Both the position numbers and the translations under genes were made by a program. From Neodothiora populina (lineage: Eukaryota), in NCBI RefSeq assembly GCF_041146345.1, contig NW_027191413.1:2976001-3040000 (forward strand): a DNA stretch of 64,000 bases. The letters run 5' to 3'. Of this stretch, positions 1 to 64,000 are shown piece after piece. The stretch's first letter is position 1. Each line of letters begins with the position of its first letter. Under the pieces are notes generated by a model. It saw only the letters and a program-made list of their open reading frames with translations, was not told the DNA's origin and made no database searches.

Positions 1-237
1 CACGGTATATCGAGATGGTGAGAGATAAATTTCGCCCCCTTAACTCATGGTCTATCTACTACGAGACGAGTCAAACCTTGAGGGTTTTTTACATGAACGC
101 ATCTTTTGTTCTCCTCTTATCAGTAATTACATCGAGCGTTCGTGTCATTCTAATGCTGCTCGGAAGCTCGGCAGTCGAGGAGCACGACTTTGATGACTTT
201 GAATAGACAGTATCTATCGACGTCTAATGACGCACTA

Positions 238-1685
238 CTAATCCACTCGCACTGATCGCACGACATCGACGTGAATGAGTTTGGCATCTGAGTCACTGCT
301 GTCCATCGACCTCTGACGGCTCCTCGCAACAGTCTGCACATCCGCCGTGTAATCGGCGTTCTCTAGTCGCACGGGCATGATATCGTCCACCTCTGAATGC
401 CGAGAGTGCTTGGGCTTGCCGATGATTCGCCTCATTGGGAAGCTTTCTCCATCGCTAGATTTGTGACTGCTTGTATAGCGCGAGTGCATGCTTGGTCTGC
501 TTGAGCTCTTGGACCTTTGCCCTTTCCTCTTGTTCGTGTTGCCGGAATCGTGGTTGCTAGACGATCCGCCTTGGCCAAACATGCTGGGCAGAGCTCTTCC
601 GTCCTCATCGCTTATGGTGACGTCGAACGACTTTCTCATCCAGAGCAGAGACGGCGCCGCAGCAGACATACCGGCCCAGGTGATTTGAGCATTCTGCCAA
701 ACAAGAACATCTACGATAGCGATACCTTTATCGTGCGCAGAGACATACTGATGGAAGGTGATCGCACGGGCAATACTAAATGGGATGCATCTTGAAGGCT
801 GATCAGCAGTCCGAAGCTGAGAGATTGACTCGAAGCTTACCCAAATTTGACAAAGAAAGAAGATATGACAGCGATCTTGTCACTTCTTATCATCTGCAAT
901 GGCCATATCAGCCAGATGACAAGGCCAAGATTGAACACGTCGGTTAGAATATCGACAATACAGATTGCGAGCCATTTGGTGTACTAGACATACGATATCA
1001 GTTGAGTCTGAACGAGCAGCGCCAGGCATTTTGTTTCAGGCCTTACCAAAGCAGGACACCTTGTACCATCACTCTGGGTCCCAGACAAGTCTACGGGAGC
1101 ACAGTGTGCTGCAACACTCACGATAGACGCAAGTGTCCATGCGCTGGCTACAATGAAGCCCACAAGACAGCCTTTCCTGAAGCTGGGCATGTGCGAAGTT
1201 TCTGCCAAGCGCCATGCTATGAGAACGACCCAGCATTTGTGGATGCCTATGGCCGCAAGGTAAAGCTCCTCACTGGACAGCACATACTCCAAATGTATGT
1301 CAGCCTCCATCTTCTGCTCTGGAAATCAAAATACTGTCTTACAGTTGCTTTTCGGTGTTGATCACCAACAGGCAGTGTTGAGCTCACTCCTAGGCCATCG
1401 TTACGTCCGACGAACAGAACGACTGCTTCTGCAGCACCAAGGATCTATAATGAATCATAGGTCAGTACTTCGTGTATGTATGCTTCAGATCGAGTTGGTA
1501 AGTCTCACGAATGCGAGGGTGGTAGCAGCATCGCTCAAGCCAAGAACCTTACCCCTACGCACGATGGTAAAGGGAAGTGCAAACAGCGGGACCAGGACGG
1601 TCAGTAACGCTGAGACCAGAACCTGTCCGTCCTTGTTGGTGGATGTGTTACTGCCAAATGGTGGGTGAACGGTGAGGTTTGGCAT
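238..1685 (-). CDS. PTH11-like / fungal rhodopsin-domain integral membrane protein (5 exons)
   Basis: Manual splicing at GT-AG introns gives one continuous frame: MPNLTVHPP...TTLAF / ILGAAEAVVLFVGRNDGLG... / YVLSSEELYLAAIGIHKCWVV...RCPAL / YTKWLAICIVDILTDVFNLGLVIWLIWPLQM...FFVKFG / CIPFSIARA...WQNAQITWAGMSAAAPSL, then a Ser/Gly-rich tail. About 7 hydrophobic segments. The DILTD and IWPLQM motifs are typical of this family. Confidence 0.75.
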
Positions 1686-3833
1686 TTCATCTGCAGGTGG
1701 AGCGAGCGCAGTATAAAGGCAAGTGGATAGCAGACGTTGTCATTGATGAGTCCTTTTATCAACGATGCTATCGCAACAACTTCGATCCTGCGACACAATA
1801 TCTGTGGCTTATAGTCGGCTGATGTGCAAGTCGCGAGAACCTCTCGTCTGGACGAGGGACATACCTGGGGCCATGGTTCAGCAATTTGATCGGGTCGCTA
1901 TCAAGGTAATCTCAAGATTCCTGACCCAGGGTGTGGGCAGATAAATGACTTGACGACCATGACCTGCGACTTCTGTAGTAGCGCGATCATCATGGTTACA
2001 TGTATGATGTTTTGGCTCATAGTTGTGCAGGGAAGGAATCTAGACCATCGTGCGTCGCGAGTCTTTGGTCAGATGAAGGGGCTGGTTCATTGGGCATGAA
2101 AGGAAACAGAAGAGAATTGGATCCGCGTGAACCTTGACAAGAAGGTCATGAGAGCTGGCACGAGAGCCTTGCGTGCGTAATCGAATGGCAAGGATTCTAT
2201 CACTGATCAACTAGTGTGTCGTTATCTAGTTCGAGGCCTGAACATGTTACTGTATACAGATTTCGCGATCAAGTCACACCACATCGGCGTGCCGTGTGAG
2301 AAGGTTCAGCCGCCAACTCTCTTCTCAGTGTCGGAGCTCTGGATTAGAAAACTCAAGAGTATATTGGGAAGCTGCAAAAGAATGAGATGCGATGGTACGG
2401 CTCGACCGCAATATCACGTTGATGATCTACAGATGCCTTGGTGCATAGGGGATCGCAGGGCCGCGTTTGGGGTTCCCAACCTGCATGGGCGACCAGTAGA
2501 TAGCTATCTGGGCTATTTAGACGACTTCTTCACCATGCTCAGATTGTCCATTTATCACTCGGAGATCCGGTAATTGTATCTTCATTCATGTCTCCTAACT
2601 GAGGAGTTCCCCCGTAGTACTGATGTTGCAAATGTGCCTACTCGTATTGTGGTAAACTCCTTGTTACGAGCTCCAAATGCGACGAATTGTCTTGTTGCCA
2701 ACAGTGTCCTGCCGCTTGATGGGCATATCTCGTATGGGCGATAACAAGAACCCCCCCTGCTATCGTAGACCTGATCTCGTTGCAAATTCGGGTTTTGAGT
2801 TCGAGAGGAATATAGTTCATAAAGTGTAGCAAGTCGATTCATATATATCTAATCAACTATCAGAATCATTTGTGGCAGAAATCATCCAAGTATAATTCAT
2901 GAAATGCATTTCTACTATGGGCACTAATATATGGGCTGCCCCAAACACTCATGCTTTTGCCATGCACAGACGCAACACATACGCTCTTTGACAAGACTCA
3001 GCTGCTTGCCTCTGCTTGACCTTACTTGTACCTCGGTGTCGCAGCTCTGTGTTGTTTGAGCTTAACGAAGATCACGCTTGTATCGGGAAGCTGCAAAGCG
3101 ATAAGACACATATTACACCTAACCACAATATAAGGCGGGCGTTTTAGTGTATAGCGGAACTTCAGGCACGGGAAAGCCGCGCGCATCGTGGGTTTCCAGA
3201 CCTGCATGGATGCCGCCCTGTATAAGTCCCATATTAATTTCTTGCCCCGTGCCTAAGGTGACTTTCCTTTCCTCACTCGCTGCGAAATGCAATCACTCCG
3301 ACGCAGTAGAAACGCCCTCGAAGAATCATCCCATGTAATGTATTTAGTTTTCCTCGGCCTCGGAAAAATGATTGCGCCACTCGGCCTCTCACGTATGATG
3401 TGCATTGCACAGTGTTCGGCAAAAGGGTATGATTCGCTTCTGGGTTTTGCGCTACTTATCCATCGTATCTATCCGTGATGAGAACGTGTTTCTACTCGAC
3501 TGTTGAAACGATGGAACCTGGTCAGGAGCAATATGCAACAACCCTTCCATGAAGTCCCTCGCGTTAGCTAGCCCAGATAACGACATATGTAGGTACAAGT
3601 ACTTCTGCACCTCGAGGTGTATGCAGCGGACGGACCCGCGCTTCTCTGTAGTGGAGTCACGGGGATCACCAGTAGATGCAACACCTTGCTTTAATCTACT
3701 TGAGCAGCAGTCTATTCTCCTTGTTTCTTTCATCTTTTCTACATCTTTAATCCTGGTCTTCTGGGGATCTTGTTGTTTTTTGATCGTTGGGGATCGATTG
3801 TCGCATTCTATTCTGTCTCGGTTCGAAGCAAAG

Positions 3834-5728
3834 ATGTCCTCACGATCTTCGACGCAAGGCATAGAAACGTCCCGCGTGCAATTCGACAGCAAAGGAATTG
3901 CCGAGGGTAACGGTCAAGCTGTCAGTATCGAGCTCGGAAAGGGCTCGAGTGACGCACACGTCCACGATGGCGAGAATGCGAGTGAAGAAAGAGACAAGAG
4001 AGACATGGAACGTATGGGCAAACAACAGCTTTTTCGACGTGACTTCAAATTGTTTCCGTCCTTTGCATTCGTCATTCTGGTGCAGTTGACTTGGGTCTGC
4101 CTTTTGACGTGAGTGAGACTTGCATTCAGGGCTCGAGCCGGACTGATATACAATCCACAGATCAAATTATGAAGGCCTGTTAGATGGGGGCCGTGCCGGT
4201 ACACTATGGGGTACTGTGTGGACCTTCGCCGGCTTCTTGCCAGTGATCGCTAGCTTGTCCGAGATGGCATCCTGGGCTCCAACTTCTGGGGGACAGTATC
4301 ACTGGGTTTCTGAGTGAATATTCCTTCCAACACGGGTGCATCGAGAAGCACACTGACTCAGCTTACAGATTCGCGCCTCCTGGATGGCAGAAATGCCTCA
4401 GCTTCTTCACAGGCTGGATGTCCGTTCTCTCCTGGCAGGCCGGCACTGCTTCGTCTCCGCTGCTCATCTCAGGCATGATCCAATCGCTCGTCAGTGTAAA
4501 TGATGCGAGCTACGAGTACACGGACGCGAAAACGACGGCGATTGGTGTTCCCATCACTTTCTTCGTCTTGTTTCTCAACATCTACTGTGCCCGCGCGATG
4601 CCTTTGATGCAGAACCTCATGCTTATTCTGTATGTGCTGGGCTTTGTGGTCATATTGGTGACTATGCTGGTACTGTCGCCCCGGATCGGCTTCGGCCACA
4701 TCTTCACCGAGTTCGAGAACTCTGGTGGGTGGAGTTCGATGGGTCTGAGTATGATGGTTGGACAGCTCACCCCGGTCTTCGCCTTCCTCTGTACGTTTGA
4801 TTTTCTTGAAGCTGGTGCAAGCAGTCGGACAAGCTAACAACCTGAACAAAACAGGCGCGGATTCAGCAGCTCACTTGTCGGAAGAGACCAAAGACGCAGG
4901 CCTCGTGGTACCGCGCGCAATGTTCTACAGCTTCCTGGTAAATTCTGTCCTGGGCATCATCATGCTCGTCGCTTTCCTGGTGTGTCTTACCGACGTCGAC
5001 GCAGCACTCGAGGACTCGAGCGGCTACTCTTTCATCTGGGTCTTCAACCAGAAAATGTCGCTCGCAGGCACCGACGTGCTGAGCTCGATCCTGATCATCT
5101 TGTTCTTCGGAAGCACGGTTGCCTTCAACCTCTCGACGTCCAGGCAGACATTCGCGTTCGCACGCGATCACGGGTTACCGTTCAGCTCGTGGTTGGCCAG
5201 AGTCGAACCCATGCGCCAGGTGCCCCAGAATGCACTGTTTTTCACTTGCGGCGTGACGATTGTGTTGATCATGATCAATATCGGGTCATCGACGGCTTTC
5301 AACGCGCTCGTGTCGCTCAATGTCGCTACACTCATGATTAGTTATGTTCTGTCCATGGGTTCGCTGATCTGGACTCGTGTCACGAAGCCTGATCTTCTCC
5401 CTCGAGGTAAAGCTTCTCTTTCTTCTCGCATAGTTCTGGGCTTTCTTTATTTCTTGAATTGCTTTACTGATCATCGTCTCGAAACATAGCACGCTGGAGT
5501 CTCGGCCGCTACGGCATCTACATCAACATCATCGCAGTGTTGTACGCAGTGTTTGTCATGTTCTGGAGCTTCTGGCCCGAGTCGACGCCAACGGATGCGC
5601 CGGATTTCAACTGGTCCTCGGTCATATTTGTCGGGGTTGTTGTTCTTTCTCTGCTGGATTACTTTGTGCGAGGAAAGAGGAACTACATTGCCCCTGTTTC
5701 TTTGACCAAGGCATGGAAGGATGCGTGA
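3834..5728 (+). CDS. APC-superfamily amino acid/choline/GABA permease (spliced)
   Basis: Signature SLSEMASWAPTSGGQYHWVSE in exon 2 (4161-4312), also GADSAAHLSEE and SRQTFAFARDHGLPFS. Many TM segments; GT-AG introns (e.g. 4109-4160); ATG at 3834, stop at 5726-5728. Confidence 0.9.
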
Positions 5729-5876
5729 AGATGAGGCGAAAGGAGAAACAAGAGTGCAGATAACATGGGGCAGGCTATATATAGTGGGGTTTCTGTACCA
5801 TGGCAAATGTAGGTTGCGTCTCTGTTTTACCTTATGTACATGTGAATGCGTGACGCGTCATGTTCATATCATGTCT

Positions 5877-7104
5877 TCAATTGATGGTGTATCCGCCGTC
5901 GACGACCATTGCGGCACCCTGGACAAAAGACGCTTTGCTGCTGCTGAGGAACAGGATGCAGTCTGCGACTTCGTCGGCCGTGCCGCACCTATGGGTTGAG
6001 CTATCAGCAGAGACTCTCGAGAGGGATCCTGGGAAAAGCAGAGACGGAGAAATGCAGACCTGTTCATGGGAGCGATCGCGATAGCCGAGGAGAGATAGCC
6101 CATGTTGGGCTGGATCATAGGTGTTTCTATGACACCGGGACACACGCAGTTGACTTGATTGATGACGGAGACGATTGTTAGCCATCTCAAGTGTAAGGCT
6201 GTTGCGCCATGTTTATTTGTGCACGTGAAGTGCTTACCCCTGATACTGTCTTTCGAGTACTACGCATTGAGTCCATGAGCATTCGTGCACGAAGTCTTTG
6301 GGTGTTCTCTATCGAGTCTCTTTGACTTACATCAATTGCATCCGACTTTGTCAAGTTGATTATGGCTGCTTTGGCGCTACAGTAGGCCGCTGTCGCGAGG
6401 TCAATGGAAAGTTGGACGACGAAGGATATCAAGGGGGAAACGCACGAGCATTGGGTCTTGCCACTATACCAAGCTGACTGGCGACGTTCACGATCGATCT
6501 GTTTCGCAAGCATCAAGTCAACCACACGGTCGAAGAGAATTGCCATGATCAGGTGCGGAATATACCCTCGGAATCCAGGTCTACCGTCGTGGCTGGGCAA
6601 ATGTTCCTGCTTGATCATATGCTTCAGTTCTTCTCGAGAGCACAGCCAAGATCCCCTGTAGTTGATCGAGACCATCCTGTCAAAGTCTTGGAGATCCATG
6701 TCATGAGATCGCTTGGGCGCATCGAGGATGCCAGCACAATTACAGGCATAGTCGACGCGGCCAAAGGACTCGATGGTCAAGTCGAGCAGCGCAGATACTT
6801 GGTCTGGTTGGGAGATATCCGTTTGTTTGAAGAGGACATTGGCCGAGGGAAAGGCAGACTTGATGTTGGTGAAGGTTTCCTCTAGACCTGCGAGCGAGAC
6901 ATCTGCGATGACGATGTGTGTGCATCCCTCACGAGCGAAGCCATATGCAGTAGCTCGGCCGATACCTGAGGTGATAGTGGTAAGAGGCAGGGCATGGAGA
7001 TTTGACGGGGTTTACTAATTGAAGGTATTAACCTCGAAAAAGGCTATGGACAACTAACCAGAAGCGGCACCGGTCACGAGCGCGACACCGGGAAAGAGAG
7101 TCAT
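5877..7104 (-). CDS. Short-chain dehydrogenase/reductase (multi-exon)
   Basis: MTLFPGVALVTGAAS/GIGRATA (intron-split TGxxxGIG), FGRVDYACNCAG, catalytic YCSAK, VNCVCPGVIETPM, C-terminal VQGAAMVVDGGYTIN. Confidence 0.9.
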
Positions 7105-7866
7105 GTTTGTCTATATAACAATTGGCCGAACAGCAGACGGAAAACAAATACAGAAATGCTTATGCTTAGGCTTGTCGCACCCTGATAGACACCTTATAGA
7201 CGATACATTATGAGATAATTAGCTACGGCATGAATCAGTCACCTTTATGATAGCTGTACTGTTCCGAGCGTGCCTAAGACCTTGGCCGGTCGGCCGCACA
7301 GCGATAAGGTAAGGTAGGTGAGGAAGGACGCCAAGCGGCGAGCTTTTGGTGGGGACGCAGTGACGTTTGTGGATTTTATTGCTACGGATGTCGTCGTACG
7401 TGTGCACTGTTGTGTCCCAACACTGAGGCGTTACAAGGACCAGGGTACAATACAGCAGGTAGAGGCAAGAGAGACACAGAGGGTGTTCTGCCGTCATTAC
7501 TTCATAGTATAGTCTAAATTGCTCGACCGTCCTTGTCATTTAACAGTGACGGATAAACACAAGGAGGAGAGAGATTACGAGCGACGAAGCGAAGGCGAAG
7601 GAAAGCGGGTCCAGAGGTCGCGATCGCGCGTCTTGTTGTTTCACAGGGAAGATCCTCGAGCCGCGAGATGAAGCTACGAATCACAGAGGCAAAAGTGTGG
7701 CGAAGATATGCGAGGATGTGCTGTGTTCACGACATACTACCACAGGTGCGACAGCGTCTGCAGTAATCCCATCTGTGCCAATCCCAGATGCATGGAAACC
7801 ACAGTAGGGTGCGGTGCAGTAAAGATGAAACACGAGGCCATTGTCACAGACTTTCTGTTATAGTTG

Positions 7867-8492
7867 TCAAGCAAGGCGAGGCAGCTTACCTAGGTACCTT
7901 GGGTAAGGTGTGTGCCGCCGGGTCGTACTGACGCCAAGCGAGTGCCAAGGACAAACAAGCAACTGTTTCAACGTACCCGTTGAGCTTAAAGGTGAAGCAC
8001 TGACCCCCCAAAGTCCGGCGGAGTGGGAAGAGGGTCAGAGGGGATGTTTCAGGGGGAGAAAGTGGGAGAGAAGAGGACATGAGGAAGGGGGGAACAGACA
8101 CAAGAAAAGCGATGGAACAGACGAAGAAGAAAGCGATTTGCGACGTGAACTAGTAGGTAGGTCCGTCTCTGTTTCTTCGTAGTTTGGAGTGCCGTGATTG
8201 CTCCCTTTCCTTTCCCTTCCTTCTGCTGTTCATCGCCCTTTTCCCTCCATTTTTCTCCACGATATCTGGTCCGGGTCATCGCCAATCTCTGATTCTGTGT
8301 ACATTAATTTCTGTTGATCTATCGCCCTCTTGGCCTTTTACTCTGGCCGTTCTGCTCTCTCCCTCGACTAGAGGTTGCAGCACAGAGGCGCACAAAGGCG
8401 GTCAGGAGGTGGAGATAGACAGAGAAAATACAAAAGGTGTTGAAGTTGAGTGCAGAGGGCTCGCTCTTGCCTGATCGAGGCGCGACACATAA
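7867..8492 (+). ncRNA. Candidate structured non-coding RNA (multi-hairpin, possible large H/ACA-type), family not identified
   Basis: No credible ORF. Nested helices with G-U wobbles that favour the + strand (see findings). ANANNA boxes near 8422-8434 and an ACA at 8485-8489 followed by a pyrimidine tract. Confidence 0.35.
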
Positions 8493-8542
8493 TATCACCA
8501 ACTTCCTTCCTTCCTTTTTTATTTGATATTAGAACAGCACAG

Positions 8543-8681
8543 GTATGCTTTCCTTTCCCTGTCTTTTCCTTCACCGCTCTTCTCTTCTCATCAACCAGAC
8601 AACTAGCAAAAATGATCCCATCAATTCCTTCAATCCGCATCCTCTTCTCTTTAATTACGACTAACACCCTTCACAAGGCAG
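8543..8681 (+). other. Probable 5' UTR intron of the DUF3405 gene
   Basis: Donor CAG/GTATGC at 8543, pyrimidine-rich body, branch GACTAAC near 8659-8665, AG acceptor at 8677 or 8681, ATG at 8691. Confidence 0.6.
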
Positions 8682-8690
8682 CTTTAAAAC

Positions 8691-11051
8691 ATGCTTCTCT
8701 CACCATTCGCTTCGCCGCGACGGCTGATACTGCTGGCGGTATTTCTGTTCTTCGCCACCATCTTAATTGTGCGAAACACTCGATACTCGACATATCTACC
8801 CGAGTACGACCTCCCTAAATTCACGAGTGGCAGCAAGGGCGAGGGCCAGGGCGAGGGCCAGGGCGAGGGCCAGGGCCAGGACAAGACCGCGGCTGCTCCT
8901 GCTGGCGAACAACAAAAGCAAACACCACAGGAGCAGAGCAAGGAGTCGATGTGGCAGCCTTTTGGCGACAAGAAACCGACCATGACGGAGGAATGGGTCT
9001 ACGAGACGGACCAGGCCAGCGTCGACCCTTCGCGCATCGTCAACACGGCTTCGCCCACGGCCAAGATCACCCCCATCCACCACCTCTCCTACCAAGAGAC
9101 GCAGAAGAAGATCCAGCAGATCATCGACTGGACTCCGCCAGACACGCCCGGCCACTGGCCCGGCTGGGGCGAGTACAAGGACAAAGACTACGACCCCAAC
9201 CGCTGGGAAGGCTTCGAGGCCGACAAGGGCTTCTACGCCGACAACGGAATCAAGCGCCTCGAGAAAGAGGGCCTCAGCGCCAAGCCATACCTGCCTTATC
9301 CCGCGTACAACGGACAAGACTGGAAGAAAGAGTGGGTGGGCGACTACGTGCCGTGTCGGGGTCCGCGGGGCAAAGACCTGACGAGCGACGACGAAGAGGA
9401 CATGATCAAGGCATTCCCTTCTCTGCCCCAGAACTTCCCCAACGTCTCGATTGGTTCCGCCCAAGTGCTCGGCATCGACTCGCACTCGTGCATCGACCGC
9501 GACTCGCGATACATGCCCTACGGCGCCAACTTCACCGACAACTTCGACTGGGCCGGCGTGTGGTGGGGCCGACTGCAGGACGAGTGTCTCGAGCGCAACA
9601 AGGAGCGATACACGGAGACGCAGCGAGCGCCCATGCAGCTGAAGCCGAGCCGCGCTCTTCCCAAGGACCACGACAAGTGGGTTCCCGAGGATCAGGTGTC
9701 GGAGGAAGAGGCGCCCAGACATCACTCGCGCACCGCCGTGCTCATCCGCACCTGGGAGGGCTACACGTACACACAGAACGACCTCGAGACGATCCGCGCT
9801 CTCGTCACCGAGTTGTCTCTGCTGAGCGGCGGCGAGTACCAGCTGTATCTTCTGGTCAACGTCAAGGAGCGCGAGGCCGACATCTACGACAACCCCAAGG
9901 TCTACCAGGACGTGCTCCGACGCGTCGTCCCCCGCGAGCTGCGCGACATCAGTGTCCTCTGGACAGAGCGAGTGTGCGAGGAGTGGTATCCCGAGGTCGG
10001 CGACTGGCAGGTCTACTGGCAGCAGTTTATGCCGCTGCAGTGGTTCTCCAAGACTCACCCGGAGTTTGACTACATCTGGAACTGGGAGACGGACGCGCGC
10101 TACACGGGCAACCACTACCATTTCTTCGAGCAGATCTCTGCTTTTGCCAAAAAGTTCCCTCGCAAGAACCTCTGGGAGCGAAATGCCCGCTTCTACTTCC
10201 CCGAGTCGCACGGCGACTTTGACTCTTACCTCGCCGACACCGACCTCGCCATCGCCGAAGCTGCCGCTCAGGATGTCAAGATGACTCCGGTCTGGGGCCC
10301 CCGCACTGCCATTCCCGAGCAGACTCCTATTGGACCCCGGCCGCCCACGTCTCAGAACGACGACGACTTCTCCTGGGGCGTGGGCGAAGAGGCCGATCTC
10401 ATCACCCTGCAGCCTATCTGGGACCCTTCGAGGACGGAGTGGTCGTACCGTCACAAGATCTGGAACTTCACCCCTGGCATTCGTCCCATCTTCACCGCCG
10501 AGGACCCCATGGCTGACGCCTTCTACCACACCGGCTACACGGACATCCCTCGCCGCGTCTTCATCAACACCGTCGCTCGTTTCAGCAAACGTATGCTGCA
10601 CGCCATGCACATCGAGAACCTCGCCGGCCGCTCCACTCAGGCCGAGATGTGGCCCGCCACCGTCGCTCTGCACCACGGCCTCAAGGCTGTCTATGCCCCT
10701 CATCCCATCTGGTCCGATCGCAAATGGCCCGCCTGGTACCAGGATGCCATATTCAACGCCGACAACGGCAAGCCCGCACGATGGGGACAGGAGATCGATT
10801 CCCCGTACAACCACGACAGGGAGGCCCAGTTCAGAGGCTGGAGTTGGTACTACTCCACTGGCTTCCCCAAGGTCTTGTACCGACGCTTCCTGGGTTGGGA
10901 AGGCGAAGACGCTGCCCTGGGCAAGGTCGGAGGTTCAAAGTTCGAGGAAGAAGGCCAGACGGCGCAGGACGGCACTGTCGTCGGAGGTCAGGGCAAAATG
11001 TGTCTGCCCGCGATGCTTTTGCATCCCGTCAAGAACGTCGTCGAAAAATAG
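8691..11051 (+). CDS. DUF3405-family protein, type II membrane topology (possible Golgi glycosyltransferase)
   Basis: Single-exon 786-aa ORF with strong GC3 bias. N-terminal TM anchor and low-complexity stem; family motifs RTAVLIRTW, IRALVTELSLLSGGEY, HPEFDYIWNWETDARYTG, WGVGEEADLITL, HHGLKAVYAPHP, CLPAMLLHPVK. The glycosyltransferase role is inference only. Confidence 0.85.
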   Translation: MLLSPFASPRRLILLAVFLFFATILIVRNTRYSTYLPEYDLPKFTSGSKGEGQGEGQGEGQGQDKTAAAPAGEQQKQTPQEQSKESMWQPFGDKKPTMTEEWVYETDQASVDPSRIVNTASPTAKITPIHHLSYQETQKKIQQIIDWTPPDTPGHWPGWGEYKDKDYDPNRWEGFEADKGFYADNGIKRLEKEGLSAKPYLPYPAYNGQDWKKEWVGDYVPCRGPRGKDLTSDDEEDMIKAFPSLPQNFPNVSIGSAQVLGIDSHSCIDRDSRYMPYGANFTDNFDWAGVWWGRLQDECLERNKERYTETQRAPMQLKPSRALPKDHDKWVPEDQVSEEEAPRHHSRTAVLIRTWEGYTYTQNDLETIRALVTELSLLSGGEYQLYLLVNVKEREADIYDNPKVYQDVLRRVVPRELRDISVLWTERVCEEWYPEVGDWQVYWQQFMPLQWFSKTHPEFDYIWNWETDARYTGNHYHFFEQISAFAKKFPRKNLWERNARFYFPESHGDFDSYLADTDLAIAEAAAQDVKMTPVWGPRTAIPEQTPIGPRPPTSQNDDDFSWGVGEEADLITLQPIWDPSRTEWSYRHKIWNFTPGIRPIFTAEDPMADAFYHTGYTDIPRRVFINTVARFSKRMLHAMHIENLAGRSTQAEMWPATVALHHGLKAVYAPHPIWSDRKWPAWYQDAIFNADNGKPARWGQEIDSPYNHDREAQFRGWSWYYSTGFPKVLYRRFLGWEGEDAALGKVGGSKFEEEGQTAQDGTVVGGQGKMCLPAMLLHPVKNVVEK
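8837..8880 (+). repeat. 12-bp coding tandem repeat (GEGQ)n in the DUF3405 stem
   Basis: gggcgagggcca x3 plus partial copies. Confidence 0.8.
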
Positions 11052-11921
11052 GCATGAGCGAGGCGATGGATGTTTTCGATTCCTCGCTGTGGCTTTCTGG
11101 GTCTTTTTGTCTCTTGCGACTTGTGCGGAGTCTGAGGTTTTCCTCCGAGCGCAGGGGGGAGTTTTTGGATTGCATGCTGCGCGTGTCAAATCCTAAAGGT
11201 GATGGATAAAGAACGCATTTTTCATATTTGGTCATGTATAGATTATACCACGTTTTTCTTCTTCTTTCTCTCTCACAATATGTCAATAGTGAAGCGATGT
11301 CTCTTTTGTGCATTGTTTGTAGATTGAGTGACGAGTGTTTGGGCCATTTGTGCCTTCCTGATCAGTGAGCCTTCCTGATCAGTGCACAGCATATCATGTT
11401 CAAGAAGGTACCGTAAGTACGGTATGTCTTTTTTACTTGCTAAATGGATTCCCAGGCGTTTATCATGCACGCAGTACTGTTATCCTTGTACCAACTCTGC
11501 TTCCAACCCGCCTCACTCGAGTGTGTTTCGACAGTGTCTGGAAGTGAAAGAACGTCGATAACACTCGAGGCACTCGCACTTCCTTCACTGTGTCGTGTTC
11601 ACAACGCTCTTCCCATGAGTGTTGTCCGAATCACTACTCGACGTCGTCTCTACCTCTTTGCTCGTACGAGTCTTCCATGCTTCTAAATAACCTGCGGACA
11701 ATCATCTGTCCATACGATGCAACATCCAGCAAATAACACCATGCTCCGTGAGGACTCTCAGCAGAGCGCAGAGGTGGGCATCATTCAAAACTCACATGAT
11801 CGGAAGGACAGCACTGACTTGACAGCGAACCAAGTCCTGCAGACGAGCCAGCCACGATGTCATCACAACCAGTGCTTTTGGTACATTGGCAATCAGCACC
11901 GACCTTACGAACAAGTCGACG

Positions 11922-12935
11922 ATGGCCACCGTCTGTGTCAAGTGTTTCCTCACGTCTTGCATTGCACCTGCTGATATCCTATACCAGTACGACAAGCATA
12001 CCTCACGATACACAATCACTACGCGGTTCTCATCTGATCGAAAGTTCTCCATATCTCAGGTATAGCATTGACTCCATCCGGGTATCTATCCGCTAATAGA
12101 CAGGTAGACGGCACCATGCTCCCATGGTGACTTGATGGGTCGACAGGCCTTCTTTCTGGACCCTGAACTGTTACCAGAAGAACAGTTTCCATTGCTCCAA
12201 CTTCCCTGGGCCATACGAGTGATGATCTATGACTTAGTCCTACCAGTATGCGTGACTGTTAAAACAAGATCCCCCGTGGGCTGGCATCACATACCGAGGG
12301 TCAGGGACGAAAATTCTAGATTGGCAGCCCCTCATGGATGGAGGCGTGCGTGCTTTCTGTACACTTGCAAACAAATTCGCAACGAAACGATGCGAAAGCT
12401 CTACAGCCACAGTGATTTTGTGTTTCCCGACATGGTCACTGCAAATGCGATTCTGGGCGCACACATCGGACGAGATGGTCGCAACAGTATTCGCAGATTG
12501 GTGATAGAGAGTCCCGCTACAAACCATGTCAGAAGCCTCGCGCGCACAGTGGAGGGCGTCCACCACTTCACCAAGCTCCACGTCTCTGTATGCCCGCAAT
12601 CGTATCCACTCTCGCATGCCGGAACCTGGGACAGGCTTCAGAGGAAGTATGAGGGCTACACCATTAGTGTTGTGAGGCACTTTCATCGTATTTTCGCCCA
12701 GATCATCGTTCAGAGACGCGGTACCAATTTCTTCGACATAGTCCAAATCATGAGCTGTCCTGCGTGTTCTTGGTCGTACGACAATGCGAACAAAACGCCG
12801 ATCGACCCCGATGCCACGGATAGCGAGAAAGGTCACTGTCAAGACGGCGAGTGTATCTTCTATCGGAAGGTCACACGCCGCTTTAAACAAGAGCTTCACC
12901 GTTACGGGATCCCCACGATATCTCAGGACGGCTAA
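11922..12935 (+). CDS. Hypothetical protein with an F-box-like (FPLLQLPxxIRxMIY) motif
   Basis: ORF 12132-12935 carries FPLLQLPWAIRVMIYDLVL and FLYTCKQIRNE. A plausible first exon 11922-12059 joins in frame through intron 12060-12107 (GTATAG...CTAAT...TAG). Confidence 0.6.
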
Positions 12936-14248
12936 GCAGCGTCGAGCGGAGGAGGGAAAAAGTGGACGTCTCAGCGAAGTGACAAGACCTCCAGTTCCTC
13001 GGCGCGGCCTATTTGTCTGTGACGGCCATGTTGATAACGACGGCAAGTTGCATGGGAGAAAGGTCAAGAAGTGGTGGATATAGAATGCTTCTGACCCCTG
13101 ATATCTACTTGTGGCCGCGAAGGTCTCGGAAGCACCCGGAGACTGCCGAAATTCGCTCTCGAGCTCGGCGATGCAGCAGAATCAGATGGCTTCATTTTGC
13201 TAGTGACATGACCAAGGCTTGATGGCCTTTCAATGAAGTCTGTGATACATGTGGCGGGTCGAATACTTTTCCGTATAGCCCCGGACGACTTCTGTGTATA
13301 CCTACCCTATGTAGGACTTTGATGCAGCATACTGTATGTTACGATCAAGTCAAGGTCAGGAGATCAGTTTGTCGATGGCGATCGCACAACTGGGGTCTCG
13401 AACAAATGAAAGAGATGAGTGAATACCAAGAAGAAACACGAAGACTATGAGAAGCTTATTGTAATAGCTATAGCTGGGGAGACGCAGTAGTTCTTGCAGC
13501 GCCACCACCACCACCATAATGCAGGGTCCGGGGAGGAATCCGAGTTTGAGAATACGAAGCGCGGAGGCGGCACGGGCCTTTGGACATGTACCGCTCGGTA
13601 CCGCTCATGCTCCCCCTGAACCATTTTTTCTCTTATTCGTGCTGGGCAACTTTGCATAGGGTAAGGTAATCAGCACTGTACTACAGCAGGTATACAGTAG
13701 TTGATTCGGATTCCTCATAAAGTTGAGCTCCGATCGCCTGATGCTATTGAGCAGCGGCGAGGGTGCATGTATACCACTGTAAGTTCTCATTCAACTCAAT
13801 CGAGCAAGGGCCGAGCCTAGACAGTCCTTCTTCTATTTTTAAATGCCCAAACAAAGGTCGTGAAGAACAAAGCATGCTTCCTTTCTGTTATCATAGCCAC
13901 TGGCGGTGCAGGCGCCATGACGTGGCGCTGGCCGACTCGATGCACGTTCAATGCACCTTCCTTTATGGATGAAACATCCAAGACTGGACAAGACAAACAA
14001 GTCACCGTACCAAGTCACTATAATTCTTCTATTTTGACTCTGGAGGATCTCCCTTTACCCATCCTATATCCTCTTCTTAATTACTATTTCTCTTCTTCAT
14101 CATCCACCTCCTGATCTTCCAACGTGAGTCGCCCAAAAGAGCGTCAATCGGGCCATGCACGTTACATAATACAAAACACATCACACAAGTCATATGCGTA
14201 TTTCGGTATAGTCCTAGCCTGGACCACGGCAGGCAAGCAAGAAAAAGG

Positions 14249-15781
14249 ATGGCACCGAATGCTTCCGAAAAGGCAAGAAGTATCGGTAGCAGTCATACCG
14301 TGCCCACAATGATGGAGCCACCACTCGAGCGTGAGGCGACATGGCGAGCACACGACATGGCCGCTCCCGGCCGTATACCGACGGCGCACTCGTTGGAATT
14401 GGATGATTACTTTGCCGGACCACGGGACATGCAACGACACTCGAAACTGCCGTATTTCATGCGTCTGCACGGCAGCATCTTGCCCAAGATGATCATACCG
14501 CTGGCAATCGTCGGAGCATGGGCCACGCTGATCACTTGCATCTCGAGATTGGTGTTCAAGCTGGGAGTCAATTCCATCCTGCTCACCGTCTTGGGTTTCG
14601 TCGTCGGTCTGTCGCTGTCGTTCCGCTCGACTACGGCGTATGAACGCTACAATGATGGCCGCAAGTACTGGTCTCAGCTTATCATGACCTCTCGCAACCT
14701 CGCCCGGTTGATCTGGCTGCACATAGACGAGCGCTACGATGTATCGGAGGAGCAGGGCAAAGCCGATCTGTTGGCCAAGTTGACGGCAATCAACCTCATC
14801 AGTGCCTTTGCTGTTGCACTCAAGCATCGGCTGCGGTTTGAGCCTGCGACTGAATACCCGGATCTGGAGCCATTGGTTGCTCATCTCGACACGATGGCGG
14901 GAAGCGCGGATCAGGCGAGACTGAGGAGGAGCGAACGGACACCTTGGAAAGCGTAAGCACTTTACCTGACGCAGTCAGACAGCAGATGACTGACAGATGT
15001 CACCTTCAGCGCCGGGGAGTATCTAGGAATCCCGTTCGCAGAGTCAAACCCGCGCAAGCTGATCAAGCGAGCCGAAGACAACCTGGGCAACGTGCCCTTG
15101 GAGATCTTGACGCACCTGACAGCATACATTGACCACGCGATGAAAGGGAGACAGCTTAGTTTGCCAATCCACCAGACGTGGGCGATGAACAACATCGGCT
15201 CGCTGACGGATGTCTTGACGGGCACAGAGCGCGTGCTCAACACGCCCTTGCCAATCGCCTACACCATTTCCATCTCTCAAATCACATGGACCTACGTCAT
15301 GATTCTGCCGTTCCAGCTATACAACTACCTGGAATGGGTCACGATCCCGGGCACCATAGTGGCAGCGTACATCATTTTAGGTCTGGCAACGATCGGAAAA
15401 GAAATCGAGAACCCGTTCGGCAACGACGTCAACGACCTGCCGCTCGACCACTACTGCCACGAGATCGCAGCGGACATGGACGTGCTGACGGCGACTCCGG
15501 CCCCGGACATCGACGAGTTCGTCAACAGCGAGCGCAACTGGCCACTGTACCCGCTGAGCATGACGGGCTACGCGGGCTGGGAGAAGAGGAGCGTGGCGGA
15601 CATCCGAGACGCGCTGAGAGCAAAAGCGACGTCGGGAGCCAAGGCGGTGCAGAGCGAGAGGGCGCGACCGAACGGCGAAGGGGCGAAGTTGTCGCTGAGC
15701 CAGACGCAGACGCAGTCGCAGACGAGACCCGTGACGCAGCAGACGCGGACGCAGACCGAGGTGCACACCGACGCGGTCTGA
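14249..15781 (+). CDS. Bestrophin/UPF0187 (RFP-TM, YneE-like) anion channel
   Basis: LSLSFRSTTAYERYNDGRKYW, TERVLNTPLPIAY, GKEIENPFGNDVNDLPLD. One 57-nt intron (14953-15009) restores ...WKAAGEYLGIPFAESNPRK. Confidence 0.92.
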
Positions 15782-16549
15782 TCTGCTTCTCTGCATCTTC
15801 TGTTCTGCCCTCTATAGTGGTGAATGAATCAAAAGCGAGAGCAACATCGTACAGGGACAGGACAGAAACCAAAACAAAAGCGACATTGATATCCAAATTG
15901 ACGGAAAACATTAGCGTAAACACCAAAGGAATCACTACTACTGGGAAAACAGGCGCAAATGGTATAGCATAGCAGGACAGCAAGGGACAAGCACAGGGAA
16001 TGGCGCTTCTTTCTCCCCTATTTCTCTTTTCTGGAGTTTTTCTACATTTTCGAGTGATCCGACAACTCTCTTGTCTGTCAAGTTTTGAACCAAAGAACGG
16101 AATCCATCTCTTCAATCATCAGGTGCTTTCGTTTGTCTTTTGTCGTGTTCCTTTCTCCTGTCGTGTTGCAGTGGTTCTTGGGTTTGGGGTGTAAAGCGAA
16201 TATGACACTGTTCGGGAGCATGTTTTTCTTGGGTCTAAACGAGTCACGAGTATAAGGCGATAGAAGTTTGGCATGGGTAAGGCAGGAAAGGGTACAAGCG
16301 AGATTCTCGCAATATGGGATGTATGGTTCTCTCTCTTCCTTGACAAACAAAGGGAGGGGCGCGCTGGATGGAACTTCTATGGTTTCTGATTACACACGCC
16401 AGCTATACTCTCTCCCTTTTCTCTTTCATCTACGACGCTGCCTTTGCTGAATGGGAAAGAGCCTACCATGAGCTAGCTGTCGAATGGCGCTTTTCATTCT
16501 CTTTGCACGTGTCAGAAGAGTGGCTTCATGATGACAAGGAGCAAGTGGT

Positions 16550-18264
16550 CTAAGTCCACTTCTGGACGACGACGCCACCTCTCTTGAACTCGGACATGTC
16601 TCCCAGAACCAGACTCTTGTCGCTCAGCTCCTTGCTGGGGAAGGTGGTCATCAAAGCATAAGAGCGAGAGGTGCTGGCCGTGTTGGCGCGATTGACAAAG
16701 TCATAAACGTCGCCGATTGTGTGGGTTGTGTTGAAGCGGGACTGCAGTCTGGTGCCGTCGCCTAATCGGATCTGAAGCGTCACGATGGGTGCGGACTCGT
16801 CGACGGTGACTGTCGGCTGAGCCGAAGCTGGCGAAGAAGACGAGGGAGCGGCGGCGGCGGCGGCGGCGGCGGCGGCTGGTGGTGTTGTTGTTGTCGTTGT
16901 TGTTGCTGCTGCTGCTGCTGGTTGTGATGAAGACGAAGAAGCGGCTGGGGTCGGGCTGCCCAGACGCTGGCCGGAACCTCCAAAGGGCTTGTACTTTCTC
17001 TTGGGGGCGACGTAGTTTTGATCCTTGTGAGTGTCTAGCTGCAGATCCACCTCTTGACCGGGTTGAACATCGAGCAGAGCGAGCGGGGCTCTTCCCTGGT
17101 TGATCAGAGCCAGGACGGGAGCGTTGGCGGGGTCGTCGAAGCGGTGCAGCGGACCGTCGTCAATGGAGAAACCGTCGACCCACAGGTGAAGAGTGCGCTC
17201 GACTCGAGGCGGGGCGGTGGGGTTGGAGGAAGATTGCGCCGAGGTGGCGTCGGGGTCGTCGATGACTTGCGAGGGAGCGTCGTCGCCACCGAGCGTGTGA
17301 GCGCGACCGGTAAAGGCCGAAGAGCGCTGGGGAGCTTCTGGTGCCGAGTCCTCGGCCTCGGGACGGGCAGCATTGCGTCTGGCTTGGTTGAGGAGGTTGT
17401 TGAAGTAGTCGGGAGTGCCAGAAGCGGGAGCGCCAGCGGCAGCACCTCCCCGTTGTCCTCGGTTGGGGTCTTGCACTGCCAGACCAGACTTCTCACCGCC
17501 GGCAAAGAAGTCCTGGGGGGCCTCGTCTTCGCTGTCGCTGCCGTCCCCGTCGTGCGAGTTTTGTAGATCGTGGATAGTCCTCATCCTGGCTGAAGGTGTG
17601 GAGGTCGGGCGGTTCTGTGGCGGTCTTGAGGCAGCTGGAGCGGCCGAAGAAGGCAGGGGTGGAGCTGCCGAAGGAGGTGGAGAAGTCGACGAGGTCGTCA
17701 GGTCGGTGAGGTCGTCTTGTTGCGGCGATGTGTGTTGTTCGTCTTGCGAGGCAAAGTAGAGAGTGACGGCGTCTTCGAGACTCCACTCTGTGTTCTCGAG
17801 TGCGCTTTGGGCCTTTGGCGAGAGATTAGTCAGATGGTGGCTGCCGAGTAAAGGTGGTGATATTGAGATGATGTCGGTGACAAAAAGGTTGTGTTGATGG
17901 GGAGAGAAGAAAAGGAAGTAAAGAGAGACAGAGGGATGGAGGGATGAAGCATGTGGAAAGTCAAAGATGCGCCTTCCCAGTCCAGCTGAGGCAGTTGCCT
18001 TTTTGTTACAGGAACAAGCGGCTTAACTCCGAAACCCGGACAGCAGCCAAACCTTTTCTGTCCCTCGGTCACTTTTGTTAATGTCCTCAAGATACATCTT
18101 GTCATGTTCTGCGTACGTCTCTACATGGAAAAGGATTCGCACAATCATATTTGAGATGAGACAAGGAGAAGTAGACAAGAGTGATGGAGAAGGCTTACTG
18201 TGGAAGATGTGGCTCCAGTGATGCCGCAGAAGTGAGCAATCAGCTCTTCGTGACTGCCGTCCAT
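16550..18264 (-). CDS. SHP1: UBA-SEP-UBX Cdc48/p97 cofactor (Shp1/Ubx1/p47)
   Basis: Exon 1 (18264-18199) MDGSHEELIAHFCGITGATSST, 386-nt intron 18198-17813, then AQSALENTEWSLEDAVTLYF (UBA), FFAGGEKSGLAVQDP, SEP domain LHLWVDGFSIDDGPL, FGGSGQRLGSP, and UBX LQIRLGDGTRLQSRFN...TTFPSKEL. Confidence 0.93.
16848..16921. repeat. Compound trinucleotide repeat (GGC)n/(TGT)n/(TGC)n encoding poly-Ala/Pro/Thr in the Shp1 linker
   Basis: Directly visible in the sequence. Confidence 0.9.
17949..18145 (-). ncRNA. Candidate intronic box H/ACA snoRNA in SHP1 intron 1
   Basis: On the sense strand: hairpin GGGACAG..GGCT..TCCG GGTTT CGGA..AGCC..TTGTTCC, H box ACAAAA, second hairpin AAAGGCA..TGCCT..AGGCG..TGACTTT, then ACA 15 nt after the upper stem. 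Flanked by pyrimidine tracts inside an unusually long intron. Confidence 0.55.
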
Positions 18265-18604
18265 TGTTTTGTTGTCTCTATTCTCTATTTTCATCTACCA
18301 CCAGAGGAAATGCAGTTGCAGATGAATGAATACTGTGTTTTATGGCAATATCACAGTAAGGCAATAATGGTGTTGGGGATATACTGTAGATACCTCAGAA
18401 GTAAGGTACAGTAAGGTAAGGTAGGTGACCCGAAACAGAAGCAGAAGAGACAACGTCACATGGCCCAAGCTTCACGTTCTTTCCATTTCACCTGGAGCTT
18501 CTGGCTGCCGGGCCATCCTCGGCTCGAGTGTTTACGACATTCATCCATTCGCTGCATCCATTCGTAGAGGTAATTGATTACTCGCAGAAGACAACAAGCC
18601 TGGT

Positions 18605-18650
18605 GGACTGGACTGGACTGGACTGGACTGGACTGACCTGACCTGACCTG
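18605..18650. repeat. Pentanucleotide microsatellite (GGACT)6(GACCT)3 in the divergent SHP1/MIM1 promoter
   Basis: Directly visible in the sequence. Confidence 0.85.
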
Positions 18651-18804
18651 GACATAACAGAGATAGCCATTTGTTTCTTTTCCATCTACTCCTCCTCTCC
18701 GAAGCAATCCATCCTCTGTCCGGAGCCTTCCCCTCCCACTCCCCCTCCGTCGCCTTTACCTCTCATCAGAGGCGACCTCTATATCTATAAGTCAACCAAA
18801 CGCC

Positions 18805-19266
18805 ATGTCTGCTTACAGCAACAACAATGGTCTGTCAGACTCGATGACGATCCCGTCGGACAGCGAGAATTACGATGCGCAAAACGACCTGTCCATGTCG
18901 GACGAGCACGAGGACTCTTCGGAATCCTCGCCCTCGCCCATGATTCTGTACTCTCCGCCGACCGTATGGGGACTCATGCGCGGAGCCGCCATCAACTTGC
19001 TGCTGCCCTTTGTCAACGGCTTGATGTTGGGGTTCGGAGAACTATTCGCCAATGAACTGGCTTTCAGGTTTGGATGGTCCGGCACAAAGGTATGCATAAC
19101 TCTATCACTTGTCATCTTTTTTTGTTGCTCATCTTCTACGATACAGGTGTTCCCCAATCACCGTGCCACGAGGCGTGTCGGGCCAGGTGTCGAGATGAGG
19201 GCGGATCCCGTCGAGCGAAGGCGGCGAAACGGTCAAGAGCTTGATGCCTTCACGAGTCTCGAGTAG
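18805..19266 (+). CDS. MIM1: Mitochondrial outer-membrane import protein Mim1/Tom13
   Basis: Conserved GAAINLLLPFVNGLMLGFGELFANELAFRFGW after an acidic N-terminus. In-frame 57-nt intron 19090-19146 (GTATGC...CAG). Confidence 0.9.
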   Translation: MSAYSNNNGLSDSMTIPSDSENYDAQNDLSMSDEHEDSSESSPSPMILYSPPTVWGLMRGAAINLLLPFVNGLMLGFGELFANELAFRFGWSGTKVCITLSLVIFFCCSSSTIQVFPNHRATRRVGPGVEMRADPVERRRRNGQELDAFTSLE

Positions 19267-19737
19267 CCGCTCTGTGTCCTTTTGCTGCCGTCTGTCTGAT
19301 ACCCAAAACAAAAAACATTCAAATCAATCTGTGTCTTGTTCTCTGACGCATCCCCCGTGACCTCTTGGCCTCTCTGGATGATGCCTGGACAAGGTATTGT
19401 CCTTTTCTAGTACCTGCACTTCTGACACGACTTGTGATATCGATCCTGAATACCAATCTCATCTAGAGTAGCAGGGGATAGACATGCCTACTGAGTGCTA
19501 GAGTCCATCATACTTGACTACAGGATAATCTGCCTATAGCATATCTGTTGCATCTCTCTTCGTGCTGTCTGTCTCTACATAATAAAAGGCCGAGGATCAG
19601 CCGCTAAGTCCGACTGACCAACTCCGTCTAAATCAACTTTTGTTCCTTCTTTGTTTAACAGTTAATTGTTCTTCATCCACTCTGCCAAAACCCAACAACG
19701 ACGACAAGTCCGAGAGGCGCTTCTCGCATCCGGCATC

Positions 19738-20161
19738 ATGTCTTCGCGACTCCTCAACATGAAGGTGAAATTCTTCTCCATCTTCCGCCTCTGTCACGGC
19801 GACTAACCCTTTTCTCAGTTCATGCAGCGGGCGGCGGCCTCGACTGCATCGTCGACGACTCCCACATCGCCCGCCACTCCCTCGTCAGACCGACCCTCGA
19901 AGCGCCAGAGACTGTCCACGGGCAGCGCCGTCGCCAGCAGTCCCGCCACTCCAATCACCGACCCGGACGAGATCAGGCGCCAACAGGCCATCGACAGAGT
20001 CGCCGCCGAGGCCGGCGAGACCAAATGGGTCCTCAGCGTGCAGCACGATCAACTACAACACGACTCTTGTTCAGCTACTCCCATGAGGATCGTCACGGCA
20101 GGCTACGGCGCCATTGACTCTGCGCCCTCTGCACACTTGGCCAACACTGTACGACACACCA

Positions 20162-20201
<40 letters not shown>

Positions 20202-20742
20202 AGAAGAAGACGACACGAGCGACGTCGAACAGACACATCAGGCACGACCAGCACTGCAGGGAAGACGAAGCTTTGGAAAATTCAACAAGGCTCTCGAGCG
20301 ACAACAGAACCCCGAAATGTCTTCGTCGTCATCAGAAGAGGCAGACTCGGACGATAACTCAGAGCAAGACTCGGAAGACGACGACGACGACGACCCCGTC
20401 TCTGCACTCGTCAAACAACAGCGCAAGGAAGCCGCCGACAAAATCAGACAGGAGAGAAAAGCGAAGAAAAAGGCCGACCAGGCCGAACTCGACCGACTGG
20501 CGAAAGAGAGACGCAAGAAGGAAGTCAAACTGAACAGATTAAGCGGCGGTGGAATCTCCTCGGGTGGTCAGAACTCTGGCGGCGGAGGCGCACGGAAAAG
20601 CGGCGGTCTCGCGGACATGGCCTGTCATAGATGTGGACAGAAGGGGCATTTGATCAAGGACTGTCCTCAGACGAGATCTTCTACGAGGACCGATACAGAT
20701 CGGCCGTGGAAGAAGCGAAGGTCTGACATCAGTTATGACTGA
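19738..20742 (+). CDS. Mpp6-like nuclear exosome cofactor with a C-terminal CCHC zinc knuckle
   Basis: Exon 1 MSSRLLNMK, intron 19765-19818, then FMQRAAAS. Motifs GETKWVL and GRRSFGKFN; knuckle CHRCGQKGHLIKDC. Confidence 0.75.
20163..20200 (+). repeat. (GAC)n microsatellite encoding poly-Asp
   Basis: About 12 GAC units, directly visible. Confidence 0.9.
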
Positions 20743-21496
20743 GAGGAATAAATAAACATAATGATGATGATGAAGATGAAGATACCATTCATCCACGGAG
20801 AGATACTTGGACTTGTTTTTGCCGTTTTCGTCATCTATGTGGGAAGAAATATGACATTCCCAGTGACTCTAGCAAGAAACTAAATGCATGTGCAGGCATA
20901 CATTCACACATTACTCATACATGCATACAACCATTTACCTCGAACCTTGTCAAATCAACAATCGACAACCCGAAGAAACAGGGCCTAGAGCGTTCCTTAA
21001 TGTAATAAATGCAGTTTAACCGGCCGGAGCTGAGTGCCGACCCTAACAAAGCGGGGGGAGGCCGCCTTCTCCAGCACGACAGACTCGACGTCTTTCAAAC
21101 ATCTATTCATCACTATTCATCACACACGGGCAATCACAACAACAGAAAACACACTGCGAAAAGTAATATAGCTCTCCCAATGATCAGCATCGAGAGAGCA
21201 AGTTTCTTATAGAAAGTATAGAAACCGGGGTGGAAGAAGAGATGAGAATTAAAAGGTGACACGAAGAGAAAACATCAACCTCCTTTCCACGCTCCTTTCC
21301 TCCTTCCCAAACAAACGCCTTGGGATCAGATCGGGTATAGAAGGAGAAAAGAAAAGTCCCTCCGTAGCGTATCCGTGTCGAAGCAGACCAGCAGTAGTGA
21401 CGGCAGCATGACACAGTCATGCTCCCGTAACCCCATCCGAAACCCCTTCGACACACACACGACATGGACCAAGCATCGCAGCGCGCCCGCGTCTGT

Positions 21497-23355
21497 CTAG
21501 TAGACACTGCCCTTGCGCTCGACATCGTTGATCAGCTCAGCGTTCAACTTGGCCCCGCCGGTGCCGCTGGTCATGCCGAGCTCTTGAGCAAACGTCCGGT
21601 GGGGTTTCCATCCCGCTGAAGTACGGGGGGTCGTCTCCTCCATCATCTTGTCGACTTGCTCTAGTGTGAGACCCTGTGTTGTATATCAGTCAATGCGCTC
21701 CTGCAAATCACAAATCAAAACAACGAAAACTCACCTTGGTCTCGGGCACAAGGAAGTAGGCATAGACAAACGCTGCCGTGCAAAGTCCTCCCCAGATGAA
21801 AAACACCGAGGATCTCAGGTTGCCCTCATCCTCGGACACCATGTATGGGGTAATGACCGAGATGATGGTGTTCCAGAGCCAATTGGATGCAGTCGAAAGG
21901 GCGACACCACGCGAACGGATGGGAAGCGGGAAAATCTCGCCAATCACAATCCATGCGCCAGGTCCCCAAGTCGAGGCAAAGAAGAAGATGAAGATCGCAA
22001 TAAACGCAATCTGTGCGTTGACAGCAGCCACGTTGTTGGCACGACTTTCAGTCTCGCCGTTGACGATAACATCATGGGTCTTGTTGAAACCGACGGTGAC
22101 GCCGATGATGGCCACGAGAAACTTTTTACATCAGTCAGCAGATGTCAATACATGTTTGATGGAAAGCGAAAACTGACCTGACAGATAAGCATGCCGAGTG
22201 CTCCCCACACAAGGAGTGGGCGACGTCCGACCTTCTCTACACTCCAGAAAGAGATGGGCGTCGAGCACACATTCACAAGCGTGAAAATCAGCGAGATCAA
22301 AAAGGTGTTGCTAATGGCACCAGTCGATGCTAAGAATGGCGTCGAATAGTAGAAGATGAAGTTGACTCCGGTCCATTGCTGCATCATCTGGAGCGAAGTA
22401 CCGAGAATGGTTCTTCTCAAGTTGGACTTTTGGTTCCAGAGACCCCCCTTGAAGCAGTTTGCCCAGCTAGAGAACCAACCGGAGCTTGGGATCAACTGGC
22501 GCTCGTACTCCTCGTTGGCAACAATCTCGGCCAGTTCGCTCTCGATATACTCCGACGAGGGATCTTGTCCACGAAGACTAGAGAGTGCAGCACGTGCCTT
22601 CTCCACACGACCACGCTTAACAAAGTAACGAGGCGACTCTGGCAGGAACATGAGACCGATGCCAAGGATCAGACCCCATGCGAATTGGATGGCGATTGGG
22701 ATACGGTATGAACCGGTGTCAGTGCGGTTGCGCACTGCGTAGTTGATGCATGCAGCAAGCAGCAATCCAATGGTGATACAGAATTGGTAGCCAGCAACAA
22801 GCGCACCTCTGACCTTACGGGGACAAATCTCCGACATGTAGAGGATAACAATCGCAGATTCAAAACCGACACCGATACCTGCGATCAGACGTCCTGCAAC
22901 AAGAAGTCCAAGGCCGTGGGACGCAGTCTGGAGGATGACACCGATGATGTAAATTCCGCAGCCAATGACAATGGTGATACGGCGGCCGATCATATCAGAA
23001 ACGTCACCAGCGATCAGGGCTCCGAAGAAAGTACCAGCAGACAGAATTGAGACGATAAGCGAGTTGTGAGAGCCGGTAAGTGTGTCACGGCTGGGGTCGA
23101 TGAGATGGATGAAGACTGCAGATCCAGTGACCCCGTTGATGTAACCAGAATCATAACCGAAGAAGATACCTTTGTGTTTGCTCGTCAGCAAGTCTCTAAG
23201 GATTATGCTTCTATTAACATACCTCCGAATGATGCGAATGCGCACATCAGGTAGGCTTTCCAGGTGACGGGAGCTTCGATGCGTTCGACATCGCTGGTGG
23301 TGTGGAGGATGACGCCGCCATCCTGGACATCCTTGACATCAGTTTCTCCTGCCAT
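21497..23355 (-). CDS. Sugar porter (MFS) monosaccharide transporter, high-affinity glucose transporter type
   Basis: IEAPVTWKAYLMCAFASFGG/IFFGYDSGYI, DMIGRR, YMSEICPRKVRG, PESPR, QQWTGVNFIFYY, EIFPLPIRSRG, VPETK. Three introns; ends DDVERKGSVY*. Confidence 0.95.
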
Positions 23356-26300
23356 GTGGACGGATTAGTAGAAGGATCGTTGACGGCAGGCTTGAGTTGC
23401 ACTCTTGGCAAGAAACGAAAGATGATGGGTTCGACAAAGAGGAAAAGCCGGGATTTTATGTGTTTTTGCTCGCAAGTGAGAGTGAAGCTGCGCAAATGTA
23501 TCACATGCACACATTTGCAAACGGCGGCACAATGAATTGGCATTTACCCTCCGCCTGCGTTTTCCGTGTTTACTGGTGGATCTCTGGGCTCAATAATCCT
23601 CCCATTTCGGGAAGCATTTGTCCAATCCCACGTGGAGAAGCAGCGACTTTGGCTTTTCAGGGCCGGTTGCGGGGAGACGCTAACATTCCGCTGCACCTCG
23701 CTATTTGGCAAATGAACTTTCTGGGGCGCCATGGGGAGACAAACCGGTGGCTTGGCCCATCCGCACAACTTGTAGCTTGACCAAGCCGAATGCGTCTGTT
23801 CAAAGACACAGGAGACAGGGATCTTTCCACCAATCGATGCGCTTTACTGACTGTACTCTTGACATCTGCAGCGGCACTGTTCGCCTGTGCGACTTCCGAT
23901 GCGACAAAATCGCCTTCTTTTGCGCTCGTACAACATACACAAGTCAAGCTGGATCCACACCCTGCCTAAGTCATGCTGGGACTTTTTCAGCTTGCCCAAG
24001 AAAACAATCTCCGATTTTCCTTGGTATGCTCCCCAGGCTCGAACCGATCAAACTGCTAGGGCAACAATCACAACCTTATCGAGACCACAAATACCTTAGC
24101 CAGCCTCATCATTCCAGAAGGATTGGCGGCTCGTGCCACCTGACTTGCATCACATCATGTACAGTACTACTTTGTATACTACTACGCTACATGCATCAAT
24201 CCTCTTTGTGAGGGGAAATGCGGAGATGATTGCTACTCCGAGTATACGACCGATTGCACTACTACTGCTGCCTGCCCTTGATTTTGCCCCTTTGACATGT
24301 TCGAGGGCCATTTCCAGACATTATATCTACCCGATGTAGTGAATGCGTGTACTTAATCAATGAATTTCAAGAGGCTGTTTCGTCGATCTCCCGTTTCCAA
24401 ATACCGCAACCTAACGGTCAGGTTCACATCCCCGGAGAAGACCGACTTGGTCACATGGGGTTGTCTGGAGAAAGCATACCGTTGTGCGTGTGGTACAGCT
24501 GGAACGACGAGGGATGCTAAGACGGGATTGGACTCGAACCCTAGTGCATCCTGGCTTAAGCCAAGCTGAATCGAGCGTTCTTGACGTACCTTCGCAATAG
24601 GGATACAGCCCACTATAGCAGGTATAGGCTTATAGGATCCTCCGTCACCACACTTTGGAAACGACGTATGCCTACTTTCCCATTGCTATTATTTTTGCAT
24701 CCAAATAAACATCTGAAACGACTTCTTGTTGTCGAGAACAGATAAGTCAAGCGGAAGCATTCAAATCCGTCAGATGCGTACTCGGAAGGAAGAGTGTTCA
24801 CCTCGATTTCTTGGATAGGTCTTGGATTTTCTTGGCGGGTCGCCTTTCTGCACCCCACCACAAACTGCAAAGCGTCTACTCGGCCCGGCCATACCATAAC
24901 CAGACGAACAACATTCTCCGAGGCATCTGCCGATCTCTCGTGGTTTCGATACTGTGATTTTCTCGGTGCAGTAATTATGCTCGAATAAGCTGTTTCGCGA
25001 ATTAAAAGGGTCGAGCTTAACTCGCTTTATGATCTGTGCAAGCTCGCATGACATGACCGCAGCTGGCTGTCCATTGGAAACGGACTGTTGCCATGCCTTG
25101 GTATAGACCGTGTTCTCGATAAATGTCTCCAGACATTCGTAAACAAGGATTCCACCAAGCAATATCGAAGCGTCATTACCGTAAGATTACGCCAAAAAAT
25201 CTCTCAAGAATTTGTGTTCCCCCGATTCTTCCCCTGAAGTTTATGATGTCTGAATCTTTTATTGGCGAGGTTGTCACGCTGTTTCCGATCCTGATCCGGC
25301 TTGGTAGTCACTCGGTAGCTATACCATGTGAGCGGCACGCGGGGTCGCATGTCGCTTGGAACCCCATCACCATGGTCAGATCGAGAGCTTGTACAAGACT
25401 GTCGACTCGGAGCCTAACGTACCTTAGGTACTCGTGAGTTATGGCTTTCTTGTCCGGAGTGACTTGGCGATGAGTTACTCCGATTCGTCAAAAAAGGAAA
25501 GTTTATTAGGGATGATTGAGTTAATTACTTTTGATGTGTTGTTAGTTTGTGTGATAGAAGTGTCAAAGTCGCCAGAGTGACAGGCCCCCATAGCACAGCG
25601 GAGACACGAAGCGATAAGTCTCTCAACATTTTACGTCGTCATGAGCGAACAGTAGCGTCAGGAGTCATTATCAACAGAAACAAGGTACCTACTCGTTGAC
25701 GGTATTCGCAAACCAGAAATTTCATGATGTGGTATACAGAAGTTCCGCGCTGCGAGCGCTGTCTAAGCGTGGCTAAGCAATTGATAGAGACATGTCAAAC
25801 CCGTCGAGGAATGATAGGACTACAGCTAGACACCGAGGTCGCAGGTGCTGGCGAGTGATGGAGAAGACCCGCCGTCCCACTGCCATGCAGTTGCAGCTTA
25901 TTCTACGAACCGACCTGCTGTCAACGGCGAGATGCATGCATGCATGAGTCGGCACTCGACTCTCTACGTCCGTGGGTCCCCGCCTTAAGCTCGCTCCACG
26001 CTGCATACCTTAGCGAGAGCTCCAAGTGTCTGTTAATCGCCATGTAAGGTGAGTACTTTACTGATTAAATTGTCGGTTGTGATGCGGGGTTCGATCAGGG
26101 TCCGCCAGCGCTTATACAGCGCAATCATAAACATCCGTGGTTGTGGCATGCATACATGCCAGACCCTGATAGTCGCAAGCTAGGTAATCTTTCAAATCTA
26201 TAGCTTGTATATAGAGAGTGGGAGCAGAGCTGCGGAGTCCCTTGCTTCTACATTTGTAGCATAATCCACGATGTGTGTCCAGTTCACGGAGGATCTGCGC

Positions 26301-27559
26301 AGGATCTAAGGCCCGTCCCTGAATTTACCCCAGCTGAGGTTGATCTCCAGATACTCTGTGGTAGCACACCGTTCGTGCAAAGATCGACGTCGGAAGTATT
26401 TTCGATCTATACTATAAATACATGACTTCCAAACAGCAACAACTCGGACTTGTGATCCCAAGATGTCGGAATCCATCTGGAAGCACGAACCTTGCGATTA
26501 CGTCCAATGAACAGAGCTCCATGGATGGGCCTGAAGGAGTTCTAGCCACCTGAAGGAACGAGTCATGGTGCCTCCTGCCACCAACATGATCTTTCCAACA
26601 TCAAGGCGGCCACCAGGACGGAGCTTCTCCCGACTCACGTTTCACACTACACGAACCTATAGCTCACCCCACGCTATGGGGCCTCTACTGCACCGGTCAT
26701 GATGGATACGTCAATGACATGATTCCGAATAACATTAAGCTGCAGCTGAGCATTGCCACGAAAGGTCCAGGAATATGAGGATCTGAGACAACAGCATCCT
26801 GGAAAAGTATAATGGATGGTCAGTCAGCGTGTGCTGTCCCGGACGTTACTGCACGTTCGTCGTGCGCGCTGCAATAGCTCTTGAGATATAGCTACCTAGC
26901 TACTGCTACGCAGGCAGTCGCTGTGCGGAACGACGCCAGCGTCTATTCGATGGGCTTGGAGGCTCAGCTCCTCAGACTAGGATGGGATTGACCGTGCATC
27001 ATCTACTTGCCGCGTGATGATATGATGGTCCATCACTAGCGATTCAATTTGGACTAGGTATTGCTGTGCCACGGTCGTTGTCGTTGGATGGCGCCTGTCG
27101 ATGCGACTTTGGATCGCCAATCGGGAGTCTTGTTGCATTAAGCAATTATGAAAGAATGTCGCCCGCATGCTTGGACCATTAGGCCCTATCGACTTGCTGC
27201 CATCTCTATGCTCGTGAGCGTTTGCGATCAACATCGGAGGATTGGACAGGCTCCACAACACCTAATAATTGCCGCCAACTTCATGAACAAGAAAAGTAAC
27301 ATGCTATCAGATTCGGCATCCCCAGCAGCTCGAAGGATTGGAAAGGACGGTGTATCCTACGATAACAGCGTCACTCAATGCTTTCGACACGATGATCATC
27401 ATACGAATGATTAGATGACTGATCGAGCGCCAAAGGGTATAAATAGGACATGTCCTCGAGTTGTTTCGTTTCATCATCCACATCACAAACCACAAATCAA
27501 GCACCTCTCCATCTCTATTGACTTGATCAATAATCTCCCTTTGCCAGTCTATGTTCAAA

Positions 27560-27896
27560 ATGAAGTTCATTACCCTACTTCCCGCCATCATTGGTCTGCT
27601 CGTTGCTTCCGGAGAAGCAACCCACAAGCTGGGCAGCAGCTGTAGTGGCAAGGATATTGGCACTTATGGATGCTCTGACGATGAATGCACCGTGGTATGT
27701 CTCGCCACTCCCCAGGCTCCGGAAGAGTCTTTTGGAAGCGCGGCTATGTTTGAGCACTGCTGATAGGCTTTAGATCAAGTGTAGCACCTCGGGCAACGGC
27801 AATTACTACTGGGAGCTTGCTGAGTCCTGTATCAGCATGAAGTGCGAGAACGGAGCTTGCAACGCTGCATATCCCAAGGACTCCTGTACGGCCTGA
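27560..27896 (+). CDS. Small secreted cysteine-rich protein (85 aa, 8 Cys)
   Basis: Exon 1 27560-27694, intron 27695-27773 (GTATGT...GCTGAT...TAG), exon 2 27774-27896. Signal peptide MKFITLLPAIIGLLVASGEA; TATAAA near 27438. Confidence 0.8.
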
Positions 27897-28323
27897 ATGA
27901 CTTGCCAGAAGTTCTGAGATGAATGATGAAGTATTGTTGAGAATCTAGGGGATCGTCTAGAGACAGAGGACGCATCATCGACCGGTCGTATCACATTCGT
28001 TACATGAACTCTGTACGTCGAGGTATCAACTACCTATTTCTAGCCTTTGCACATGTCTGCAAGGTCATCTTCCTGCCAGACTTTATTGTTACATTGTTTT
28101 GGCCATGTGACATCGATGTCTTCGTAAAGATTATTGATTGCGTATACCCGTCCATCCGATTGCCGCGATGCTTTGACTTAGTATCATAAAACACAATACT
28201 ATTCGACAATAATCTTCGCAGGAAGTGACATTGACTACAGAATTGAAACTAGGATGTGCTCCAGTTCTAAGCATCACGGTAAAAGCAGCATTCGTAGTGT
28301 TCAAAATCAGCTACTACTCTGAG

Positions 28324-28371
28324 TCGGACATTAGAAAAGCCCGAGGACTCTCGGGAAGTTCAAAAGTCCGA
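28324..28371. promoter_or_regulatory. Nested CGG/CCG palindrome upstream of a Zn2Cys6 TF gene (putative zinc-cluster binding site)
   Basis: TCGGAC-N10-CCCGAG-gact-CTCGGG-N10-GTCCGA, about 150 bp upstream of the ATG at 28524. Confidence 0.4.
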
Positions 28372-28523
28372 GCGGCCCCGACCCACAACAATTATCTCTT
28401 TGACATATCCCCCTTCGACACTTAAATATGTCTGTCAAGAAGTATTTTCGTGGGAGTTCGTAAAGGCGAGTGTCATCTCATGTAAGCATGATGATTGTGC
28501 CTTGAGACATCATCGCGGCCGAC

Positions 28524-30783
28524 ATGTCTACTTCGCACGGAAGTAATCCACCAGCAGAGAAACCACGACGGGTGCTTGCGTGTGTACAATGTCAACAACG
28601 GAAGATAAAGTGCGATCGCAATTTTCCATGCAGCAATTGTATCAAATATCGAGTGCAATGCACCCCCGCCGCCTCGTTAGGGCCCCGCCAGAGGCGTCGC
28701 AGACTACCAGAAAGGGAACTACTGGATCGCCTTCGCTACTACGAAAGTCTGCTGCAACAAAATCACATCAAGTTTGAGCCTAGCCTCGAACACAATACAT
28801 CGCCACAAATACCTTCCCACGATGGTTACAGCAAGATTCATACTCCAGGTAGTGACGTTCGTGGGCTGGCTGTAGACTCAGAACGTTTGCATCCTGAGCG
28901 TGAAGATGAAGACAAGGTCAAGTACGCTATTGCCAGTACATTGATTTTGCAGTTCCATTTGATTGATTGACTCCGTATAGAGAGTACTGGCACGTCATGA
29001 AGGGAAAGGTGGGCTTGGTCCTTTCCGCATGTCGATATCGCGCTGACGAATTTGCTAAAGTTCCCGGACTTCGACGGAAATATTGATGATACTTCACCAG
29101 AAGTTGTCCATGACGCGGTAAGGAAGACTTGGGATCGTTCATACCAAGACAAGGACTGGCTTTTATTTGGTCAACATGATGAGACCATTGACGTCTCGAC
29201 TATGCATCCAGAACAAATCCAAATCCTCAAGCTCTGGCAGATCTACATTGACAATGTTAATCCTTTGTTGAAGGTCACGCATACTCCTACTTTACAAAGT
29301 CGTATCATAGATGCCGCCAGCGATCTGAAAAGTACAAGATCTCCACTGGTGGCGTTGCTGTTCAGTATATATTGCGTGGCCGTCATGAGCCTCAACGAAG
29401 AAGACTGTCTCGACATGTTTAGCGCATCGAAAGCACAGATCGCGAAAAAGTATCGCCTAGGATGCCAGCAGGCATTGATGAAAAGTAATTTCCTCAGATC
29501 TAACGACCGTGAATGTCTGGTCGCGTTTTACCTGTATCTCGTGAGTTTCTCGTTCGCCGACCGACAGCATCTTTCGCTGACCGAACCAGATCTCGCTACA
29601 AAGTTGTGTAGATCCAGCTTCCCTTTCCGCCATGCTCAGCCCTGCCCTTCGGATTGCGCAACGTATGGGACTCCACAGCGAATCAGCAAATTCCAAGTGC
29701 TCACCCTTTGAAGCTGAAATGCGACGAAGACTTTGGTGGTCAATTGTGGTGTTCGACGCTCGCAATTGCGAAATGGCTAACGTCAAGTCAATGATGCTTG
29801 TACCGACTTGGAACTGCAAGATACCTCTCAACGTCAACGATTTCGATCTTCAACCCGGCATGAGGGACTTGCCCATGGCGCAAGACCACTCGACAGAGGC
29901 TTTATTTGTTGTCACGCGAAGTAAGATTTGCGACTGGATCCGATACAGCGCTTTCCATCTTGATTTTGTCAATCCCATTTTGAAGGTGTACGTGAAGGAC
30001 ACCCAAAGCAGCAGCGAATCAGAGGTACATGACTCAATAGAAGAGGTCATCGAGTCCAGATACTTCCAGTCCTGTAGCACCGAAAGTCCACTCCAAGCCG
30101 TTTCCATCTGGATGTCGCGAGGTCAACTTGCGAAAGCCCGTCTCCTCGAGACTTATACAAAGTCTTCAACGTCATGGGCTCTGCAGCCGGAATTGCAACG
30201 TGATATGGGAATGTCTTACGCACTCAAGACGGTCGAATGCGATACGAACCTCATGAGCTGCCGATTGACGATGGGATATCGATGGTTCACCCGATACCAT
30301 TTTCCATTTCCTGGCTACCTCCACATCATTCAGGAACTCAAGGCACGGCCTGCGGGTGTCAATGCCCAAAGATGTTGGGACACCATAAGCGACAATTACG
30401 AGACGCGTTGCTCGACTTATGGACAGGATGATGGCCCATTTTTTGAAATCTTCGTCAAACTTATCCTTCAAGCCTGGGCAGCATGTGAAGCACTTGACAG
30501 TCAGAAAACGACACCAGTGCAGATCCCGCGGATCGTAGTGGCCATCAAAGAGAAATTGGCGTTGTCCTCGCATATTCAACAAGGAGTCGGCCTCAGAGAA
30601 CCCAAGGTCGGGATCAGTCAGAGCGTTGGAGACATGTTATCATCCATGCCAGGCGCTATTGGTAGTAATGGCCATCTTCACGACATGCAAGGAAGACTTT
30701 TCGAAGGATCAGGAATAAACGGTCTTGACTACATGAGCTGGAACATAATGGACTGGTCTTCGATTTACACCTCTGATTATTGA
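28524..30783 (+). CDS. Zn(II)2Cys6 transcription factor with fungal-specific TF domain (spliced)
   Basis: ACVQCQQRKIKCDRNFPCSNCIKYRVQC; LWQIYIDNVNPLLKVTHTPT; ALRIAQRMGLH...EAEMRRRLWW. Confidence 0.92.
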
Positions 30784-31250
30784 TGCTTTCTTTGCCTGTA
30801 TATGAGCATCAGTATCCTTCGATGAGGCTGGACAGTCTGATTGCGATACTCCGATGACATCAAGCTATAAATTTATCTGCTGTCTACAAGATTCATAGTG
30901 TCCTCCAACGATACAACTCTCGAGTCGCCGGAGAAGGCGTTCTGTCACATCAATAAGAAGATGCTGCGTGCAGATGGAAGTAAAGCACAGCAGCTTTCCA
31001 TCCACGAAAGAGGCGGACGCCAGCTCGTTCGAAATAAGAAAAACTCCCCCAGAGATATCTGGACCGACAACTGGGCCGTGATTATGAATCTCAGCACAAG
31101 ACGAAAGTGATGAATTGTATAGACGAGCTTCAGAGGTATAAGTGAAAACTCCCTCGACCAATAATAAGCATCTCACTTCTTAATTGGTCAGGTTGTCGAT
31201 TGTACAAATGATACTACATGTTGAGAGTAATCGCTTGAACCGTTATAACT

Positions 31251-33011
31251 TTACCTCCCTGAGTATTTGACCTCCAGAGTGCGGAGGACAGGATACAGCA
31301 CGAGGGTGATTACCAAGACAAAATAGTCGCCGACGTCACCACCATAGGCGCCGATCAGCTTTGCACAAGGTCCTGCATACTGGAGCGAAATCATCAGCAA
31401 AATTTAAACGTGGCGATACACACACCCAACATGTGACTTACCCATGTCTGATTCATGCCAATGAAGGAACAACCGAAGCTGACGACAAGTGTCCCCAGGC
31501 CTGCAAAACCCAACGGCAATTTCTTTGGGTCCTGCCAGCCATCGAGATCATAGCCGCCAATCTTGGGTCGAATATAAAAATGCTCGATGGCCAGTATGGA
31601 GCCGAAAGAGATGGTCCAGTATCCCAGAAGAGCCAGGAAGTTGTTCAATATCTCTTCCAAGACGTAACGACCACCCCATGCGGCACCTAGTGTGATGGCG
31701 GCAAGGAGCAAGTTCCAGAAGAATCTTGGGACAGCCATCCAGTATTTGCCCCAGATTTGGATGGATAGGGAGCTGGAATAGAAAATGCCCACCAAGTTGG
31801 CCACTAGCAATGTTGCGTTAGCTGAGCGGAACGCAGACACATGATTACCATGAGATACTCACGAAAAGACAAAGCATAGCATACTCCAGCAAACTTAGCC
31901 CAACCAGAAGGTCGCATAGTTGCAATCATTAGTGCGCCTATACCACCCTCGTTGTACACATTCGACATCGCTTCATTGGACATAATAATGCCGCCGTAGA
32001 ATACACCAAGAAGGCCAACGACGATACTTGGAACCATCAGACCGATCCACGTCAATCCGAATACTAGCCGTTTGTCGATTTTTGTCGGATAGTGAACATA
32101 GTAGTCCCCTGCCATCGAACACCATGCGGCGCATGTGCCAAACATCGTGGCAAAGAACGACAGAGCCGCACCGCTGTTATCAATGCCGGTGACCATAGAG
32201 AGATTGGGAGTTGGCGTGAAGTATCGAGCCGACTGGCCCCATTCAACGCAGAGCAGGACAAGGATCCATATCCATGCCACTGATTCCCAATGGTGGATGA
32301 CAGCGAATCCGAAGAGAGATATGATGAAGCCCAGGACTGCGACGATGATGATTCCTGCAGCGATCGGAACCGTATCTTCGCTGACAGCAGAAATCAATTG
32401 ACCGGCGATGATGCAATTGACTATAGCAAATCCGATGTTGGTGATGATGTTCAAAAGTCCGCAGACTTTGGCACCCCAGATGCCGAATGCGAAACGACTG
32501 ACTGCGATCTGGCGAAGGCCCGTGTGAGGACTCAGGATAGCTGTGAATGAGGGGATTATCGAGCCGAGGGCAGCGGCGAAAACCATGATAATGGAAGCGT
32601 CCTTGACGGAGAGACCAAAGATGGGGCCTAGTGTCCCGATACTGAGTAGAGTTGGGCTGAAGAGCATGGAGAACCATAGAAACATTATCTAGCGGGGCAA
32701 TGTCAATTGAATTGATGTTTCGGTTGATCTCGGATCCAACTTACATTCCAGAGTCTGGGTGGTTTGCGTTGATCTTCAGGCACTCGTTGGATAGCATCTC
32801 GCTCGACCCCCATTTTCCTATCCATCCATGCCTCAAGGGCTCGTCCCTTACTCAGTGTCCGGCTGAAGACATTCCTGTTATGTTCATCCACGGTACCGAT
32901 CTCCAAGGAAGTGTATTCTGAGCTTGAAGCAAAGGGAGGTTCATGTTCGATGACCACAGGCTGTTTCTGGTTATCCACACCCAGATTCAATGCCTTCAGT
33001 TGAGCAGACAT
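31251..33011 (-). CDS. NCS1-family purine-cytosine / vitamin B6 permease (Fcy2/Tpn1-like)
   Basis: MGVERDAIQRVPEDQR, MFLWFSM, TGLRQIAVSRFAFG, GDYYVHYP, LNNFLALLGYW, WQDPKKLPLG, final exon YAGPCAKLIGAYGGDVG...EVKYSGR*. Confidence 0.9.
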
Positions 33012-33616
33012 CCTGTCGATATACGAATATGGCAAGTCGAGTGGAGCAACGAGAGATCATATGTATAATTTGTTGGATGTTGGCAGTCTTGATCCAGCTA
33101 CATGCATGTCCTATATGACATATATGTCTACTGTCTGTCTTATCATACTTCTAGAGAGGGACATACGTACCCTCCAATCTGTGAATCCAATTAGTCCCAG
33201 ACAGCCCTGATGATAAGAGACCAGAGACACAGCCTTGCAGGAAGAGATAGCGATAGCGCACATCGCCGACGAATTGTTACAAATACAATATCGCTCACGA
33301 ATATGATGGCTGGACCTCAATGTATGGTCGAGGAGACCGTTGGCAAGCGAGTTTATCTGCGGGACAATTGCCTGATTCGGTTAGCGCGTCCACCACCTCG
33401 CCAGCGCTCACTATCTCCCGGGCGCATCAATTACTAAATGCAAAAGGACATGTGATGATTTGGAAGAAGTGATCAATCATGCAGCAGCTGCTCGGGATGT
33501 CGGATATATAGAGCTGGAAGACAAGACGCAACCATTCCTGTTCTTCTCTGTCCACACATATTCTTGAGCCCACTCAACCATCCTTTCTGATACTCATTAC
33601 ATCGTGAATCGTGACA

Positions 33617-35017
33617 ATGTCTACCACGCAAGACAACACTCTCAAAACCAAGTTCGGTACCATCCAGATATCTCAGGATGAGGGAGCTGGCGACTTTGAT
33701 ACTATTCCGATCATCGATTTGACGCGAATGAGAAGCGCCGATATTGAGGACCGCAAAGCTCTTGCTCTGGAAATTCGTGATGTCTGTATCAACGTCGGTT
33801 TCTTTTACATAAAGGTATATATACCTCATGCTTACCGAAACATGTGAATGTTGCTGATGAGAATAGAATCACGGTGTCGATTCTGAGCTGATCAAGGAAA
33901 TTCACGCCACAGCGAAAGAGTATTTCGCACTGCCCTTGGAGAAGAAAAAAGCAAATGCGAGGGCGAATTCATCGGTACGGAGGCATCGCTCTGGATCTCC
34001 TGTAGTCACTGCCTCTGCTGATAGTAAATAGGTGTTTCGAGGATACACACCTGTATTCGAAGAGTTCTCACAGCTTGATCATTCTGTTGGAAGTCTCTGC
34101 GAGAGCTTCGATATTGGCTACGAGTTGGCTGGCGATCCATTAGCCAAGCCTGGAGACACTCTTTCCATGGCCCAATCAGATATGTATGGAGAGAATGTGT
34201 GGCCAGACTCAGAGGTCATTCCGACCTTCAAATCGTCATACCTTCGGTACTTCAGAGCAATGCTCACTTTAAGTCGTGACTTGCTGCAGATCTTCGCATT
34301 GGCTCTTGACTTACCAGAGAGCTTCTTCGACAGTGTTACGACACGACCCGGCTGCATGTCTAGGATTATTCACTATCCGCCCCAGCCCATTCCAGATGGC
34401 AATCACCCCGGGATTGCTCCACACACTGTCAGTACTCGTTGAGACCATTGAACCTGCTCGGATCACTAAAGATCTTCTAGGACTTTGAGTGCTTTACCAT
34501 CTTGTGCCAGGACGACGTCCGTGCTTTGCAAGTGTTGAATCAGAGCAACAGATGGGTCACCGCAGAACCGATTCCAGACCATTTCGTGGTCAACATTGGC
34601 GACTTCATGAGGTTCTGGTAGGTTCCTCGAAGAACGTGAACGACGATTGTCATTTCGATCGTGCACGACTCGACAAGCTGACATTTCGTCTCCAGGACCA
34701 ACGGTCTATTCCGCTCGACAATGCACAAGGCCACCAATCTGACCGGACGCGATAGATACTCTGTCCCATTTTTCTTCGGAGTGAATTTCGATGCCATGAT
34801 ATCCGTGCTAGATCATGGCGCGACGCAAAAGTCCGACGCAGGTGTTAAACCACAGTCGATTATGGCGGGTGATGTAAGATTGGCATACAACACTGTCTCG
34901 ATTTATGGTGATACCTAACGGGACATACAGTACATTCGTCGTCAACTCGAGGCTATCTACGAGAAACCTCTCGAAGTTCCTCAGTCCACCGGTGCAATCA
35001 TGCAGATCCCAGTGTAG
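33617..35017 (+). CDS. 2-oxoglutarate/Fe(II) dioxygenase (IPNS-like, DIOX_N)
   Basis: IPIIDL...IRDVCINVGFFYIK/NHGV, RIIHYPPQ, intron-split HT/DFECFTIL (HxD), VVNIGD, STMH, RYSVPFF (RxS). Confidence 0.92.
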
Positions 35018-36165
35018 AGGTCAGTGAACGGGCTAAACGAGAGTTGGAGAATGACAGTCAGAGAGACGTAACCAGAGCAAGTAGCGAAGGACGTGAGTCA
35101 TCATAGCTTCTGGTAGATATGACAATATTGCAAAAGATATTGGTACTTGAACAATACCACGTTTTCAGTGTGTATAAAGATGATTATCAAGCAGCTGAAT
35201 CTACGTGATCAGGCCGTGATATGAGTGTACAAGAGGGGAAGCATTATCGACCTAGTGAATCCTCTGGAGTCAGACCATATCGATTTCTAGACGAGTGAAG
35301 AAGCCTTTGTCAGCGACGACAGTCAGTGTGGTGAATGAGGTACTATGTCCAGTCTGAGTGCAGCGACATGGCACCTTACCAGCTTTATCGTGCAGCGAGT
35401 GTCTCATCCGAAAGGCAGATCCTGGGGCGAGTCCGACGCGGCAGAATTACCGTTCTGGGACAAAAGTGGGCTGCACACCTCAGGCTTCCGTCCTGTAACC
35501 GAACACCCGAGACACCTTCTCGGAGCCGTTTTGTGGGTGTAAATTGCGCGGGGTACGATGGACGCTTTCTTGATTAGACTCCATACCTACCGTATAGCAC
35601 ACTTCTACAGAGCGGCTCCGCACGTTGTCATCACGTAGGATCGAGCTAGTCACGTCTTACAATCCTAGGCAAGAAAATCACTACGGCTCTAGGTTGAAGC
35701 AAGGACGCTACGAGGAGGATGATTTGACGCCAGTCGAACCGTCACAAAGCGGACAGGGTCCCCCACCATAAATAAACCCTTCCATTGTGATTATGTATTG
35801 TAGGTACAGCAGCCTCGACATCGTGTAATTGGCCTGATTGTTACGATTGATGCTCTGAAAGCACATCCGCTGAAAGACGCATGGCATAGTGCAGAGGACG
35901 TCGGCCTCGGAGATCTGACCCATGGTTACGATGCTTCCATGACTGCAAGTTCCTGGGCCGCCTTGCACATGAGTTTGACTGCTTTCCATACATCTGTAGC
36001 CCTTCCCTCACATTCGACGGCGTGGTGCAACGCAACCTTCACCACAACATTCACTCACCCGTACCGAAAGCAGAACAAATATACTATGGAAGCCCGCAAA
36101 AGTACATCGCTTGCCTTAAGTCGTTGAGACCCTCGCCCCGCTCTTTCGACCGTGCAGAACACGCT

Positions 36166-38106
36166 CTACCCAGCACCGAGTGAAGCCTTCATTCCCATCA
36201 ACTTCTCCTTCTTCATGAAGGGGGCAATGACCAACGAGACCAGGCCGGCAGCTAGGCTTAGCGCCCAGACTCTCCCGATTGCAGACGTGACCGCGGAAAT
36301 CGCCTCATGCCTCAACTCGGGGGACAAAGAATCAAAAACGGCGCTCTGTGTTCCGGAGATAGCGTCGCGCAGCTGTGCAGAGGTGAATCCTTTGCCAGCC
36401 AGAACTGTGCTTAGGCCACGGAAGGCGTATGTCTGGAAGACCTGTCCAGAGATGACCAGAGAAATCAGCGTAGCTCCGAGTTGAGCGGTGTTCTGGAACG
36501 AGACGACGTTCGGCACATCCTCAGGGTGACCCTCCAAGCCGCGCTTCACCGTGGCGACTGCATAGCCAGTTTGGATTGTCAGGCCTGCGCCGACAGCAAT
36601 TAAGACCGTGTAACCATAAATGTTGGCAGGCGGGGTTGTCGAGTCGACAGTGATCATCAGAGCGCCTCCCGGAATCATGAATATCCCCGTAACGAGATAC
36701 ATGATCCAGTAGTAGCCTACACGGGGCAGAATGATACCTGAGAACATGTTTACTGCTATCAGGACCAGAATGAAGGGCAGCAGTCTGACGGCGGCCATGA
36801 TGGCAGTATCACCATGCGTGAATTGGAAGTATATCGGGATGTAATATGCAGGAACGAAAAGATTGGTCGTCGCCGCAGCCGTGCCAATATACAGCACAAG
36901 TTGCGAACGGGACTTGATAAGATGCCCTGGAAAGATTTTGCTTGTCTTGGTGGTAAGGAACGAGTAGTACTGCTGGAGAGCGAAGGCAACAAGAGTGACT
37001 CCGAACACTATCCACGTGGCGATTGTTCCCCCGTCGTCCCAGGGCCACATAACGCCTGCGAACGTCAAGACAAGGGTAAAAGCAACAATAAAGCCTACCC
37101 ATAAGAGTCCACCCAATGCGTCGATGCTTCGGAATTTTTGAATGGCCGGTATTTCTGGTTGTTGTGTTACGGAGGGTAGAAAAAGTAGGTAGACAGGCGC
37201 GCAGACTGCTGCAACAACACTGTACCACATAGACTCGTAAGTTAAGGACTTGATCGCGGAACGGCCCACCGTTGGCAAGGACAGACTTACAGATTGATAT
37301 AGAAGGACCATCTCCATGTTGCCGAGCTTGTCGAAAAGGAGCCACCTACTTTTGTTATCATCGTAAGTTCGAATCATTGTAAGGTGTTCCATAGCTTACC
37401 TATGACGGGACCGAGGATGCTCCCAAGGCCCCAGATGAAATCAATTCCTGCAATGTAGAGACCCCGCTCTTTATTTGTCGTACAGACAGAAATAATTGAG
37501 GTTCCTGTATCGTATTGTGGTCAGCTGATGAGGATGGCTTGACGAGCTCATCTGGAAACACAAACCCTAGCTGCGCTTCAATCAGTGCCTGTCGACATCA
37601 TACGAATTGATCATCGCTTGACTTACATAGATACCAGAGCCACCCATACCAGCAATCACACGGCCCACAATCAGGGCGTTCATGGTGGGCGCCGCGCCGC
37701 ACAGCGCGGACGCCGCTTCAAATACCACGATCGACCCGATGTAGAGCCACTTCATATCAGAGTTGTTGTAGGCAGTACCCCTGGATGTCATCAACTCATA
37801 TAACCACAACATATGTCTCGAAACATTTACTTACAAGATCAGTGTCATGGAAACGGGACCTAGTGGAAATCCCGTTCCGATCCAAGTGAGCTGCGAGACA
37901 TCGCCAAAAGTCTCGACCACCGCGCCCTGAATATCTGCGGCTATCGTGGTATCAAGACCGTAGAGGCAAGAGCTCAAGTATAGCGAGACACAGACCAGCG
38001 CCCATTTGTAACCATGTACTGAACGTGCTGGGGGTTCTGTGGCTAGCTCGTCAGGTTGAGGACTAGCAGTACTTGGAGTGACTTTTTCCTCTTCAATGCT
38101 AGTCAT
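36166..38106 (-). CDS. MFS DHA2-type (14-TM) efflux pump (spliced)
   Basis: LYGLDTTIAADIQ, ASALCGAAPTMNALIVGRVIAGMGGSG, SSATWRWSFYIN, YYIPIYFQFTHGD, AAVRLLP. Confidence 0.92.
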
Positions 38107-38342
38107 ATCAAATGGAGAGGTAGAATGAAAGCGGTTTGCAGGGAGCAAAATTATATCTTAGTACGAGATCGGTATGTTACAAGAGGTAGTGGTAGTTGAG
38201 TAGGATATGCGCATCGCAATATTTATATGGAGTACTACCTCCAAAATCTGGATTGATCATCCTTAATTCGCTACTGCTATGTCAGGTCGTGTCGATTGAT
38301 AACGCAATCCCATTTCTCTCTCCGACCCATACCATCATGTAT

Positions 38343-38413
38343 AATAGGCCGAGCGTGGAATTGCGTACTTTAGGGGAAATAGGCCGCTAGTGTCGAAAAT
38401 AGGCCGAGCGTGG
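38343..38413. promoter_or_regulatory. Triple direct repeat AATAGGCCG(AGCGTGG) upstream of the efflux pump gene
   Basis: Copies at 38343-38358, 38378-38386 and 38398-38413; the first and third are identical 16-mers. Confidence 0.5.
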
Positions 38414-38959
38414 GGATCACCGCGACAGAACAGCGCACTTCAACACATCAATCAGATCTGAGAATGACGATCAGACCTCGAGTCCTCACCGATGGCACAA
38501 CCACGAAAGTACCGAGCAGGATGTTGACTAGTCGTTCTGCACGACACAATCGAAGTCATGGTGAAGTTGCGCACTTTACGACTGTGCGTGAATCAACTTT
38601 GCAGAAAGTACAACAATCACTCCTGACACCCGAGCACTAATATAAAGCTCGAAGATTGATCTAATGCTATACTTGATGATCTGAAGTTGAGATTGGAGAC
38701 CGAAAAAGGCTCTGCCATGCTTGACAATGTTTCCTATTGTTGTCTACCTGACGAGACGGCATGCACGACAGATCGGAGTCGGAAATACCTTATCGTAGCC
38801 GTAACCCTGATGAGTGACGAATTTATGCATATTACTCGACGCTATTGAGCTGCATGATCGATACATCGTCCATCCTACGGACGTGTCAATTATCAGTGTC
38901 AATTACGGGTAGGCAAAGCCACGTTAATAGAGATTATCCGGCCGAGGTCCACTGCTGTA

Positions 38960-40153
38960 TCATCTGCAGAGGTGCGGGTGCTCTCTGACAGCATTTGTGA
39001 AGAACTGCTCGAGTCCATTCGCTCTTATGGTCGCTTGTCCCCCCACATCCAGTAAGCTCGGTAGCAGGTTTCCAATCTGCGTGAGAGCGACTCTAGACTG
39101 AACAAGGTTGAATTCGCATCGCTTGTACAGCAACAAACAGTCAGTCGTATGATCGATGTCTAAAACAACGCTGTACTGGCACAACAAGTCGAACGCCTCG
39201 AAGATCTTGAATATAGCAGCCAGAGAGACAAGCCCGGATTCTGTAAGCCCTGCCACGGTTACGGAGGTGGATGTACGGGTTGCCAGCGGTGTCCCGGAAT
39301 GGGCCTTTGGGTACATGCCAGGCTCATGTGTATGCCCAACTGAACCTTGGCTCGTAGGCTTGGCCAGGCGACTGAAGATAGTTGATATCTTGATGCACGT
39401 GCAGTCTATCAGTTTGAGCAGTTCTTGAAGTGCATGATTATCCATAGAGATATCGGGCTGAACAAAGCCCTGTTTATGTTGCTCAAGACAGTTAGACATG
39501 CGCTCGACCTGCTCGTTGAGCTTGGTGGTCAGTTCGAGAACCGCACCCAAGCTTGCTTTATCTGCCATACAAGTCTCGGAGGATGATTCATGGTTGCTAG
39601 CATGGCTGATTGCTATCGTACCGGGAGGTTCATCACTGTCGTGAGGCGAAGCTGGACGCGATGGTACACAAATGTAGGGCCCAGATACACCATCGTTTAC
39701 TACAGAGCCTCTGCTCAGAACATTCGAGTCCAAGATCGTGTCTCCGGCACCGCTGTCTGTTACACCCATAGGTGCGTGTAGCTGGCTGAAGTCTATTATC
39801 CCGGGATCACCCCAGTTGAGGTCAAAGAGGTTGGTGGCAGGACCCAGGTTTGCATTATCATTATCGATGTCATTCATGCAAAGGCGAGGGGACCATACGC
39901 TTGGCGGAGTCGTTCTGGGTGATGGTCTAGACAGTCGAGTACGCTTATTGTGAGAGTTGTCTGCAGTATCGTTGTCTGCTCTAGGTCGGCCACTCCGAAT
40001 ACGAGGCAGGAAGAAGCATTGCCGATTGGCAGCAACGCACGACACACATGGTCCACCTTCGGGGGACAGCTCACAACGAACCTTGCGGGAGTGGCAAGCT
40101 TCACAAGCACCGCGGACGATGGGAAGTTGTTTTCGAGGTCCGGATGCCAGCAA
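38960..40153 (-). CDS. Zn(II)2Cys6 transcription factor with no in-frame ATG before the zinc cluster
   Basis: ACEACHSRKVRCELSPEGGPCVSCVAANRQC followed by RSGRPR; intronless 397-codon frame. Start codon unresolved. Confidence 0.8.
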   Translation of the reverse strand: MLASGPRKQLPIVRGACEACHSRKVRCELSPEGGPCVSCVAANRQCFFLPRIRSGRPRADNDTADNSHNKRTRLSRPSPRTTPPSVWSPRLCMNDIDNDNANLGPATNLFDLNWGDPGIIDFSQLHAPMGVTDSGAGDTILDSNVLSRGSVVNDGVSGPYICVPSRPASPHDSDEPPGTIAISHASNHESSSETCMADKASLGAVLELTTKLNEQVERMSNCLEQHKQGFVQPDISMDNHALQELLKLIDCTCIKISTIFSRLAKPTSQGSVGHTHEPGMYPKAHSGTPLATRTSTSVTVAGLTESGLVSLAAIFKIFEAFDLLCQYSVVLDIDHTTDCLLLYKRCEFNLVQSRVALTQIGNLLPSLLDVGGQATIRANGLEQFFTNAVREHPHLCR

Positions 40154-40922
40154 GCGAACAATAAAGTAGCATCAGATGGTACGGTTGAGCTACCTCCGGT
40201 GGAAGGGAGAATGAGTAATGGGGCGGTGCTACACTAGTTTACGGGAGCAAATGATAAGCATGATCGCACTGGTTTTTCTCCCACTTGCAAGCGCTCTCAA
40301 GTCGATAGCGATAGTTGAGTGGATGCTCCAGGGGCGGGGTGGCACTATAAGGTATCTTAACCATGGGTCTGAAGGCTTAAAGAACAAGCTTATCTCCGCT
40401 GGAGCATCTGCCAAGCCAAGCCTTGGTACCTAACCTCTATCCTACTCCATCGATTTACGAAACGTCGGTACACAACTATTGTTGCTTGTATTAGGCATGT
40501 CAGGCAGATTGAGCCAGCTAAACGCCCTGAGCTTAATACTCGACTGCGATAAGGTAAGGTTGGCCTGTTCCCGGAAGCATGGTGTACCGTACGTTTACGC
40601 TACACCTCGAGCCGAGCTGCTCGTTAGCGCGTGTGCGCAAGCTTACCCACTCACCGACATGCCGAGCCGGGGCGGTTTTTGATCCTACTTCAGGTTTGTC
40701 ACAAAGGTAGGCATTGAAACATCTTGATAGCCGTGCACTTGTATATCGAGAGAGTATAGGGGGAAGATCTAACGCCACTCGGCATCTTGGCTGGCAGACC
40801 ACGGTATCGCCAAAGCGTATAAGAGCTATCGGAGAATCTAGTGCTTTTCAAGCTCATAGGTGACATTGAACCAGCCCTTGGCTTTGCACATGTACCACAT
40901 ATCATATAGCTCCGAGATTTGA

Positions 40923-42480
40923 TCAAATGGGGATGGAATGCGTCAATTCCTCTTGAGCTACAATGGTGTTAGTGGAAACGACAGTAAAGCAACGGGGAGG
41001 ATTGAAAGACAATACCCTGTGTTACCCACTGCTTCCAAACAGCGGTTGGTCTCAAATCCCTATATGCCCAGACCGACTCCAAGGTAGCTGTAAGTCTGTT
41101 CTCCCGTTTGTACCAATAGCCTGGCAGGGAATTGAGTCGACGAACAATCGACTCTCGAGCGCTTGCATCCACTGCTTCACAGCCTGCTATGAACAATGGA
41201 AAAACGATGGCTAGAGAGGCCCGGGAGTCTTGACCTATCTGTTCGATTTCCTCGTAGACTCTTTTGACTTGGCGACGAACGAATGGTGCTGTCCATGGTA
41301 AGTCTCTGAGGCGGGTATAGAAAAGTAGCACCACAGCAGAATAGCTAGCCTCGTTCAAACGACGGAGATCAAGATTTTCATTTGATCCAGTCGCCAAGGA
41401 GCACAGATCTGCCTCCCGGCATGTGAGTAGACTTTCTTCCAGTCGATTGACTTCTTCGCTAAAACTGGGATCTGTAGCTAGATCGCGTGATTCTTGTAAA
41501 TGCACTGTTTGTCTTTGACGTAGTAGTCTAGACAACTTCAACAGGGGATTGATGAGGCGTTTCGAAAAGCCGTATAAGGGATGGACCGTCCAGTCTTTAC
41601 AGACCAGAGCAGTCCTGGAGCTCAATTCGGAATCGTCAAACTCTATCGCGAGATGTATCGTTTCCCCTGATAATGAGATGTCGTTCCTCAAAGAACACTG
41701 AGTACATATCTCTGCCCATCGGAGTAAGTGCATGGCAATCGAGAAGCGGTCATTATCGGCATGAGACCTGGGTCCGCTTTCCATCAAACACGCAGCAGCA
41801 CTCCGCGCCAGCTGCAGCATGTCGACGTAGGTCTCCGAATCAAATAGGAAGAGGAACACGGCCGTCACCGTTGCTGTCAAGGACCATTGCGAGTCGGCCG
41901 ATGTTGGGCCTCTCAGCTTGGTCAAAGCTTGCGACGCCTCAAAAGCAAGATTTGAGGCTGTTCGTCGTATGGTCTCGTCCCCTACCAAGGCCGAGTACTG
42001 GAAACCCGACAATGCCAAGGCAGCCGATCTGAAGGCTCTGCTGGTGATGGCCATGGCTGGGAGGGCAACGCTGTATGGGTCTTGATAGCAGAAATCGCTG
42101 GTGGAACTATCAACGTCCCAGCATAAGAACATACTCGTAGTACGATGTACAAAGTGTGACCACAGAAATCTTCTTTCGCGAGATACAGCCAGATCATCGG
42201 GTAAGGACTGGAGACTTTGCGGTATGGTCGAGTGATCGGGAAGCCTGACTGACTGAGCGCCTGTCCTCGGTGTTGGAAGACTATTTTCACTCAACCCAGT
42301 TTGTTGAGTGAAAATCTCACCCTGGTAAAGAGCGCCACGCTTGACCTGGTGTTCTGTCGATGCAGTGTCATTGTGTACTATTTCGAGTGGGCTTTTATAG
42401 CCTGCACAACTCGGATGTCCTTGAAGAGCTCTGGGTGGTGTTGCTATGTCCTTTATCAGTGGATGCGCTGATGTTGCTGG
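40923..42480 (-). CDS. Fungal_trans_2-type transcription factor domain protein; 5' end and zinc cluster not resolved (possibly degenerate)
   Basis: FLWSHF...DPYSVALPAMA...RSAALALSG, LLRWAEI, IVFPLFIAGCEA, LESVW. The frame is open up to 42480 and includes CAGYKSPLE. Short last exon ends ...HSIPI* at 40923. Confidence 0.7.
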
Positions 42481-43970
42481 CTATACGCTATCAACGTGTC
42501 CGATGTCTCGTGCTTCATCTGTGATACGCATGACACTTTCTGGATAGTCGAGCGGCAGTGAAGTACATAGACGAGCACAGTATCGTCCAGGGTGACTGTT
42601 AACAGCAACGCAGGGATAACGGATCATTAAGGTACCTATGCGACGTCGTTTACTCGACCTTTCTAGTGATAACGCTGATGGACCATGGGCAATGCTCCAC
42701 TCCTTAAAAGTTGAAAGCTGGCAGACGTAACCTGACTTTTGGCATTGTGAACATTGTGGTTTGGCCTGGTCGCACTGGCAAGCGGAGATAAGTCTGGGAA
42801 TGTAGGCGGCCTGGAGCTAAAGACTACTTACTTTCCGTTTCCGCCTCTTGCACTCGAGGCATGCCCCCTCATTACGCATGACTTAGATCAACAGCCAGAC
42901 TATTGTTCCAGTCTGTCAAGCAAACTGCTGTTATAATGGGTCATGCTCAAGGCGACAGGGATTCGATGGCTGAGGCAGCTTCCGGATCGCGCACGTCTCT
43001 TTATCTTTTCCTTATCGAGAACAACCAACCTGCGGGGTCAAGCTTACCTCCGGCTCGCTTGCGGTCGAAAACATGCCTGATAATTATCTCACCTTGTGTA
43101 CATTAGGTCCTGTCTCCTTCTTACTTGTACAGTGGGTAAGGTAATGGAGCCATGGCTCTAGTGGTAAGAAGACCTGCTTGTAGTGAATGAGCGAGCTTGA
43201 ACTCTACGCCAAGTTGACCATGTGCAGGCGTGGGCCCACCAGACAAGAGCCGTACGTCCAAGAAAAATCGGCCATACCCCAATACTCCGATGACCTTGAC
43301 CGAAACCCACTCTGATCCAGAGCATTAGCCTCAAGCACTCGTGATCCGCGACTAGTGAAATGAAACAATATCAAAGCACTCAAAGACGGCCCTTCACCTG
43401 CCCTGTCACCCTTGCCGTCTCCTCATGCAGCGATTCACGATCCAATGGCGCCTGCGATGGTTGCCCATACGCGCATAGACAATTGCCTGATCAGGTGCAC
43501 TTCGATTAGATGTTACTCATAACACTATACATATAGTATCATCCAGACCGCGGTCGGGACTAGTAGCCGCATTCCTGCAGTCCCGATACACTAGATATGC
43601 AACACATTCATCTTGCATTCGAGCGAGAGAAAGTCGCAATCTACTCTACGCACGTCACCAAAGCCTATTCGTTCGATTCGTACGATTTGTTCGAAGCATG
43701 TGGGTGCGACGTCCTTGGCTGGTGTTTACCAAGCCACTCGGCATTCACGCTCATGACGCATGGCGGACACAAGTCTGAGCCAAGATCGGCAAATGAAGGC
43801 GATTGCGTCCATCAGGCTACAAACTCGTGTTAGAAAGGCCATCAAGGTTACGAGCCGCACATGAGCGAACCGCTTCGCTGATCTGTGCCAGCACATGTGT
43901 TGATATATAGTTGGTGTTGGTCGCTTAAAAAAATGAGGTATTTGTTCAGATTGTCGCATTCTCGCCAGCC

Positions 43971-45068
43971 ATGGTCAACATCACTGCCGTAGACTTGCTT
44001 CGCTTCGCAAGCAGCATACCTTATGTCACTGAAATTACATCGATTCCGACGGAAGCACCAGATGCAGTCCATTTCATATCCTATAATGAAACATTCGTGA
44101 CCGACATTCTTGGTCCGACTGTTTCCCAGAAGTTGATTGCTGAGACAAGTTGGGAGGCCTTCCACGAGGCAGGTGTATACAACGCCGCAACAAATTCGCT
44201 ATACATCACGTCGAACTGGGCAAAGGACTTCTCCAACCCGATCAACGTAACTGTTCTTAGCTTGGACGACTATTCCCTCACGTCACTGCGATATCCGAAC
44301 GTGGCCAATGCCAATGGTGCCTTTTCCTACTATCCCCCTGGTACGCCCCGGAATAGCTCTGCCGGACAAGAGATAGTCTTCTGTGATGAAGGAAACTTAG
44401 AGGATCCCTCTCAGCTCACGGTCGTCAATCCGGCTACCAATGCCACCCGTGTGATCCTCAACAGCTACATGGGCAAGAACTTCTCCTCTATCAACGACAT
44501 CATCCAGCACCCTGTTACTGGAGACCTTTGGTTCACTGATGCCCGCTACGGGTACTGGCAATTCTTCCGACCCGAGCCTGTGATACGACCCCAAGTCTAT
44601 CGTTTCGAGCCTGCAAGCGGAGTCTTGCAGGCCGTTGCAGACGACTTCATTGCACCCAACGGCATCGAGTTCAGTCCAGACCTCAAGCACATCTATGTTA
44701 CTGATACGGGAACAATAATGTTTTCGAACGAAAGTGCCATCCCCACAAACCCAGCATCAATCTACAAGTACGACATCTCCGCAGACGGTAAAGGTCTCGA
44801 GAACAGGAAGCTTTTCGCGTATGCCAGCGGCGCTGCACCCGACGGTGTCCATGCTGATACGCAAGGCAACATCTACTCTTCCTGCACCGACGGCGTCAAC
44901 GTGTGGAACAAGGAGGGTGTTTTGCTTGGCAAATTCGCGGTCAAGGGAGGATCGAACAATTTTGCTTGGGTGCCTCAAGGCATGATTCTCTTCAACAACA
45001 ACAGAGCATTTGAGATTACACTTGCTGCTAAGGGAAGAACAGTGAGGAAAGACTTCGGCGCAGTATGA
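43971..45068 (+). CDS. SMP-30/gluconolactonase-family lactonohydrolase (beta-propeller)
   Basis: AFHEAGVY, FSSIND, GDLWFTD, PQVYRFEP, PNGIEFSPD..IYVTDTG, PDGVHADTQGNIY; intronless 365 aa. Confidence 0.9.
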   Translation: MVNITAVDLLRFASSIPYVTEITSIPTEAPDAVHFISYNETFVTDILGPTVSQKLIAETSWEAFHEAGVYNAATNSLYITSNWAKDFSNPINVTVLSLDDYSLTSLRYPNVANANGAFSYYPPGTPRNSSAGQEIVFCDEGNLEDPSQLTVVNPATNATRVILNSYMGKNFSSINDIIQHPVTGDLWFTDARYGYWQFFRPEPVIRPQVYRFEPASGVLQAVADDFIAPNGIEFSPDLKHIYVTDTGTIMFSNESAIPTNPASIYKYDISADGKGLENRKLFAYASGAAPDGVHADTQGNIYSSCTDGVNVWNKEGVLLGKFAVKGGSNNFAWVPQGMILFNNNRAFEITLAAKGRTVRKDFGAV

Positions 45069-45436
45069 TCAGGCTGGCCACAGACAGATATCGCAACGCT
45101 GCAAGGTATTACTAGGATCAGGTGTTGTACATACATGAAGGTGACATACGTCCAAAATAGGCCGAATCTTTAACATGGTGTCGAAGTCAGACGCGACATA
45201 AAGTTGCATGTACATACCGAGCTCTTTGGATTTTGTGCGGAAGACTGCAAAACACCGAGCTTAAGCAGAATGCTCTTGCTTGAGAGATATACTGGAGACT
45301 TTGGTTCGTAGTGATCAGCACGTGGCGCATCAGATGAAGCGGCTCGCTTAGATTCCGATCAATGGTAGAAAATCAAGAAACAAAGTTCTAATTTGTAAGG
45401 CTTAGCACAGTGATGTCGTTGGGAGGGATCTGCATC

Positions 45437-47041
45437 CTAATTATCTTCTTCCTTTGGGACGATACATTTATCTTCGACCCATCTTGCAAAATGAACTGAT
45501 GGGGTATCGACAGCACGCGTGACTATATCTGCCATCCATACAACAAAGGTAATGGTTATGATGGCTGAGATACCAAACGCCGTCTCCTTCCTCCACGCAG
45601 TGTCGCGTCCAATCGCATTCCAGAGTATCTCCAGAGACTTGAGTCCGATGGTGTGGATAATGTGAGCATGCACAATGTACAATGCGAAAGAGATCTTGCC
45701 CATATATTGTGACACGCTGTTAGTGAACAGCTTCTGAAGCAATGGACTATTGGAGGTTGCCCACACCAACAGTATGGCGCCCCACCCAGTCCAGAAGCGG
45801 TGCTTCTCTTGCCAATTGGAGGGGATCCATGCATGAAGTGTATCCCACCCGATTGCAGGTCCTCCTTGGTTGCCGGGCTGACCGCAGAGGTAGACACCGA
45901 CAAGGAAGACGACGATGTAAAGCCACCAGAGACGATCACGTCGCGATGCGGCCAGGCTGCTGCTCGATGGCAATGCCGGGGCCAAAGACCGGCGGAGGTC
46001 AAGCTCTGCCAGAATGAAGCCACCGTAGAAAAGAATCATCTCCCAGCGATCCTTGCGCGTGCACCAGATGATCAGTGCCACGAGGAACAGTATGCGAACC
46101 AGAGGTCTCATCCGACTGACACCGAGCTGAGTGAGGTACAGGATGAGCGATGCTCGGAATTCGACGGAGATTGTCCACAGATGGCCGTCAATGTCGATCT
46201 GACTAGACCAGTTGTTGAAACTCCATGGATTGATCATGATATACATCTTACGCGCCCAGTCGTAAAGCTGTTTGAAGAGGGTGGCTTTTGGGCGCATGTG
46301 TTCCTCCCTATGGTAGGGCAGAAAGTGGCCGTCATATGCTACAGCCCTCGTCGGCTCGTATACTCCAAGATAGACTGTGACGATGATCACAAATGTCCAG
46401 ACAACGCAGGGCAGGTAGAGACGGATTGCTCGGCGAAATACTGCTGAAGACAATGTATGTAGTAGTTCATCCCACTTCTTACCTCTCATTTGTTTGAGAG
46501 GTTTGTAGGAAAGAGCAAAACCAGACACCACGAAGAATATTGAAACCATGGCCGTGCCGTTGTAGATGAAGCGTATAAAGGGGAGTTTGAGAAACTCGTG
46601 GTTTTTGCCACCTCTTCCAAATGCACTGTGTGTGTCGTGACTGCCGTAAGAAAAGTGGAATATGAACACGAGAAAGGCTGCTAGTCCACGGAGGCCATCG
46701 AGATAAGATGTTTGGTACAATTTCGTCACTTTGGCGAGATCTGGTCGGATTCGGTTCTGAATTGGTGAAGGTAACAAAAAGAATCCTAGGTCCTTGCAGG
46801 TTCGGGAACACGTAGACCACGAGGGTAACCGCAGCTTAGTCCTTGTGGTCTCTGCAGGGGGAGGTGTCGCCTCTACTATGTCCTCGGCTTCATCCTCATA
46901 TTTCTCGAGTAAATGGTCCGACTCGGGCACATGGTCTTGGTCTGATGAAACAGATAAATGCATGATTATACTGTAGAGCCACAAGCTCAATGCAAAAAAA
47001 TAGACTCGAGAAATGAAAGGAAGTAAGAGAGGATCAACCAT
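45437..47041 (-). CDS. Acyltransferase family 3 membrane O-acyltransferase (hard-surface-induced protein 3-like)
   Basis: TSYLDGLRGLAAFLV, MVSIFFVVSGFALS, FRRAIRLYLP, HLWTISVEFRAS, YMGKISFALYIVH. The true start may be the ATG at 46963. Confidence 0.9.
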   Translation of the reverse strand: MVDPLLLPFISRVYFFALSLWLYSIIMHLSVSSDQDHVPESDHLLEKYEDEAEDIVEATPPPAETTRTKLRLPSWSTCSRTCKDLGFFLLPSPIQNRIRPDLAKVTKLYQTSYLDGLRGLAAFLVFIFHFSYGSHDTHSAFGRGGKNHEFLKLPFIRFIYNGTAMVSIFFVVSGFALSYKPLKQMRGKKWDELLHTLSSAVFRRAIRLYLPCVVWTFVIIVTVYLGVYEPTRAVAYDGHFLPYHREEHMRPKATLFKQLYDWARKMYIMINPWSFNNWSSQIDIDGHLWTISVEFRASLILYLTQLGVSRMRPLVRILFLVALIIWCTRKDRWEMILFYGGFILAELDLRRSLAPALPSSSSLAASRRDRLWWLYIVVFLVGVYLCGQPGNQGGPAIGWDTLHAWIPSNWQEKHRFWTGWGAILLVWATSNSPLLQKLFTNSVSQYMGKISFALYIVHAHIIHTIGLKSLEILWNAIGRDTAWRKETAFGISAIITITFVVWMADIVTRAVDTPSVHFARWVEDKCIVPKEEDN

Positions 47042-48413
47042 TAATATCTTGACATGCCCCTATGCGGGACATAATGTGTTCGAAAGCTAGCGGGACGTCT
47101 ACCGCCAACAAAACGGTCAGCCAGATTGTGCATCCTTGGTATTCACATGAGCCTGCGAGCCACTGCAGCTGCCGATTCTACTTGAGAACTGACATGTCTC
47201 AAGTCTCATCCCGCTTTGAAGACTACTGGAAGACTACTATTTTTTGCATGCTGATCAGCATGAGGTCGGAACATGTCGAAGTTGTTCTCACTGAGTGATA
47301 ATAGGATAACGTACTAGACTCTTCCGACCTAGGAGGAGGCGGATGGGACGTGACAAGAAGTCGTTACTCTATCCAACGGTTATATAGAGATCGCCCTATA
47401 CTTCAGCTGACATGGACAGATCCTTCTTCATGGGGTTGACGGCAACCTGACGAATCGAGAGATCCTCTACTTTCTGCATGTTATTGTATACTGTCTCCTG
47501 AGGCTTTTGCTCTCATCCAAAGTGAAAAATTCAAGCACAATAGTCAGATTGCGACGCACAAATGACTGGGAATAATGTACACACAAGTACTTACAGGAGG
47601 TGTGACATGTGAGGTACCTGCAAGTTCACTGAAGCAGGACCGGTGCCAAGACCCCTTTGATCAATTTCGTCAGAAACCCCTTATCCTGAGCTCCCTCGTT
47701 CTTGACGGAAGGCAACACTATCTCATGAAACATCTTCGAGAACCTTGAGGTACGGTTAACAATAGGTCGCCCTTCAACATTGCGAACACTGTAGTGGACT
47801 GACAGAGTATTTAGGAAGTGGGTTATCAGGGTTCGGTATGTGCACACCTTAATTGTGATAGAAACGTTTCAGCGCTACCTTATCGGTACGACCCTTAATT
47901 CTCTTGCACGAGTCAAGCAGCGGCGCTGATGTCCGAGCTTTGAGGTTGTCAACGACAGTGTGTGCAGAGGGGCCTGTACCTTGTCTTTTTGATCTGTGAT
48001 TTTCCGTGATTGATTTATGCTACGATCTCGTATACTGTAAGATCAGTGTTCCCACGACTTAAAGCACTCGAAGAGGCTTACCGCTGTTGACATTACAGAT
48101 CTCTTGGGTCCAGGGGCTGTATCGTCAAAGCGATTGTCGAGACGCAACCTCCAAGTACCCATCATCTACGAACGACCATATCATCGTCTACCGGCGTTCA
48201 TACAGGCAAGTACATATACATAGCTGATGAGAACAAAGCTTCGCCTATTGGCTACCTACTAAGCAGCCTTCCGTACCTGCAATAGTTCACTTTTCAGTTT
48301 GCTGATCATGTTGTCTCGGAAGGAGCACGGCAAGGAGGCAAGGAGGCAAGGCTTGACCGAGCTCGTATGCGCTTATATCAGTCCTATGATGACCTACATC
48401 TTGGTTTATGTTC

Positions 48414-49498
48414 TCATTCGCTTGCAATTTGCATTGCTTCCATCGAGGCAAGCTTCGGGTAAGGATAGCCACCAATCTCGACAAACAGCTTTCCTGCATT
48501 CGCCATCAAATCGGCAGCATCTTGACCAAGCCACTGGGGAATGAGTCCTTTCCTAGAAATCTCCATTTCACGGAGAATGTTACCACAAGCCTGTGAATTG
48601 TGTCAGTGAGGTTGATCGTGAGTGGCTTTAGCGAGCAGAAGACACATACCAGCACACCGAACCCTTTCTTGGTATGGTCGGCCGACAGCTTCATGATCAC
48701 CTCTGCCACGCCTTCCGTAGTGTTCTGGGGAAGTTTTCGCTTTGCCCACTCCTGAGCAAAGTTCTTGGACATGTCAGTGGGGGTAAAGAATGGGGCAACC
48801 CCGTTTACTCGGAGACTGTATCTTTCGGCGTGCACTTGTGAGGCGCGCAACAACCCGGTAACTCCATGTTTCGACGATATATAGCCAGCAACGCCAGTAG
48901 CTCCAAAGTAGCCAGAAGTCGAGATGACTAGGAGGATAGAGCCACGAGAACCGTCCGGGAAGCTAGACTGGTTATCTTTCATATGATGCATGCCAAGCCG
49001 AATCGCTGAACAATCCAAAATGAGCTACGCGACTCTGGAAATGCATCTTTGAGGCCTGCACTTACTACTGAGTGTGCCCTTGATATTGATATCGATTACT
49101 CTCGATATTTCCGTGGCCTCGATAAGCTCACCATTGGCATCAACAGCCTCGACATCTAGCCCCGAGGCGGATTCCATGACGCCAGCATTAGCAATCACAT
49201 ATTCGATGCTCCCGAACTTTTCTTTGGCTTGTCTGAATAGATTTTTCATCTGTGACCAGTCCAGAGTACTGGTCGCGACAAAGATAGCTTTTGCTGGATC
49301 AGATAGTGACGCGATGGTTGCCTCAGCAGAAGCTCGAGAATACTCCAAGTCGGCTAACACGACATTTGCACCATTCTTAGCGAATATTTGAACGATCTTG
49401 GTTCCGATTCCTCCGGCTGCTCCAGTGACAATGACAGTCCTGCCACCCACATTCTGAAGCACGTCGTCATCCAGCTGAACAGGGTGTACAAAAGACAT
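48414..49498 (-). CDS. Short-chain dehydrogenase/reductase (15-hydroxyprostaglandin dehydrogenase-like), 3 exons
   Basis: VTGAAGGIG, VIANAG, STSGY, YISSKHG, VNGVAPFFTPT; spliced C-terminus ACGNILREME...QIASE*. Confidence 0.9.
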
Positions 49499-50416
49499 GA
49501 TTTAGAGCTTGTGTGGGTATTGAGTTAGGCGATACAGATACTATGGTATGGGAACCGGATAGTGCCCTAGCATCTATTATAAATCTTGCCCGGCTTTGAG
49601 AAGGATTCAATGACTACGGAGTCATTTAGCTTATAGCCGAAGTCTCGGACAATGCATCAGCACTTTGTGGATATGACTTCTTGCTCCATCGAGTCACGGA
49701 CGTGTCCGAACTCCACGTCTCCCTGATGCAAGCATGAGGGGTCATTAGCGTCGACAATCAATTGGGCAATACATGGACACATGTATCCTGTAAGCCGATA
49801 GGATGTTCTAATCGCAATAGCATGCTTTGTTTCCGAAGGTAAAGGCCGAGGCCGTCCGAGCAATACGGCATGAAGATCTACAGCCGCATGAAGCGGGTGA
49901 AAGAAAAGCCATAACTCCTGCCACATGTTTTGGTCACATGGAAGCAGTACCATCAACACTCTCGCTTCCTCAAAGGCCCGAGAAACGTGGGTCATGGTTT
50001 TGGTGTCTGGAGTGAGAGTATTGGGGCCCCAGACCTTGGCGGTGCGGGGAAACTGGGGTCATCTATTAAGGTACAACGGGACGAACACAGTGGCGCTAGT
50101 CGAGTCTCGAGTGGTTCCCAGGAACCCTTCATTGAGGCGGATCTCTTCTGAAGGCACGTGTAAATGACATTGCGTATATGAAATAGCCTACGCTATACGT
50201 GTGCAGTTCTAGAGATTCATTGGTCTCGTGCTCTGTTGAAATTCCCCGAGCTAGGTATGGAGCCTTGGTATCATGGTCACTCCCATCACCAGGCTGTTTA
50301 GAGACCAATCTCATCGGTGATATGACAGCAGTGCTCTCCGTCTTCTATCTATCATGTCGACTTAGTCCATCACAGTGGCACGCGAAAGTAGCAACATCAT
50401 TATACAATACTGGACC

Positions 50417-52052
50417 ATGTCTGGTATCAAGACGTCTATGACCGAGGCAAGGGTCGAGTTCTCTGAGAACTCACAAGACAATATGCACAGGACACCTGCG
50501 CTACCAATTGGAGCAGAACGCGTAGATTTGACAGAGCAGGAGGCGAGTTGGCATCTTTCCAATGTCCAATAGAGAGCCACTCTTATATGCAGCGTAGAAT
50601 TGCCGCCTTCGTCGTAAGACTGACAAAGTCATCCTGTCCCTTCTCGTCTGGGGATACTTCTTGCAGATCATAGATAAGACTGCTCTAGGATACGGAGCTC
50701 TCTTCGGACTTCGAACTGACCTCAAGCTTGTCGGCAAGCACTATTCGCTCGCGTCCAGTGCCACGCCTATCGCTCAACTAGCGTGGCAACCCATTTCGTC
50801 CTACCTTATCGTCAGAGCTCCACATCGGATCCTGCTGCCTCTACTCGTGCTTTTCTGGGGTATCACGATGGTTTGCATGGCAGCGTCATGGGATTTCGGT
50901 TCCTTGTTCGCTGGCAGGTTCATGTTGGGGCTTTTCGAAGGCAGCTGCCTTCCACTCTTCGCAATCCTGACCGGTAGATGGTACCGCAGATCCGAACAGC
51001 CTCTCCGAGTCGCTTGCTGGTATGGCACAAACGGAGTTGCCACAATCGCTATTTCAGTCATTGCTTATGGCTTAGCAAAGATTTCCCATTCTGCGATCGC
51101 AACATGGAGGATCCTGTTCCTCACCATCGGCCTTCTCACCGTCCTATCGGCTCCCTTATTGTGGTGGTTCCTGCCTAATGACATCGACAGCGCTCGATTT
51201 CTCACCGAGCATGAGAAGCGACAGACATATGAACGTCTTCGTGCCAATCAGTCCGGCGCTGCCAAAACGAAGTACAAGATGGCACATCTCGTTGAAGTTA
51301 TACTGGACCTAAAGACATATCCGGGGATTGGCATTGCCCTTTGCCTAAATTGCGGCGCTAGCGTAACTAACACCTTCGGTCCACTGATCCTCAGCGGCCT
51401 AGGATTCGACAAGTATACAACCTCTCTGTTGAATAAGCCGTTCGGTGCGACGCAGATCCTCACCATTGCCATCTCTTCGTTTGCTGCTCAGCGAGGCAAG
51501 AAAAAGGGAGGAGTCCTCTTAGCACTGGCTCTTCCAATCATTGCTGGTCTGGCGGCCTTGTATATGCTTCCTCGAGATCCCTCCCACACTGCCCCGCTTC
51601 TTGTCAGCTACTATCTATTGGGGTTCATCTTCGGCGGCAACCCCATCCTTGTCGCATGGATGGTGGGAAACACTGGTGGTTTCACCAAAGGCTCTGTGAT
51701 TATGGCGATATACAATGCTGCAGCCGGAGCAGGAAATATCATCGGCCCTCTCTTGTTCGCTACGCAGGACGCTCCAGCCTACAAGCCGGGTCTGAAAAGT
51801 GTCCTCGCAATGTTCGCTACACTGGCGGCCCTTGTAATCCTCCAAATGGTGTACCTCGTCTTCTTGAACAAACTCCAGGAGAGGAAGCGCGTCAAGGATG
51901 GGAAGCCAGCCAAGCTCGCAGATCTCAGCATGGAGCGCAGATATATCGCTATGGCTGAGGTTGCCGATGCTGAGCAGGGACCACGCATTGGTGACAACGC
52001 TTTCAATGACCTGACGGACAGACAGAACGACGAATTCATCTATATCTATTGA
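50417..52052 (+). CDS. Dal5/allantoate-permease family MFS transporter
   Basis: RRKTDKVIL...LQIIDKTALGY, GRFMLGLFE, WYRRSEQPLR, GNTGGFTK, GNIIGP, DLTDRQNDEFIYIY. First intron is GC-AG (50543-50597). Confidence 0.92.
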
Positions 52053-52441
52053 TCGTAGGCAGAGACGGTTTTCGGTTGCACTTTATTAATAAATGTTTGG
52101 TAATGCAGAGGTCCAGCTGAAACGCCAACCATGATGCCCTTACTTGGACTCATGATTATCAATTCTGCGATTCGCAAGAAATCATAAAGCTTAGAGCGGT
52201 CGGGTACCGGATCAACGTCCTCTATGCCACCAACATCGCCAATACGGTGATGACCCGCCAATCCAGCTGCAGCAAGGTAATATGGGGCCTTGCGCATATC
52301 CGGACATCCGTCTACAGAGACAGACACGTGCCGGAAACTCCTCTCTGATCCTTGCTGGACAGGATGGACAACTTCCGACAAAGACGGAGGGTTCACCTCG
52401 ATCTTACGAATAGTCAAGTCTCGTAGAAGTGGATTAGACAT
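52046..52441 (-). pseudogene. Truncated DUF1907 / C11orf54 (PTD012)-like gene fragment
   Basis: PPSLSEV...VSVDGCPDMRKAPYYLAAAGLAGHHRIGDVGG...PVPDRSKLYD...GVSAGPLH matches the family N-terminus as I recall it. Similarity stops after about 115 aa, where the frame runs into the 3' end of the permease. Confidence 0.65.
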
Positions 52442-53225
52442 TTATATCTAACGCCACGGTGATGTCGACAGCTAAGGAGTCATTGTGAGACAGAAGACAG
52501 AAAAGGTTCCCAGCATAATCTTCTTGTCACTATTTGATCAGCACCACCAATAGAGACGAGGTTTTACGGGAATGGGTTTATTGTATATGGTGAAGTTCAT
52601 CTTCAAACATGGCCCTTCGAGCCTTAAGAATGAGGTCAAACAGAACTGGGGTTGAACGCTTACAGCATATCCTCTCTAAAGCCTGTCAGCGGTTCAAATC
52701 GATGATCGCCAGCTACCGTTGCACATATAAGACTCGATACAGCGGTCGCCACCAGCCAAATTGCTGTACATCGGATGAACATCATTTACATTTTGAGATG
52801 TACAAGTACTGTACGTTTAGGTGGTGATGACAGAACCGTGCTGTGTTGCAATAAAGAAAGCGGGGCTCGCTTCGATATCACATTACCGTGATGCGGTACA
52901 TAGCCACTAAGAGCCATCGGAAGATAGCCGTGCCTAGGCATGGAATAGCAACAGATGCAACGACAACATACAGTAATGATAACATACCTGTGCATGAGGC
53001 ATCAGAATGTTTTTCCCTGGCTGGTCCACTATTGCCGTTCCTTTCTTGATTGTTGTCGCCGTTGACGCGTTAACCCCCGCTGTATAGCTCCACGGTAAGG
53101 ATAAGCAACGATAAGCGCTTAAGATCGTTGACCCCGTAATTTGAGTGCAAATCATCCATACATTAGGCGGAAAAAGCCACGTCCAAATTCGCTGATCTTC
53201 ATGGGTCAGGTATGGGGGTCCGCAA

Positions 53226-53666
53226 TCAAAAGCGAAACAGACGTTCATCATCCATAAATCCTCTATCGCTGACGAGAACAAGCTTCGGCAAAGCATCATC
53301 AATTGTGTGCTCAATGCGTTCGGCAGGGAAGGCCGGGTCGATGGGGGCATAGGCTGCACCCGATTTCATTACCGCCAATGCGGCTACAACCGTGTCGACG
53401 GAGCGTTCCAGAGCTACGGCAACCACATCTCCATGGCCAATTCCTTGCTCTTCGACCAGCACATGGGCGAGACGATTTGCGAGTGTGTTGAGCGTTTGAT
53501 AGTCAAGTTCTATGTGACCAGAGATTACCGCAACATGTCTAGGGTACCGCTCTGCGGCGCTCTCAAAAAGCCGTGGCAACGAAAATCCAAGCGTTGCGGG
53601 GTTATCCGTGGCGTTGAACTGGCCAATAAGGGTTTGGTGGTCTCGCGCTGAAATAGTTCCTGCCAT
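53226..53666 (-). pseudogene. Truncated NRPS adenylation-domain fragment (A1-A2 only)
   Basis: LPRLFE...LDYQTLNTLANRLAHVL, GDVVAVALERS, VMKSGAAYAPIDPAFPAERI. Stops before the A3 motif (YTSGSTG), which I could not find downstream. Confidence 0.8.
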
Positions 53667-54248
53667 TTTACACAGTAGATCTTGCTAACCTTGAAGTATT
53701 CGAAACTTCTTGCTATAGGTTGGTTGGTGTACATAGCACAGCAGCGGAAGACCGTACACTTGTATATCATGAGTACACATATCGTATGACATGCATCGCG
53801 AATCCTAGGCCTCTTGGGAAACCATAGCACCTGCCGATTGAGGCAGACTGCCGCTTTAAGGACACGGCCGTTTTAGGTATGTCACCATTTGAAGTACCTT
53901 GCCTTTTCAAACATAGTGTTGTTGTCAACATCCTGCATTTAATATCGACAAAAGAATGATTCCACCATCGAAAGGTCCGAACACGCTTGCAGAGATAAGG
54001 AAGGTCTCTTACGATGGTCCAGCTAGCATGTGGTGAGCAAAACTGGTTCGCTTCTCCATGATCAGCTACGCAACGAGTGACCCACGCCGTCAGCGGGACT
54101 ACCTAGTGATGCCCTCGATAGGTGCCTATCTCAGTATATATGTGCATTCGTGCGCCTTACCTTCAGCGAATTTTCATTGCAATATCGTTTGCCACATCAA
54201 TTCTCTACTTTTCTTCGTTGACTTTCACTAAGCCTTAACTAATCTGTC

Positions 54249-55391
54249 ATGTCTGTCCCCGAAAGATTTAGCGGTTTCCAGGCGCCTAGCGCCGAAAACT
54301 GGCTAGATTTCCAAAAAGGTTCCTGGGAGCCTCGTCCATTCGGTGACAACGATGTTGACATCAAGATTGAATGCTGCGGCGTGTGTGCTACGGACGTGCA
54401 TGTTGCCCGTCAAGATTGGGGCAAAACACCCTATCCCTTGGCTGTCGGCCACGAGATCATCGGGAAGGTGCTCCGCGTGGGTTCCAAGGTGTCACTTGCG
54501 ACAATCGGTCAGCGTGTTGGTATTGGCGCCCAGGTCTACTCCTGTGGAGACTGCCGGCACTGCAAGAATAACAATGAGACATACTGCAAGGAGCAGGTTT
54601 GCACGTATGGTGCACCATACCCTGGGACCAATTATACGACTCAGGGGGGTTCTCATCCCACGCCCGCGTCGATGAACACTGGTAAGGTCGATGGGAACGG
54701 GCGGGTGATTTGGTTTCTGATCGCTGACTTTGTGGTTGTTACTAGGGTGTTTCCAATACCAGACAGTCTGGCCAGCAGCGACGCCGCACCGATGATGTGC
54801 GCTGGTGCCACCGTGTTCAGTCCATTGAAACGCTTCGGTGCGAGACCTGGTACCAAGATCGGCGTCGTAGGCATCGGCGGGCTCGGCCATTACGCTATTC
54901 AGTTCGCAAAAGCTCTCGGCGCGGAAGTTTGGGCTATTTCGCGGTCGAATGCGAAAGAGGCTGATGCGAGATTGATGGGTGCCGATGGTTTTCTCGCTAC
55001 GAGTGAGGAAGGCTGGAACGAGCCGCACAAAATGACATTCAACCTTATCGTCAGTACAGCCAGCTCATTTGATGAGTTCCAACTATCACAATACCTCAGC
55101 CTCCTGGACATCCACGGGCGCTTCAATTTGGTTGGCTTGCCTGCTGACGGCATCAAAGTGTCGACTTTCGATTTCATCGAGAATGGCTGCTTCATGGGGG
55201 CAACGAATCTTGCTAGCCGACGCGAGGTGCTCGAAATGCTCGACTTGGCTGCCACCAAGGGTATCAAGTCATGGGTGCAAGAGATACCCATATCGAGGAA
55301 AGGCATCCAGGAGGTGATAGAGCAGATAGAGGATAGCAGCATTCGCTACAGGTCCTGCCTGATTGGTTACGATGAGGCGTTCGGAGTTTGA
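54249..55391 (+). CDS. Zn-dependent NADP alcohol dehydrogenase (CAD/Adh6-like) with an apparent -1 frameshift
   Basis: CCGVCATDVH, GHEIIG, CGDCRHCKNNNETYC, APMMCAG, GIGGLGH. Frameshift near 54644-54651 and intron 54682-54745. Confidence 0.88.
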   Translation: MSVPERFSGFQAPSAENWLDFQKGSWEPRPFGDNDVDIKIECCGVCATDVHVARQDWGKTPYPLAVGHEIIGKVLRVGSKVSLATIGQRVGIGAQVYSCGDCRHCKNNNETYCKEQVCTYGAPYPGTNYTTQGGSHPTPASMNTGKVDGNGRVIWFLIADFVVVTRVFPIPDSLASSDAAPMMCAGATVFSPLKRFGARPGTKIGVVGIGGLGHYAIQFAKALGAEVWAISRSNAKEADARLMGADGFLATSEEGWNEPHKMTFNLIVSTASSFDEFQLSQYLSLLDIHGRFNLVGLPADGIKVSTFDFIENGCFMGATNLASRREVLEMLDLAATKGIKSWVQEIPISRKGIQEVIEQIEDSSIRYRSCLIGYDEAFGV

Positions 55392-55791
55392 GTAAGCGAT
55401 ACACATACTTTCTCGTGGCTCTCTACGTTGTTGGGAGGACGGTTAGTTCATAATCCAGAGACAATCAATGTTATGGCAACATTCTGCTTTAATTAGCGCC
55501 ACCTCTGCAAGTGCCAATCATATGATGTACCCCTAACTGTGCCTTACTCGTTACAGGTCGTATATCCTGAGAGATGCTCCATGACCAGGTTTGTTTCTTA
55601 TGCCACAATCTGGCGAGACTTCTGGGAAGCTACGTCACAACACGAAAGCTGCATAGATGTACGTGCTTGTGCCGCTTGCTTGCGTCTCATGTCTGACATG
55701 CAATTGGAAGCTCAATGCGCGTTTTGACGCAGTACTTCTACGTATGTAGTTCTCTGCAACCTGGGACTGGAGAGCTGAGCTCTACGCGATT

Positions 55792-55867
55792 CTGCTGTTA
55801 TCAGGCGATAGATATGTTGTCAGGCGATACATCTGCTATTCGGCGATACTTTTGTTATCAGGCAATA
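55792..55867. repeat. Degenerate 19-bp minisatellite, 4 copies
   Basis: ctgctgttatcaggcgata / gatatgttgtcaggcgata / catctgctattcggcgata / cttttgttatcaggcaata. Confidence 0.8.
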
Positions 55868-56579
55868 TCTTTGATGTAAATATCGCTGCAAGTACGACTT
55901 ACCCTGCGTGAGTAAATGAAGTGTTGAGCAAGTGGATACATTTTTATAGTCCACCACTGCGGGGCGACTCCACATCCGAACACACGAGGTAGCCGAGGTT
56001 CAATGTCGAGACGTCCCCGGCCTGGAGAACTTCATCTCAATCTTGATGAAGTTGTGTTCGAAGAGCTGGTTACTCGAATTTACAGTCAGTATAGTCTGCG
56101 GTGTTGCACACTATGGTTTCACAGGAACTCTCGGGTGTCTAAATGACATGGACAAACGGGTGTCAACTCTTGAGTCTCCACGGAGAAGACCGATCTCATG
56201 GTGCTCGAGACAGCTAGCTATTTGCAGCTCTGCAGATAGTCGATGAGTACTGTATGTTGCGCAACGAATTTGATCGTGTTGATTCATGGTACAGTATGAC
56301 TCGAAGCTGATGTTAGTGCGGCTCTAGCGTAGGCACGGTGACCAAAAGTGGGGAACGACGGTTGAAACAAGAAGACAATGACGCTCAACACCAACAACGA
56401 TAAAACCCCGTAGCCGCCTCCAGTATACCGCGCTGATAGACGCGGGGTTCACTAAAACACTCGGCCAAATTGTTCTTTCCATCCTTCAAGGGGCACAATC
56501 TCAATCCGCGGCAAATTTGGATACATAGGACATTTGATACATTGGACAACTTACACACACCTAAACGGTTTATTGGGTA

Positions 56580-58409
56580 ATGCCTGAGATGCGTCTGTCC
56601 TGGCAGCCGGGATTTTCTCTGTCGAGGAAGCCCGCGAGAAGGCCAACACCATGCAGGGATAAAGGACAGCGTTACGAGTTCGTTGTAGAGCATCCCCGGA
56701 GAGCCCGTTGCGCAAGAAATTCCCCAGCCGTCACCAGCTCTACACAAATAGACTCTCCCTCTGACTCTTCGAGGGAGCAGTCTGTCACAGTAGACGCGCA
56801 TAGAGCTTATCCTCAAAGTGAGGCTGTTGGAGGAAACACAACTTTTGTTGAACTTCTGCCTGACGACTCGAACGGCGAAGAATGGCTCGAGAGCGAAGAA
56901 ATCTTAGATATAGAAACATTCGGCGGAGCGACCGAGCCTTACCTGGTCTCGTGCAATAGCGAAGACCAATATTCATCTTCGTGCTCACCCGAGCTCACGA
57001 CTGGCGGGCGCAATGATGCTGATCCAGAACCAGATGCCCCCACGGTCTCGACTTTAACTGACACATCCTCTTCTATCGAGGCTATACCAACGACTATATC
57101 CTACATTGACCTTATGCAACGGTTCAAGCCGATACTTAAAAGATGTATGCATTATGTATATGTATTCATACCTCCCACTCCTGACTTCTAGTTGTTAGAC
57201 AACGAGGAATTTTGCATGATTCCACTAACGTTCCATCTACGAATAAATCCGTTCCGATACCGTACAGACCTCGATCCAGAGCCGAGCTTTCTCGTCCACG
57301 CTGTGATGGCTCTCGCGGGTCATCACGTGACTAGTACCTCAACCTTGACTCATCGCCATACGGCACTTCATCTGCTTCGCCAGAGGCTCAACGCGTTAGT
57401 CGATGCGGAAGATGTGTACTCTATGCTGGATACGATCGTCATTATATTTTCATTAGATGTTGGTCAGACCCGTGTGCCTCAAACTGGGTTTAAACTGACG
57501 GTGAATCTAAGGAGACTCAGTCTATTCTCGGCAACTGGAGTACACATCTTGAGGGAGCATATAGCCTCCTTGAGGCTTGCGGTGGTATCACGATATTGCC
57601 CATGTCCTCTAGGTTTGAGGCTCAGATCGGAATACTTACTTGGTATGCGAAATTCACTTCTAGATATTCTCTGTAGCTAACATACTAGGTGGGATGCTAT
57701 CACAAGTCTCCTCTCAAGAGAAGACTGCGTGTTCCCTTACGCCTACTTTGATGCCGTGCTATCTAATCAGCACAGACGAGAATGGGATTTTTTTGGACTC
57801 TGCGGGTGTCCAACAAGTCTTGTAAAAGTTGTAATGCAGGTAGCACGCCTCAGCGCAGAGAGCCAAAATTCGTCCTCGACGTCATTCGAAAACACTACTA
57901 TTTCGGAGTTGGAGCAATCACTTGCGTCCTGGTGTCACATTCCTGCTCCAAAAGCTGCGCAAGACGAGGAGGCTATGCACCAGGATCAAGATGTTATGCA
58001 TTGCTCCGAGGCATGGAGGAATGGGCTCATCCTTTACATGTATAGGGTTTTCCGCTGGAAACTTGGAAGTGCAGTCCCATCACATATCTTGTACCGGGCA
58101 AGGGTAATTATAGACCACGTGCGCTCGTGTCGCGACATACACATGATTTCTAGGCAGGCTTTGTTACCCCTTGTTTTTGCAAGCTGCGAGACGCAAGATC
58201 GATCGATGCAAAGGGAGGTCATAAAACTATGCTCTATCTGGGACGAGAGGACCAGATATCATATGTTCCGTGAAACAATACCTCTACTCAAAGAAGTATG
58301 GGCTGAGCAAGAGAGGAATGGTTTTGAAAATGTGTGGTGGGGCCAGGTCGTAGACAAGCAACACACGTCAAGGGCTCATCCTCTAAAGATGCGACTTTGC
58401 TTTGGCTGA
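56580..58409 (+). CDS. Fungal_trans_2-type transcription factor lacking a recognisable zinc cluster (4 exons)
   Basis: YNEEFCMIPLT..INPFR, LVHAVMALA, WSTHLEGA, WWDAITSLL, FFGLCGCP, EAWRNG, QALLPLVFASCE. Introns at about 57145-57198, 57459-57511 and 57643-57688. Confidence 0.8.
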
Positions 58410-59012
58410 TTTAGTAGTATTATCTAGTGATCGCGGTTGATTCTCATGCGAGTATGAGATGAGCACGTTTATATATCTGCTCAGGTCTTGTGCTGATTTT
58501 ACGATATTACGATTTAAACCAACATTCAAACTAGGCAAGCTTCGATAGAGCGGAACGATTGCAAGTTGCCTGCATTTTGCGCTTCTGGTCTATCTATATC
58601 TGTGCGTCTGCATGTATGAGTCTTCATGCCAATCTTGTAAAGAGGCTTGATTGGGTTGTCAAGTTTATATGCATCGCATGTATGCTGAAATATACAGAGA
58701 GCACGGTGTAGGGCGGTCTGCGGCATCGGTCTCGATAGGAGCACAAGACTAATGGTAGGGGAGAGGTAATGGAATGGGTAGATCTCTGTAGGGTTGCTGA
58801 GAATTGCCGTTGAATAGTCGACGCGAATTTTGTTTGAACCCGGGCCACTTCTCAGCTGCATAACAGGGTTTGACGTATTAACTCGGCGAAGCTGGTTTGT
58901 CTAACGTGTAGCTACCCACTTTGCTAGAAAAGCTTCCAAGCATCTCGGATCTATCATCTCTCTGCATATATATCTCCCCAAAACTCCATAGAAGGCCCGG
59001 ATTCGTTGTCTT

Positions 59013-60970
59013 TTAGGGTCGCTGCATGTTTAGATCACAGAACTTCCTCATGCGCTCCCACATATCGATCAGATGTCTTCTTTCACTGATGAGGTGACCC
59101 TCTCGAGGATAAGTAACCATGTCGACAGGCACATTGTTGTGAACACACGCCCGATAAAATGCTATGGCCTGCTCTAGAGGCACACGCACATCATTCTCGC
59201 CATGAAGAATCAGGATGGGGGTCTTAACATGACGCATGTGCCACAACGCACTGGCATTGCGACCATCTAAATTCCCAATCCGATCCTTCTCGGGGCTTGT
59301 CGAGTCTTCTCCGGTCTTCACGTCCCATGGAGCACCGCCCACCATTTCGGGCTGGGTAGACCCTTCGCGTGTGGTCATCTGTGGTTGGTCGCAAGGGGGG
59401 TTTCTATCTTACTTTGGAGTCACCCGCGAGGATTTTCGATTCAGAGGAGCCATATGTGGAGCAGGTATATCAGAATGGACCTCTATGGCAATGGGGAGCG
59501 ATATATATATGGCACAAGCCCTGCTAATACTGTAACGCAAGACGTCAATACAGTCCGTGTAATCGACAGTTCCACCTCCTCCAAGAGCGTAAGCCGCATG
59601 TTTTTCACCTCTGCTACTGCCGCCACGGTAGTTGGGACAGAGAACGGCATAACCCATTGAGACTAGAACCGGAACCTCGAGACAATGACAGACAGAGAAG
59701 CCTGTGGTTATTCGCCAGTATGGCCCTCCGTGCGGTATAAGAATTGTTGCGAGTGGCCCATCTTCAGGATTGTATGTGGACGGAACATACATCATTCCGT
59801 CTAGATGATATCCATCTACTGCGCTAGTTGAGATTGACCAGGACTTGGATATTTCCAGGGCAGCGATCCTGGAATTGTGGGCGGACAACTTAACTATACC
59901 AGCAGGCTTTGAGACAGAAAAGACCTCCTCTGGATTCGACCCATCACCTTTGCTGATCGCAACGACAGCTTTATTTCGAGTCTTGAGGACGTCAAATGAT
60001 ACCATCTCACACTCATCGCCAAAGACCATTGTACGAGTGCTATTACTGATTGAGTAGGACTCGTCAGTTAGGTACCTTTGGACACGGTAAGATATGCAAG
60101 ATTGATTCTTCCGCATTGTTATACAACAGTGCTCCTCGTTGCCATCCTTATGCTCTACATAGCAACTGCTCTTGACATCAAGTTCGTATAACGAAAGAGA
60201 AGTCAAGATATGATTTGGGACATGACCAGCAATGAAGTAAACACCACAGTCTCCCCATGCAATCTGGCTGATTCGACCAGGGAATTCGATGATTTTTTTC
60301 GGCTCCAGTCCAGACTTGGATGTCAGCCAGATCTCTGCACCGTAGATGCATGGAGAGTTGCAACATAGCAAAGTTCTTGCGAATCAGAGCTCCAAGTGAA
60401 ATCATGCACGTGTCTGTGGTCACTAACGATGGTGTCGACTTGCCTTGTGACAATATCGACAACCCTCAGGCGGTGGTATTCTTGGTCGTGGCCCCAGATG
60501 TTCGGATCGTCTTTCGCTTTCTCCTTTGCAACCTGCTCAATTGTCTTCTCATCCGCGCTTGTGTATGCGATACTTGTGCCGGTACAGTCCCATCGAAATT
60601 GCACAATTTGCTTTTCAAATTCTACCGGTGTTATAGGGTATGCTTCTCCACCACTGACTGACAACAGATACACGGCAGAACTTTGCCCTGGCCGTTGTCG
60701 GTCCGATTTGAACGCGACTGTTGTTCCCGACGGAGACCACTCGGGCTGTTCGTCATTGTATAGACCCAAAGTGAACTGGCGACTGCTTTTCTCTTCGCCG
60801 ACTTTGGCAATCCAGATTGAGGAAGTGGCGTTTTCGCCCTCCTTACTGTAAGCTTGCAATGCATAGGCAATCAGGTTCCCATCAGGAGAAATTGAAATAT
60901 CACGAGGAACTTGAAGGTCGGCAAGAGCCACCAAGCTCAACTCTGGCCTGTTACTTGCATCACTCCTCAT
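59013..60970 (-). pseudogene. S9 (acylaminoacyl/dipeptidyl) peptidase pseudogene with an internal inversion and a frameshift
   Basis: Propeller repeats (ISPDG, EWSPSG, TWSSDS), PHGGPY, PNYRGGSSRG, ILHGENDVRVP, YPREGH on the minus strand. The nucleophile motif GWSQGG lies on the plus strand (59349-59520). Frame change near 60360. Confidence 0.9.
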
Positions 60971-62013
60971 TGTTCTTGTTTCGAGTGCTGGTAGGCAAGT
61001 CTTTGAGAGAGGGAACCTCAGACAGTGAAAACTGCGAGGTCCAAGGGATTGTATGCATCTGGACTGCTTTGACCAATAGCGTCAATTGTCTCCGAACTCT
61101 TCCGTGCTATCAGTTGTACTATAACCTCATCTAATTTGACTGAGATAATTAGCAACCCCCCAACTACGCACCCCTGCTAGGATTTGCTTCGCTTCAATGT
61201 TATCACGGTAACGTTATCTACGCGAGAGTCATCTACCTTATTTTCGATTCGGCATTGTGCTTGACTACCTCGCAAGAAACGGCACTATGGGCTCTCAATT
61301 CATAGCTACACATTTGGAATGAGTCCTCGCGGGATCGCGGTCAGATGCAGGCAACGAGTCCTTGGCGGGGATTAGGTATAGGCTTATGCGGCTCTGGCAT
61401 TGTGATTGACAGCCGCAGTTGGGACGCCGCAAAGCACAATGAACAATCTGGCTCTAGATGTGGAGGGGTCAGAGATGAGGACAACCGGATAAATAGCGCA
61501 GCAGCGCCTATGTACAGTAAGGCAACAGGAAACTAATATATTGATGAAGCATCAGTACTGGTGTACCTTTCTCTGGCATGGACAGCTTATCACTGATGAG
61601 ATTTACTATCGTCACCGCAGTTGCCATACCTACCCCGCACTACCTTGACTCGCTGCTGTGACATTGTTCCACCTTCATTACAGTGTCCATGGTATGACAG
61701 GAGAGGGAAACAAGGCTGCCATTTACAAAGTACGACTTTCTGCCAACAGGTTTGTACGGCTTCCATATTCCTTTACATCTCATCGTATGTTGGATGTCGC
61801 AAAGCTACTGATACCATTGACTTGTTGGCATCGCCGCAGTTTCATTGATCCTGCTTATCCGAGGCACTTTGCATACGACTCTGCAACATCTACGTGAGAC
61901 TCATCAAGTTTATGAAGACTCTGCATGATGAGATCATATTCGGACGACACCGCTTTTCGTCCGCTCTGGACTGATATCAACGAGGCGTTGCGCACGTTCC
62001 TGGAATCACCAGC

Positions 62014-63893
62014 ATGAGCAGCAATCTAGAACGTGTAGCGCCCTCGTTCCTCCGAGATAGGCCTTATAAAGTTGTCCAGAGTCCTCCTGACTTAGCCTAC
62101 TGGAGGGCGCGGATTGGTATGCTCGTGGAGAATGAGGTGGTGTTGCACAAAGATGAATTTGACAGGTACTTCCCCTACCTCAGCAATATCTGGTGGTATG
62201 TAAGGACAGGGTGGACATTTACACGAGGGGAGGACACCCCGGATAAAGAGACAACCTGGTATGACTGCAGGCTGCCTCTAGCGATGCGAAAACTCGAGGG
62301 AGAATTGTGTGACTACCATATGGAAGTGAACGAAGATCTGCGGACCGGTCGAATAGTTATAAAACGTACCGGGGACCAAAGTCTCCATACACACTCGCTA
62401 GCTGATGCTGACAAGATCGATATCGAATCGAACGATGGTCTAAGGAATCTGGTTCTATCAATGATCTGGTGTGGAACAGAGCCATGCGAGATTATGAAGA
62501 TTTCCGCGAAGCAAATGTAACCGGAGAGAAGCTACTTGATGCTGGTGGTGAATATCTTACCGAAAAAATCATCGATCGATGGTGTAGGACGTTCAGCAAA
62601 TTATTTCCGAACATATGGCGTAACGGTAATAGAGCTGTATCGGATCATTTGGACACGATCAAGGCTGGCAAGGATGACTTTACAGGCTCATATGTCGAGG
62701 ATACAAAACCGAGACGAGGAAGCGGGTTGAAGGATCCTGAGGGGGTACCATCGACAATTCAGCAAGCGGAATTTCTTGTTCGGACAACCGGGGTGAAGGA
62801 GGGATACGATGTCTGTGAATCGTGTTTCGACTTCCTGACCAATCCGGCTAACACTTCTCGACTTACCGAGATAAACACCATGGAGGGCCATCTAACCAAA
62901 TGGGTCATATTGCGGATCGTTACTGAGAGCGCCAAGCAAGGTTGTCGTCTATGCCAGTTATTTCTAGTCAATCGACCTGAAAGTCTTGGTTGTTATGGAA
63001 ACGACAAGAATGAAGGTTACTACGTACGAGTACTGGCAACTAAGCAAAGGTATCTGAGACTGAGAGGAGACAGTCTGGATTTTGACATATTCATAGTCAG
63101 TCATGCTCCTGATTTGCAAACAGTCGATAATCCATATTGGGCACCTGAGCAGAGAGACGCTTGTGTGTCTGCAAGATCTGGTACGTCTGTTGCACATTCT
63201 CAATTATATGACCAGTGGAATGATTCTTCTGTTCTAGGCGACGTAGCTGCTTCACATATCTCGTCAAGGCCGGTAGTTACCGACTCTTCGTCCGAGCGAG
63301 CTTTTTATCTCATGAACGATCAGATCAAAGACTGCCTCGAAAATCATGGCGAGCCCACAACATGCATCCAAACCAAATTGCCCTTTCGCGTGGTCGATGT
63401 CGACAACCCTCATCTCATAAAAGTTATCAATACTGAAGGGCAGACCGGGAGATATATAACTTTGAGCTACTGCTGGGGAGCAAAAGAACAATCGATCATG
63501 CTGAAATCAAACACTATAGACGAACTCCAAAAGGCGTATCCGGTGAAAAAGCTTCCCAAAACCATCACTGATGCGATATTGGTGACTCGAAAATTGGGCA
63601 TCCGGTACCTCTGGGTGGATGTACTTTGTATCATTCAAGACGATGCGACAGACAAGAGCGAGCAGATTGCGTGCATCAAAGACATATTTGCAGGTGCATA
63701 TGTTGCCATTTGCGCCGCCCGCGCCGAGTGTTACAGGGACGGTTTCTTAGGCCGCAGCACTGAAGGTCGATTCACTGTGTCCAGGCGATACGATAAGTCG
63801 ATTGCTTGTTCAACCCCAATTCCATGCAAATTTGTCGAGAGAGCCAATCTGGTCACGAGCATGGACATTAGAAGAACGGCTGTTGTCACCTAG
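62014..63893 (+). CDS. HET-domain (heterokaryon incompatibility) protein with an N-terminal C2H2-type zinc-finger-like domain; frameshifted, 3' end uncertain
   Basis: LPFRVVDV, YITLSYCWG, LPKTITDAILVTRKLGIRYLWVDVLCIIQDD, DIFAGAYVAICAA. The upstream ORF 62014-62520 joins through a -1 frameshift at about 62501. Probable in-frame intron 63181-63237. Confidence 0.82.
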
Positions 63894-64000
63894 GAGCTCG
63901 ATCTTTGGTAAATCTGCATTATGTTGGGAATGCGACCATAAGCAATATATCATGCCAGACAGGATGATGGAAGAGAAGGGCATCCCGTTGAGGTTGGTCT

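Follow-up and report, generated by a model that had tools for sequence, protein, structure and literature searches.

Near the telomeric end of a contig of Neodothiora populina, a species linked to an aspen canker (PMC8032200), a gene predicted to belong to peptidase family S9 carries the segment with its nucleophile serine in reverse orientation, and our results indicate that this is very probably a single fixed microinversion, neither programmed by an enzyme nor reversible, in a subtelomeric pseudogene that was probably gained horizontally and has recently decayed. The event belongs to an ordinary class, of which it is an unusually clean example. The stretch of DNA analysed, hereafter the window (64,000 nt), forms the right-hand end of contig C6 (2,976,001-3,040,000 of 3,040,970) in assembly GCF_041146345.1, which comprises 23.96 Mb in 18 contigs; positions given below are those of the window unless a contig is named. 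Contig C6 closes with 13 TTAGGG units, from its position 3,040,890 to its end, with TTAGGGG absent; the start codon of the peptidase gene lies ~3.9 kb from this (TTAGGG)n telomere, and the whole gene lies 4-6 kb from it. A literature search by species name returned nothing on the N. populina genome.

The locus consists of four collinear, intron-free pieces, each without stops. Piece A (60359..60970, minus strand) holds the start codon and the N-terminal beta-propeller (homologue residues 1-204), with 77% identity to the intact homologue P0002 (660 aa) and a Pfam PD40 match (E=1e-8); piece B (59521..60359, minus strand) comprises the remaining propeller and the start of the alpha/beta-hydrolase domain (residues 211-489); piece C (59349..59520, plus strand) is the inverted segment with the nucleophile serine (residues 491-547); and piece D (59013..59348, minus strand) contains the C-terminus with the catalytic Asp and His and the stop codon, being 85% identical to P0002 and four residues shorter than it, in a variable loop. 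Pieces B, C and D each scored above the curated cut-off of Pfam Peptidase_S9 and cover consecutive profile positions (6-56, 59-112 with E=3e-10, and 129-209, respectively). By tblastn, P0002 residues 1-204 were placed at 60970-60359 (-), residues 211-489 at 60359-59523 (-, in a different frame), residues 491-547 at 59350-59520 (+) and residues 548-660 at 59348-59022 (-). The codons of Ser (59389-59391, +), Asp (59190-59192, -) and His (59094-59096, -) fall in columns invariant in 22 aligned homologues (S504, D604 and H636 of the homologue alignment), and these residues are retained in the pieces in Ser-Asp-His order after the N-terminal beta-propeller; their catalytic role here is one that we take from the known order of S9 motifs.

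Judged by its sequence, the ancestral gene is a predicted peptidase of family S9, the name 'Dipeptidyl-peptidase V' on its homologues being a UniRef source label and the activity of the family here a prediction. The locus shares the propeller and alpha/beta-hydrolase layout and the Ser-Asp-His order with the fungal S9 acylaminoacyl-peptidase/YuxL-like type (Penicillium rolfsii KAF3391713.1), a type with solved relatives (8wt1, 5yzm and the human acylamino-acid-releasing enzyme 7px8), and pieces B and C are 84-89% identical to the nearest Penicillium S9 proteins; unlike these fungal relatives, it is broken by a frameshifting deletion and an inversion, and it resides in a Dothideales genome. No single open frame for a complete enzyme exists in the present-day locus, with stops at 60323-60325, in the shifted upstream frame, and at 59409-59411, in the flipped piece as read on the gene's strand. 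The gene is single-copy: all four P0002 matches in the genome are accounted for by three pieces at this locus and one paralogue of 26% identity, and a second copy of 59000-61000 or of 61000-64000 was not found in the genome. Exact look-ups in the protein collection found none of three window ORFs; they found none of six S9-derived ORFs and one of four other window ORFs.

For the breakpoints of the inversion, 400 pairs were tested, and the 132 that yielded a stop-free frame with the serine motif were scored against 10 intact homologues. The sole top-scoring, gap-free solution coincided with that of an earlier sequence-only reading, in which 59349..59520 had been described as flipped in place: its product reached a mean score of 372, against at most 349 for any other register, and the repaired protein, whose alignment to S9 homologues that reading had proposed, showed no gap in any of the 10. 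The return of Ser, Asp and His to S9 order after the flip was likewise borne out, at the invariant columns described above. Two other claims stood in part. Reverse-complementing the segment does restore one frame, but this is weak proof alone, since 132 of the 400 breakpoint pairs do likewise; and the serine is indeed covered by the flip, but of 170-bp flips placed at random in a gene of 1.95 kb, roughly a tenth would be expected to cover the serine codon. The rearrangement is a precise in-place reverse complement with no base gained or lost; the outcome for 59349-59520 is identical to that for 59350-59519 and for 59351-59518, and the length is accordingly 168-172 bp, with a 2-bp ambiguity. 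The ancestral junction is deduced from protein comparison, as a metagenome scan for the DNA of an intact allele returned 79 loci, none above 52% identity. The inversion also creates a 99-aa antisense ORF (59236-59535, +) with its own ATG and the serine motif, which was set aside as a product of interest, being without an Asp or His partner, and is regarded as a by-product.

A 5-bp inverted repeat marks the ends of the segment, with GGGCT at 59349..59353 and AGCCC at 59517..59521 on the plus strand. The sequence-only reading had described this repeat as off by one base, and it is: relative to the true flip, the register of the right arm is shifted by one base, and a flip on the repeat would leave the segment out of frame. 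In-register complementarity at the junctions amounts to 2 bp, these being the first two bases of the left arm, and no longer repeat was found at the junctions. When 20,000 segments of 172 nt were drawn at random from the distal window, at least 2 bp in register occurred in 16%, while at least 4 bp and at least 5 bp within one base of register occurred in 7% and 2%, respectively, the one-base tolerance behind the latter two figures having been picked after the data were seen. The in-register match is at chance level, which counts against the explanation preferred here; the rarity of a near-register repeat of at least 5 bp, present in 2% of random flips, in turn mildly favours involvement of the repeat, which may have weakly guided the event.

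Contigs of two public sequencing runs, from two studies, contain the inverted form. In run X1, which possibly represents the source DNA of the window, one 41,261-nt contig (depth 35) spans both junctions in the inverted form and differs from the window over the locus at one site, the T run at 60293-60299, which is one T shorter in X1. Run X2, part of a separate study dating from the same year, yielded a 198-nt contig that crosses the right junction, extends 52 bases to one side of it and 146 to the other and shows zero differences, at a depth of 8, most of the stretch and the other junction being uncovered in this run; run X3 (763,876 short records) gave no contig at the locus, which does not prove absence. 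No joints or loose ends at the locus were listed in any of the three runs compared. A search for both orientations across the junctions had been suggested as a check; made on contigs, which drop rare variants and could miss a rare second orientation, it gave only the inverted orientation in X1 and X2, and at least two samples therefore carry the inversion in their DNA. That the segment was flipped by the assembler is very improbable: the assembly may hold small homopolymer errors, as suggested by the T-run that differs from X1 and by the G-run of a neighbouring alcohol dehydrogenase (ADH) gene, which is one base short, but the k-mer contigs of two studies give the inverted junction base for base, and the junctions have no repeat of a length that could confuse an assembler.

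The gene carries a second lesion, which the sequence-only reading had placed near 60360. At 60353..60365 (minus strand), ~19 nt are missing, that is, six codons and one base lost at ~60359; homologue residues 205-210 are absent, the frame changes at 60359, and the X1 contig is identical there. ORF 60323-60970 ends in the shifted frame at 215 aa, and because of this upstream frameshift the gene is null in either orientation of the inverted segment. An intron that would rescue the frame was considered and rejected, the sole GT-AG stretch noticed by eye being 30 nt long, too short and in frame; homologues match the whole gene length without introns. The run at 60293..60299 (+) has seven T in the window, a count that keeps the homologue's frame, and six T in X1, and this difference reflects either a homopolymer error, in the window or in X1, or a further lesion, the third, that shifts the frame. 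The loss of the gene is recent, with drift under about 4%: no stop occurs in 1,953 nt, which bounds neutral drift at 3.4-4.1% (95%), and 6 of 203 invariant columns are changed in the locus, compared with 0-14 when each of 18 intact homologues was left out in turn. Recency had previously been argued from the inverted piece having no stops; it holds by way of the whole gene, but the piece alone bounds only ~34% divergence.

The origin of the gene was examined mainly through piece B. Its named best matches are all from Penicillium or Aspergillus (48-84%), the proteins of P. rolfsii, P. canariense and P. samsonianum standing at 84%, and named matches outside Aspergillaceae reach at most 47% (an Oidiodendron cluster), most of them lying at 25-35%. 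A 26-row tree built from named proteins places piece B as sister to those of the three Penicillium species just given (98/96), and a 53-row tree that includes rows without a named taxon, the two weakest matches being left out, agrees with it; an AU test rejected the alternative in which 18 Aspergillaceae rows are held together without piece B (p=1.1e-7). A profile search of 1.84 billion representatives returned 147 further cluster representatives, none of them above 54% identity to piece B. A protein nested among Aspergillaceae in a Dothideales host points to horizontal gain, and the gene was probably acquired from a Penicillium-like donor. GC3 was tried as a signal of origin and proved uninformative, with 0.46-0.55 in the S9 pieces versus 0.47-0.60 in subtelomeric neighbours. 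Although they are placed in different Penicillium sections, P. rolfsii, P. canariense and P. samsonianum have S9 homologues that each share 94% identity with P0002, against only ~80% with proteins of P. crustosum/camemberti type, and the gene may move within Penicillium too.

Contamination would give the same protein affinity: the locus would come from a Penicillium-like fungus, the assembler having attached it to the chromosome end. The inversion itself would then stand, whereas the host assignment and the transfer reading would fall. Besides the Penicillium-like protein itself, this reading draws on two cox1 genes, 78-84% identical in DNA, on contigs C9 (35,596 nt) and C10 (27,019 nt), which imply that the assembly holds two mitochondrial genomes and hence that DNA of a second fungus is present, and this weakens the horizontal-transfer step. 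Further, if the X1 contig is collinear, one of its ends falls near window position 23,660, short of a host gene with a UBX domain (16553-17584), a core gene 100% identical to a N. populina protein, with next named matches in Dothideomycetes (at most 74%) and no Penicillium or Aspergillus names among the 120 matches listed. At its other end, however, the same contig, if collinear, extends to window-equivalent 64,918, just into the TTAGGG repeat, and the total of X1 (28-29 Mb, with the contig at depth 35) leaves no room for two nuclear genomes, unless X1 is the contaminant. The telomere of contig C6 has the host-type repeat, found at 6 of 18 contig starts of the assembly, and no TTAGGGG, whereas TTAGGGG is reported for P. 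oxalicum (PMC9241887) and TTTAGGG for P. polonicum (PMC10100673), the two species on which this comparison rests. The neighbouring ADH has patchy matches (Glonium, the best, Diaporthe and Aspergillus piperis), with no Penicillium names among the 120 listed, and the GC content of this chromosome end (0.485) resembles that of the three other contig ends sampled, two of them telomere-bearing (0.446-0.481), to which the distal block showed no sequence similarity. Taken together, we consider contamination improbable and favour a true transfer.

The sequence-only reading had inferred a one-off inversion through microhomology or template switching, and our results support this, with the refinement that the in-register microhomology is only 2 bp. 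In the history that we envisage, a gene from a Penicillium-like donor would have been gained horizontally, have been functional for some time and then have become dispensable, taking two or three lesions recently. During replication or break repair, a nascent strand would have dissociated from its template within the brief run of G at one end of the segment and switched to the opposite strand ~170 bp further on, where the short G/C-run match between the two ends would have allowed priming; it would then have copied the segment backwards before returning, through template switching or microhomology-mediated break-induced replication (MMBIR). Within a microinversion of this kind, we lean slightly towards this route; end-joining of an excised fragment, reversed on 2 bp, is a serious possibility that we rate somewhat short of even. 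One sub-case of end-joining, in which two staggered cuts 170 bp apart (Spo11/topoisomerase-type, with 2-nt overhangs) were followed by backward re-ligation, would fit the exactly 2 bp of in-register complementarity and the absence of base loss, but such complementarity is common by chance (16%) and chromosome ends, at least in yeast, are usually poor in meiotic breaks, and we regard it as unlikely. SPO11 leaves 2-nt 5' overhangs, and in the mouse germline, according to the sections cited, double-cut local fragments of 16-709 bp are returned reversed, as at our locus; the mouse inverted insertions, however, carry deletions and a longer microhomology at one end (median 5 bp) and depend on resection, whereas the inversion described here is balanced (10.1101/2020.06.23.168138; 10.64898/2026.02.11.705388).

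The size of ~170 bp resembles a nucleosome repeat or an Okazaki fragment, a likeness to which we give no weight. Eukaryotic template-switch microinversions are reportedly the subject of papers by Loytynoja, Goldman and Walker. Those described in the parts of PMC8755829 and PMC8604942 drawn on here resemble our locus in being precise in-place reverse complements with a short inverted end sequence, in affecting single-copy DNA and in that they can fall within coding sequence. The locus differs in size, with 168-172 bp versus 17-33 nt in the human-chimpanzee set (PMC8755829) and spacers of 2-5 bp in yeast genes (PMC8604942), and in repeats, with 2 bp in register versus flanking repeats of at least 3 nt (PMC8755829) or arms >9 bp (PMC8604942). 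The human and chimpanzee microinversions were copied precisely, with short inverted repeats at their flanks, and for very short repeats the authors prefer MMBIR; template switching on repeats of 3-4 nt is argued by Potapova et al. to be hard (PMC8755829), a point against the route preferred here. The spacer inversions in yeast coding sequences recurred, in the sections cited, only on arms >9 bp (PMC8604942), which argues against recurrence at the S9 locus.

A reversible on/off switch, that is, a eukaryotic intragenic inverton toggling the catalytic serine segment, had already been thought unlikely in the sequence-only reading, and we find it barely credible. The clean flip covering the nucleophile and the short inverted repeat at its ends would suit such a device, and the genome holds one locus of DUF3435, a Starship captain-type tyrosine recombinase, although on another contig (C4:1189556-1190921); this locus is in two parts with a stop between them. 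The sequence-only reading had noted no recombinase in the window, and a Pfam scan of 39 ORFs in its distal part likewise found no recombinase family. Against the switch, a flip on the 5-bp repeat, the longest at the junctions, leaves the segment out of frame, 2 bp being in register; the frameshift upstream, in the window and X1 alike, makes both states null; and one orientation only is found in the X1 and X2 contigs. Bacterial intragenic invertons (PhaVa) are like our locus in that a flip wholly inside a gene gives a premature stop, and the validated case, the thiC inverton, has 11-bp repeats bound by a recombinase and both orientations in clonal samples; in contrast to what the cited parts of that work describe, our locus has at most 2 bp in register, one orientation, two null states, a eukaryotic host and no linked invertase (PMC10028968). 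The switch reading fails outright on two features that define an inverton. It is a very long shot, though a conceivable one, that in wild N. populina isolates with an upstream-intact gene the segment flips recurrently on the G/C-run repeat by slippage, with no dedicated recombinase, toggling a foreign peptidase, the sequenced strain being a dead end in which the upstream loss came later.

A single fixed microinversion remains our preferred reading, and as such the locus neatly illustrates, in nature, two processes already known: a balanced inversion of intermediate size that involved almost no homology, and the acquisition of a foreign metabolic gene, and its later loss, at the end of a fungal chromosome. 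It adds a data point between microinversions of 17-33 nt and inversions of kilobases, and its junctions constitute a usable strain marker for a tree pathogen. The case would carry far greater weight only if both orientations occurred in isolates with an otherwise intact gene, because no on/off switch by intragenic inversion was found described for fungi in the literature searched, which covered few subscription papers.

The distal 40 kb of the arm contain transporters, regulators of the Zn-cluster type, a HET gene and what appear to be stubs, as indicated by a Pfam scan of ORFs, and atlas searches with two of the flanking genes returned family names only. The HET-domain gene (62469-64000) is the last of the arm, with no more than a few hundred bases between it and the telomere repeat. 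Two apparent gene stubs were observed, the start of an AMP-binding (NRPS-like) domain standing alone at 53229-53684 (-; profile positions 1-100 of 384) and a fragment of a DUF1907 domain at 52049-52441 (-; profile positions 3-88 of 285). The Zn-dependent ADH gene (54249-55391, +) has a run of six G at 54644-54649 that is one base short, which is a real frameshift or a homopolymer error. The NRPS A-domain start, the DUF1907 part and the frameshifted ADH fit a decaying subtelomere. A 64-nt intron of the ADH gene (54682-54745), 3' of the short G-run, masks the frameshift by keeping a long ORF open.
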